Translations under genes and position numbers: made by a program | Notes under the pieces: model-generated | Databases searched by the model: none | Seen by the model: the letters and a program-made list of their open reading frames with translations, nothing else | What the model was told of the DNA's origin: nothing | Assembly (NCBI RefSeq): GCF_009914755.1 | Contig: NC_060931.1 | Length of the DNA: 64,000 nucleotides | Origin: the human T2T-CHM13v2.0 reference genome, Homo sapiens | Reading direction: 5' to 3' (one strand) | Shown: piece by piece, positions 1 to 64,000 of the stretch | Numbering within the stretch: position 1 is the first letter of the stretch | How the letters are laid out: each line of letters begins with the position of its first letter

Positions 1-436
1 CTGGGTGCCAGCCTGGGTGGCTCCGGGAGATGAAAATATTGGAGGTGACAGAGTGGGAGGTGAGGAAGAGCCAAGGACACCACAGAAGGAGCCAGTGTGG
101 GAAGGAAAGGGTGAGTGCAGTTTTAGACAGGCTGAATTGGAAGAGACAGATTAAGCCCCAGGAAATGCCCCGAGGCAGGCAGAGGGGCAGAGTTGAGAAC
201 AAAGCCAACGCCTCCCACACTAAGGTGACCCTCAGCCAGGGTAAGCCTTCCGAGTGGCCTCCACATCCTTCTGTGCATGAGCCCCTTCAACTGTCTTCAG
301 AGACCTCCACGTGAACACGGATGGGGTCCTTCTGTCACAGGCCCTGCAGTAGCAGAGGGGCTCCTGTCCTGCTCCTGTGCCCCCCGCAGCACCTCTGCGC
401 GCCCGCCCCACCGCCTAGCGCAGAGCCCCAGCCCAC

Positions 437-660
437 CTCTTCCTGGGCTCTATGAACACGGAGGGCACGCTGGCCGTGGGGTCCAGGATCTTGTCGATCT
501 GCATCTGTGCCCTGCGGTACACCCGGTGTCGCTCCTTAGTGTCGCCCGAGGACAGGTCGTCTACCACCGGGAACTCGTAGTGCCCGCGGCGCTTGGCGCG
601 CAGGCGGATCTTGTTGCGATGGTGCTCGATCTCAGACTTGTGCCGCAGCGCGGTCTGAAT
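437..660 (-). CDS. KIAA1549: KIAA1549 exon 14 (224 nt, phase 0-2) IQTALRHKSEIEHHRNKIRLRAKRRGHYEFP...EPRK
   Basis: ORF 415..720; acceptor ttcctcAG|ATTCAG, donor GAAGAG|gtgggc. Confidence 0.94.
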
Positions 661-695
661 CTGAGGAAGGGTGAGGGAGAGAAAGACAGCCATAG

Positions 696-1050
<355 letters not shown>

Positions 1051-1708
1051 GCAAAGCCTTCTAGGAGCGCCTTCCTGCTATGCTCCTCTCCTCTGGCCCA
1101 CACTTAACTTGCTGTCTGTAAGCTCCACGGAGTCACCGAGAGAGCGACAGGCACAGACCAGGGAGGAGCAGAGACCCTGCCATCCCACGAGCTTTACCCT
1201 CAAGCACTGTGTGGTGCACTGGAGTCTTGTCACCATCCCCCAAAGCAGGGAAAAAAAGTCACTCGAACCTTGGAAATCGGCCAATGACAACTTTAAAGAG
1301 ACATCTGATAACCAGAAAAGAATATTTTCCTCCTTTAGAGATCTTTAATAAATAGGACTGACAGATATAAAGAGGATAATTACCTAGTGTCACCAAAACA
1401 AGTTACCTGACATGAGACCCCCTGCCCCCAGAGTGGTATCCCCAAAGACGGAAACCTGAACTGCGTTGAAGCGTGAGGAGGATCAGAAGCTGAAGTGGCT
1501 CTTTCTGAGGAGGGCAGCCCCTGGTCGGCCGCACTAACACTTTTCTGCATGTCTGCCAATGCGCCCCAGAGTGTCCATGCACAGTATCTGATCTCCAACA
1601 AGCGTGATGTTTTACATTAAGAATCCTTGTCAGCAGCTTATGCCTTCAGTAACTAGTTGACACTGTACCTTGCACTCATTTTCAAACACAGACCCAATAA
1701 GTGTGTGA

Positions 1709-2013
<305 letters not shown>

Positions 2014-2055
2014 CCGAGTTTTTTAAGTAACAGACTTTTAAATAAAAGCAAATAC

Positions 2056-2261
2056 CTCTTTGTTGATTTTATTGCTTTCCGCCACTCGGTCGGCTGGGGA
2101 GGGGCGCTGGACGGGAGGTGCCGGGATCGGCTGCATGGCGATAAGCTGGATCTTACTGGGGACCCGCCGGCTAGCCTCCGGGGGGCGGGAGATCCTGTCC
2201 ACGTGCTCGAAGATGGAGGCTGATGAGTGCTGCTCATTTCCCGAACTGGGCAGTGGTGGCC
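2056..2261 (-). CDS. KIAA1549: KIAA1549 exon 13 (206 nt, phase 1-0) GPPLPSSGNEQ...SNKINKE
   Basis: ORF 2038..2301; acceptor gttccAG|GGCCAC, donor AAAGAG|gtattt. Confidence 0.94.
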
Positions 2262-2869
2262 CTGGAACAGAAGGAAAAGCAAAACACATACACGAAGTCA
2301 TCTAAAGAAACAGCAACTAATCAAAATTGTGAATTATTCTTTAAAGAATCTTTGGATGGGCCTCTGACCAAAAATACATCCCCACTGCAGTAGCAGAGTG
2401 TTTACAATTTCACTCTCTGAGCTTAAATAGTCTGGGCTATATACTGTATCCTCTAACTTCATTAAAAATTACAAGTACCCTAAGAAGAGACGTGAGGAAA
2501 TCATTATGATACTGTGTGAAAAACTGCACTGTTTTGTCTGTGGTTCAAAATCTTCATTCAGAAAGAATATAGGACAGAAGGAGCCTGAAGTTGCTCAGTA
2601 GTCAATAAGCCATTCACAGAACTCTCAGAAAACACATTTATAGCGGCTCTGAACTATTGCTACCATCTGGCAGGGAGCTCGCTGGAGTGATACAAATTCA
2701 GCTGCCAAGGCAATGTCGTACTACAGAGAAAACAGAAGACCAGTACGTGCAGGCAGGTACCAGTTAACAGTGACCACACTTCTGACTTTTCAGTTCTGAT
2801 GTGGAAAGAAAACGAAGTTGAAGACACATGAGAAGAAAAAACCTGTTGCTTGCAGGGAATTAGTTCCTA

Positions 2870-3145
2870 CTTTATTTATTTTTTTAATTTATTTTTTATT
2901 TTTTTGAGACGGAGTCTCACTCTCTCGCCTAGGCTGGATAGTGATTCTCCTGCCTCAGCCTCCTGAGTAGCTGGAATTACAGGAGCATGCCACCATGCCT
3001 AGCTAACTTTTGTATTAATACTTTTAGTAGAGACAAGGTTTCACGATATTGTCCAAGTTGGTCTTGAACTCCTGACCTCAAGTGATCCACCTGCCTCGGC
3101 CTCCCAAAGTGCTGGGATTACAGGCAGGAGCCACCGGGCCCGGCG
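2870..3145 (-). mobile_element. Alu with an internal deletion in the right arm
   Basis: Alu consensus jumps ggctgga>tagtgattctcc; TSD tagttcctacttta. Confidence 0.88.
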
Positions 3146-3520
3146 CTAGTTCCTACTTTAAAAACAGTTGAAGAGTACATGTATAAATGGTTACATGGCA
3201 AATTTTAGGCCATGTATATTCAACCACAATAATTTTCTTAAAAACTAATCAGAACTGTGAAAAAAAAAAAAAAGAAATTCAAATGCACAAAAAAAAAGAC
3301 AGAAAAGAAACACTTAAAAATATTAACAGAGACTGAATCTTCACATGATGGGTGATTTTTCCCCATGTCTTTTATTTTTGATAATGAGGATTTTCTGTAA
3401 TAAGTATTATTTTTACAGTAGAGATAATCCCAATACACTTTAATTTTGAAAAAAGAGAAAGAGAAAAATGAAGACGGGCTGAGTAGAAAGAGCTAGTTAC
3501 TCACACTTAAGAAGATCAAC

Positions 3521-3822
3521 TGGCCAGGCACAATGGCTCATGCCTGTCATCCCAGCACTTTGAGAGGCTGAGGCAAGAGGATTGCTTGAGCCCAGGAGTT
3601 TGAGACCAGCCTGGGCAACATAGTTAAGACCTTGTCTCTACAATTTTTTTTAATTAGTTGGGCGTGGTGGCACATGCCTGTAGTCCTAGTCACTCAGAAG
3701 GCTGAGGTGGGAGGATCCCTTAAGCCCAGGAGGTAGAGGGTGCAGTGAGCCGAGATCATGTCTCTACATTCCAGCCTGGGTGACAGAGTGAGACCCTGTC
3801 CCCCAACCCCCGCCAAAAAAAG
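3521..3822 (+). mobile_element. Alu (J-type)
   Basis: ggccaggcacaatggctca...; TSD aagatcaact. Confidence 0.88.
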
Positions 3823-4819
3823 ATCAACTGATGCCCTTCTTCTAATCAGCCAGTCACTTCTGGATGTTGCTTTCAAATAAATGGCCAGCAGGCTGACAGA
3901 GGGAATACGCACATGCAGAAAGTGCTTCTAAACAAAAGCCTAACATTTGAAACTTCAAAGCATAAGTGAAAAACACAAAGGTCTCTCCTCGGTGTAAAAA
4001 ACATAGATGAGCAAAGCAGTAAGAAGCAGTAGTTGATGTTTCATATAAGGAAAGCACAGCATTGCTATGTAAATCTGTATTTTCTCTCAATTTGAATTAC
4101 ATTCATTATCCCAAGCAATCAGAAGTCATTTGGCTGATTCTGAATGAATGATGTCTGTCTGAGCCAGAGGACACCATTGTCTGGACTCCAGCTATGCTCA
4201 AGCTTTCTTTCTTGGCCCCATACCTAGAAGGAACCTGACTATTTGTGCATTTGTGCAATGGAAGCACAGCCAGGCACCACCATTCATCGGTGGCAGCTAC
4301 TCAAGTTGCAGGCATAATGCCTAAAAGGAGATCATGAGCTTCTCCAGACAGGCTAGCCCTGCTTAACCCAGACTTATAGAGTAACAATAAATGTCACAGA
4401 GGGTAGCCCATTAAGCTACTGATACCTAGAAGTGGGATCACTTTCCTCCAGGGTGGCAGAGACTTCTGGGTTGCTGGGAGACAAAGGTGACAGGCATTAA
4501 AAAAAAAAAAAAAAAAAGGCCCCTCCCTACTGGGCTGTCAGCCCTGCCTGGGTACCACTGGAGCAGCAGCCTAAGACTGGGCTCCTGTCCAGAGCCCGGC
4601 TCACCCCCTCCCACTGTAGTCACGGCCCTTGCTTCACCCTCGCTGAACTGTTCACAGACTGCAACCAGAGGAGGGGATGCACAAACCCTGGGCCACTCTA
4701 CAGAGCTGAGGGACCAAGCGGAGGAGAGGAAATAAGAGGTGCAGAAAATCTTCCAGCTTCCATACTGCCCAGAAGCCAGTCCTTCAACATGGCTGAAAAG
4801 AGGGGCTTTAAATTTTTTT

Positions 4820-5020
4820 ACATATACATATAATATATATCACACATATATATTATATAATTATATCACACATATTATATATTAGTATATATTTTTGTTT
4901 ATAGAACTGTATATGTAATATATAATTAGTAATTAGTAATATATTACTATTAGTAATTATATATTACATACTTCTATATCATATATTAATAAATATAATT
5001 ATATAATATATATTATTGTT
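4820..5020. repeat. AT-rich (TA)n-like low-complexity tract
   Basis: about 200 nt almost entirely A/T with tatatat/taatta motifs. Confidence 0.85.
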
Positions 5021-5209
5021 TGCTATGCATTGCACAATTTTTCTAAAAAAGCTCCCTGGGTAATAATGATTAGTACAAAGCACAATGGACACACAGAGAT
5101 TAATGCTGTGTGAATCCTGCCTTAAGGCTAGTAGGAACTTGGGATTAAAACCCCTTTCTCTTCAATTATTTTTTAAAAGTAATGATATAAATTTTACTAT
5201 AGAGTCAAG

Positions 5210-6545
<1,336 letters not shown>

Positions 6546-6683
6546 AATTACAGCATATGGGATTGTATAGAACAGGATAATGTCAACAAAGCAGAATGAA
6601 AGAGAATAGTTCAGCCTGAATTACTAAAATGACAAAGCAAGAGAGCATTTTTAAAGAAATATTATTTCATTATCTACAAGTAA

Positions 6684-6932
<249 letters not shown>

Positions 6933-7258
6933 TAATGTGCGCAACCCACGTTAACATCCTGTGAGACAGCAATCACATTTATCTCATCTTCATTGTATAT
7001 CACCAGCACCTGACCACAGGCACTTAGCAAGCATTTGCTAAACGGATGACTCAATGACTACAGTCATCTCCACTATGTTTATAAAATTTTACCTTGAAAA
7101 GGTCTCTAGGAATCTGCCTTCATGAAAAGATAAGAATTCTACTTTATGATCTCAATCATTTTATAAATGGTACAGTACTCCAAAATTACTTGAAAAACTT
7201 CATTGTTATATGTACTCAATCTCATTTAAACTATTTTGCAAACTCTTTTAATTTTTTT

Positions 7259-7364
7259 AAAATATGGAATGCTTCCCCAATATGCATGTCATCCTTGCAC
7301 AGGGGCCACGCTCATCTTCTTTGTTGCCTTTCAATTTTAGTCTATATGCTGCTGAAGCGAGCAC
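7259..7364 (-). pseudogene. U6 snRNA retropseudogene, full length and diverged
   Basis: Reverse complement GTGCTCGCTTCAGCAGCATATAGACTAAAATTG...GGCCCCTGTGCAAGGATGACATGCA...TTCCATATTTT aligns end to end with U6; short A-tail and degenerate TSD (tgcaaactctttta / tgcaagctcctta). Confidence 0.93.
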
Positions 7365-8110
7365 TGCAAGCTCCTTAGCACATGCAAAAGTCAGTGTCAG
7401 CTTGGTTTGCACATGAAATTCTAGAATTTGGAATTTGTGGAATTCAAATGAAGTTTTAACTACTTAAAAATCACACACTTGCACACATGCAATCTAAGGA
7501 GAGCATAAAAGAATGCTGAGTATTTTGCAATCCTTACCTACTTGGTATATTCCTGATGATAAAGGGGAGCGAGAGAAAAACTACAATTATGCACAGACGC
7601 AGCAATGGCAGCCCATCTCCTGCCTCATCTCTCCCTTCACATCTTCACTAAGGGGATCCAGTGGTTATGATTTGAGTTATTTTAAAGCTAGAATAGCTGG
7701 GAACACAGTGACATCTGAGTAAATAATCTCTTAAGGGTTCATGGATGGCCATGAGGGTATGTGTCAGGGCCTAGTCACCTTCCAAAAACAGTCAGCTGGA
7801 AAAGGAATAAAGCACAACCTCCAATTTACCAAAACTGAAACAACAGTGTTCTCTCAGCTTCCATTGCAAGGTGGGTCCTTAATATGCCACATGACCTGGG
7901 ACAGTCGTCAACAGCCTTGCCAAGAAGCCTAAAGAGAGCCGGTAGCTGTACCACCCGCAGGAGTGAGAGGGAACGCTGGTCCCATGGCAACATGGAAGAG
8001 GGCTCCATAATGGATCTCAAGCAGCCTCCCTCCCCGCTCCCCACCTCCATTAATTTTTACTTCATTACGACTTTCAACAAAAGAAATATTTTTATGTGAA
8101 TTATAAAACA

Positions 8111-8420
8111 GGCCGAACATGGTGGCTCACGCCTGTAATCCCAGCACTTTGGGAGGCCGAGGTGGGCAGATCACATAAGGCCAGGAGTTCAAGACCAGCC
8201 TGGCCAACATGGCAAAACCCCATTTCTACTAAAAATACAAAAATTGGCCAGGTGTGGTGGTATACGTCTGTAATCCCAGCTACTCGGGAGGCTGAGTCAT
8301 GAGAATCGTTTGAGCCTGGGAGGCAGAGGTTGCAGTGAGCCAAGATAGCACCACTGCCCTACAGCCTAGGCAACAGGAAGAGACTCTGTCTCAAAAAGCA
8401 AAAAATTTTAAAAAATAAAA
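8111..8420 (+). mobile_element. Alu (S-type)
   Basis: Alu consensus. Confidence 0.9.
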
Positions 8421-9090
8421 TAACTGAAAGCTAGGAGAAAAACTCAGAATATTTTAAAATAGGATATTTAATTTTCTATGCAAGCAATAAAATACCTACA
8501 CAGCAGCATTAAAGCTATCTAATGGCACCTTTCAAGAAGTAAAGTTCTAAAAGTAAATTGATATTTATAGTGAGAAAACTATCTTTCTACAACATGAAAA
8601 TAATGTACAGATTCTGCTATCTCTTCAAATTGTAACAGCAGCATCTGAGCTTCTAATATTCACAAAATCATCTAATTCGCTTCTTTCCTTCACATTCAAG
8701 CTCTCGGTCCCAGAGCTGTGATGCTTACTACCTGGATTCTGAGCCTATGTTGAGAGTGGTGTTTGATTTTTGTTATTCTTATAGAATATACTGGCTGTAA
8801 TACCATCAGAAGGCATTAAATGCAGGCACTGAAAGTAAGGTTTTCTCAGATAAGCAATGAACAGAACTTGGAAAAATCCAGAGCTCTTTCCACGCCCCCC
8901 CAAATATTTCTTTCCAAGGATCAAAACGAGATTCTAATCCTGTCTATCTGAAACAGTATCGGTTACCATGGTGCTAAATAATTTTTAAGATTTTGAAAAA
9001 CCACATCCAAAGAAAAAACTCTTCCCTTTTTCTAAGGGGATGTCCTTAACATTACAAAAGAACCAAGTGGAAGGAGCTGGAAGGAACTTC

Positions 9091-9251
9091 AAGGACCAGC
9101 TAGTGCAGCCCCACAGGAGCCTTGAAGGCTGAGCAACCCGCGAGGCCACAAGCGTGTCAGTGAGAGGAGACAAGGACAGGCTAGGGCAGCCCCACAGGAG
9201 CCTCAAAGGCTGAGCCACCCGCGAGGCCACAAGCGTGTCAGTGAGAGGAGA
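9091..9251. repeat. Tandem duplication, 2 x 81 bp
   Basis: gcagccccacaggagcct..aaggctgagc.acccgcgaggccacaagcgtgtcagtgagaggaga at 9105 and 9186. Confidence 0.92.
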
Positions 9252-9364
9252 GGCCCCTGGGCTTCTGTCCAGTCTGTTCATTTCTAGAATACAGTTCACT
9301 CTGCACTGCATTTCCATACAGAGAAATTTATGATTAAAAACTGTAAGTATAAAAATTCCTATTA

Positions 9365-9720
<356 letters not shown>

Positions 9721-10436
9721 TCAATCCTTAAATAAAAATAAACCTCCAGCAAATACAACAGCTGCAGTAGCACATCTATTTAATACAACCTGTTACACTA
9801 AAAACAAGCTACCTTGCTATCACTCCAAAAAAATGCTCCCAAGTCTAAAGACTTGTGGGTCTCACTTTATTACAGTGCATCAGCCTTAACAGTCATACCC
9901 TTTAGAACAGGAGTGAAGTTCATTTTATACCTGGCCTGTGAAGCTGTCTGTGACTCCCAAAGTAAACATGCTAAACCATCTGATCACACTAAACCACCTG
10001 GTGGAAGAAAGATCTAGGAACAGAACTTAACATAATTGACTTGGGCCTATGATAAACAAACAACTTTCTGACTGACAGTTGTGAATCCTGGAATTGGTTC
10101 CTAAGAAAGCTATTGAATCCTGGGGGCAGTTTTTGAGACTCTGGTTTCAGTGTGCTTCCTCCTTGACCTCTGGGCAGGCAAATCGTGAGGACTCTTAACT
10201 AGAGTGAAGCGAGGCTATTAACCTTAAGACGTACCCCAGTGAATCCCTGGCCCCAAAGCAGACACCAATACCACGTTAGATGGTGACAACTGGTGCTAAG
10301 AAACCACAGGAATGATGAATTTTCCATTTCCCAGATTTCTTTTTTAAGGGTTTAGCATTTGAAATACTGTAAGGCCCCAGCCTTTGGACTCTCATAGGGA
10401 CTACTTTTAATGGGAAGAACCAGAAGAGTCACAGAC

Positions 10437-10552
10437 CGCTCTGCGGAGCTCTGTGGGACCTGCCATCGTTGACGGCTCCCGGCGTCTTATCTCCTGCGTC
10501 CCTCTCGCTGGACTCTTCACTGACCGTAGAGTCAGCATCTGAGGGAGAAACT
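10437..10552 (-). CDS. KIAA1549: KIAA1549 exon 12 (116 nt, phase 2-1) VSPSDADSTVSEESSERD...RAPQS
   Basis: ORF 10429..10785; acceptor gtctgcAG|AGTTTC, donor CAGAGCG|gtctgt. Confidence 0.93.
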
Positions 10553-12286
10553 CTGCAGACACAAAATGAATTGCAAACATTAGAAACAAGAAAGAATGAA
10601 AAGGAAAAAGTCCCATTAATTTGTGTGTGGAAGTCAGGCTTCCAGGCAAAACCAGCAGAAATGAAACGGTCCAAAAAATTATTCCATAGCACAGCGTCTT
10701 CAAGGATCACATTAACACCACAGTCACCTCCTGAAGACAGATTAACACGGCTTACTAAATGGCTCAGCAGGCTGCATTTCAACAAATGCTAGACAATTAA
10801 GTGCCAGATAGGAGGAAGGTCCCACAGTTACCAGGGCTCAAGGCCCAGCCCCTGGCCCCTAGTCTTTTCTGGACCAGCAGTCTGGGTTTAGCATGAGTTG
10901 GATCAAACAGGACCTGGGGTTCACGATTAACTAGGTCTGCAGAATCCTCAGGATGCTAGAGTAGCTATGCAGTCACCCCAAATAACTCCAGATCTTTGGA
11001 AGGTGCTTACACTGAGATCTGATTCTTTATATAAAAAGCAAGAGTACTGTGGCACCCAGCTTGCACCAGGGAAAATTCCTTCATCAGTTGGCTCCCTGGC
11101 TTCAATGACAATGTGGAATGCCAAGACATTCTGGTGCCCAGAAAGATGCTAAAACATTGTATTAACCATGCAGACCATTGAGCTATCATGACTAAATGTC
11201 AATGACAAGGCTACCAGGCAAGAAAAAAAAAATACTTTGCAAAATTTTACTTGCATATTAAATAATCTTCAATGATTCCATTTATTCTTAGCCTGCAAAA
11301 TAATTAATCAAATAGCATCTCTCTACATAACTCATTTTCTTTTGTAAAGATCATGTTCTGACATCTATTACACTCTTATAACTAGGCCAGAACCCCTGGG
11401 GTAGGTTTCCTGATAAGACAGAAGTCATGACATCGTTTCAAATGTTGATATGATCACACACTTTTTTTTGCTCTTAGCAGGAAATCAGGATTTGGCGTTC
11501 CAAAGCTCAAAGAAAGGCTGACAACAGGAGGCTTCAGTAGCCAAAGCCTGACGGTGCGATGATGGAAAGTCAACTTAATAAACCCGATTCTGAACTCTGT
11601 CTTCTTTCACAGAGCTACAGCCCTTCTCACAGGGTCAGAGGGTGAGAAGGGGCTTCCAGGTAGCCTGGAAAACTAATAGGCAATTCTCCATGTGCTATAC
11701 TTTGAGAGGGGGAATGGGGAGCGAGGCAGGGAGGAGGCGGTGAAGAGTCTTGTGTGATATCCTGACAAAGGTGACATACATAAGCAGCCAGAGAAAAACA
11801 AAGCAAACGCAGGAGGATGTGATGAAGGTCACCTGCAGGCAAAGCAATGAAGTCACAGCAGCTGCTGGCATCCCAGGCATGGACACAGCAGTCCACACAG
11901 GCTGAGCGTGTACCATGTGCTGTGCACTCCTTCTATGTTATTTCTGATATTATCTCCATGAGGCCTAGCATGCTCCCCTCAGGATATATACACATGAGCT
12001 GGTCAATCTCTAATCAAGTCTGATGGGGACCCCTAAACCATCACAGATAGTGATTCATGATCTTCAACCGTGTGGGGAAAGAAATCACACAGCCTTCTTT
12101 GGCAGCCCGTGAGAGTGGCTCGGAAACACTCTTGGGCTCCTGTGTGACTTTGGGCAAGTCATCAGTCTGCTGGGCTGCACATGCAGGGCTGCGCTCACCA
12201 TCAGCCCCTGTGACATCAGAAACTCACAGCCTGATAACAGAAGCATGCTCTGCAACAAAGAATAATACAGAAAGCCCAATAATAAC

Positions 12287-12483
12287 CTTCCTCTGTGACG
12301 AACATTCTTGGAAGGGATCTTTGACTTGGGGCTTGGCACGTCTCCATTTTCCGAGGGCGTGGTGTGGTCCTTCAGAGGTCCTGGCAGTGGCGCTGGCTCA
12401 TGAATAATCAATATGTCGTCTTTATTGTGCTGACCCAGATGCTGCTTAGCAAAATCGAAGCCCTTCACACTAGGGATCTGCAG
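12287..12483 (-). CDS. KIAA1549: KIAA1549 exon 11 (197 nt, phase 0-2) LQIPSVKGFDFAKQHLGQ...NVRHRG
   Basis: ORF 12085..12504; acceptor gtttcAG|CTGCAG, donor GGAAG|gttatt. Confidence 0.93.
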
Positions 12484-12779
12484 CTGAAACATACACACAC
12501 ACAAACAAGATTGTTAACCCGGAATCCAAGGCTGATGAGAGGAGCACAACTTCTGACCCAAGACTGTGCTGGCAATTCCACAACTCCAATCCAACAAGCA
12601 TCGCTAGAACATGGACTGCATGCCAGGTTCTGTTTATACCCAGAGTTCCAGGAGAAGACAGGCACTTGTGAAAGATTAAACAAGAGTACACGGATTAAAT
12701 AGCTAGACCCTAGGACAACACCTGACCTGCTATCACAGCAGCATACCATGTGCCATGTGGCAGGAGCAAGATATTCTTT

Positions 12780-13700
12780 ATAGGGTAATGGGGACCAAAG
12801 CCAGGCCTTGAGAACAGACAGGACTTGGAAACAGAAAGAGGAGGCTACAAAGAGAATGTTCTAGATCATATCAGGAAGCAGAGAACACTGAGGACTGGGA
12901 AGAAATCACATTGGCTATGCTAGATGGGTCAGAGCATAGGAGCACGAGAGAAAAGTCCAGTCCGTATATGGATGACTCCAAAAACGCCAGCTTCTGGAGC
13001 TGGCCCTCTGGGAAACCAGAAAACCACTAAACATTTCTAAACAGGCAGATTTCTAAAATACAAGCACACAGGACACCAAGGAAGCAGGAGGAGAGCCTGG
13101 CCATGCGCATAAAACCACAAAGACATGAGCCCCAAATCTTAGCAGTGAACATGGGAAGGAATGAACAGCTCTAGGGATCAGGCAGAAAGACCTAGAAGCC
13201 AAATAGACAAGAGAGGCAAAGGAAGAGAAAGAAGCCATTGAGGACGTGAATTTCACGTGAAGAGTGAAAGTGACGTTAAGGGAAAGAGGCGAGTCATATA
13301 GGAATGATGGCTCGAGACAAAATGACAGGTTTCATTTCAAACACGCTTAATTTGAGGCCCCAAAGGATGTCAGCTTGGTGTAGCTGGAGGTGAGGAACCA
13401 TAGCCTGGGGGAACTTGCAGGCTCAGATGTGACTTCAAGAACCACCCACATAAAGGAGACAGGTAGGGGAGCTGAGTTTTTCAACATAAATACAGATTCT
13501 GTGGATAAAGTGTTGGAGAACATCTAATAGTTTGGGGCTAAGAAGAGAAAAAGGAAACAAGGAAGAAAATAGAATGTGATTTCAAAGAAACAGAAGAATT
13601 TGGAAAGTTCCATGTAGTAGAAGCAAAGGGAACAAAGAATTTCTAGAAAGAAGTAGTCAAAAGAAGTAATGGGGCACAAAACCGAAGGAGAAAGGGCTCT
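12780..13700. mobile_element. Probable old L2 remnant
   Basis: Purine-rich degenerate L2-like text; assigned by eye. Confidence 0.4.
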
Positions 13701-13868
13701 TCAAAAACGTGCCCCACTCAAACCAGTGGATGCAGGATTCCTCTCCAGGGATACAAGCATCACCCCACACCAAACCCATGACAGACCCCTGAGCCTGCAA
13801 CTAGGGATGCCAGGCCTCAGCTTCTAGAGCTGTGGTAAGATATTATGTCATCAAACATGCTATTTGTT

Positions 13869-13987
13869 GGCTGGGCACGGTGGCTCACATCTGTAATCCC
13901 AGCATTTCGGGAGGCTGAATCGGGCAGATCACCTGAGGTCAGGAGTTCGAGACCAGCCTGGCCAACATGGTGAAACCCCATCTCCAC

Positions 13988-14018
<31 letters not shown>

Positions 14019-14188
14019 CAGCCAGACATGGTATGGTGGTGCACACCTGTAATCCCAGCTACTCGGGAGGGTGAGGCAGGAGAATCACTTCAACCTAGGA
14101 GTTGGAGATTTCAGTAAACTGAGATCGCGCCACTGCACTCCAGCCCAGGTGAAAGAGTAAGACTCCATCTCAAAAAAAAAAAAAAAAA
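13869..14188 (+). mobile_element. Alu (S-type) with a middle A-tract expanded to about 28 A
   Basis: Alu consensus. Confidence 0.92.
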
Positions 14189-14212
14189 GCCATTTGTTAT
14201 TGTTCACATTTC

Positions 14213-14534
<322 letters not shown>

Positions 14535-15812
14535 TAGAAATGTGGACAATAACAGTATTTCTGATGACATGAAAAGTGTCAAGGTATTAACAGTTTCCTT
14601 AATTCAAGCTTGCAAAGCACAGGGAAATAAACTGCACAGCAATGGTCGTCCCAAGGGGTCTCCTCCATGGAATGCCAAAAGCAAACCGAAGCCTTCCCTC
14701 CTGCCCAGGCATATTCCACATCCACACAGTGACACTCTGAAACACTTCTCTGGTCTTCATCCCAGTTTCCTGGTGTACACCGCCTAAAATACGTGGAGTC
14801 TCCTGAGGATGTCTTTTTACAGGCTAATGAGTTGACTGATGACCAGCAGCCCCAAGGTAGCTGCAGGATGGGGGCTGCTCACCACAGAGCCCCAGGCATG
14901 ATACAAGGGTCAGGGCATTCAGCCCCACCCCCCAACCTTCAGGGAGGGAAGAGGGGCTGAAGGTTAAGTTGATCACCAATAGCCAATGGTTAAGTTGATC
15001 ACCATAGCCAAACAGGCCTATGTAAAGCAGCCTCCTGAAAAACGCAAAAGGGCAGGGTCCAGGGAGCTTCTGGAAGGCTGAACACTGTGGAGGTTCCTGG
15101 AAGGTAGCACCCCCACGGAGGGCACAGAAGCTCTGTACCCCCGATTCCCCCCACACCTCACCCTATGCATCTCTTCATTTGTGCGCTTGCGCTTTGAAAT
15201 ATCTGTAAACTAAGAACAAAATCCTAAGCCCCCAACCTACTGAACAGGCCCCCTCTTGGCCAAAGGGACTTCAGAGAAACCTGAAAAACCGAGTTCTTGG
15301 CTGTAGCAGGAAGGGAGGTGGGACACGCATCATTACAGCCCTTCCCTTGTAGAGTTTAGGCAAAACTGACCAGCATTAATATTAAAACCGAGATTATAAG
15401 ACAGATAGAACAGATTCTTTGTGGTAATAAGATACCAAATTATAAACAAGACCTAAAGCCATGCAAAGGAGTGTTAAGTCACACCTACGAACAATAAAAT
15501 CTGGTTAAATTGTTTTTGTTTTTGTTTAATTAACCCGGTATAATGTGGCTTACTTTCTAACCTGACTCTGGTATAGCATCACATGGCAGACAGCAGACCC
15601 CTTATCTTAACTTAAGCATTCCTTTGAAGTGACTTTCGGTCTTTAGACAAAACTTAACTCTCTCAACCAATTGCCAACTAAAGAATCCTGAAACACACCT
15701 ATGACTTGTAAGCCCCTCAGTTCAAGATATCCCGCCCTTTCAGGCCAAGCTTCTATGTATTGGGTTATTTCTTCTCCTGTAACTCCTGTCTCCTTAAAAT
15801 GTTTATGTGGAG

Positions 15813-16485
<673 letters not shown>

Positions 16486-17180
16486 GTATCAACCCAAATT
16501 GTAATCTGACCGCCTTGGGCCATTTACTCACAGCTTCTTGGGCTCGTGCTTTCTCAGGGCCATGGTCACTCATACTGGCTTGGAATAAACCTCTTTAAGA
16601 TATTTTACAGAGTCTGGTTTTTCTGTTAACATATCCTTTGTGATAAACTGGTAAACAAAAGTAAGTGTTTCCCCAAGTCCTGTGAACTGCTCTAGCAAAT
16701 TAATCAAACCCAAAAAGCGATGGTGGGAACCTCAACTTGAAGCCAGTCGGTCAGAAGTTCTGGAGACCTACACTTGTGATGGGTGCGGGTGGAGGAGGAC
16801 AGTCTTGGGGACTCAGCCCTCCACCTGTAGGATCTGAGGCTACCTCCCAGTGGACAGTGTCGGAACTGAATTCAAGGACACCCAGCTGATAACTGCTGCT
16901 TGGTGTGTGAGGAAAGCCCCCCCCCAAATTCGGTCACAGAAGTCTCCTGTGTTGACTGTTGTGTGGTGTGAGAGCAGAGGAGAAACATGGTTCGAGTTTT
17001 TCCACTCACACACACACCCCTACAGAGTCCTGTCAGTCAAAAGACAAAGGCCAAACAGATCTAAGGAGTGATTTTAGACAATATATTACACACAGAAACA
17101 AAAGGCTTTGTCTTATTTGTGCTAACTTTATGCACAAATGAGTGACAACATCAGTGGCTTAGGTCTGTGACCTAAGGTCT

Positions 17181-17476
17181 TTTTTTTTCATTTGATGTGG
17201 TCTCGCTCTGTCACCCAGGCTGGAGTGCAGTAGCACAATCTCAGCTCACTGCAGCCTCAATCTCCCAAGACCAAGCAATCCTCCCACCTGAGCCTCCCAA
17301 GGAGCTGGGACCACAGACATGTGCCATCACGCCTGGCTAATATTTTAAAATTTTTTTGTAGAGACAGGATCTTGCTACATTGCCCAGCTGATCTGGAACT
17401 GCAGGGCTCAAGCAATCCTCCTGCCTCAGCTTCCCAAAGCGCTGGGACTACAGACGTGAGCCACTGAGACCGGCCT
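17181..17476 (-). mobile_element. Alu (J-type)
   Basis: Antisense Alu consensus. Confidence 0.88.
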
Positions 17477-17762
17477 TAAGATCTTTTATAAGCTGAAATT
17501 CTCGGATCAATGGGTAGAAGGAATGTCATCTGCAATAATGATTTATGCCAGCAGAGGGGGACAAAACTTACAGTAAACACAATTTACAAAAATGAAACAA
17601 AAGGCAAAAGCTGACTTCCTGTTTTCTGATTAAAGAGCTCCTGTTACAGGAGTACACCACTCCACCACTTCAGCAGTTCATGAGCATAACAGCCCCTCAG
17701 CCTTTTGCAAATGACAAACCCAAACCTGTTGTTCCACTGCATGCCCATTATTATTTATTTAA

Positions 17763-18118
<356 letters not shown>

Positions 18119-18758
18119 TAAATATTTATTTAAAGTAAATTTATTAAGCACTTGTGTAAATTATTTAAATTAATTATTAAATATTTATTTACATAAAATA
18201 AATTCATCATTAGATGTTTCTTTAAACACATGTATTTAAAACGTATTTAAATAAAATGCGTTTATTTTCTCATCTGTGACCCATGGACTAGCACCCTGAG
18301 TTTCAACTGGTCTACCCAAACCCCGGGGAGCAGACACACAGTTTTCTAGGAGCAGGCAGCCCTTTTACAGGGATCATTCCAGATGCACACCTCTGTACAA
18401 GTCCTCCCTACACTAGTGATTTTCCTGAGAGCTGTCCAGCATGTGCCTGTGGTCCGGGCAGCATGCTGGCTCCCCCTCCCACCTTCCCTTTCCCAAGTCC
18501 TCCCACTTTACAGAAGAGAGGCCCGCCTGTCATCCATGCAGCAGCTTCCTGCGGTGCTCTGCCCAGAGATGTAGAAACCTCGGGAACATCAAATAAAATC
18601 ACAATTCAAAATGCTGGTCTTGGTCAATCAAGGCACAATAAATTTGTGGTATGGTTTGCTTTCTCTCTTAAAGAACTGAGAGAGAAATACAGCCATGAAA
18701 TAGGACAATTCGTTCCACGTTGGGAAACTGTGAACTTAGATATTCTGTAGAGGAGGTG

Positions 18759-18780
18759 GCAGCAGCAGCAGCAGCAGCAG
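18759..18780. repeat. (CAG)7 / (CTG)7 microsatellite in intron 10
   Basis: gcagcagcagcagcagcagcag. Confidence 0.9.
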
Positions 18781-21700
18781 TGAGGTTTTTATTTCATAGC
18801 TTCCCCTCGACCATCTCCCAGCCATTGAAGAACAGTTCACTCCCGCAGAAGAATACAAGGAGAACAGGGAAGAGGACGGCAGTGAGAAATGCCAAGGGCA
18901 TTGTCTCATTTCATCCAGGGGACAAACTCATGGCAGGGCTCTGTGCTTTATCTGTCTATGTGACAACTGTAATCTTCAAGATCTGTTCAGCAGCATGTGG
19001 GAAACCCAAGGTGCCACAATGCATATGCTTTCCGTGAGCTCACCATCCTCAGGAATGAAAGCCTGGCAGGCACCCTTGTCCACGGGGACTCAGTTGGGGT
19101 CTTAACAACATATTTTGTATTAAAAGGAAAAAGGGGTGAAAAGGTCCATGTTTACTTCCGAAAGATCAAAATTACAACTTCAAAAGAACAAATAAGGGAG
19201 AGCTGAGTTAATACTGTATACTTTCCCGCACAATTACTCAGACTTGCAGGATACTTTCGTTCACTTCTTTCAAATGATTGATTACTGGATACTGCACATC
19301 TGTGTCCAGGTTGCTTGAATGCAAGTCACTTGTTCACTGGTCCATGACCCCTTTCTCTGCTGGTTTATTTGTTGTCCCTGTGTACTTACTGGATTTAGAT
19401 CAACTACACAGCAACACGTTTGGATTCTACCATAATGTACTTAACAGCAATCATCTATGTGTCTTTTCTAAACCCCACACTTACTAGTCGAATATTTTTT
19501 CCTTTTGTTGTAAATTTCCACAAAGATTCAACTGCTCTCTTGAAAGCAAATCATTGATGTATGTATGGGCAGATGAAAAATTAGGCAGGCTAAGAGGTAA
19601 CCCTCCTGCACATTAAAAAATCCATTCTGTGTGATTAAGATGATTCCTTTCTCAGACTTTGACATGCGGTCCTAATTTATGAAATATATAATTATAAATA
19701 TTATTTTCATCTTGAAATGAAATACTAATCCATCTATATAATTCTCAAATGTCCATCTGTCAAGCCTTTTTCAGATGCCTGAGAAAATTGATATTGGATG
19801 CCACTTATTCACAGCTGATGATAAAAATCCTAACAGGAGCGATTTCCAATTTTATGGGGTTGCTTTTACCCCAGCAGCACCTCATTTAACTACATACAAG
19901 GTGCCTCTAAGCGAAAGAAAACAGATATACTAAACAGTCATTTAATCATCACCTCCATCATTTAATAAACCTTGCTGAAATCCTTTTTGGTATACTTCCC
20001 ATTAAGAAAGTGAATGCCTCTAATGACTGGGCAACTGTTTTGTTTTGTTTTTAACAAATTAGGTGGTTTGCTTTACCAAAACTGGAAAAGGAGCTACAGA
20101 TGGCCTCCCCTAAGTGGAGGTCTCCAAAGTCAACAACGTAAAAATACAAACAGTATTGCCTCTATAGGGCGGTCTACGTAGCCCAAGCCTAGGCACCTAA
20201 ATGTCTTCCCTCACGTACACTCAGGGCCCATGTAGGAAAGAAACATGACAGTATTCATGAAAATGCTTCATAAATGCCAAAGTACCCTACAAATGATGCT
20301 GACAGCATTATTATTACTGTTGATTGATGAAACATCGAGCAGTTAATATACAGCTAAGAATTCTAAGGCATCAGAGTTATAAATAAGAATTTAGATACAA
20401 TATTTTGTTAAGTCAACAACAAGATGCGACACAGGGTCCCTCAAGAAATAGCTGATGACCAGATGAATTTCAAAACGCTCAACTGAAGTACCAAACTGAC
20501 TGGTTTTTTTCTGGGTAACCAAGAAAACGGCACGTGTCATAAATGAAATATACAAGTCCTCTTGGCTTACTGTTGATTCTGACCAAAGTCTTTAAATACA
20601 TCCATTAGATCCTTGCACTTCTCACAAACTGAGTGAGTCATCACCTTCTATACCAATAGAAATTTGGCAACCAGTCTGTGCGTATTATGCACAAAACAAA
20701 AGCCATCTACACACAGAAGGAAAACCTAGAGGGAACACTGCCCCTCCTCCCTTAGATAATTACCTTCTTTTGTCTCATCTCTACTTGCCAGATCACTTTT
20801 TCTAGTTTCTCCACTTCTTTTAAAATAGAACCTAGAGTTCAGTCTGGCTGGTATACAATGTCTCCAGCTCCCTCCCACATGCAGCATAGGTTTAATCAGT
20901 ATTTTATAAAAGAAGAATCAAGATTAATGAGAGTGTTCAATATTCATATTAGGACCGAGTTATTTCTGAAGAAGGATGGCTCTTTTGTTCTTTCTCTCTT
21001 TAACATATCACAGAGGGAACAGGCCACAGTGTCTGTGCCCCACCGGAATACGTCACCAACAAGCCCAGGAGACTGACTGGTGGGCAGGTCAGCCAAGTAA
21101 TGAGAGAGACGCCTGATGAATGTGAACACGTGGGCCATAAATACAGTACAGCCCAGGTGGCACAAAACGCAGTGAAGCCCACAGTATTCGGGTTAGCCTG
21201 AGCCCCTGGGAAGGAGTTGAGATGACAATAGAAACACAGAGCAAATCCCAAAAGTGTCTGAACAAAAATTTGCCATCATGTAGCGAGTGCCATTGAAAGC
21301 ATTTATTACCTGATTGATGTCATTTGTGAAACGTCACCACAACCACCATGCTGCTTCCATTTAGGAAGTGGAGACAAGGCAAAGTTATTGCCATCTGTTT
21401 GTCTTCAGTGCAGCCCCACACGGGCACTCCCGTAACCCTGTGGTCCCGGAGTTTGGGAGAGCAGGGCTCCCAGATTCTCCCACCCACAGGTGACACCCGG
21501 CACGGTCAGCCAGCTGTGGGTGAACTGAGACCACCTACACGTTAGGTGTGACAGGCGACCTTTGCAGAGAATCAAACAGCAACCATAGGGAATGAGCTGA
21601 CCTTGGCTGAGATGGAACGATATGCTCACAGAGCCTCTTTTCAATTCACTGTCCATACTGCCTCCCAAAGGGATCGTTCCAAAAGCAAATGTGTTCAAGC

Positions 21701-24197
21701 TGCTCTCCCTGCTGAAAACCTTTCAATGCTTGCCCACTGCTTACAGCATAATTTGCAATCCCTTCTATGTCCTGAAAACCCCCCAGGGCCTGGCTCTCTG
21801 CCACCTGGCTTTCGGCTGTGCCCTTTTTTATGACCTTTGCTCTAGCTTCCTGAGCTGCCCTCCGCTCCCCCACTGGGCCCGCCTTCATCTCCACCGTGAA
21901 GCTTCAGCCCTGGTGTCACCTCCTTGAAGAAGGTAGAAGTACCCCACCACTGCAAATGGGGTGCCCCCCTCCTCTGTGTTCTCCAGACATCCTTATACTC
22001 CTGGATGTCTGCTTTCGGATGGCTCGTCCTTCTCCCTTGCTAAAGCCCTGGAATGCAGAGATCGCGTGCTATTTGTGTTGGTAACTGAGCCGGATCTGGT
22101 GTGGCTCACAGCAAATGCTCAATGTTTGGTGAGTGACACCCAGTGCCTGAGGCAGCTCCAGCCGGTTGCCCAAAGTGCTGCCCTTTAGAAGCAACCAAGG
22201 GCAGTCAGGAGCTCTGGTCTGACACCAGTAACGAGGTGTGGACTATCCCCCATCAGAAGGAATAAGTTTCCATGAGGCCAGTGGCATCCAGCCAATGCCA
22301 TTCATGATGAAGAGGATCCGGGCTGGAGTTTTTTAGGCAACAGTAACAAATGATGACTTGAGTCTACAGATAGAGAATACAGATAAAAGAAAGCATGGGG
22401 TTTTCTTCTTTATTACTGAAAATAAGCAAAGGCTGTGCCTCAAAACAAGACAGAATGGCCTCTCCCTCCTATCATATTTCAAAATTAATCTACTCCCAGA
22501 CAATCTGAAGAGGTTTCCTTCTCGTTACGAGGGGAAGGGGGGTGCAGATTTTAGGTCAGCAGATTTATTGTTTCCAGATGTTTGCAGCTCTGGGATTTGC
22601 TGAAGGATTTCCGAGAGTATGGTGAGGCGCATCAGGAGGTGGGGAGAGCAGAACGGAGAGAGAGACAACAGCCACATGAGCAGGAGACAGAGCTCTTGAA
22701 GTCATAGGGGAGGGTGACATCTCTGCACATTACCCTGAGGACGAGGCTAGAGGCCCTTTGCTATGGCCACATGACCTTAAAAGAAACACGTATGAACTAA
22801 AGACATTTGTTTTTAAACTAAATGAAGAGATCATTTTCCCATTTTAAACACACGACAAAATCTATAGGGTGGGTTCCTGTGCCAGCAAAACACGACTGAG
22901 CTTCTGCAACACTGGCAAGGCTTTGCCCTCCTAACAGTGTCAGAAGACAGTTATTCTTTTGGGGAATCCTCCCTGCAGGACCTTTTCTGTAAACCTGTTG
23001 TCAGGATGTATGGGCAGGTCTTTGCAGCCCTGAAGGAAAAAGAGCAGCTCTAAGGGCTGGAAGTTCCATCTGAAACTCTGTCCATTTGATTTACAGCCAC
23101 ATCTGGGACTTGAAAATGTTTAGGAAGTAAAAGTGAGAGAAGGAGAAAGCTTGGGGAATATTCCATTTTGACCCCAAGAGACGCTGTGCTCTGATAATTT
23201 ACTGAAGTTACAGATAATAGATGGACTTCCATGGCAGTGTATACGTTAGGAAATGTGGCCCATAAAAGACCTAAATACATAACCGTCTACACTGGTTAAC
23301 TCCCTCTGTAACAACACTCTTCAACAGAACAAAAACATTTCCAAACCTATTGTTGATCTTATTACAGTGAAATTCACACTATGAATCATTTAGTATACCC
23401 AGCACTTTTTTTCCAGGTTTCCCCATGCCATTCACCAGTATAACAAGAACAACAAAAGAACCTTAGCAGACTGTGTAAATAATAAACAAAGATAGGCAAC
23501 AAACATAACATTAATGTATAAAATGCTTTTCATGTACTTGATAGCCATAAGCTTGCAATTTAATAAATACTTTGCATTTTTTTGTTAATTCATATGAAAA
23601 GACAAATACTCTTTCTTTGCTTTTACAAAAGTAAAATAAATTTTAAAGTAATGCATATTTTTTTTCCATTCGACAGGTCTAGGTTTGTAATATGCAGAAT
23701 TTTTCATACCCAAGACAACCAAAATAAAGTTTAAAAATAAATAGGGCAATCTTTTATTCTTTGTTTTTTGACTTTTGCTTGTTTTTATCAAGCTTTTAAA
23801 GCAGGATGAGTCCTCCAAATCTGGGAGACCCACGGAAAGTGCATGTTAATCCAGCAGACTGTTAGTAACAGTGGACTGACTACCACGTTCCACTCCCTTG
23901 GTAAACACGCTGACTGATACTTATGCTGTACTAGTGAGTGCTCCTCTAGGCCTGGCATGTTTTTGCTCACACCAGGTGAGCTCAATGTTGACCAAAAGTC
24001 AATGTCTTTGCTCTGAAACCTGATGTGACCCTCGAATACTATGGAAACTGTTGAAACATACGTTGGAAAAGAAAATTGCTATTTCTATAAACACTTAAGT
24101 TGAATGCTTTGGAAAGACATAGGAAAGAGGGGTTACTTAAAAAATCTGCTGTCAAATTAGGTGTGAGTGAATTAACTCAAAAGTCTGCAAAATTAGG

Positions 24198-24338
24198 AGA
24201 TAGGGAGTGGGGGGAGGTATTAAAAAAATCGAGAGAACTTTGCATTCAGGTAGCTTTGCTCTTCTCTAAGATAGGGAGTGGGGGGAGGTATTAAAAATCG
24301 AGAGAACTTTGCATTCAGGTAGCTTTGCTCTTCTCTAA
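24198..24338. repeat. Tandem duplication, 2 x about 70 bp
   Basis: agatagggagtggggggaggtattaaaaa..tcgagagaactttgcattcaggtagctttgctcttctctaa occurs twice. Confidence 0.93.
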
Positions 24339-24687
24339 AGAAACCCAAACTGGAACCTGAAACTGACACGTCATGGGTGTTGTTTATTGTAAGAAAGACC
24401 AAACACAATTCCTCTCAGTAGACCAACACTCAAAACAAAACAAGACTTGGGATATGTTGAAGGATTGGCAAATAAATGTCCATTCATATATTTTAAGTTA
24501 AAATGTTCAAGGTATGTATTGTTCGTTTTTAATGATCAAGGTGGGTAAGTGGGCTTCCAAATAGGGTGAACAGAAAATAAAGCAACTGACCAATGGAGTT
24601 GTACACAAAATAGATAAACAGATCTGAGAAAGTCTGCCTTGGCTCCTATCCTCTGAAAATATCCAGGGATAAAATAAATCAGAATTC

Positions 24688-24985
24688 GGCCTGGTGCGGT
24701 GGCTCATGCCTGTAATCCCAGCACTTCGGGAGGCCAAGGCAGGCAGATCTTTTGAGGCCAGGAGTTCGAGACCAGCCTCGCCAACATGGCAAAACCCTGT
24801 CTCTACTAAAAATACAAACACTGGCCAGGTGTGGTGGCACACGCCTGTAATCTCAGCTATTCGGAGACCGAGGCAGGAGAATCGCTTGAACCCAGGAGGC
24901 GGAGGCTGCAGTGAGCCAAGCTCACGCCACTGCACTCCAGCCTGGGTGACAGAGCCAGACTCTGTCTCAAAAAATACAAAATAAA
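24688..24985 (+). mobile_element. Alu (S-type)
   Basis: Alu consensus. Confidence 0.9.
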
Positions 24986-25240
24986 ATCATAGTAGAACCC
25001 GGAGGGCATGTCATGGCTAGGCTTTTATACAGTTTCACATTCTTGGACTGTATTTACTACCACAGAAGGAGGGTTTCAGGAAGCAGAAACAAAGGCAAAG
25101 TGATACCACTATTAAAGCCAGAAGATTTCCATAATAGCCCTCCCTCTTCCTCATCTTTCAGTATCAAGAGCCCAAACTCATCCTATCCCTGCCCCACAAA
25201 ACTGCTTATAGGAACACTGGGGGAAGAGGCTGCCCGTTAC

Positions 25241-25425
25241 CTTCTGACGCTGCTGAATGTTGGCCACAGTGTCAGGCTGAAAGTCTAGCTTGTCTGTGCG
25301 GCATAGTTTCCAGTAGAGGATGACAACAATCACCATCACCACCAGCACTGGGATGACCACGCCAACAATGACCCACAAGTTGTTGCTCTGGGATTCCGGA
25401 GACGGCCTCTTCACCCTGTCGACAG
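25241..25425 (-). CDS. KIAA1549: KIAA1549 exon 10 (185 nt, phase 1-0), encodes the TM helix LWVIVGVVIPVLVVMVIVVILYW
   Basis: ORF 25178..25468; acceptor gtctgcAG|CTGTCG, donor CAGAAG|gtaacg. Confidence 0.95.
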
Positions 25426-26224
25426 CTGCAGACAAGGAAGAAAGGTCTTTCAATAATTCCTTCTTCACTCATGCACTAGATTGCACGTGTCTTCTATGAG
25501 AAACTCAGAAGTCCCTGACATTCCAGCTCAAGATAGCTGGTTCCAGGTTCTAATCTCCTGATGACAGGAAATGTGACCAGCAGAGAAACACAACATACAA
25601 TGTTACATCTAGAATACATCAGGGATCACAACGACATATGGATATATCCAAAGGTACATGGCTGAATTAATGGCAAAGCTCAGTTAATTCCAGGTCTCCT
25701 GATTTCCAGTTTATTCTACTAGCTCACCCGTAACTTATCACTGCAGGATATTTCCACACCAAAACTGGTTCTGCACAACTTTGTACAAAGGCAGTTCTCT
25801 TCAAAAGTGGAGAGAAAAACAGCTGTGTCTCCAGAACATAATCCTGCCCGCTCCATCAAGTACCGCAGGACTCACACCCTCCTAGATCACATAAAGCACA
25901 TGCATCTCAACTAGGAGTTTATGGAAGAAAACCCTTCATCTCTTTCTCCCTTCCCTCACTACTCCAAGTTTCTCATGTTCACAAATGTTTATTAAGTGTG
26001 CTGGACACAGTTTGTAAGCTGGGACTCAACCATGAACAAGCGAAATCCCTTGAGGTGCTTAAGTCCTAGTGGGGGAAAGGAGAAATGATCAAGTAAATGA
26101 ATCACCGAATAATTTCATATTGCACTAGTGCCAAACACAAAGCAAAACAGAGTAAGGAGATACGACATGTGCACCAGTGCAACTGGTCGTTTCCCCTTCA
26201 GCAATGAAAAATGACAAAGAGATG

Positions 26225-26635
26225 CTGATGTTCGTAGCAGCGCTATTCACGACAGCCTAAAAGATGAAAAGAACTCAAATGCCCATCCACAGATGAATGA
26301 ATGAACAAAATGTAGTATAGCCATACAATGGAATATCATTCAGCTTTAAAAGGGAAGGAAATTCTATACATGCTGCTGCACAGATGAACCTTGAAAACAT
26401 CATGATAATGGAACAAGCCAGTCACAAAAGGACAAAATGTATGATTCTACCTACATGAGGTATCTAGAAAAAAACTCATAGAAAGCTTCTGCTTGGAATG
26501 ATGAAGAAATTCTGGAAATGGATAGTGGTGATGGTTACACAGCCTTGTGAACGTACTGAATGCCACTGAAGTATACATTTAAAAGTGTTAAATTGGTACA
26601 TTTCTTGATGTATATTTTACTGCAATAAAAAAAGA
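26225..26635 (+). mobile_element. L1MB-type 3' fragment
   Basis: atgttcgtagcagcgctattcac...gcccatccacagatgaatg...ggatagtggtgatggttacac. Confidence 0.8.
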
Positions 26636-27494
26636 AGGAAGATGATCCTTATGTTTTCCAAAATGAAGCTTCACTGTGTTAATTTGGAAACTGAAGTCCT
26701 AATAAGCGTCCCATAGGCACTGCCTTCATTGCCCCACCTGTGTCTCTCCCTAAACCTTTGAAACATGACTCATCGAAACGGCATTATTTAAGCTACCAGT
26801 TGTCCACTTTTACACGAAGCATATCTTACTCATTTTGGATCCACCACTCCCCACCCTGCTGCCACACCCACCCCACCCGGCCCCCACTTCTCTTTCACGG
26901 CATAGGACAGTTGCACTTCAACTCCTCGGCCACTTCATGTCCTTCACTAGCTCTTTGTTTTGCACATGGTGCCTTACTGCTCATTTAAAATGCTTCCTGT
27001 TATATAAATGGATAATCCGTGAAGTGCTACGCTTCTGCACTCATTCATCCGGTCTTGACGCCAAATCTTGTCTTTTCAAAAACATCTTAGTTTTCATGGG
27101 CAGGGACTAAGTCTTATGCTCCTTTCATACCCTATGATGGTTAACACCTGCTATGGGATCAAAAGGTATCTGCTCAAAGACGTAATAACAAAAAGGGTTC
27201 TTGGTGCTGGTTTAACTTTGGGTTTAGACACCTAAGGGAGTGGCAAGGGAGGGAGCAAGCATTCTAAATCAAATGCACCAGGGAAAAAAGCACAGATTAG
27301 AGCACAGGCTGCATGGGATGTGGTAAAAAGCAACAAAGTGAAAAACTTGTGTTTTTTAATTTGGGCTGAATATAGTTAATATATGTAGCTCATTTTGCAT
27401 AAAAGCAACGGACAATATAGAAGTACGGACAGAATCAAACTGAGAAGCTGAGACAACTGGACACTCTTCTTAGTTCTTTTGTGGGTGTGGTTGT

Positions 27495-27800
27495 TTTTTT
27501 TTTTTCTTTTTGAGATAGGGTCTCACTCTATCACTCAGGCTAGAATGTGGTGGCACAATCAAGCTCACTTGCAGCCGCGACCTCCTGGGCTCAGGTGATC
27601 CTCCTGCCTCAGACCCCCCAAGTAACTGGGACCACAGGCATGCCCCACCATGCCCAGCTAGCTTATTATTATTATTATTTGTAGAGATGGGGTCTTGCTA
27701 TGTTTCCCAGGCTGGTCTTGAACTCCTGAGCTCAACTGATCCTCCTGCCTCTATCTCCCAAAGTGCTGAGATTACAGGTGTGAGCCACCACACCTGCCCT
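27495..27800 (-). mobile_element. Alu (J-type)
   Basis: Antisense Alu consensus. Confidence 0.88.
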
Positions 27801-28514
27801 CTTCTTACTCTAACCTAGGAAAACCCTGATGAGGCAGAGGTTGATCAAACTGGACCCTGACACCAGTGTCCTGGGGCTGCCTTTGGGCTATCCCTGGTGT
27901 TGGCTGAGGCTTCCTTCAATCGCCATCCCTGAGATCCCAGGATCTTTACCCACGTGGTTTTCGGTACAAAACTGAGGAAAAGAGGTGCAAGATCACATCT
28001 GAAAGGTGCCCATATTCTATTGCAATTAGCTGTTTAAAATGTCAAGTGCTTGGCTGGAGTAGGGCACGTCTCCTACAATCAGGAATCGCATATATGAAGA
28101 ACTGTAACGAAGTGCTTTTGCTATTTTTTGCTCACTGCTTTGGAGGAGAACACATCAATATGTGATCATATCTCACATACACAAACACAAATTGCCAATG
28201 GTTATTTGCTTAAACCCTCCCATCATCTTCCATAAAATAGAGAAATTATGCCCATCAGCTCTCATCTTGGTTGGTCTCCAGGGACAAGTACAGATTTCAT
28301 AAAAACCTTCTACTATCAAGGATAATTTAAAAGCTATCATTTTTTAAAAATTGTCTTTATCTCCTACATGTTCTCCATAAAGATTTTTCTGTATTCTCTG
28401 ATGCTGAATTCCCTCTAAACATTTACCTCTCCTTTTATTGCTGGGAGCAAGTTTCACCATTCTCTTACCAAGACTGCTTGCAGGATCACAAAGGAAAAAC
28501 ACTGACATTAAAAG

Positions 28515-28790
28515 AGGTGTGGTGGCTCATGGTTGGGATTCCAACACCTTGGGAGGTCAAGGTGGGAGGATTGCTTGAGCCAGGGGTTCAAGACCAGCCT
28601 AGGCAACATGGCAAGACCCTGTCTCTACAGATAATAAGAAAAAATCGCTGGGTGTAGTGGTGGTGACTGTGGTCCTAGCTACTCAGGAGGCTGAGGCAGG
28701 AGGATCACCTGAGCCCAGGAGTTTGAGGCTGCAGTGAGCTACGATCAAGCCACTGCACTCCAGCCTGGGTGACAGAGCAAGACCCTTTCT

Positions 28791-28823
<33 letters not shown>
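28515..28823 (+). mobile_element. Alu (J-type)
   Basis: Alu consensus with a long A-tail. Confidence 0.88.
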
Positions 28824-28828
<5 letters not shown>

Positions 28829-28923
28829 ATCTGATTCACACCGTAAAGGACTATTTAGAAAAATACACTCTTCCATGTGCCTCCTTTTTCTTCAATTTTA
28901 AATACTCAAAATCTGTGAGGTGG

Positions 28924-29436
<513 letters not shown>

Positions 29437-29854
29437 TCAGGGTGCACCTCCCAGCTTCCTGCATGACTCACTGTCCCCGCCAATGTTCAAAATATGACAC
29501 AGAAGATTTTGGAATAAATACAGAGCAAACACATTATTTTGCCTTAGACAAAATTTATAAAAAAAGTAGTAGTACAGGAATGAGGGACAGATATTAAAGT
29601 TGATGTACTATAAATCATTATTAACACCCCACCTACAAAATGCTAGGTAGAAAAAACAGCAGTGGAGGCTAAACCTACAAGCAATTGAAATCCAAATAAA
29701 GAAGGTCTTGGTGAATGAATTTTAACAACTGGCACTTCACCATCAGGGTTATACACACATCGGAATGCTTTACATTCAGAGCTCACTGTCAGAACGAGCC
29801 TGGCTTTGGTGCCCAGCACAGCACAGCACAGACGACAACACCTCAGGCACTTAC

Positions 29855-30032
29855 GCTGGGCAATGACACCTTGAATTCGGTAACCCAAGATGATGGCTGC
29901 TCTCTGGAGGTCCATTTTGTTAATCAGGTCCGAAGACTTGACTGCACTGAGTCTTTCTCCATCTTGATCCTCCACAAAGTAGATGAGCTGTACAGGATTG
30001 TCATCTCCCTCCAGCCTCGACACATTTACCAC
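29855..30032 (-). CDS. KIAA1549: KIAA1549 exon 9 (178 nt, phase 0-1) VVNVSRLEGDDNPVQL...GVIAQ
   Basis: ORF 29643..30053; acceptor tctttcAG|GTGGTA, donor CCCAGC|gtaagt. Confidence 0.95.
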
Positions 30033-30489
30033 CTGAAAGATAGCAGAAACCATTCACATTGCAGAAGCTCATGTTTCTAGATGCCCTCTCTCAGGTTGCT
30101 GAATCCTGGCTGTGTCACTCAGGATTTATTCCAATCCTCATAATAAGCTCCGTAAGCCATTCAGGGGCCCAGAATCACCATGGTGCTCTCTGTTGATGGG
30201 AAGAGGGACAGTGGGGAGTTCCTTTGTGTGGAGTAACAGGTTGCTTCATCTCGCTCTACATCTTTTCTGGGGCCAAGGGGCAGGGAGGCTGCACAGAACC
30301 AGGGCTGGCGAGTCCAGGTGGTCTAAAATCATCCCCACAATCTCTGATGTGCTGACCACGTCATAAGAGAGCATCATCCTCCCAACATTAACTGTAGGAT
30401 TAGGTACATCCCTGGTTCTCTGAAACTATTAATGGTTCTACCCAATCCTTTCTTCAGCCTATTGGTATTTCCTCCTCATTCTGCTAGGG

Positions 30490-30675
30490 CAGGGCTTCTC
30501 AACCTCAGCTCTACTGACAATCCCTTGACATGGGGTGCACTGTAGATGGTTAGTAGTATCCCTGCCCTCTACCCACCAGGTACCCCCATCCTGCACCACC
30601 CAAGTTACAACCAAAAACATCCCCAGACACTGCCAGATCCACCCTGGAGGACAAAATCACCCCCACCCACCACAG
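30490..30675. mobile_element. MER20-like hAT MITE
   Basis: cttctcaacctcagctctactgaca...tgcactgtagatggttagtagtatccctgccctctaccca. Confidence 0.7.
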
Positions 30676-31454
30676 GTCTATGGACAATAAACCTCATAAA
30701 TTCATAATCTTGTGGGTCAAATAATACTTTGATTCATCCCAAAACTTCTCTCTTTCTGGTGTTAAAAGGCAGTTTTTTATGCCCTTATTTCAAAATCTAG
30801 CACACTTGACATATCGTACCTTTTCATTTCACTCTATTTCTCTAATAATATGCAACAATGTGATTACCCCTTTAGACTCCAGCAAAACTCTGAGCTTCTG
30901 TCCTGAGAAAAGGATCAGCGAGGGCTCCGAGCTCCTTATTTTACATGTGCCATTTAAATTGCTGGTCTCTACATTTGCCATTGGCAACATGCAGCTGCTA
31001 CTTCTCTGTCCACACGTATGGGTTTGTAACACTGCCCTGTGCTCTGGACACAGCTGCTGGACCCCTCCTTCACCACGGGAAACTTCTGGCAGATCAGCAA
31101 TTTCACGATTTCACTGTGAACTCCTTCTTCCAGATCGTGTCTAAAGATCCTTAACAACACACGTCCAAACCCTCTTCCCTCAACAATCTGTTCTTTATGC
31201 TTCGTCCTGAGAACTCCCTCCCTGACAACGGTACAGTGGTGATTAATTTTTTATTAGCTTTTAGAATGGAATGCTATGCAAGGGCTACTGAAAAGGAAGT
31301 AGATTATATCCATCTGTCTCTCTACCCATGTACCTACTTATTCCATTTTAAAAGTTCTAATAAATTTAAAAAGTATAGTTTCTTCTTCTAGAAATCACAG
31401 TCCCCAAAATCCAGTGATACCCACCTTGATTAAAGATTCTACAAGTCTGTCTAG

Positions 31455-31863
31455 TGCTACAGTTTGGATGTTGGACCCCCTCCAACTCTCTGGTTGAAAT
31501 GTGATCCCCGATGGTGGTGGGGGAGCCTAATGGGAGGTATCTGAGTCATGGAGCAGATCCCTCATGAATGGTTTGGTGCTGTCCTCGAGGTAATGAGTTC
31601 TTGCTCTACTAGTTCCTGAGAGAGCTGGTGTTAGAAAGGGCCTGGCACCTCCCTTCCCTCTCTCTCGCTTCCTCTCTCACCATGTGATTTTTATACTGGC
31701 TTCCCTTCGCCTTCCAGCAAGAGGGGAAGCAGCCTGCGGCCCTCGCCATGACACCAGCACCATGCTTTTTGTATAGCCTGAAGAACCATGAGCCAAATAA
31801 ACCTCTTTTCTTTACAAACCCAGCCTCAGGTATTCCTTTACGGCAACATCAATGGACTAAGAT
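31455..31863 (+). mobile_element. MST (MaLR) solo LTR
   Basis: tgctacagtttggatg...agaaccatgagccaaataaacctcttttc...cctcaggtattccttta...ggactaa. Confidence 0.85.
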
Positions 31864-32221
31864 GTCCAGGCAGAATGTAAGCCAAGAAAATCTAATCCCA
31901 GTATCCTTTCTAGACTACTGCCTATGAGATTCCTATCTGGAACCCTTATAACCATGGGAGTCATCATCACTTTGGTTAACATTTTCAATTTCAAAATTTA
32001 TTTTCTGAGCAAAATCACATCTCTCTAGAAATTACACAGCCAATTAAAGTTGAAAAACACATGCAAAAAATATATATAAAGAAAATGAAAATCACCTAAA
32101 ATTCAACCAACCAAAGAAAATCACTGTAAACATTTTAGCATTTTCCTTCTATTCTTTCTCCATGAATTCTGTATTAACATTTGGATTACATGGCATACAT
32201 ACTTTTGTAGCCTCTCTTGAG

Positions 32222-32525
32222 TTTTATTTTTTTTTTTTTTTTTGAGACAGAGTCTCACTCTGTCCCCGAGGCTGGAGTGCATTGGTGTGATCTTAGCTCA
32301 CTGAAACCTCCACCTCCCGGGTTCAAGTGATTCTCATGCCTCAGCCTCCTGAAGAGGTGGGATTACAGGCACACACCACCATGCCCAGATAATTTTTGTG
32401 TTTTTAGTAGAGATGAGGTTTCACCATGTTGGCCAGGCTGGTCTTGAACTCCTGGCCTCAAGTGATCCACCTGCTCGGCCTCCCAAAGTGCTGGGATTAG
32501 AGGTGTGAGCCACTGCACCCAGCCC
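32222..32525 (-). mobile_element. Alu (S-type)
   Basis: Antisense Alu consensus. Confidence 0.9.
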
Positions 32526-33545
32526 ACTTGAGCATTTTTCTATACCACTCACTAATTTTTTTTTAAATGACTGCATAAAATTCCAACACATAAAGATTTA
32601 CTATAATTTTATTTACCCATTCCCCAATTGCTGGACATGTAGTTGTTTCAACATTTTCACTTTTACAAATTAAGTTTTGATAAACAGCCATGTAACACTG
32701 TACACAAATCCTTGTCTACATCTTCATGTTTGGTCACTCTAAGGGGAGGAGAAGCAGAGCATGGCTTATAAGCAATCTATCAGATGGCACATTAGCCTGG
32801 ATGTGCCACTTTTACAAACCTGCATGCCTACTAAGAGAGCTTGCATGTCAAATTTAGCACTGTATTATACACTTTCACGGTGTCCTATAACTATTTCATG
32901 TGCAGAAGTTAACTCACACCTAGACCTTGGGCTCTATGAAGCCAGGGATTGTTGAATAAGGCAAAGCTTTTATAATTCATTCTAATTTTTATTCTTTGTT
33001 GATACTTATTCGTTTAATGATTACTCTCAATTGTGATTAGTTTTTAAATTTCTCTGTAACTTACTGCATCTGGCAAAGGAACTATTTTAGAAACCTAAGG
33101 ACTACATTTCTGGGAGGGGGACAAAGGGTAATGATGAGAGGGACACACTGGTAAAAGGGCTAGAGGACGATGATGCAGTTCTAGGCAACACTTCCCGGCT
33201 CCTGCCCCCAACCCACAGCCAATGTCATTTGCGTCTTTTTCTCTAATGCCTCTAATCCACCCACCTCCCTACCCTGCCTGCCAGCCAACACCCCCTGCTT
33301 CAGAGTTCTACCCTGGTTTCCTGTTTCTGAAATGTCATAGCTCTAAATATCCCATTTTCATAGTTCAACAAGTCAGCAGTTGGTAAAGAAAAAAATCCAC
33401 ATAATTCATATGGAGATGGAAATTAATGACAGCCCCAACCTCCAACTTTCTGTGAGTATGGGCATTTTTAAATGGGTCGCATTTCAATTCAAACAAATCT
33501 GTCTTTTGTAACCTGTCTGCCAGTTTACCAAGTAAAGAAGATTTA

Positions 33546-33773
<228 letters not shown>

Positions 33774-34489
33774 TCATCCAAAGGTTAATAGAGAATTCAT
33801 GGGGAAAAAAGAATGGAAGGAAATATGCTGAAATGTTTACAGTGATCTTCTTTGGTTGGTTGAATTTTAGGTGATGTTCACTTTATTCTTTACACATTTT
33901 TTAATGTGTTTTTCAAAATTTCTCTAATTGGCTATGTAATTTCTAGAGAGAGGCGATTTTGCTCAGAAAATAAATTTTAAAATGAAATTGAAAATGTTAA
34001 CCAAAGTGATGACTCCATAATACCATGGAAGCCGAGAAGATGAAATGCTCAAGCAGAGGGCAGCACGTCTCCCTCTATCTGCTCTCCTATGGTCTCTTCC
34101 AGTTGAATGATTTATCGCTATGATGCTATCAATAACACTGACCATTCTATCAAACAGGCTACATTTTTGTTAATTAAAAACTACTATTTGATAAATGAGG
34201 TCCTGTGATGATATGGCAACCCAGTAAGACAATTCTGCTCTGCTCTGCAAGGTCTATTGTTATACTACTACTTACTATGGGCTTGGTAAATATTTGTCTA
34301 GACTCCAGTTGAACTGAAAAGCTGCCAGATTCAGTGGCTACCCAATATAGCGATCAGTGGAAATCAGAAATTTCTCATGGCACTTCTCATTTGCATAAAA
34401 ATACAGGGTTTTAGATGGAGTGTGCACTCACACGCAAGCGCTGTCTCTCTCCCTCTCTCTCCTTCCCCTCCTCCTTTGATGTGGAGTAC

Positions 34490-34638
34490 CTGCACCACAC
34501 TGTTCCCTGCAGCTACAGTGGCCCTTCTCCACATCCGCCTTCTGGTGGAAACCTCGCTGAGCAGCTGGGCCAGCTTGCGTTCCATCTCGGCTTGAAACAC
34601 TTCATTCTGGAGTTGCTTCTCCATGACGCCCAGGAGAA
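34490..34638 (-). CDS. KIAA1549: KIAA1549 exon 8 (149 nt, phase 1-0) VLLGVMEKQLQNEV...RRRMWRRATVAAGNSVVQ
   Basis: acceptor aaatgtAG|TTCTCC, weak donor GTGCAG|gtactc; frame fits exons 7 and 9. Confidence 0.92.
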
Positions 34639-34692
34639 CTACATTTAAATGAAAACATACGTGGCACCCAAAACAAGTCAGCAGTAAAAAAA

Positions 34693-34694
<2 letters not shown>

Positions 34695-34759
<65 letters not shown>

Positions 34760-34770
34760 CGCGCGCGCAC
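34695..34770. repeat. Compound microsatellite (GT)28(GC)9
   Basis: Read directly from the sequence. Confidence 0.97.
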
Positions 34771-35919
34771 ATATGTATTTGAAATTAATGCAAGATTGCC
34801 ATAAAATGCCAATTCCTAGACAGAAAACATCAAAAGGAGAAAAAGTGATCATGAATGGGGAGAGTCCAGGAAATGCAGCCCACAAGAGCTCCAAGCTCTC
34901 AGTGTTACCCAGACTGGCGGCCAGAAGTCCCAGGAACTCAGCACTGCAGGAGCTTTGGCGCAAAGGGCGCCTACGCAAGATCAAACATTTTGTCTGCACT
35001 TATCTCAACACTTCTGGAATTGGTGTGAGTTCATTGTCTTGCCTTGAGACTTGGACTCACAAACTAACTTGAAAAAAGGAAGCCTGCCCATCTTTAGTTA
35101 TCTATTTCAGACAAGATGATCTCAACAGACAATCACTTGCCAGTGTGGTCTGGGAGGAAGGAGCATGTGCTTTTCAACCAGAACTGGTTTAAGTTTTCTT
35201 TGAGATACAACCATGGGCAAGTTACTTAATTGCTATAGAAATTATCTGGAAAAGACCGCGGATGGCACCATGCAAAGCGATAGGACCTTGACGTGGGATG
35301 CTGTGTGTTCGGCAAGGAGAACTTGCAAGATGCAGGAACCCCGTGAATGGCAACTATCACTACCCCACATGCTCTCTCGTGCCCAGCTAGTTCCTGTGCT
35401 GCATGCACACTGGACAGCTGGTGAGTACGTAAGTACTGTTCAGACTTTTGTGCACTAGGTTAGAAAGGCCTTCAACTGCAATGCCATACCTCTAAATATC
35501 TGACCCACTCCCCTAAGACAAAAAAAAAAAAAAAAAAAGCTTCCCAGGTGCCAAGCCACCCTGCTTGTCCTTATTAAACTAAACAAATAACACTTTTAGA
35601 AAAAAAAAAATAAAACAAGAGAGAGATCCTTGCTTCTAAACCTCACCCTATTCTGGGTCAGAAGATTGTCAGTTCCTGTTAGACTCTGCCCTGAACTTGA
35701 TGTATGAATTTTAAAGAAAGTCAGTCCTTTTTGTTCTATAACTCAGTGGGATATATTCCCACAGCCAAATTTGAATCCCTTTCCATTCATTCTTTGCCAA
35801 GAATGTAAGGTACATTTTGCCCTAAATTTAGGAAACAAGAAAGGCAGCATCATTCTCAATACGCCTGCATAGACTTCTTCTCCTTACAGTTCCCAAAATA
35901 TTACATAAGTTAAACATAC

Positions 35920-35979
35920 CTGTTCTGACCCAAGAGGACTTCAGCAACTGAGATAAGTTGAGCTGTGGATACTGGAAGG
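35920..35979 (-). CDS. KIAA1549: KIAA1549 exon 7 (60 nt, phase 1-1) PFQYPQLNLSQLLKSSWVRT
   Basis: acceptor ccttttgtAG|CCTTCC, donor AGAACAG|gtatgt. Confidence 0.93.
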
Positions 35980-37099
35980 CTACAAAAGGGAAAGAATTAG
36001 GGAAGGAGAAAAATATCTGTAAAAACAAAGCCATGTTTACAACAAAGTCCCAACACATCGTCTTTACTATTTAGCTCTAAATGTGAAAGAACAAAATGTC
36101 AGATTAGCGTGAGGACGTGGACAGTAGCCATTTCTGAACACATTAGTCTCAAGGAAAAAGAGAGAGATAAAAAGAAAAGAAGGGCCGCTCCAGCTATGTC
36201 ACAGGACACTGCTTCACAGAGAGGTCACCGGCAAGTTCTCCTTTGAATGTCACTGTTCCACAGCAATCCATGTTCACACCGTGCCCCTCAGAGCCCTGGC
36301 TTTCCCAGCAAGGTCTCAGGGTAAAGTGACCACATGCGTTGACCTGCCCAGGACCAGCCAGTGTGCCCCGCCGTCCGGCATCCTCATTTTAGCCATACAC
36401 ACACTGAGCACAACTGAAAGCGGCTCTTTGTAAATAACAGCTTTATCTCTGTCTACTTTCATATAGAATAACTTCTGTAAAGTTATTCTTTTTAGTTTAA
36501 TTAACAATACACTAAAATACACTACGAATCATTAGGCCATTTGGTTGTTTCATTTTGAAAAAGAATTGGAATTTTTTGGCCTGATTTCAACTCTGGAATC
36601 TACTATTTTTTTTTTTTAAATAAACGTCTCCCCTTTCCCCCACTGCCTCCATTGGCATTGTGAAGCTAGTTGCTTCAGTCAGGAAGAAAGGTTTCATGTT
36701 TTCACTTATTGTTTTTATTTTAAAATTTACACAGTAAATGTCACTCTTTTCAGTATACAGTTTTATGGGTTTTGATAAATGTGTATATATTCACATAATC
36801 ATCACCACAATGAAGATATAGAACAGTTTCACAACCCCCAAAACACTGCCTTCTGCTACCCTTTTGTAGTCAAACTTTCCTGCGGCCCTTAAGCTCTGAC
36901 AACCACAGATTCGTCCTCCCTAAATTATGCCTTTTCCAGAATTCGTGTACTTTTTGATAGCACCCCTTTACTCTCCAAATAATAAAGTCAGGCACGGTGG
37001 GTGAGCAGGGCTCTGCAGACCCATCTGGCCTGAATCCAGTTTTATCAGATTTATATTCTGGCACTCAAATCAGATATTTCATTTGAAAAAAGTGGTCCA

Positions 37100-37735
37100 G
37101 GTGAAAATACTCTGTATGATACTAAAATGGAGAATCCATGCCATTTGCATGTCATTACACATTTGTTCAAACCCACAGAATGCACGACACCCAGGGTGAA
37201 CCTTAATGTAAACTATGGGCTATGGATGATGATGCAGGTTCAACCAATGATGCAGGATCAACCAATGCAGGTTGATCACTGTAACAAATGGGCCACTGTG
37301 CTGGGGGATGCTGATAATGGAGGTTATGAATGTGCGGAAGCAGGAGGTATATGGGAAATCTGTGAACTCTCCGATCATATCTGCTGTGAATCCAAAAACT
37401 TCACTAAAAAAACTCAAGTCTTTTACTATTATTCTAAGTGAAATAATTCAGGAATGGAAAACCAAACATCGTATGTTCTCACTGATATGTGGGAGCTAAG
37501 CTATGAGGACACAAAGGCATAAGAATGATACAATGGACTTTGGAGACTTGGGGGGAAGAGTGGCGGGAGGAGGGATAAAAGACTACAAATGTGGAGCAGT
37601 GTATACTGCTCGGGTGATGGGTGCACCAGGATCTCAAAAATCACCACTAAATAACTTACTCGTGCAACCAAATACCACCTGTACCCCAACGCCTTATGGA
37701 AAAATAATTTTTAAAAAATCAAGTCTTTTAAAAAA
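37100..37735 (+). mobile_element. L1M-type 3' fragment with an inserted L1PB-type 3' end (about 37426-37715)
   Basis: L1PB tail (ggaatggaaaaccaaacatcgtatgttctcact...); TSD aaaaa(c/a)tcaagtctttta. Confidence 0.8.
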
Positions 37736-37816
37736 CTAAAAAAATTTTAAGAAGAGGTCTTCCACCAAAAATGCCCGCCATCACCTCCCCAGCATGTCCA
37801 AGAGGGCTGTACTCAC

Positions 37817-38000
37817 GCTCTGCGATCTGCAGCACTGGGTATCCCAGATAGAAACTGAACTCCACCACACTCAAGTTTCTGAGCAGCTCGCTCACTTCCG
37901 ACCCATTCAAAAATCCCTGTGTGCTTTTAACCGCAAAGATGATATTCACCGGGCCCCGCCGAGGAGTCACCCTTGAGGAACTGATGGTGATATTCAAGAT
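37817..38000 (-). CDS. KIAA1549: KIAA1549 exon 6 (184 nt, phase 0-1) ILNITISSSRVTPRR...LQIAE
   Basis: ORF 37728..37997; acceptor tctttcAG|ATCTTG, donor GCAGAGC|gtgagt. Confidence 0.95.
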
Positions 38001-39888
38001 CTGAAAGAATAAAGTCAGAATAAGCTTCTATAATAAAACATTCTGCTGAAAGCTTAACCATGATTTCTCTCTCACAGGTCCTCTCACCGATTTTTTTAAA
38101 GGAGGTAAAGTTTTTAAAGGAAACGTAACTGGCTTTCTAACCTGGTTCCCTTTTGTAAGAGTTTAACTGCTCAGTTTATGGAAAATGTTTCTTACATTAA
38201 GTGATGAACTGAGCACATGTACAGCTCCTCCCACCCCAAATGCCACTGAAATAACAATAAGCTGAACACAGGGGAATAAATCCACAACAGCACTGAGAAT
38301 GGAAGAAAACTAGAGATTCCGTCAAACCTCTGGGGGATGAAGAAAGGATGGGATTGGATTGATATAAACCAGAACAGAGAAAGCCAGAATCCAAAACATA
38401 CACAAGCATGGGCTGCAGCAGAGCCAAGGGCCACGCTCTCCAAGAGGACCAGGAGGGGCTCTGTGGCAGAGATCAGCAGGAATGAGACCAAGAGCAGGCT
38501 ACACAGTGGTAATCAGTATAATTAATTACAAGGCTGTGCCAAAGAGCTGAGTGTATTGCCTTCCTCCTCCGTCCTTCCTAACTGCCACACCCAGGCCAAC
38601 AGAGGTGCTAGCAGCAGCCAGGCCCTCACCCAGAACAAGACTGCCTCCTGAGGAAAACAAACTCCTGCCTAAGAGGACTATGGTGGGTCTGGGCCCTAAC
38701 CAAGAAGGTGGGCAGAGGCTAAGATAACTCCTGTGCACACCGAAGAAGGAAAGAAAATGAATGAAAACGCAGCTAGCTCTGCCCTGAGACACACACTAAA
38801 GTGCCCCATCCCCTAGGAAGAACCTCTTTATCTAGATGCTGGAAGGAGGGTGTTCCCTGTCTGCTTGTCTCTGACCACACACTGCACCCAGAGAGAAGCC
38901 CACGCTGACATATTCTGCCCCAGACCCAGCGCTCCGACGAATTTTCCCACCAGGAGATGGAGCTGACGTAGAAAGAGATCCCCACAGCTCAAGGGGAAAG
39001 CTGTGCCAGCTACTAAAATGAACAACTTGGTTCTTCATTCCTAACAACAAACCAACAGTCTCCAGATTTACAGAAACTAACAGCACGAAAGCAAAGCACC
39101 GAGATCAACATGCAGAGCAAGGACTGCAGAGAAAACAGGAATGACTTAGGAAACAGAAGACGCATTTTAACAATTCTAATTAACGTCCTCAGAGACTTTT
39201 AAGGTGACACTGCATCATCGCAGGAAAGCCTACAATGAAAATGGAGCAAAGAACAATGAACAAAAAGCTTAAAAATTCAGTAGAGGGATTGCATAACATA
39301 ATGGACACAGCTAAGGACTAAATTCATGACTTGGAGGACGACATTTAGTAAATCTGTAAAAACAGAGAATAAAGAGATGGAAAATATGAGGAAAAAATAA
39401 GAAACATGGAAAGTGGATCCAGGAGCACCAAAATCTATTTTAACATCCATTTTGGAAAGAGAGAGGAAAGAATGTAGAGGGAAAAAAATCAAAGAAACAT
39501 AAAAACATCAGCAGTTTCCATATGATACGTACAACACCCGTTCTTAGTAGCTATATGGAAACAACAGTATGGGTAGGCATTCCCCCATTGGATATTTAGG
39601 TTGATACCATTCCTTTCTAGGTAATTCTTGAATTTCCTGAATATGGTCATGTTTCTTCAGCTCACCATATCTGAGCTCCCTGGGTATCAGCTACTCTGCA
39701 ACCCTCAAAGATGCTCAGCCTGTGCACGCTATGCCGACCTTACGCCACAGGAATAGATCAATCCCGACTCACATAAACTGGGTTTCCGCCACTGGAGGGA
39801 ATAAGAGTTAAGCACATCTTAAACAATGTGGAACAATTTCCCCTTCAAGGGCTAAAGCCTTCTGCTCTGCATTCAGTGATATTCTCAC

Positions 39889-40019
39889 CTGCACCGTGAG
39901 GTTATACGTTCCCTGGTGGTGTTTTCTCACTTCAAAGAGAGCTGTCATTAGGCCTTTCTCAATGCGCTGGGTGAAGTTGCAGAAGCCAGTATCCACACTC
40001 GGAGGCACAAACTGAAGTA
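39889..40019 (-). CDS. KIAA1549: KIAA1549 exon 5 (131 nt, phase 1-0) VLQFVPPSVDTGFCNFTQ...YNLTVQ
   Basis: ORF 39808..40035; acceptor ttttcAG|TACTTC, donor GTGCAG|gtgaga. Confidence 0.95.
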
Positions 40020-40562
40020 CTGAAAAGAAAAGCAATCAAAGTCCCATAAATGAGGTGTTTGTGCTTCTGAAGTATTAAGGAATCAAGAGAGAGAAACATC
40101 GTATCTAAATCAACCAATTCATCCATAGTATGGGATTAAGTACTGTGATGTAACATTTCTACGTATTTTCTCACGGAAATGTAAAAGGTAACTTTGCAGT
40201 AAATGAAGACATGCAATGTGACGGTGACTGGTATCATTTTAAAATGAAAAATATCTAAGATAAGAATTTGAGTATCAAAAGACACAATGGATGGAAACAT
40301 TTCAAACATATATAAATTCATTGTAGATGAATTCTTGAATATTTATGGGTGAAATGACATGATACCTGGCATTGCTTGAAAACACTCTAGTGTCCACAAA
40401 AACGTTCACAGGGGATAGATGAAACAAAATTGGTGATGTTGATAAATTTTTTTTAAGCTTAACCATGGGTATATGTAGACTTAGTACTCTCTCTACTTTT
40501 GTAAATGTTTGAACATGTCCACAATGAAAAGTTAAATATGATATTTAGAAATTACTGTTAAC

Positions 40563-40907
<345 letters not shown>

Positions 40908-41153
40908 TTAGAGGCTATATAGGCTGAAATATGTGTGGGCGAGATGATACGATGCCTGAGATTTACTTTAAAATAGTACAAGAGGAGGGGAAGTAGATAG
41001 TAGATGGGGGTGTGGCTATAACAAGACTGGCTAGGAACGGAAAAGTGGTTGAAGACATATGAGTACACAGTGGTCTGTTAAACTATTCTACGTACTTTTG
41101 TACATGCTTGAAATTTCCCATAATTATAAACACTTTTAAAAGTTAAATAATAA

Positions 41154-41935
<782 letters not shown>

Positions 41936-42044
41936 ATCATCATCATAATAATAAATTCTAAAAATGATTTCCAATATTTTAGAAAGATAAAAAAAAAATG
42001 AAATTCTTTTTACAAATAAAAACAACTATGCTGAGCTGTCTCAC

Positions 42045-42222
42045 CTGTTTGAACTTGGAACCTGGACTCTGGCACAAGGAAAGAAGGTTTCACAGACAGG
42101 ATTAAAGGAGTCTGGTCACGGACAAGCTTACTGTTTATAAGCACATTTATGACGGATATTGCCGTGTAAACGAAAGGACCGGATGTTACCAGAAAAGTGA
42201 AGTCAGTAAATAGTTCGTAAAC
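42045..42222 (-). CDS. KIAA1549: KIAA1549 exon 4 (178 nt, phase 0-1) VYELFTDFTFLVTSGPF...SRFQVQT
   Basis: acceptor ttccctAG|GTTTACG, donor CAAACAG|gtgaga; open frame. Confidence 0.94.
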
Positions 42223-42522
42223 CTAGGGAAATAAGAAATACAAAGACAATTCAAACTTAAAGGAAGTTGTGTTACACAGAAAAATAAAAAATTATAAACT
42301 AAAAAAACTGGTAGTTTTGAATGAAGGGGTAGTGCATCACGGATAATCAAAATTTTATTTTAGTTACTGCTTTTACTCTCTGCCAACCTTTGCAAAAACA
42401 ACACAAAATTATAAGAGCAGCAAGAAAGAACAGTCAGAAATATGAACTGAATAATGAGTTATAGGGCATTCAAGCTGTTTGTTGTATTTAAAACACATAG
42501 ACAAGAGTACTTATCCTATTGA

Positions 42523-42830
42523 GCAGCACTGTCCAAAATAAATATGCAATTTAAAAATTTCTAGTGGCCACATTAAAAAACATAAGAACAGGTGAAATTA
42601 ATTTTAAATACATTTTATTTAATATATCTAAAATATCATTTCAACATGAAGTCAATACAAAACACTATTAATGAGATATTCTACCCTCCTTTTTTCACTG
42701 CATTTTTCAAGTCTGGTATGTATTTTCCACCCACAGCCCATCTCCGTTTGGACGAGCCCCATTTCACTGCTGTATCGCCATGCGTGGGGCGCGGTTCTGG
42801 TTCCGGATGGCTCTGCTCTAGATGGACTGT
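42523..42830. mobile_element. MER3/MER33-like DNA transposon remnant
   Basis: cagcactgtccaa...aatttaaaaatttctagtggccacattaaaaaa. Confidence 0.65.
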
Positions 42831-43270
42831 GGCTTTCTAGGATCATTCAGTCTAAAAGATTTGGATCTCCATCTCTATCCTACCAAATGTCCAGAAAGAT
42901 GCACCTGTACTCACTCTAACGTCTAATTTAAACACGAATCCAAGTCCTTTCATGTGAATCAAGGGAAGTAAAATCACGAAGGCTGTCACCCCAGACTGCT
43001 GCCTCTGGTCTGAGAGCCCTTTGTTCCAACTCTGCCAACACATCCCCTAAAGGACTAACCCTGACCTCATGTGGGATCAGGAAAGACCTCCTCGATGCAG
43101 TGACGGTGGAATGGAGATCCAGAGGATGAGCAGGACTTAACCAGGAACAGACAAGAGGGAAGAGATGAAATAGAATGATTCCATGGCCATAATCACCTGC
43201 CTCTAACCTGGGGCTCTCACATCAGCCCCAGTCTCACCAGACATCACACTCCTGAGCCACCAGGACTCAC

Positions 43271-43359
43271 CTTCAGTTCCACTGCACGGTTGAAGTGAAT
43301 CCTCAGTACTTCTTTGATTGCTGTAATGATGTACTCCTGCACAGCTCTTCTGGCCAGCA
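43271..43359 (-). CDS. KIAA1549: KIAA1549 exon 3 (89 nt, phase 1-0) VLARRAVQEYIITAIKEVLRIHFNRAVELK
   Basis: acceptor ttcatttgcAG|TGCTGGCC, donor CTGAAG|gtgagt; in frame with exons 2 and 4. Confidence 0.94.
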
Positions 43360-43750
43360 CTGCAAATGAAAGCAAACCACCAAATGCCTTTTCATGTCAT
43401 TATGAATAACAAACACACCAGACTTCTGGACCCCAGCACTGTGCCAAAATGTGTTAGCAGTTCCAAAAGTCTTTTTGTAAAATAAAGGCCAGACCAAGAC
43501 AGAACAGGGGTTAAGGATCTAGTTGCTGCTAACTACCTGGAGAAGAACAGCAGTGGGGACCTTGAAGACACCAGGTCAACTCTGCATAGCATCAGCTCAA
43601 CACACTAAGAAAACCCTCTTTGCCCCAGATAGGTTAGATCAGGAATCAGCAGTGATGACCCAGCCAGGGGACAAGGAGCTTCCAGTTCTCATTTTCACCT
43701 GGACAAATTCCAGGCTGTCTCTCGGCTATGTCCCTGACAACAAAACATGA

Positions 43751-44072
<322 letters not shown>

Positions 44073-44734
44073 AGAAGTAACATTTTTAAAGGCCTTAAGA
44101 TGTTACTCAACAAAACCAGATGACATCTTCCTCTGTAAAATGAGGTCTCCTACCCCAATGTTTCAAGGCAAAGGTGAAGAGTTTTTACCACTAATCATGG
44201 GGAAAAACGAATTCCACAATTCCCACATATTAAAATTTTATGTAGGAAATAAAATATTTCTCATAACCAAAGCCTAGTTCTGTTTGACTGTTTTCATATT
44301 TTAAAAGTTCCATTTAAAAATCTATACTAATAAGTAAGCCTGTCTCTCAGTATTTAGTAAGCGTGTTCTTCTTTTTCCTATTTTTTCTCTCCTCTTCCAT
44401 CAACTTCCCATAATGCAGAATTAGAATACACTTGATATTATCATTGTTTTCCATTTCCTGATTTTAATTTTTTAAAGTAGAGACAGAATCACTCTGTATT
44501 CTTCATTCTTTAAAACAAAAATGTTTAATTTATATTTGATTGTTTTTTTCTAGGAATCAGTGATCTGAAGTTTTTTTAAAGGTGAGTGGAGGCTCCTTTA
44601 TTAGTTTATGAGACCACTGGAACAAATCCACAGCCCCAACCACCTTGCTGAGTCACACCAGCAGCCAACTCCGCATGGCCCACATAGGCTCCAAGTGGGT
44701 TGGACTATGCTATAGATCTGAAAGGGAAAGATAA

Positions 44735-44962
44735 AATGAGGAGGAAGGAAAGGGGGAAGAGTGGCAAGAAGGAAAGATGCCTTATTTAAGGAAGGAAATG
44801 AAGAGGGAGGGAGAAATGAGGAAAGAGGGAGACAGGAGGGAGGAGGGAGACAGGAAGGAGGAGGGGACAGAAAAGGAGGAGGGAGGGAGAGGAGGGAGAA
44901 GGAAAGAAGGAAGGAAGGAAGAAAGGAAGGGAGGAAGGCAGGGAGGGAGGGAGGGAGGCAAG
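44735..44962. repeat. GA-rich polypurine / polypyrimidine tract
   Basis: (GGAA)n/(GGAG)n-like, about 230 nt. Confidence 0.9.
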
Positions 44963-46360
44963 AGCTAAACTCGGGGGAAACAGAGGCAGAATGGGAAGTC
45001 AGAAACAGAAAATCCCTAAATAGGAAAGCAGGAAGAACACATTGTAAGCAGCCCCACACAGCTAAAGACATCATCGGTCTAAATGCCACTCTGCAAAGTC
45101 CCCACAGCCACCACCATGACCTCCACTTTCTCCAGAGAATCTGAGAAAGCTATAAAACTGCAACATTAGGATATGAGGACACCAGTCTTTGGGAAAAGGG
45201 ATCATCAGCAAACAAATATCTTACAGATCTTTTCCTAAATGAATGTTTCCCAGAGCTAAGAGAAGAGAGGTGACAGAGACTTCCAGAGGCAGCACAGGGT
45301 CAGAAAGGCCCTGGGTGGAAGCGCGGCTCATGCCTCCCAGGGCGCGTGCAGGCAAGTGCTTCCTCCGCCATCGCAGACCCCCAGCACCCAGAGTGGCTCC
45401 GCTTCATCATCACAGAGCACACAGGAAGAATCCTTTCAGGGGTACGCGGAGTCACCTCAACCCCCTCACCACACTCTCTCACTAACGGACAACCATGAAA
45501 AGGACAGCAAGGTCCAACCTAAGCAAAGGTAAGAAATGAGCCGATACTTCCTCTGGGTCAAAGGTATCACCAGGAACAAAAATGGCACTTATCTCCGCTA
45601 AAAGACACAATTTAACAGCATGGACACTCACACACAACTCTGGACATTTACAAAAACTGTTCAAGTGTACTTAACAATGGCTGAATTTTACTCCAAAGAG
45701 CTGTTAAAAATACATGGATACCTAATACAGGCACCAAATGTCATTAAGTGTACACCACATATGAAAGTTAAATCCAGCTATGAGGACTCCTAAAGAAGCT
45801 TTCAGTGACTCTTTAAATAAGCTGCTTACAACTGACCACTTTGTAACAATTTTGTACCTACTTTGTAATAATTTTGTAAGAAGGAAGAAAAGTATCATGA
45901 GCATGAGAAACTCTTTTCCCTCCTCCCTGGACTGCTCTAATCTTCAGATTCAAGTTCATGATGTTGCTCCAACCACATTTCCAAGCATAATTACCTGCTC
46001 CTCCCATCACAATGCCTAATCTCCAGCCATGATGACAGTCTCCTCCCCCAGAAGACACTTTCTCTTCATCCCCAGATGACAATTCTACTTTTCCTTTTGT
46101 GGGAATCCCCAATTTCACATTCTTCCAAACCCGTCTCTGATTATCCCAAATAGCCACTCTTGGAGAATTCCACAGTCACTGCTATTACTCTGTGGTTCAG
46201 TACCACCCTCTAGGCCCTGAGCTGCTCACAGGAGGGCCGTGTCTTACCCATCTGTATATCCCTAGAAGCTTCCAGAAGCACCTCACACATACTAGGTGCT
46301 CAATCATTACTTGCCATGTGGAATAACGAATGTTTCCCTTTGGCGTGTGGGGAGCAAAGG

Positions 46361-46440
46361 CTGTCCTGGACTCATTCTCCAAAGCCATTCCCACAGGTAG
46401 GGTGTTGATCACTGACGTGTACCTGCCATCAGGATCCTCG
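46361..46440 (+). repeat. Intronic inverted copy of exon-2 coding sequence (partner 47978-48057)
   Basis: 75/80 nt identical to the reverse complement of 47978-48057; the ORF track shows the shared peptide EDPDGRY(A/T)SVINT(V/L)PVGMALE on opposite strands. Confidence 0.95.
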
Positions 46441-46962
46441 CTCCCACCTGCCCAGAGGGATGTGGCACTGTCACAGTGAGCAGAGGCTCCCAGCAACCCC
46501 GACCACAGAGAGGAAAAGACCCAGCGTGTTCTCCTCCTTCTCCCCCTTCCACATTCTCTGCTCCTCTCCTTCCCGGTCCACTCCACCCCACTCCTCCCTA
46601 CCTCTTCTGCCGTTTTCGTCCCCTTTTTCATTTCTGTCCTCCACTCCTACCAAAATCAAAACAGAGGACAGGCTGCTCGTCACCACCAGGCTGTGGTTCA
46701 GCACACAGTCATGACCCTCGAGACCACATACACCTGTCATGTCTCATGAGGAAAAATGCAGAGACCCTGACCAAGCGGGCCACCGTCGCGGGACATGACC
46801 CTTGAAATCAGTCTACCTCTCAGGCATGCCCTCAGGTGGGCACCAGCTTCACGCGGCCACAGCAGCCATGCAACTGCAAGGGAAGCTGCTGGCCAGTCTG
46901 CTAGCAACCCAGGCTGTGGTGGGGAGGAGACCAAAGGCTGATACTGGATTCAGAGGATATTT

Positions 46963-47086
46963 AGTCACTACTTTTCTTTCCTCGGGACCCAAGGAGCATT
47001 TACAGGGACCTATAAGAGCAAAGAGTCACTTTACTTTTCTTTCCTCGGGACCCAAGGGGCATTTACAGGGACCTATGAGAGCAAAG
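46963..47086. repeat. Tandem duplication, 2 x about 62 bp
   Basis: tacttttctttcctcgggacccaagg.gcatttacagggacctat.agagcaaag occurs twice. Confidence 0.92.
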
Positions 47087-47646
47087 TGCAGTCTCCTTTC
47101 AAGGAAAAGTAAGAAGAGTAAATGAGTAAGAAATTGCAAGGGTTGCCCTTACATAGTTGCCCAACTCATTGCTTGAATTAAACAAAAAAGTATTTTGTTT
47201 AAACTATGTCATCCATGCACCTACTGGGTTATGGTAGGACAAAGATCCTACCAAGAACTTCCAAGGCTTGTTTAGTTCTTGTATTTGTTCTAATATTTAT
47301 TCTCCTTGTGACTGCTGACTAATATGCACCATCCCGTGCATGCCTCTGATGTACTAGGCAAGGGCTGAGCGTTCTGCAGGGACTAACGCATTTACATCTG
47401 AACAACAGCCCAATGAAGCAGGTTTAACTAAGCTCCTTGTTTAATGGGTGAGGCAGCAGACGATTAGAGAGGATAAATAACTGTTCTGAGAACTCGCAGG
47501 AGGTAAGCATAGGAGTACTACCTGGGAGTTAACTGAGCCCAGCGCCTCTGCTCTTAACCATGAAGCTCCAAGCCTCACAGGCACTGCACACAAGCTCCTT
47601 AGAAAGATTGCCCACCCCAGAGAGGCGGCAGGAAGCTGGGCCTTAC

Positions 47647-50337
47647 CAGTTGTGATCAGATAGGCATCGGGGACTGTGATATCACAAACATATGGCGGCT
47701 TGGCAGTAGCCAGTGTTGGTGTGTCGACTGTTGCTTCGAGAGTGAAGGCAGTCACGGGACGCAGGGATGGCAGGGGAGGAGCAGCACTACTCTCTGGGGG
47801 GCTCTGACTTGCGGCGTCACCCATCAGGGTGGAGTCGAGGGGACCACCAGTGGCAGCACCGGTGCTGGTTGTGCTCACTTCCGTGGAGGTGTTCAGTGGC
47901 ACCTCTGTGGGTGTGAGTGATGGGCCCACGACGGTCAGCTCTGTGGGCAGAGGGAAGGGGGTTGCTTCAGAAACAAACGAGGATCCTGATGGCAGGTACG
48001 CGTCAGTGATCAACACCGTACCAGTGGGAATGGCTTTGGAGAAAGAGGCCAGGACAGACACGTGACCGTCTAGAGCACTGATTTGGTCGTCAGGAGGTGT
48101 CAGAGTTGAGAACAAAGAAGACTCAGTTAAAATGGGCGTTGTGTGGACAGTGGTCAATGGTGATGTTGCTTGAATCCCGGCAGTCAAAATGTCAAAAGAC
48201 TCAGAGCCGGGGGGCACCAGTGCAGTGACTGCGGATTCATGGGAAATGAGTGAAGACTCAAGATAGGAGGTAGTTTCAATGAAAGCTGAGGTAAAATGAG
48301 CTTCTGAATCCGTCAGTGAAACCGTAGACGCTTCAACAAACTCGAGAGAATCAGAAGGGAAGCTTGACCATGGTGACACCTCAGAACGGCTAGGTAGCAA
48401 CATGATGGTGTTTAAAGGCAGCTCGGAACTTGGCTGGAGCTGCGAAAACTCAAGATTTGTGGAACTGGGAAGAGACAGCTGAGATGACTGCAGATCACTA
48501 GAGTCAAACAATGTAAATGTCTCAACCAAGGGAGAAAAAGACTGAGATGTGAAGGGGGACAAGTCACTCGGCATCAGAGACAGAGACGCAGGTGCTTCCG
48601 AAGGCGAAGAGATGGAGCCGCTGAGTTCCAGCGGGGGTGTTGAGAAAAAGCTGGATGCAAAATCCAAAGCACCTCTGGGTTTATGCTCAGAAAAACTGGA
48701 ACGTTCTTGGTCAGAGAAAAGTGAAGACTCCACTGAAGGAACCAGACTATAAGGCGTAAAAACACTCGGGTCTCTGACGGCAAGCGACGGTGTGTTTTTG
48801 TTTGCTATGACAGAGAAAGATGAGTCAAGGAGAATGCTGGTGATGACCGAGAAAAATGCAGTGGTCACGCTGGATGGCGTCACTTGGGTTTCAGCAACAG
48901 ACAAGGAGCCAGCAGTAGGATCAAGTGACGCCGGCACAGAGAGGCGGCCGTGGGCAGGGGGAACCTGTGTGGTTGTAACACTACTCATATCCACCTCGGC
49001 AGAAATGCCAACACTCGTCTCTGAGATTTCCATGGATCTAGAAGAAAGTGGGACGATAGGTCTGGAGGGGAAAAGCGTATTAAATACTTGAGGATCTTCC
49101 TCAAATTCAGAGAAGTCTGCTACGACGCTACTCATTAGAGAGATGCTGCTTTCTTCCAGCACGGTCATGCACAGAGTCTCGGCACCATCCCCTGATCCCA
49201 CGTCTTTCTCCATGAGGCTCGTGGCCAGAACTTGCTGAGGTGAAGGCACAGTGCAGGCCGCACACCAAGTGTATGGTCTGAATGAGGACACCGGGCTCAG
49301 GATATGAGTGTTGTCCACAGGACCGGGGAGGGCTGAATTGCTATGCAATTCGGATGTTTTGCTGGAGTCGCTAGGGAGAAAGGGGTTAGATGAAACATCA
49401 GTTGGTGAAGCAGAGGACGCAAATGCAAGAGGAGTTGAAAGCAATGGAGAATGTGTCCTGCTGAATGCAAGGGCTGCGTGCGATGCAGTCACAGTGGGGT
49501 ATGTTCTTGGAGAGATGGTTTCTTCTAGGCTTTGACTCAACACAGTGGTCACATCAGTGTATCTGTCTGCACTTGTGGCCCAAACCTCCTCTGGAGGCTG
49601 TGAGACCTCCCCCAAGGAGGGCAACGGTATAGTAATGCCGTCGCCTAACGGCTGTGGCATTAAAGACCGGGAGCTTAAAAAAAGGGTGGTTTCCACACCC
49701 TCTGTTAGGGAAGCCACAATCTCTGGCAGAGTCCTGCTTGATAAATGACTGTAAGCATCAGTAGGATAAAGCACCAAATTCCTGCCAGGAGTTGGAACGA
49801 TGCCCTCAGAGGTGCGAAAAGCTGACCGAAAGGTGTGGAAATGACTGGCGGACTCAGCATATGCCGCTGGTTGTCGCGTTGTGTTCTGCCAGCCCGATGT
49901 CACTTCTTCATCTTGTAAAGAAACCATGGGTAATGATGGAGTGAGCATAGGTTCTAATGCTTCCCTGGGCAGCCCTGGTGGGCTGACTGTGATATACTGT
50001 ATTGGAGAAACCATCCGTGGAGTGGTCCAGTGAGTATCTGGCAGAAAGTTATCCATCTCATCGTCATTGACGGCCACCTCTTTACTCGTCACTGACACGT
50101 AAGTTGCCACAAAGATGCTGGGATCTGCTGTACTTTTGGTCTGTTTTCCTTGGTTAAAAAAGGCTGTATCAAAAGTAGTGGCAGACGGCGGGGCTGTGAC
50201 ATGGAGAGGACTGCTGTGCTGGGAGCCGGGAGCAGTTTCTGTTAAGGCCACTTGTGCAGCGCTGTGCCCAGTGCTTTTCTTCAGCACGAGCTCCATGGAG
50301 TATAAAGAAAGGTTGTGCTGTTCCGGAGAGAGCTCAT
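47647..50337 (-). CDS. KIAA1549: KIAA1549 exon 2 (2691 nt, phase 1-1), Ser/Thr/Pro-rich mucin-like ectodomain
   Basis: 977-aa ORF 47441..50374; acceptor tttcttgatAG|ATGAGCTC, donor ACAACTG|gtaagg. Confidence 0.96.
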
Positions 50338-50899
50338 CTATCAAGAAAATCAGAGCTGGGTTAGTGCAATGCATTGGAAGTCACACAGCTAACGTTTTGT
50401 TTCAGGCATGAGAATTTACTCATTTAACAAACATCCATTCACCATAAATATCCATGAATCACCGTCAGAAGTTAAACAGCTAGCTGGAAACGAGAAATTG
50501 ACAGAATTACCATCAGGACAATATCTGCAAATATTCCTAAACTTGGGCACTGTTTTTACCTAAGCTGTGTATGTGTGGGGGTGGGGAGGGCATATTTACA
50601 GTTTTTCCCACAGAACCGTAGGATACTGGAAACAGAGGGGGCTGTTCAGTCCATTTTCTCTCATTTATGACATGAGTAAAGAAAGGTTTCCAGAAGGTAA
50701 ATAAATCAATTATAAGACCACCCAGACAGAGTGGAACTGGAATCTGAATATAAGGCTTCCTTGACTCCAAGGCCTGTGTGTTTTCTCTTCAGTGATAGGA
50801 GCTGGCTGCTACGAGAAATGAACATGACAACTCATTGCATCTCTCACTACCCAAGTAAGAGAGTTCCCCAGTTCCTCAGCTGTGCTCCCCAACACAGTT

Positions 50900-51395
50900 G
50901 CTGAGGCTTCCACATGAAGGCCCCAGGCTTCCTGCAGCCTCAGCTTTCACCATTTCCTGCCCCACTCTAGGCCTTCCCAGCTATGCTCTGGCACCTGCAG
51001 TGCCCCAAACCCAAACACTCTCTGGCCTCCATGGCTGTGCACATTCTCACCCCCGCCTGGAATGCCCTTCCCAGCTCTCTACATGGATGGATCCTCTCAC
51101 CCCCGCCTGGAATGCCCTTCCCCAGCTCTCTATATGGATGGCTCCTTCTGGCCCTTCAGATGCAGCACAGATATGAGCTTCATCCTCGATGCTCTGAAGT
51201 TGGATTCGTGCCTCTCCCTAGGCTTCTCCCTGTCCTTATCATGCCCACTGAAATGAACTATCTGATCACTAGATTCTGGGCTTCCTAAGGACAGGCATTG
51301 TTTACCTGTCTCCCCAGTGCCTAGCACAATAAGTGCTAGGAGCTCAATTGACATCACTTGGATTGATGAATGAATGAATGAATGAATGAATGAAA
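50900..51395 (+). mobile_element. L2 3' end ending in (GAAT)n, containing a 2 x 50 bp tandem duplication (51045-51145)
   Basis: ctccccagtgcctagcacaataagtgc...tgaatgaatgaatg. Confidence 0.7.
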
Positions 51396-52302
51396 TCCAA
51401 GGATACCAAGTTCTGACAACAAAAGCCAACATTATCCCATCATCCATTCAAACTTTTGTATTCCTTAACTTGTGACTGCTGTCATTATCATTTAGTAAGT
51501 TGAGGCCTCTCCACCGATAATTCAGGTATGACATAGCCTAGAGAAAAAGGACAAGTGATGGCCCAGCCACTGATGAAAGCCCAGGGCCCAGGGACTGTCC
51601 TCTGCAGCCCAGGCTGAGAACTGAGCAACTATCAAAATGCATAACAACACCTCGTTTCTCTAATCCCAACAGTCTATCAGAACATACCTGTGTGAAATGG
51701 TATAAGGACAGTCTTGAATTTACTCTATTTTTTTAAGTAAGTCATTTCTATTCTGTTTCTAGCAACATGGCAGACTAGAGATCTTGAAACTGTCTACTTC
51801 AGAACATTTAAGATTGCTTAATAAATGTTTAAAAACCATCTTCTAAGTGACTGGATGGCCTGCAAGACAGTAAGGGGAACGTGCTGAATCCAGGAATAAA
51901 ACAGGAGCTGCTCAAGGGCAGTGACTGGGGACCCAAGGCAGGTACTGGACCAGCTGGCCTGTTGTTTAGGCCACAACGGAGATGAGGGACAAGTGTTAGC
52001 CTAGATAAGGAAAGAACCCAACTGAAGACCATTTTCCAAAAGTGGAGGCCCAGGAAGTGTCATAATCTCAGGGAAAGAGTGAATTAGGAAGAAAAATATC
52101 CACTTTTCAGAAGACAGCAAAAACAGGCATCGGTTTCTAATAGTGTCTGACTTGAGAACACCTTGGACTGACTTTCCCTTTTCCCTGTTGAACTCTCCTC
52201 AGTCTCTCACTTCTGTTCCTCAGGATCATGTCCTAGAATAAAATATGCACATAAACCCACGTCTCAGACTTTGCTTTCTGGCGGAAAACCCAGGTTAAGA
52301 CA

Positions 52303-53025
52303 CTGCTATGGCTTATGTATTACGTGCTCCCAATATTCCTATGTTGAAATCCCAGGACCTCACAATATGACCATATTCGGAAACAGGGTCAGTGTAGATG
52401 TAATTAGCTGAGATGCGGTCATACTGAAGTAGGGTGGGTCCCTCATCTAATATACTGGTGACCGTATAAAAGATGGAAATTTGGGCCAGGCGCGGTGGCT
52501 CAGGCCTGTAATCCCAGCACTTTGGAAGGCCGAGGAGGGCGGATCATGAGGTCAGGAGTTCGAGTCCAGCCTGGCCAACGTGGCAAAACCCCATCTCCAC
52601 TAAAAATACAAAAATTAGCCGGGTATGGTGGCACACACCTGTCATCCCAGCTACTCAGGAGGCTGAGGCAGGAGAATCGCTTGAACCCAGGAGGCGGAGG
52701 GTTCAGAGAGCCGTGATTGCACCACTGCACTCCAGCCTGGGAGACAAAGTGAGACTCCGTCTCAAAAAAAAATAAAAATAAAAAAAGGCAGAAATTTGGA
52801 CACAGACATACACAGAAGGAGAACACCATGTGAAGATGAAGGCAGAGAGCATGATGATGCGTCTACAAGTCAAGGAACAGCAAAGATTGACAGCAAATCA
52901 CCAGCAGCTAGGGGACAGCCCTGAAGCAGATTCTCCCTCACAGGCTTCAGAAGGAAGCCACCCTTGAACTTGGACTTCTAGCCTCCAGAACGGTGAGACA
53001 ATCAATTTCTGCTGTTTAAGCCAAA
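52303..53025 (+). mobile_element. MLT1-type LTR interrupted by an Alu (52484-52787)
   Basis: atgttgaaatcccaggacctc...gaagatgaaggcagag...ttggacttctagcctccagaacggtgagacaatcaatttctgctgtttaagcc. Confidence 0.82.
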
Positions 53026-53249
53026 CAAGGGAAAAGTATATGTCTCAGCTCTGACTTTGTATAGCTATTGTACGAAACGTCATCCCGAGTGTGGAACCTA
53101 TACTACTTGTATAGTCCTAACAACTGTATGCTTAGAGTCATAATTTAAAGTGGACCAGGTCTCCAGCGCCTGTCAGAAACTAACATAAATCACACCCAGA
53201 AGAACATATTCACAGTCTGGTTTCAAAGTATTCCTGCAGCTAGAGTTGC

Positions 53250-54600
<1,351 letters not shown>

Positions 54601-55076
54601 CATATTATATGGAATTAAAAGTTATGCATAGAAGCTATAAGAGGGACAGCCAGAGGTATTGTTGACTCACTAGCAGAGATGGAGATCAAGAGTTAAGACA
54701 AAATTCTGTGAATAGATTTTTGTTTCTACATACCAAAATTTGTAAATAATATTTAGTGCCATAGATAAAATATTTCTAGCTGGTTCTCCTAGCATCTGAA
54801 AGTCACCAACTTAAACCACATATAAAATGCTTAAAGGGTTATATTCCTTTCTCTATCATATGAATTTTTAAAATGAATAAATAATACAAAGATTTTTTAA
54901 TCGATATTTTAAGTTGTTTCATAGCAATATTATACAGCATTTGTTGTCTTCCATACAACCTGGCTGTAGGATTCCTTGCCTAAGTGCTTGTGTTACTTAC
55001 CTGTCACATCCCAAGCACAGGTAAAAGAAAACACGATACTTATTATGACCACAGTAAAATAGCAGCTGTTCTTTTC

Positions 55077-55108
<32 letters not shown>

Positions 55109-56436
55109 ATGTTCTTTTCTACAATGAAGGCTTACAAGTTATAAACGTAAGAAGTAATAAAATCACGGTTCTGTCAAATTGTGTATCATATAAATCTGAA
55201 TGTTTTCCTAAGGATAAATCATTTTATGTGTCTGTTTTAAAACTGCTATGATATAATTTGCTTTGAAATATTAGATCTGAACAAGGAGCAAATTCCCTTT
55301 TAAAAAAAATCACAACTATATTTGGAAGTGAACCGGAAGACTGCAAGAGATAAAATAACGAAGAAGAGCAACGTTTAGTGGCTAATTTATGAACCTGGGT
55401 ATCTGATGCAAGCTAGAATTAAATCAACTAGGCCTTCTAAGGACAGGGTACGGGGAGGGCAAAGTGGCCAAAGGGACACAAAAATTCTCCTGACTAGAAA
55501 ATGACGGGAACAAAAACTTCGTATTAAGAAATGGAAGGCAAGCCAAGCTGGGATGCTTTTTTTTCTTTCTTTCTCTCTGCCAAGCCCCAGGAGGGACAAA
55601 GCGGCTGCAGTGCCAAAGGGAATCACTTCTGCAGTTAACTCAGGAGGAGACTAGAAAACCCAGGCGAGTCTCTCTCACAGCATGAAAGGCGTCAGGGACT
55701 CTAATTTCAAGCCCTGGAGATCAATTTTCAAGCTCTAAAGCATAGGTTCACAAAAGAGAGAAAGGTTCTCTCTTGGATGACAGAGAAAGGAAAGGGGTTG
55801 GGGTGAGACGGGTGCTTCTCAGACTGTGACACCCGCCTGAATGACGCTGGACCCCGGACTCCTGCACCGCTCCCAGCTGACCCGGGCCTGCCACCCACTC
55901 CAAGTAGCCAGCGCTGAGGCCTTTTCTCCATTTAGGCAACAAACCCTTGTTCACTGGGAGCCTACCAGGCACCTGCACCTCGCCCTGGCCAGGTTCTGGC
56001 CATGCTGGACGTCACAGCGGGAAACTGCCCTGCGCTCCCACCACCAGGCCACACCAATTCCATGATGATACAGTAGTGAGGAAGATGCCCAGCTGTCTCC
56101 AACACTTGTCTGTCTCAGACTCTCACAAGCAAGACGAAGTGGTACCCTTACATTTTTTTTTTAAGTCATGTTTTTCTATCTGGAAATCTTCCTGAACCAT
56201 AGTAGTCAATCATGGAATCATGTACTTTTCAAGCTTAATAGATCCTTTAAGACCTAGGCCAATCCCTCATGGTGCAAATAAAGCTCAAAATAGCACCCGC
56301 AGGGCCAACACAGAAAGAAACAGGTTCCTGCCTTCCCAGGGGCTGAAGGCTCTTCATACCACAGCGTGTTTTGTCAAATCAAGCCACCAAATTAAAGTTG
56401 TTGGCAAGGAAATTTAGTTAAAAAACATGCTAAATG

Positions 56437-56772
<336 letters not shown>

Positions 56773-57174
56773 TTAGAGTACAATTGAGTTGAAAGCACTT
56801 GCTAAATTCTGTTACTAAAACTTATGGGCAGGCACACGTTTTGGACTCTGAAGCCCCGCAGTCCACCTGGGGACAGCTCACAACTGCAGGCACAGACGCT
56901 GGGAAAATACCTCCTCCTCTGAGGGCTGGCCTGGGAGGCCCAAGGGACAGCAGTATCAAGTGTCTCTAAAGAGCTTTCATCCAGACAGAAACATTACTTT
57001 TGCTTCTTTGCTAAATTGTGGAGTTTCTAAAACATGATGAGTCATCTCAAGTCTCTGTGGCTATGAAATCTACTACAAAACAAGGGCTCCTGGCCCCCAG
57101 GATTTCTAAGAGTTTACCAACAAAAGCAGTTGATCATTAAACCACTCCCCAACTTCGCAATCTCCAGCAACTTT

Positions 57175-57485
57175 TTCCTTTTTCTTTTTCTTTTTCTTTT
57201 TTTTTGAGACAGGTTTTGTTGTGTCAGCCAGGCTGGAGTGCAGAGGTGCAATCTCGGCTCACTGAAATCTCTGCCTCTTAGGTTCACGCGACTTGTGCCT
57301 CAGCCTCCAGAGCAGCTGGGATTCCAGGCGCCCACCACCACACCAAACCACTTTTTGTATTTTTAGTAGACATGGGGTTTCACCATGTTGGCCAGACTGG
57401 CCTCAAACTCCCGACCTCAAGTGATCCGTCTGTCTCGGTCTCCCAAAGTGCTGGGATTACAGGCATGAGCCACTGCACCTGGCCA
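57175..57485 (-). mobile_element. Alu (S-type)
   Basis: Antisense Alu consensus. Confidence 0.88.
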
Positions 57486-58258
57486 ACTTTTTATTCTTCT
57501 TCTAGTTCTCAGGTTGTCCTAGGCAGATTTTTAGTGCCGTTACAAAAACCATCCTTTCCCCTTCTCCATGTTCCATTTATCTTCCTGGTTTAGAAAAAAG
57601 TGTCTTCCCCTTGTTTCTCCACCGCAAAATGTACACCAATATCTTCTACCAAGTTACCTCTCCAACTGGTACTGGTTTTATTATCAAATATTAAGTAGAT
57701 AATACTATTTATAAATATATATATATGTTATGAAAATAATACAAGGAACACTTGAGTACCGATCACCCAGTTTAAGAAAAGTACTACCCTTACCAGTGAT
57801 GCTCCCAGTGTAACCCTTCCCAACTCCCTTCCTTCCCACTGAGGTAGCCACTATTTTAAATTAGGCATTTCTCAAATCCATGCTATTCTTTATAGTCTGA
57901 CTACATGTATGTAGCCCTAAAGAATATATTCTTCAGCTTTGTATGTTCTTAAACTTTATCAAAATGGAATCACATTGTACATAATCTACTGCAACTTATT
58001 TCTCTCCGTATTGGTTTTCTAATCTATGTCCTTTTTTGTACATAATTTTTTCATTTTCACTTCAACATGAATTCCACCATATGAATAGACCAAAATTTAT
58101 CCATCTACAGTGGATGGAGATTTGGACTACTGCCAATGTTTGTTATTACAAACATTTCTGATACGAACTTTCCTACCTGTTTTCTGGTGCACATATTTAA
58201 AGTGTGTGTTATGTACATGTGTAGATATGTATATATGTGTATGCATAAGAATGCAACT

Positions 58259-58566
<308 letters not shown>

Positions 58567-58764
58567 TCAGAGGATATGTTCACCTGTAACTTCACTAAAT
58601 TTCTCAAAGTCGTTGAACCAATCTGTGTTTCCATGAGCAATATATGAGAGCTTGATGGCCGCAAATCCTCACTATGACTTGATAGCCCTAGATGTCCACA
58701 TGTTTACCAATCTGGCTGGTGTGAAACCTTGTGGTTTTAATTTGCATTTCCCTGATTAAAATAG

Positions 58765-59505
<741 letters not shown>

Positions 59506-59509
59506 TAAA

Positions 59510-62260
59510 TACACCTTTGTTGCAGGTTTGGTCCTGGACAAACTTAATAAAGCAAATATCACAATAAAGCAAGTCACACAAATTTTTTTGTTTCCCAGTG
59601 CATATAAAAGTTATGTTTATACCATACTGTAGTCTATTAAGTACACAATAGCATTATGTCTTAAAAAAACAATGTACATCTCCTAATGCTATCCCTCTAA
59701 TGTAAATGACAAGTTAATGGGCGCAGCACACCAACATGGCACATATATACATATGTAACAAACCTGCATGTTGTGCACATGTACCCTAGAACTTAAAGTA
59801 TAATAAAAAATACATTAAAAAAAATGTACACATCTTAACTAAAAATACTTCATTGTTAAAAATGCTAACAATTGTCTAAGCCTTCAGCGAGTTGCAATCT
59901 TTTTGTTGGTGGTGTTTTATCTCAGTGTTGACGGCTGCTGGCTGATGAGGGTGGGTGGCTGATGAAGGTTAGGGTGGCTTTATCTTAGACAATGAAGTTT
60001 GCCTCATCAATTGATGCTTCATTTCATGAAAGACTTCTCTGTAGCCTGTGATGCTGTTTGATAGCATTTGGCCCACAGTAGAACTTCCTTCAAAATTGGA
60101 GTGAATCCTCTCAAACTCTGCCAACTGTTTTATCGACTAGGCTTATGGAATATTCTACATCCTTTGTTGTCATTTCAACAATATTCACAGCATCTTCACC
60201 AGCACTAGGTTCCATCTCAAGAAACCACTTTCTTTGCTCATCCATAAGAAGTGACTCCTCGTCTGTTTAAGTTTGACCATGAGTGCTGCAATTCGTCATG
60301 TCTTCTGGCTCTGCTTCTAATTCAGGTTCTTCATTCCATCTGCAGTGACTTCCTCCACTGAAGTCTTGAATGCCTCAAAGTCATTCATGAGGTTTCGCAT
60401 CAACTTCTTCCAAACTTCTGTTAATGTTGATATTTTGGCTGTCTCTCATAAATCACGAATATTCTTTATGGCATCTAGAATGGTGAACCTTTTCCAGAAT
60501 GTTCTTGACGTACTTTTCTCAGACCCATGAGAGAAATCGCTACCTATGGCAGCTATATAGCCTTATGAAATATATTTCTTTTATCTTTTTGTTTTGTTTT
60601 GTTTTTTAAGACAGTGCCTTGCTCTATTTCCCAAGCTGGAATACAATGGTACAATTATAGCTCACAGCACCCTTGAACTCCTGGGCTCAAGGAATCCCCC
60701 ACAGCTCAACCTCCCAAACAGCTGGGACCATAGGCATGTGCCACTATGCCCAGCTATTTATTTTATCTTTCTTTTGTAGAGATAAGGTCTCACTATGTTG
60801 CCCAGGTTAGTCTCAAACTCCTGGCCTCAAGCAATCCTCCTGCCTCGGCCTCCCAAAGTGAGTCACCGCACCCAGCCATGAAATGTATTTCTTATATAGT
60901 AAGACTTGAAAGTCAAAATTACTCTTGATCCATGGGTTGCAGAATGGATGTGTGTTAACAGGCATGAAAGCAACTTTAATCTCCTTATCCATCTTGATAA
61001 GAGTTATTGGGTGACTAGGTCCATTGTCAATGAGCAGTAATAGTTTGAAAGGAATCTTTTGTTCTGAGCGGTAGGTCTCAAGAGTGGCCTTAAGTTAGTC
61101 AGTAAATCATGCTTTACACAGATGTGCTGTCATCTAGGCTGTGTTGTTTCACTTACAGAGTGCAAGCAGAGCCAACTTACCATAATTCTTAAGGGCCCCA
61201 GACTTTTCAGAATGGTCCATGAGCACTGGCTTCAACTTCAAGTCACTAGCTTCATTGGCCCCTAACAAGAGAGTCAGCCATCCTTTGAAGCTCTGAAGCC
61301 AAGCATTGACTTCTCTAGCTGTGAAAGTCCTAGATGACATCTTCTCCTAGAAGGCTGCTTCATCCACACTGAAAATCTGTTGTTTAGTCTAACTGCCTCC
61401 ACCAGTGATCTTACCTAAATCCTCCGGATAATTTGCTGTTACACCTTGTACTTCTATGTACGGAGAAGCTTCTTTCCTTAAATCTCAAGAACCAACCTCT
61501 GTTAGCTTCAAACTTTTCTTCTGCAGCCTCCTTACCTTTTTCAGCCTTTAGAGGATCAAACAGAGTTAGAGCCTTGCTCTGGATTAGGCTTTGGCTTATG
61601 GGAATGTTGCAGCTGATTTAATCTATCCAGACCATTCAAGCTTTCTCCATATCAGCAACAAGGCTGTTTTGCTTTCTTATTATTCATGTGTTCGTTGTGG
61701 TACTACTTTTAATTTCCTTCAAGAACTTTTCCTTTGCATTCACAACTTGGCAATCTATTTGTTGCAAGAGGTCAGCTTTCAGGCTCCCTTGGCTTTTGAT
61801 GTGTCTTCCTCACGTAATCATTTCTAGCTTTTGACTGCAAGTGAGAGACATGCAACTCTTCCTCTCACTTGAGCACTTAGAGGCCACTGCAGAGTTATAA
61901 ACTGGACTAATTTCAAAATTCTTGTGTCTCAGCAGATGGGGAGCCCTCAGGAGAGGGAGAGAGACAGGAGAACGACTGGTGAGTTGAGCAGTTAGGACAC
62001 GCACATTTATTAAGTTTGCCTTTGTATATGGGCAGAGTTTGCGGCACCCCAGGACAAATTACAATAGTGACATCAAAGGTGACTGATCACAGATCACCAT
62101 AACAGATATAATAATAATGAAAACATCAGAAATGTGAGAATTACCAAATTGTGACAGGGACACAAAGTGTCGACAGACTTACCTAAGGAGGGCTACCATG
62201 AGCCTTCCATCTGTAAAAAGCGCAGTATCTGCAAAGTGCAATAAAATGGGGCAGGCGTAC
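59510..62260 (-). mobile_element. Near full-length, degenerate Tigger1 DNA transposon interrupted by an L1 fragment and an AluJ (about 60590-60880)
   Basis: Both subterminal regions are recognisable; ORF 61149..61340 (SRTF..LTLLLGANEASDLKLKPVLM.HSE..ALKNY) resembles the Tigger1/pogo DDE transposase. Confidence 0.88.
59678..59820 (+). mobile_element. Very short L1PA 3' end with a 5' inversion
   Basis: ctaatgtaaatgacaagttaatgggcgcagcacacc...ccctagaacttaaagtataataaaaaa; TSD aaaaa(c)aatgtaca. Confidence 0.9.
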
Positions 62261-62335
62261 ACCTGTGTTTTGGATCCTCATATCTTATGTCAGTTATAAC
62301 TTCTCCAGTTCATGACTTGTTGTTTGATATTTTTA

Positions 62336-62729
<394 letters not shown>

Positions 62730-63589
62730 TCACGTGTATATATTTTAAGATGGAAGATTTAAGAAATTGTTCCCGTCACTAAAAGGCATTATGTTACTCT
62801 TCCATGTTGTCTTCTAATAGTTTTAAGGTTTTGTTTTTCACATTTAAGACCATGTGTTCCTGGAGGTGTGTGGTGGGGAGGCGTGGGGTGTGTATGTGTG
62901 CAGGAGACATGAAGGCAGACAAGAGTGTCCCAACCCACTGTTACTCACAGTGTGGTCCACAAGCTTTTTGTTATGGGTCTGCAACGAGACAAGGTTCTTG
63001 AACCAGTATGGAAATCAACATACTCCCTTTTCAGAGAATAGGCCATGCTAAAATTAAAAATTAAAATTATAAAAACTAGACAGCATGCTCTATGAACAGT
63101 CAATTCACATGCTCGTGTAAGTTCTTTATTTTGTCTTAACTGGAAAACAAGCGTTTGCAGAGTGGCACATTCTGTGGCACTATGTGGGCAAAGGATGTGG
63201 GATCTGCACATGGTTTTGGGGTTGGAGGCAGAGGGGCAGTACTAGGAATGCAGCCCACTGGAGAACACAGAGAAAGACAGCATGTCTGGAAAGGAACAGA
63301 AAAAAAAAATATTTTTAAACTCTAAAGTAGAGTCAGAGAAATGTAGGAGACCAGACCATGCAAGGCTTAGAAGCCGCAATGCTGAGGACACTGAGCAAAT
63401 GCAGTGAGAAGCCACTGAAGAAGCTATTTAAAAGCATGGGAATGACAGGATCTGAAAAATGGTTTTCAAAAATACCTCTTGCTGCTGTGTGCAGAACAGG
63501 CTAATGGGGGCAAGAGGAGATGTAGAGAAATCAGTTATGAGGTCACTAGAGTTGAACTTGAGATGACAGCGGCTTAGAGTGGTGTATTT

Positions 63590-63755
63590 AGCACTTTGCT
63601 CCTCAAGAGTGTGGTCAGCGGATCTTTAGCATCACCCGGGAGTGTTTTGGAAATGCAGCATCTCAGGCCCACTCAAGACCCTACGGAGTCAGAAACTGCT
63701 ATTACCATGACCCCCAGGTAATTCATGCACTCATTCAAGTTTCAGAAGCACTAGC
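63590..63755. mobile_element. MER5A-like hAT MITE
   Basis: agcatcacccgggag...gaaatgcagcatctcaggccc...ccccaggtaattcatgcac..caagtttcagaagcact. Confidence 0.75.
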
Positions 63756-64000
63756 CTGGGATTTACTTTAGGGAAATTCACATGGTGATATCAAGTATGC
63801 AAATGGATAATCCGAGCCTGAGATAAACCTGCAAACGTGAAGAGGAGAAGCCAGGGAGACATGGGAAAACCAGGAACGGGAGGTGACAAGAAAACAGAAA
63901 ATCGGTCGGTACTGGGGAAGGGTCGCTGTGCTGAATGACTCCGAGAGACCAGGCACGTGCAGGCTGGAGAGGCCCTGCTGGCATGCACGTTTCTCGTGGT

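What the first reader, a model, noticed from the sequence alone, without database searches (positions are those of the whole stretch)
46361..48057. Intronic inverted copy of exon-2 coding sequence: candidate long-range exon-intron RNA duplex (ECS-like) in KIAA1549 pre-mRNA
Seen: 46361-46440 on the + strand reads ctgtcctggActcAttctccaaagccattcccacAggtaGggtgttgatcactgacgTgtacctgccatcaggatcctcg. This is 75/80 identical, without gaps, to the mRNA-sense sequence of exon 2 at 47978-48057 (peptide VLASFSKAIPTGTVLITDAYLPSGSS); mismatches are at 46370, 46374, 46395, 46400 and 46418. I do not recognise the sequence as a transposon. Because the copy is inverted, the two arms are complementary in the minus-strand pre-mRNA. 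They could form an 80-bp helix with a loop of about 1.5 kb that contains the exon-2 donor (47647). Established: exon/downstream-intron duplexes of this geometry are the editing-complementary sequences that direct ADAR recoding (e.g. GRIA2), and they can also modulate splicing. Inference: exonic A's in the AAA(K), ATT/ATC(I), ACT/ACG(T), GAC(D) and TAC(Y) codons could be recoded. The 46418 mismatch puts an intronic A opposite a C, a context ADAR favours. The alternative is a neutral templated inverted duplication from DNA repair.
Basis: partly seen in the sequence, partly recalled or inferred. Interest (0 to 1): 0.85.

Follow-up and report, generated by a model that had tools for sequence, protein, structure and literature searches.

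The report
Inverted exon-2 fragment copied into intron
An 80-base piece of KIAA1549 coding exon 2 was copied backwards into the next intron in an ancestor of monkeys and apes; it could pair with the exon in the unspliced RNA, but it looks like a decaying repair scar, not a working RNA-editing guide.

Summary
Window 46361-46440 (+) matches the reverse complement of 47978-48057 at 75 of 80 bases, with no gaps and sharp ends. These are the only two copies in the genome. Orthologue proteins show the exon is the source. The intron copy carries anthropoid-derived residues, so it arose after the strepsirrhine split. There is no target-site duplication, no poly-A and no second templated piece. This fits a one-step templated inverted insertion, by template switching or break repair.

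In silico the two arms pair strongly in the pre-mRNA: -148.8 kcal/mol, and 73 of 80 pairs have probability above 0.9. All 5 differences break pairs. At least 2 are changes in the intron copy.

The largest human coding-editing catalogue I could open lists 1517 sites from GTEx. It has no KIAA1549 site, while positive controls were found.

Verdict: a new example of a known mutation type. The duplex is plausible. ADAR recoding or splicing control is unsupported. Primate genomic alignments, REDIportal and RNA-RNA crosslink data could not be reached.

The parts
47978..48057 (-). Exon arm, the source: 80 nt of KIAA1549 exon-2 coding sequence, residues 761-786 of the exon-2 translation P0001
   Evidence: The peptide core is conserved in mammalian orthologues, so the exon is the template.
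46361..46440 (-). Intron arm, the derived inverted copy. It reads mRNA-sense on the + strand and is therefore complementary to the exon arm in the minus-strand pre-mRNA. It starts 1206 nt into intron 2.
   Evidence: 75 of 80 bases identical, sharp ends, no TSD or poly-A.
46441..47977 (-). 1537-nt loop between the arms. It holds the last 331 nt of exon 2, the donor G|GTAAGG at 47647/47646, and the first 1206 nt of intron 2.
47647..50337 (-). KIAA1549 exon 2 (hub annotation). The reading frame was confirmed by an open 896-codon translation from 50335.
43360..47646 (-). Intron 2, 4287 nt. 3001 nt remain between the intron arm and the acceptor.
   Evidence: hub annotation

Best explanation
This is a fixed relic of one templated inverted insertion. 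In the anthropoid primate lineage, a polymerase copied 80 bp of exon 2 in reverse-complement orientation into intron 2, 1.5 kb away. The event was either a replication template switch (MMBIR/FoSTeS type, the long-range end of 'template switch mutations') or fill-in synthesis at a double-strand break. The copy has since drifted without constraint. As a by-product, the pre-mRNA contains an 80-bp, 94% paired exon-intron duplex. It probably forms transiently before intron 2 is removed and may be an incidental ADAR substrate. It has no demonstrated role in recoding or splicing. Shown: the repeat, its uniqueness, the direction of copying, a lower age bound, the lack of retrotransposition marks, and thermodynamic pairing. 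Inferred: the mutational mechanism and the neutrality.
For: The pair is unique genome-wide, and both flanks of the copy are single-copy at that tool's sensitivity. The ends are sharp with no gapped extension. There is no target-site duplication longer than a chance 5-mer, no poly-A, and no other templated piece within 46100-46760. I aligned 20 of the 58 orthologue hits, chosen for taxonomic spread. The peptide core of the exon arm is present across mammals, so the exon is the source. The copy has Gly in the 'SGSS' motif, seen in 6 of 6 anthropoids and 0 of 14 non-anthropoids. It has Pro in 'LPSG', where all 5 strepsirrhines and the colugo have Ser. So it was made after the strepsirrhine split. 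The copy's Asp and Arg states (46370, 46400) occur in 0 of 20 orthologues, so these changes happened in the copy and ignore the coding sense. All 5 differences give non-pairs (C.U, U.U, U.U, C.C, C.A) and none gives G.U. The 5 of 80 divergence fits tens of millions of years of near-neutral drift (inference). Template switching that creates new inverted repeats in one step is a described mutation class in human-chimp comparisons (PMC5453318, passages read). No KIAA1549 site appears among the 1517 GTEx coding A-to-I sites.
Against: No primate genomic DNA could be reached. Presence or absence in apes and monkeys, the pre-insertion allele, junction microhomology and the substitution rate of the arm against its flanks are all untested. 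The template-switch events in the passages I read are local clusters with short copied fragments (events under 14 bp were removed there). An 80-bp copy placed 1.5 kb away is at or beyond that scale. Four of the 5 differences are transversions (one-sided P about 0.045 under a 2:1 transition bias, my calculation). That is odd for plain drift and may mean error-prone synthesis at birth, which would make the copy younger than its divergence suggests. Absence from one polyA-RNA catalogue with a 1% floor does not exclude editing in nascent RNA, in the intron arm, or in unsampled cell types. The predicted duplex is very stable, so some RNA-level consequence is hard to rule out.
Confidence: 0.7

Rival explanations
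1. It is a selected editing-complementary sequence. The intron arm is kept because the duplex recruits ADAR to recode exon-2 codons (K, I, T, D, Y) in brain or retina.
For: The arms are complementary in the pre-mRNA. Duplex energy is -148.8 kcal/mol, and 73 of 80 pairs have p>0.9 in an 1821-nt context. There are 13 exonic A's opposite U, 9 of them nonsynonymous if edited. 3001 nt of intron remain to be transcribed after the arm, which leaves time before splicing. Coding-sequence editing clusters driven by inverted similar sequence in the same transcript are known, e.g. CLDN9/CLDN6 and TOR1B/TOR1A (PMC8897444 section 10).
Against: No KIAA1549 site appears in the 1517-site GTEx catalogue, with positive controls present, and its filters would not have hidden exonic A's here. 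A near-perfect 80-bp helix predicts promiscuous editing, not site-selective editing (established ADAR behaviour, recalled). 0 of 5 differences preserve pairing. No paper in the library links KIAA1549 to editing: 7 and 18 co-mention hits, none on the point judging by title and start of abstract.
Confidence: 0.05
2. It is an incidental ADAR or dsRNA substrate. The duplex forms in a fraction of pre-mRNAs and is edited at a low level or hyper-edited, mostly in unspliced RNA or the excised intron. This is not under selection and has no phenotypic effect. It is compatible with the best explanation for the origin.
For: The same thermodynamics apply. The same pre-mRNA already carries many longer inverted pairs within 6 kb of each other (75 pairs, the longest near 300 nt at 79-87%), most at places masked as repeats (and the hub list). 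The transcript is therefore routinely double-stranded in places.
Against: There is no direct evidence either way. The catalogue I could read covers coding sites at 1% or more in polyA RNA only. A second paper's supplements (PMC11208617) gave 0 hits, but I ran no positive control, so that result is uninformative.
Confidence: 0.35
3. It is a splicing or processing modulator. Looping out the exon-2 donor and 1.2 kb of intron changes donor use, splicing kinetics or intron retention.
For: The donor at 47647/47646 lies inside the 1537-nt loop, and the duplex is stable.
Against: The arms do not flank an exon or bring a donor and an acceptor together. The donor is a strong consensus, G|GTAAGG. No alternative isoform at this junction is listed in the hub annotation. 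Nothing here was tested experimentally.
Confidence: 0.06
4. Same kind of scar, but RNA-templated. A fragment of KIAA1549 transcript (nascent RNA or mRNA) was reverse-transcribed and captured at a break in intron 2, rather than copied from DNA by a switching polymerase.
For: The source is transcribed exon sequence from the same locus, where nascent RNA is abundant. There is no TSD or poly-A, which argues against classic L1 target-primed insertion but fits capture at a break. Templated insertions with evidence of RNA intermediates have been described (recalled, not read here).
Against: The 80 nt lie within one exon, so no splice junction marks an RNA origin. The 1.5-kb proximity in cis is what a DNA template switch predicts. 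Nothing distinguishes the two routes in this sequence.
Confidence: 0.15
5. The two arms are members of a dispersed repeat or transposon family that happens to overlap the exon, or the match is an assembly artefact.
For: None found.
Against: Only two places in the 3.1-Gb assembly match. Identity is 94% with sharp ends. The exon peptide is orthologously conserved in mammals. Five fixed differences argue against a recent assembly duplication.
Confidence: 0.02

Closest known systems
Template switch mutations that create new inverted repeats (four-point model; Loytynoja and Goldman 2017, PMC5453318; passages read)
   Same: [quoted passage not shown] Such repeats can look like maintained structures without any selection.
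   Different: The described events are short and local: mutation clusters, with copied fragments of 14 bp or more retained after filtering. Here the copy is 80 bp, sits 1537 bp from its template, and the template is coding sequence. The ancestral allele that defines such an event was not available.
MMBIR/FoSTeS templated insertions (PMC2621351 and PMC8421209; search listing and start of abstracts only)
   Same: A polymerase template switch produces a templated insertion from a nearby locus, possibly inverted. There are no transposon hallmarks.
   Different: Junction microhomology, the defining mark, cannot be scored without the pre-insertion allele. Only one templated segment is present, not a complex multi-segment junction.
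Coding-sequence editing clusters whose ECS is an inverted similar sequence in the same transcript (CLDN9/CLDN6, TOR1B/TOR1A, HSPA1L; Gabay et al. 2022, PMC8897444, section 10 read)
   Same: A long, near-perfect dsRNA forms between a coding exon and a reversely oriented similar sequence a few kb away on the same primary transcript.
   Different: Those cases show 10-87 clustered A-to-G sites. KIAA1549 shows none in the same catalogue. Their complementary arm is a neighbouring paralogue reached by an extended 3'UTR and so persists in mRNA. Here the arm is intronic and is removed by splicing.
Classical intronic ECS of site-selective recoding (GRIA2 Q/R type; recalled knowledge)
   Same: An exon pairs with the downstream intron, and editing would have to precede splicing.
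   Different: Classical ECS duplexes are imperfect, deeply conserved and direct editing of one or a few adenosines. This helix is long, nearly perfect, primate-lineage only, and has no observed editing.

Membership tests
ADAR editing-complementary sequence (functional ECS) | Sequence in the same pre-mRNA that base-pairs with the edited exon region | tested here: met
   80-nt arms with 75 pairs and -148.8 kcal/mol. 73 of 80 pairs have p>0.9 in an 1821-nt context, and the MFE gain is -84.5 kcal/mol over a reversed-arm control. This is prediction only.
ADAR editing-complementary sequence (functional ECS) | A-to-I editing observed at adenosines of the paired exon | tested here: not met
   There are 0 occurrences of KIAA1549 in the supplements of PMC8897444, whose uncut xlsx holds the 1517 coding sites. 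GRIA2 (52) and KIAA0895L were found as controls. Limits: polyA GTEx RNA and a floor of 1% editing.
ADAR editing-complementary sequence (functional ECS) | Evolutionary maintenance of pairing (conservation, compensatory or wobble-preserving changes) | tested here: inconclusive
   0 of 5 differences keep a pair. At least 2 are changes in the copy. With 5 events this is weak: P about 0.13 if one third of substitutions were pair-preserving (my calculation). No primate DNA was available.
Templated inverted insertion / template switch mutation | Reverse-complement copy of a unique nearby template on the same chromosome | tested here: met
   Two places genome-wide, 1537 nt apart.
Templated inverted insertion / template switch mutation | No retrotransposition hallmarks (target-site duplication, poly-A) | tested here: met
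   The best flanking direct repeat is a 5-mer lying 15-20 nt from the ends, and there is no A or T run at either end.
Templated inverted insertion / template switch mutation | Ancestral allele lacking the insert; microhomology at the switch points | not testable with these tools
   No vertebrate genome other than the window's own assembly is held. The template and insertion-site flanks share no bases beyond the 80 nt, but any microhomology would lie inside the 80 nt.
Dispersed repeat / transposable element | Multiple copies across the genome | tested here: not met
   one search found 2 places only, and searches show the flanks are single-copy. The tool warns that its counts are lower bounds and that very common words are skipped.
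Known structured RNA family (Rfam 15) | Covariance-model match at or above the gathering score | tested here: not met
   In 45000-49000 there are only two sub-threshold chance matches (E 0.3 and 0.48), and neither is at the arms.

The most novel reading that the evidence does not exclude
This is an ECS caught at birth. A single template-switch event in an anthropoid ancestor created a ready-made 80-bp exon-intron dsRNA in KIAA1549. It is edited by ADAR in nascent neuronal or retinal RNA, below the 1% floor of bulk polyA catalogues or only in particular cell types. It thereby gives primate-specific recoding of a conserved peptide island (the K, I, T, D and Y codons) or tunes exon-2 splicing kinetics. 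It would be a dated natural example of how editing guides originate in one mutational step.
Probability: 0.1. Interest if true: 0.6.

Novelty: new member of a known kind. Interest (0 to 1): 0.25.

Why it matters
If the neutral reading holds, this is a clean, datable example of a long-range templated inverted insertion that used a coding exon as its template. It is a reminder that striking exon-intron complementarity can arise in one mutational step and persist without function. Apparent 'ECS' structures therefore need editing and conservation evidence before they are called functional. If the duplex is edited after all, it would show how an editing guide can be born instantly by DNA template switching in a gene of clinical interest: KIAA1549 is the BRAF fusion partner in pilocytic astrocytoma, and that link is recalled. 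The practical value is modest either way.

Tried and rejected
1. Extending the repeat. Gapped local alignment of 300-nt flanks, and blastn with word size 7 of all of intron 2 against exon 2, gave nothing beyond the 80 nt; other hits had E of 1.8 or more.

2. Transposon or dispersed repeat. Rejected by the whole-genome search, which found 2 places.

3. Complex multi-piece rearrangement. Blastn of 46100-46760 against the whole window found only the self hit and the exon arm.

4. Known RNA family. Rfam found nothing at the arms.

5. Literature link between KIAA1549 and editing. Full-text searches for 'KIAA1549'+'RNA editing' (7 papers) and 'KIAA1549'+'ADAR' (18 papers, 15 listed) gave only unrelated co-mentions, judging by titles and abstract starts. 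A looser five-term search was badly designed and returned nothing useful. 'editing complementary sequence'+'inverted duplication' found 0 papers.

6. Supplements of PMC11208617 gave 0 hits for KIAA1549. I ran no positive control, so I give this no weight.

7. Earlier findings of this scan were not open.

8. The hyper-editing map (doi 10.1038/ncomms5726) could not be consulted because paper reading closed.

9. My impression that the left flank (about 46270-46335) resembles the 3' end of a MIR SINE rests on recall only. The genome search found no other copies at its sensitivity, so it is not used as evidence.

10. Dating from the variable Ala codon (48001-47999) was abandoned. The codon is A in human, T or M in the 6 other anthropoids, and V in 8 of 14 non-anthropoids and in the copy. 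It sits in CpG context, so the copy's V may be either retention or CpG decay.
Full report
**Observation**

The window is human chr7 (T2T-CHM13), inside KIAA1549 on the minus strand.
- The repeat finder reports one inverted pair at 46361-46440 and 47978-48057: 80 nt, 94% complementary, 1537 nt between the arms.
- My base-by-base comparison gives 75 of 80 identities without gaps.
- The match ends abruptly on both sides. Smith-Waterman on 300-nt flanks returns the same 80 nt. Blastn with word size 7 of all of intron 2 against exon 2 gives no other hit better than E = 1.8.
- About 1.7e-29 such matches are expected by chance in the window.
- The exon arm is coding, at residues 761-786 of the open 896-codon exon-2 translation P0001.
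- The donor G|GTAAGG at 47647/47646 lies in the loop.

**What it is not**

- A search of the window's own 3.1-Gb assembly with a 201-nt query centred on the intron arm finds only the arm itself and the exon arm.
- The 181 nt to the left and the 260 nt to the right of the arm are single-copy at that tool's sensitivity. The tool warns that its counts are lower bounds. Even so, a 94% identical pair with no third copy is not a transposon family.
- Rfam gives nothing at the arms.
- There is no target-site duplication and no A or T run at the ends. The best flanking direct repeat is a 5-mer lying 15-20 nt away. No other short templated fragment occurs in 46100-46760.
- This is therefore not an L1-type retro-insertion and not a complex multi-segment junction.

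**Direction and age**

Exon-2 residues 640-860 recovered 58 KIAA1549 orthologues. I aligned 20 of the 58, chosen for taxonomic spread: 6 anthropoids, 5 strepsirrhines, a colugo and 8 other mammals. I added the human exon segment and the in-frame translation of the intron copy, P0002.

- The core of the arm peptide is present across mammals in an otherwise fast-evolving region: identity to human is 92% in gibbon, about 90% in macaques, 83% in New World monkeys and 64-68% in lemurs. The exon is therefore the template and the intron sequence is the copy.
- The copy carries Gly in the 'SGSS' motif. Gly is found in 6 of 6 anthropoids and 0 of 14 non-anthropoids.
- The copy carries Pro in 'LPSG', where all 5 strepsirrhines and the colugo have Ser. 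So the copy was made after the anthropoid-strepsirrhine split. No tarsier was in the set.
- The copy has none of the New World monkey or gibbon lineage-specific states.
- Three of the 5 differences change the encoded residue. The copy's Asp (46370) and Arg (46400) occur in 0 of 20 orthologues, so those two changes happened in the copy and ignore coding sense.
- The third is the Ala codon at 48001-47999. It is T or M in the 6 other anthropoids, and V in 8 of 14 non-anthropoids and in the copy. It sits in CpG context, so it cannot be polarised.
- The two synonymous differences cannot be polarised from proteins.
- Five differences in 80 nt fit tens of millions of years of near-neutral drift. This is my inference and the Poisson error is wide.
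- Four of the 5 differences are transversions, one-sided P about 0.045 under a 2:1 transition bias. This hints that some errors were made during the copying itself, in which case the copy is younger than its divergence suggests.

**RNA consequences, in silico**

In the minus-strand pre-mRNA the arms are complementary.
- RNAduplex gives -148.8 kcal/mol with 75 pairs. The 5 mismatches are C.U, U.U, U.U, C.C and C.A, with no G.U.
- In an 1821-nt piece (48120 to 46300), the minimum-energy fold uses all 75 pairs.
- In the partition function, 73 of 80 positions pair with their partner at p>0.9. Replacing the intron arm by its reverse costs 84.5 kcal/mol of MFE.
- The arm starts 1206 nt into the 4287-nt intron, and 3001 nt must still be transcribed before the acceptor exists. 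A transient duplex before splicing is therefore plausible (inference).
- The exon arm has 13 adenosines, all opposite U. Editing would be nonsynonymous at 9 of them. The intron arm has 21 adenosines.
- This duplex is one of many in the transcript. The window holds 75 inverted pairs of 45 nt or more within 6 kb of each other. The longest are near 300 nt at 79-87% and mostly lie at places masked as repeats (and the hub list).
- It is, however, the only one of 671 inverted self-matches that touches a coding exon.

**Is it used?**

- The best accessible test was the GTEx-wide coding-editing catalogue of Gabay et al. 2022 (PMC8897444). It covers 9125 samples and 47 tissues and lists 1517 sites edited at 1% or more in at least one tissue (passages).
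- KIAA1549 does not occur in any of its three held supplementary files.
- The xlsx that holds the site tables is not cut. It returns GRIA2 (52 occurrences) and KIAA0895L as positive controls.
- The pipeline's BLAT filter discards only mismatches that mirror differences to a highly similar locus. None of the five differences here is an exonic A, so editing at the 13 adenosines was detectable.
- The same paper shows that long dsRNA between a coding exon and an inverted similar sequence gives clusters of 10-87 sites (CLDN9/CLDN6, TOR1B/TOR1A, HSPA1L; section 10). That is what an 80-bp near-perfect helix would predict, and it is not seen for KIAA1549.
- Full-text searches found no paper linking KIAA1549 with editing or ADAR. 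There were 7 and 18 co-mention hits, none on the point judging by title and abstract start.
- Limits: polyA RNA and a 1% floor. I had no look at intronic sites, REDIportal or crosslink data. A second paper's supplements gave 0 hits without a positive control. Paper reading closed before I could check the hyper-editing map.

**Mechanism of origin**

- A reverse-complement copy of unique sequence from 1.5 kb away, with clean ends and no retrotransposition marks, is what a polymerase template switch or templated fill-in at a break produces.
- One-step creation of new inverted repeats by template switching is documented from human-chimp comparisons. The authors note that it can create and maintain apparent secondary structures without selection (PMC5453318, passages).
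- MMBIR-type templated insertions are the larger-scale relative (PMC2621351 and PMC8421209, listings and abstract starts only).
- The event here is longer, and its template is farther from the insertion site, than the short local events in the passages I read.
- Its defining evidence, an empty ancestral site and junction microhomology, could not be examined because no other vertebrate genome is held.
- An RNA-templated variant, capture of reverse-transcribed KIAA1549 transcript at a break, cannot be excluded because the 80 nt lie within one exon.

**Verdict**

- The repeat is real, unique and far beyond chance.
- The best reading (0.7) is a fixed, anthropoid-age templated inverted insertion that is drifting neutrally. 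Its stable predicted exon-intron duplex is a by-product.
- Incidental low-level ADAR editing of the duplex is quite possible (about 0.35) and is compatible with that origin.
- A selected ECS (about 0.05) or a splicing regulator (about 0.06) is unsupported.
- It is a new member of a known kind and of modest interest.
- Its main lesson is that ECS-like geometry alone does not indicate function.
- The decisive data are primate alignments, nascent-RNA editing calls and RNA-RNA crosslinks. All are public but were out of reach here.

Noticed in passing
window 46969-47023 and 47032-47086: Two direct copies of a 55-nt unit, 96% identical, with 63-nt start-to-start spacing. They lie in intron 2, inside the loop between the two arms. 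Tandem Repeats Finder did not list them. This looks like a small local tandem duplication, a second sign of replication slippage or template misuse in this intron.
   Followed up: partly
window 48001-47999 (minus strand), exon 2: The Ala codon opposite the 46418 mismatch is highly variable among orthologues. It is A in human, T in the three macaque/mandrill sequences and Cebus, and M in gibbon and marmoset. It is V in 8 of 14 non-anthropoids. It lies in a double CpG context, which fits recurrent CpG transitions.
   Followed up: partly
window 48046-48023 (minus strand), exon 2: The arm covers a short peptide island (motif SFSKAIPT) that is nearly invariant from primates to horse and armadillo. 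The surrounding exon-2 region is only 48-68% identical outside anthropoids. The island may be a functional linear motif of KIAA1549. Its conservation predates the intron copy.
   Followed up: no
window-wide, e.g. 40565-40866 / 41293-41594 and 59195-59490 / 62366-62661: There are 75 inverted pairs of 45 nt or more within 6 kb of each other. The longest is 302 nt at 79%. Most lie at places the hub lists as masked repeats, so they are presumably Alu pairs. The KIAA1549 pre-mRNA therefore has many longer dsRNA-forming regions than the one under study.
   Followed up: no
window about 46270-46335: The sequence just left of the intron arm reminded me of the 3' end of a MIR SINE. This rests on recall only. 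The genome search found no other copy at its sensitivity. No repeat library was available to test it.
   Followed up: partly
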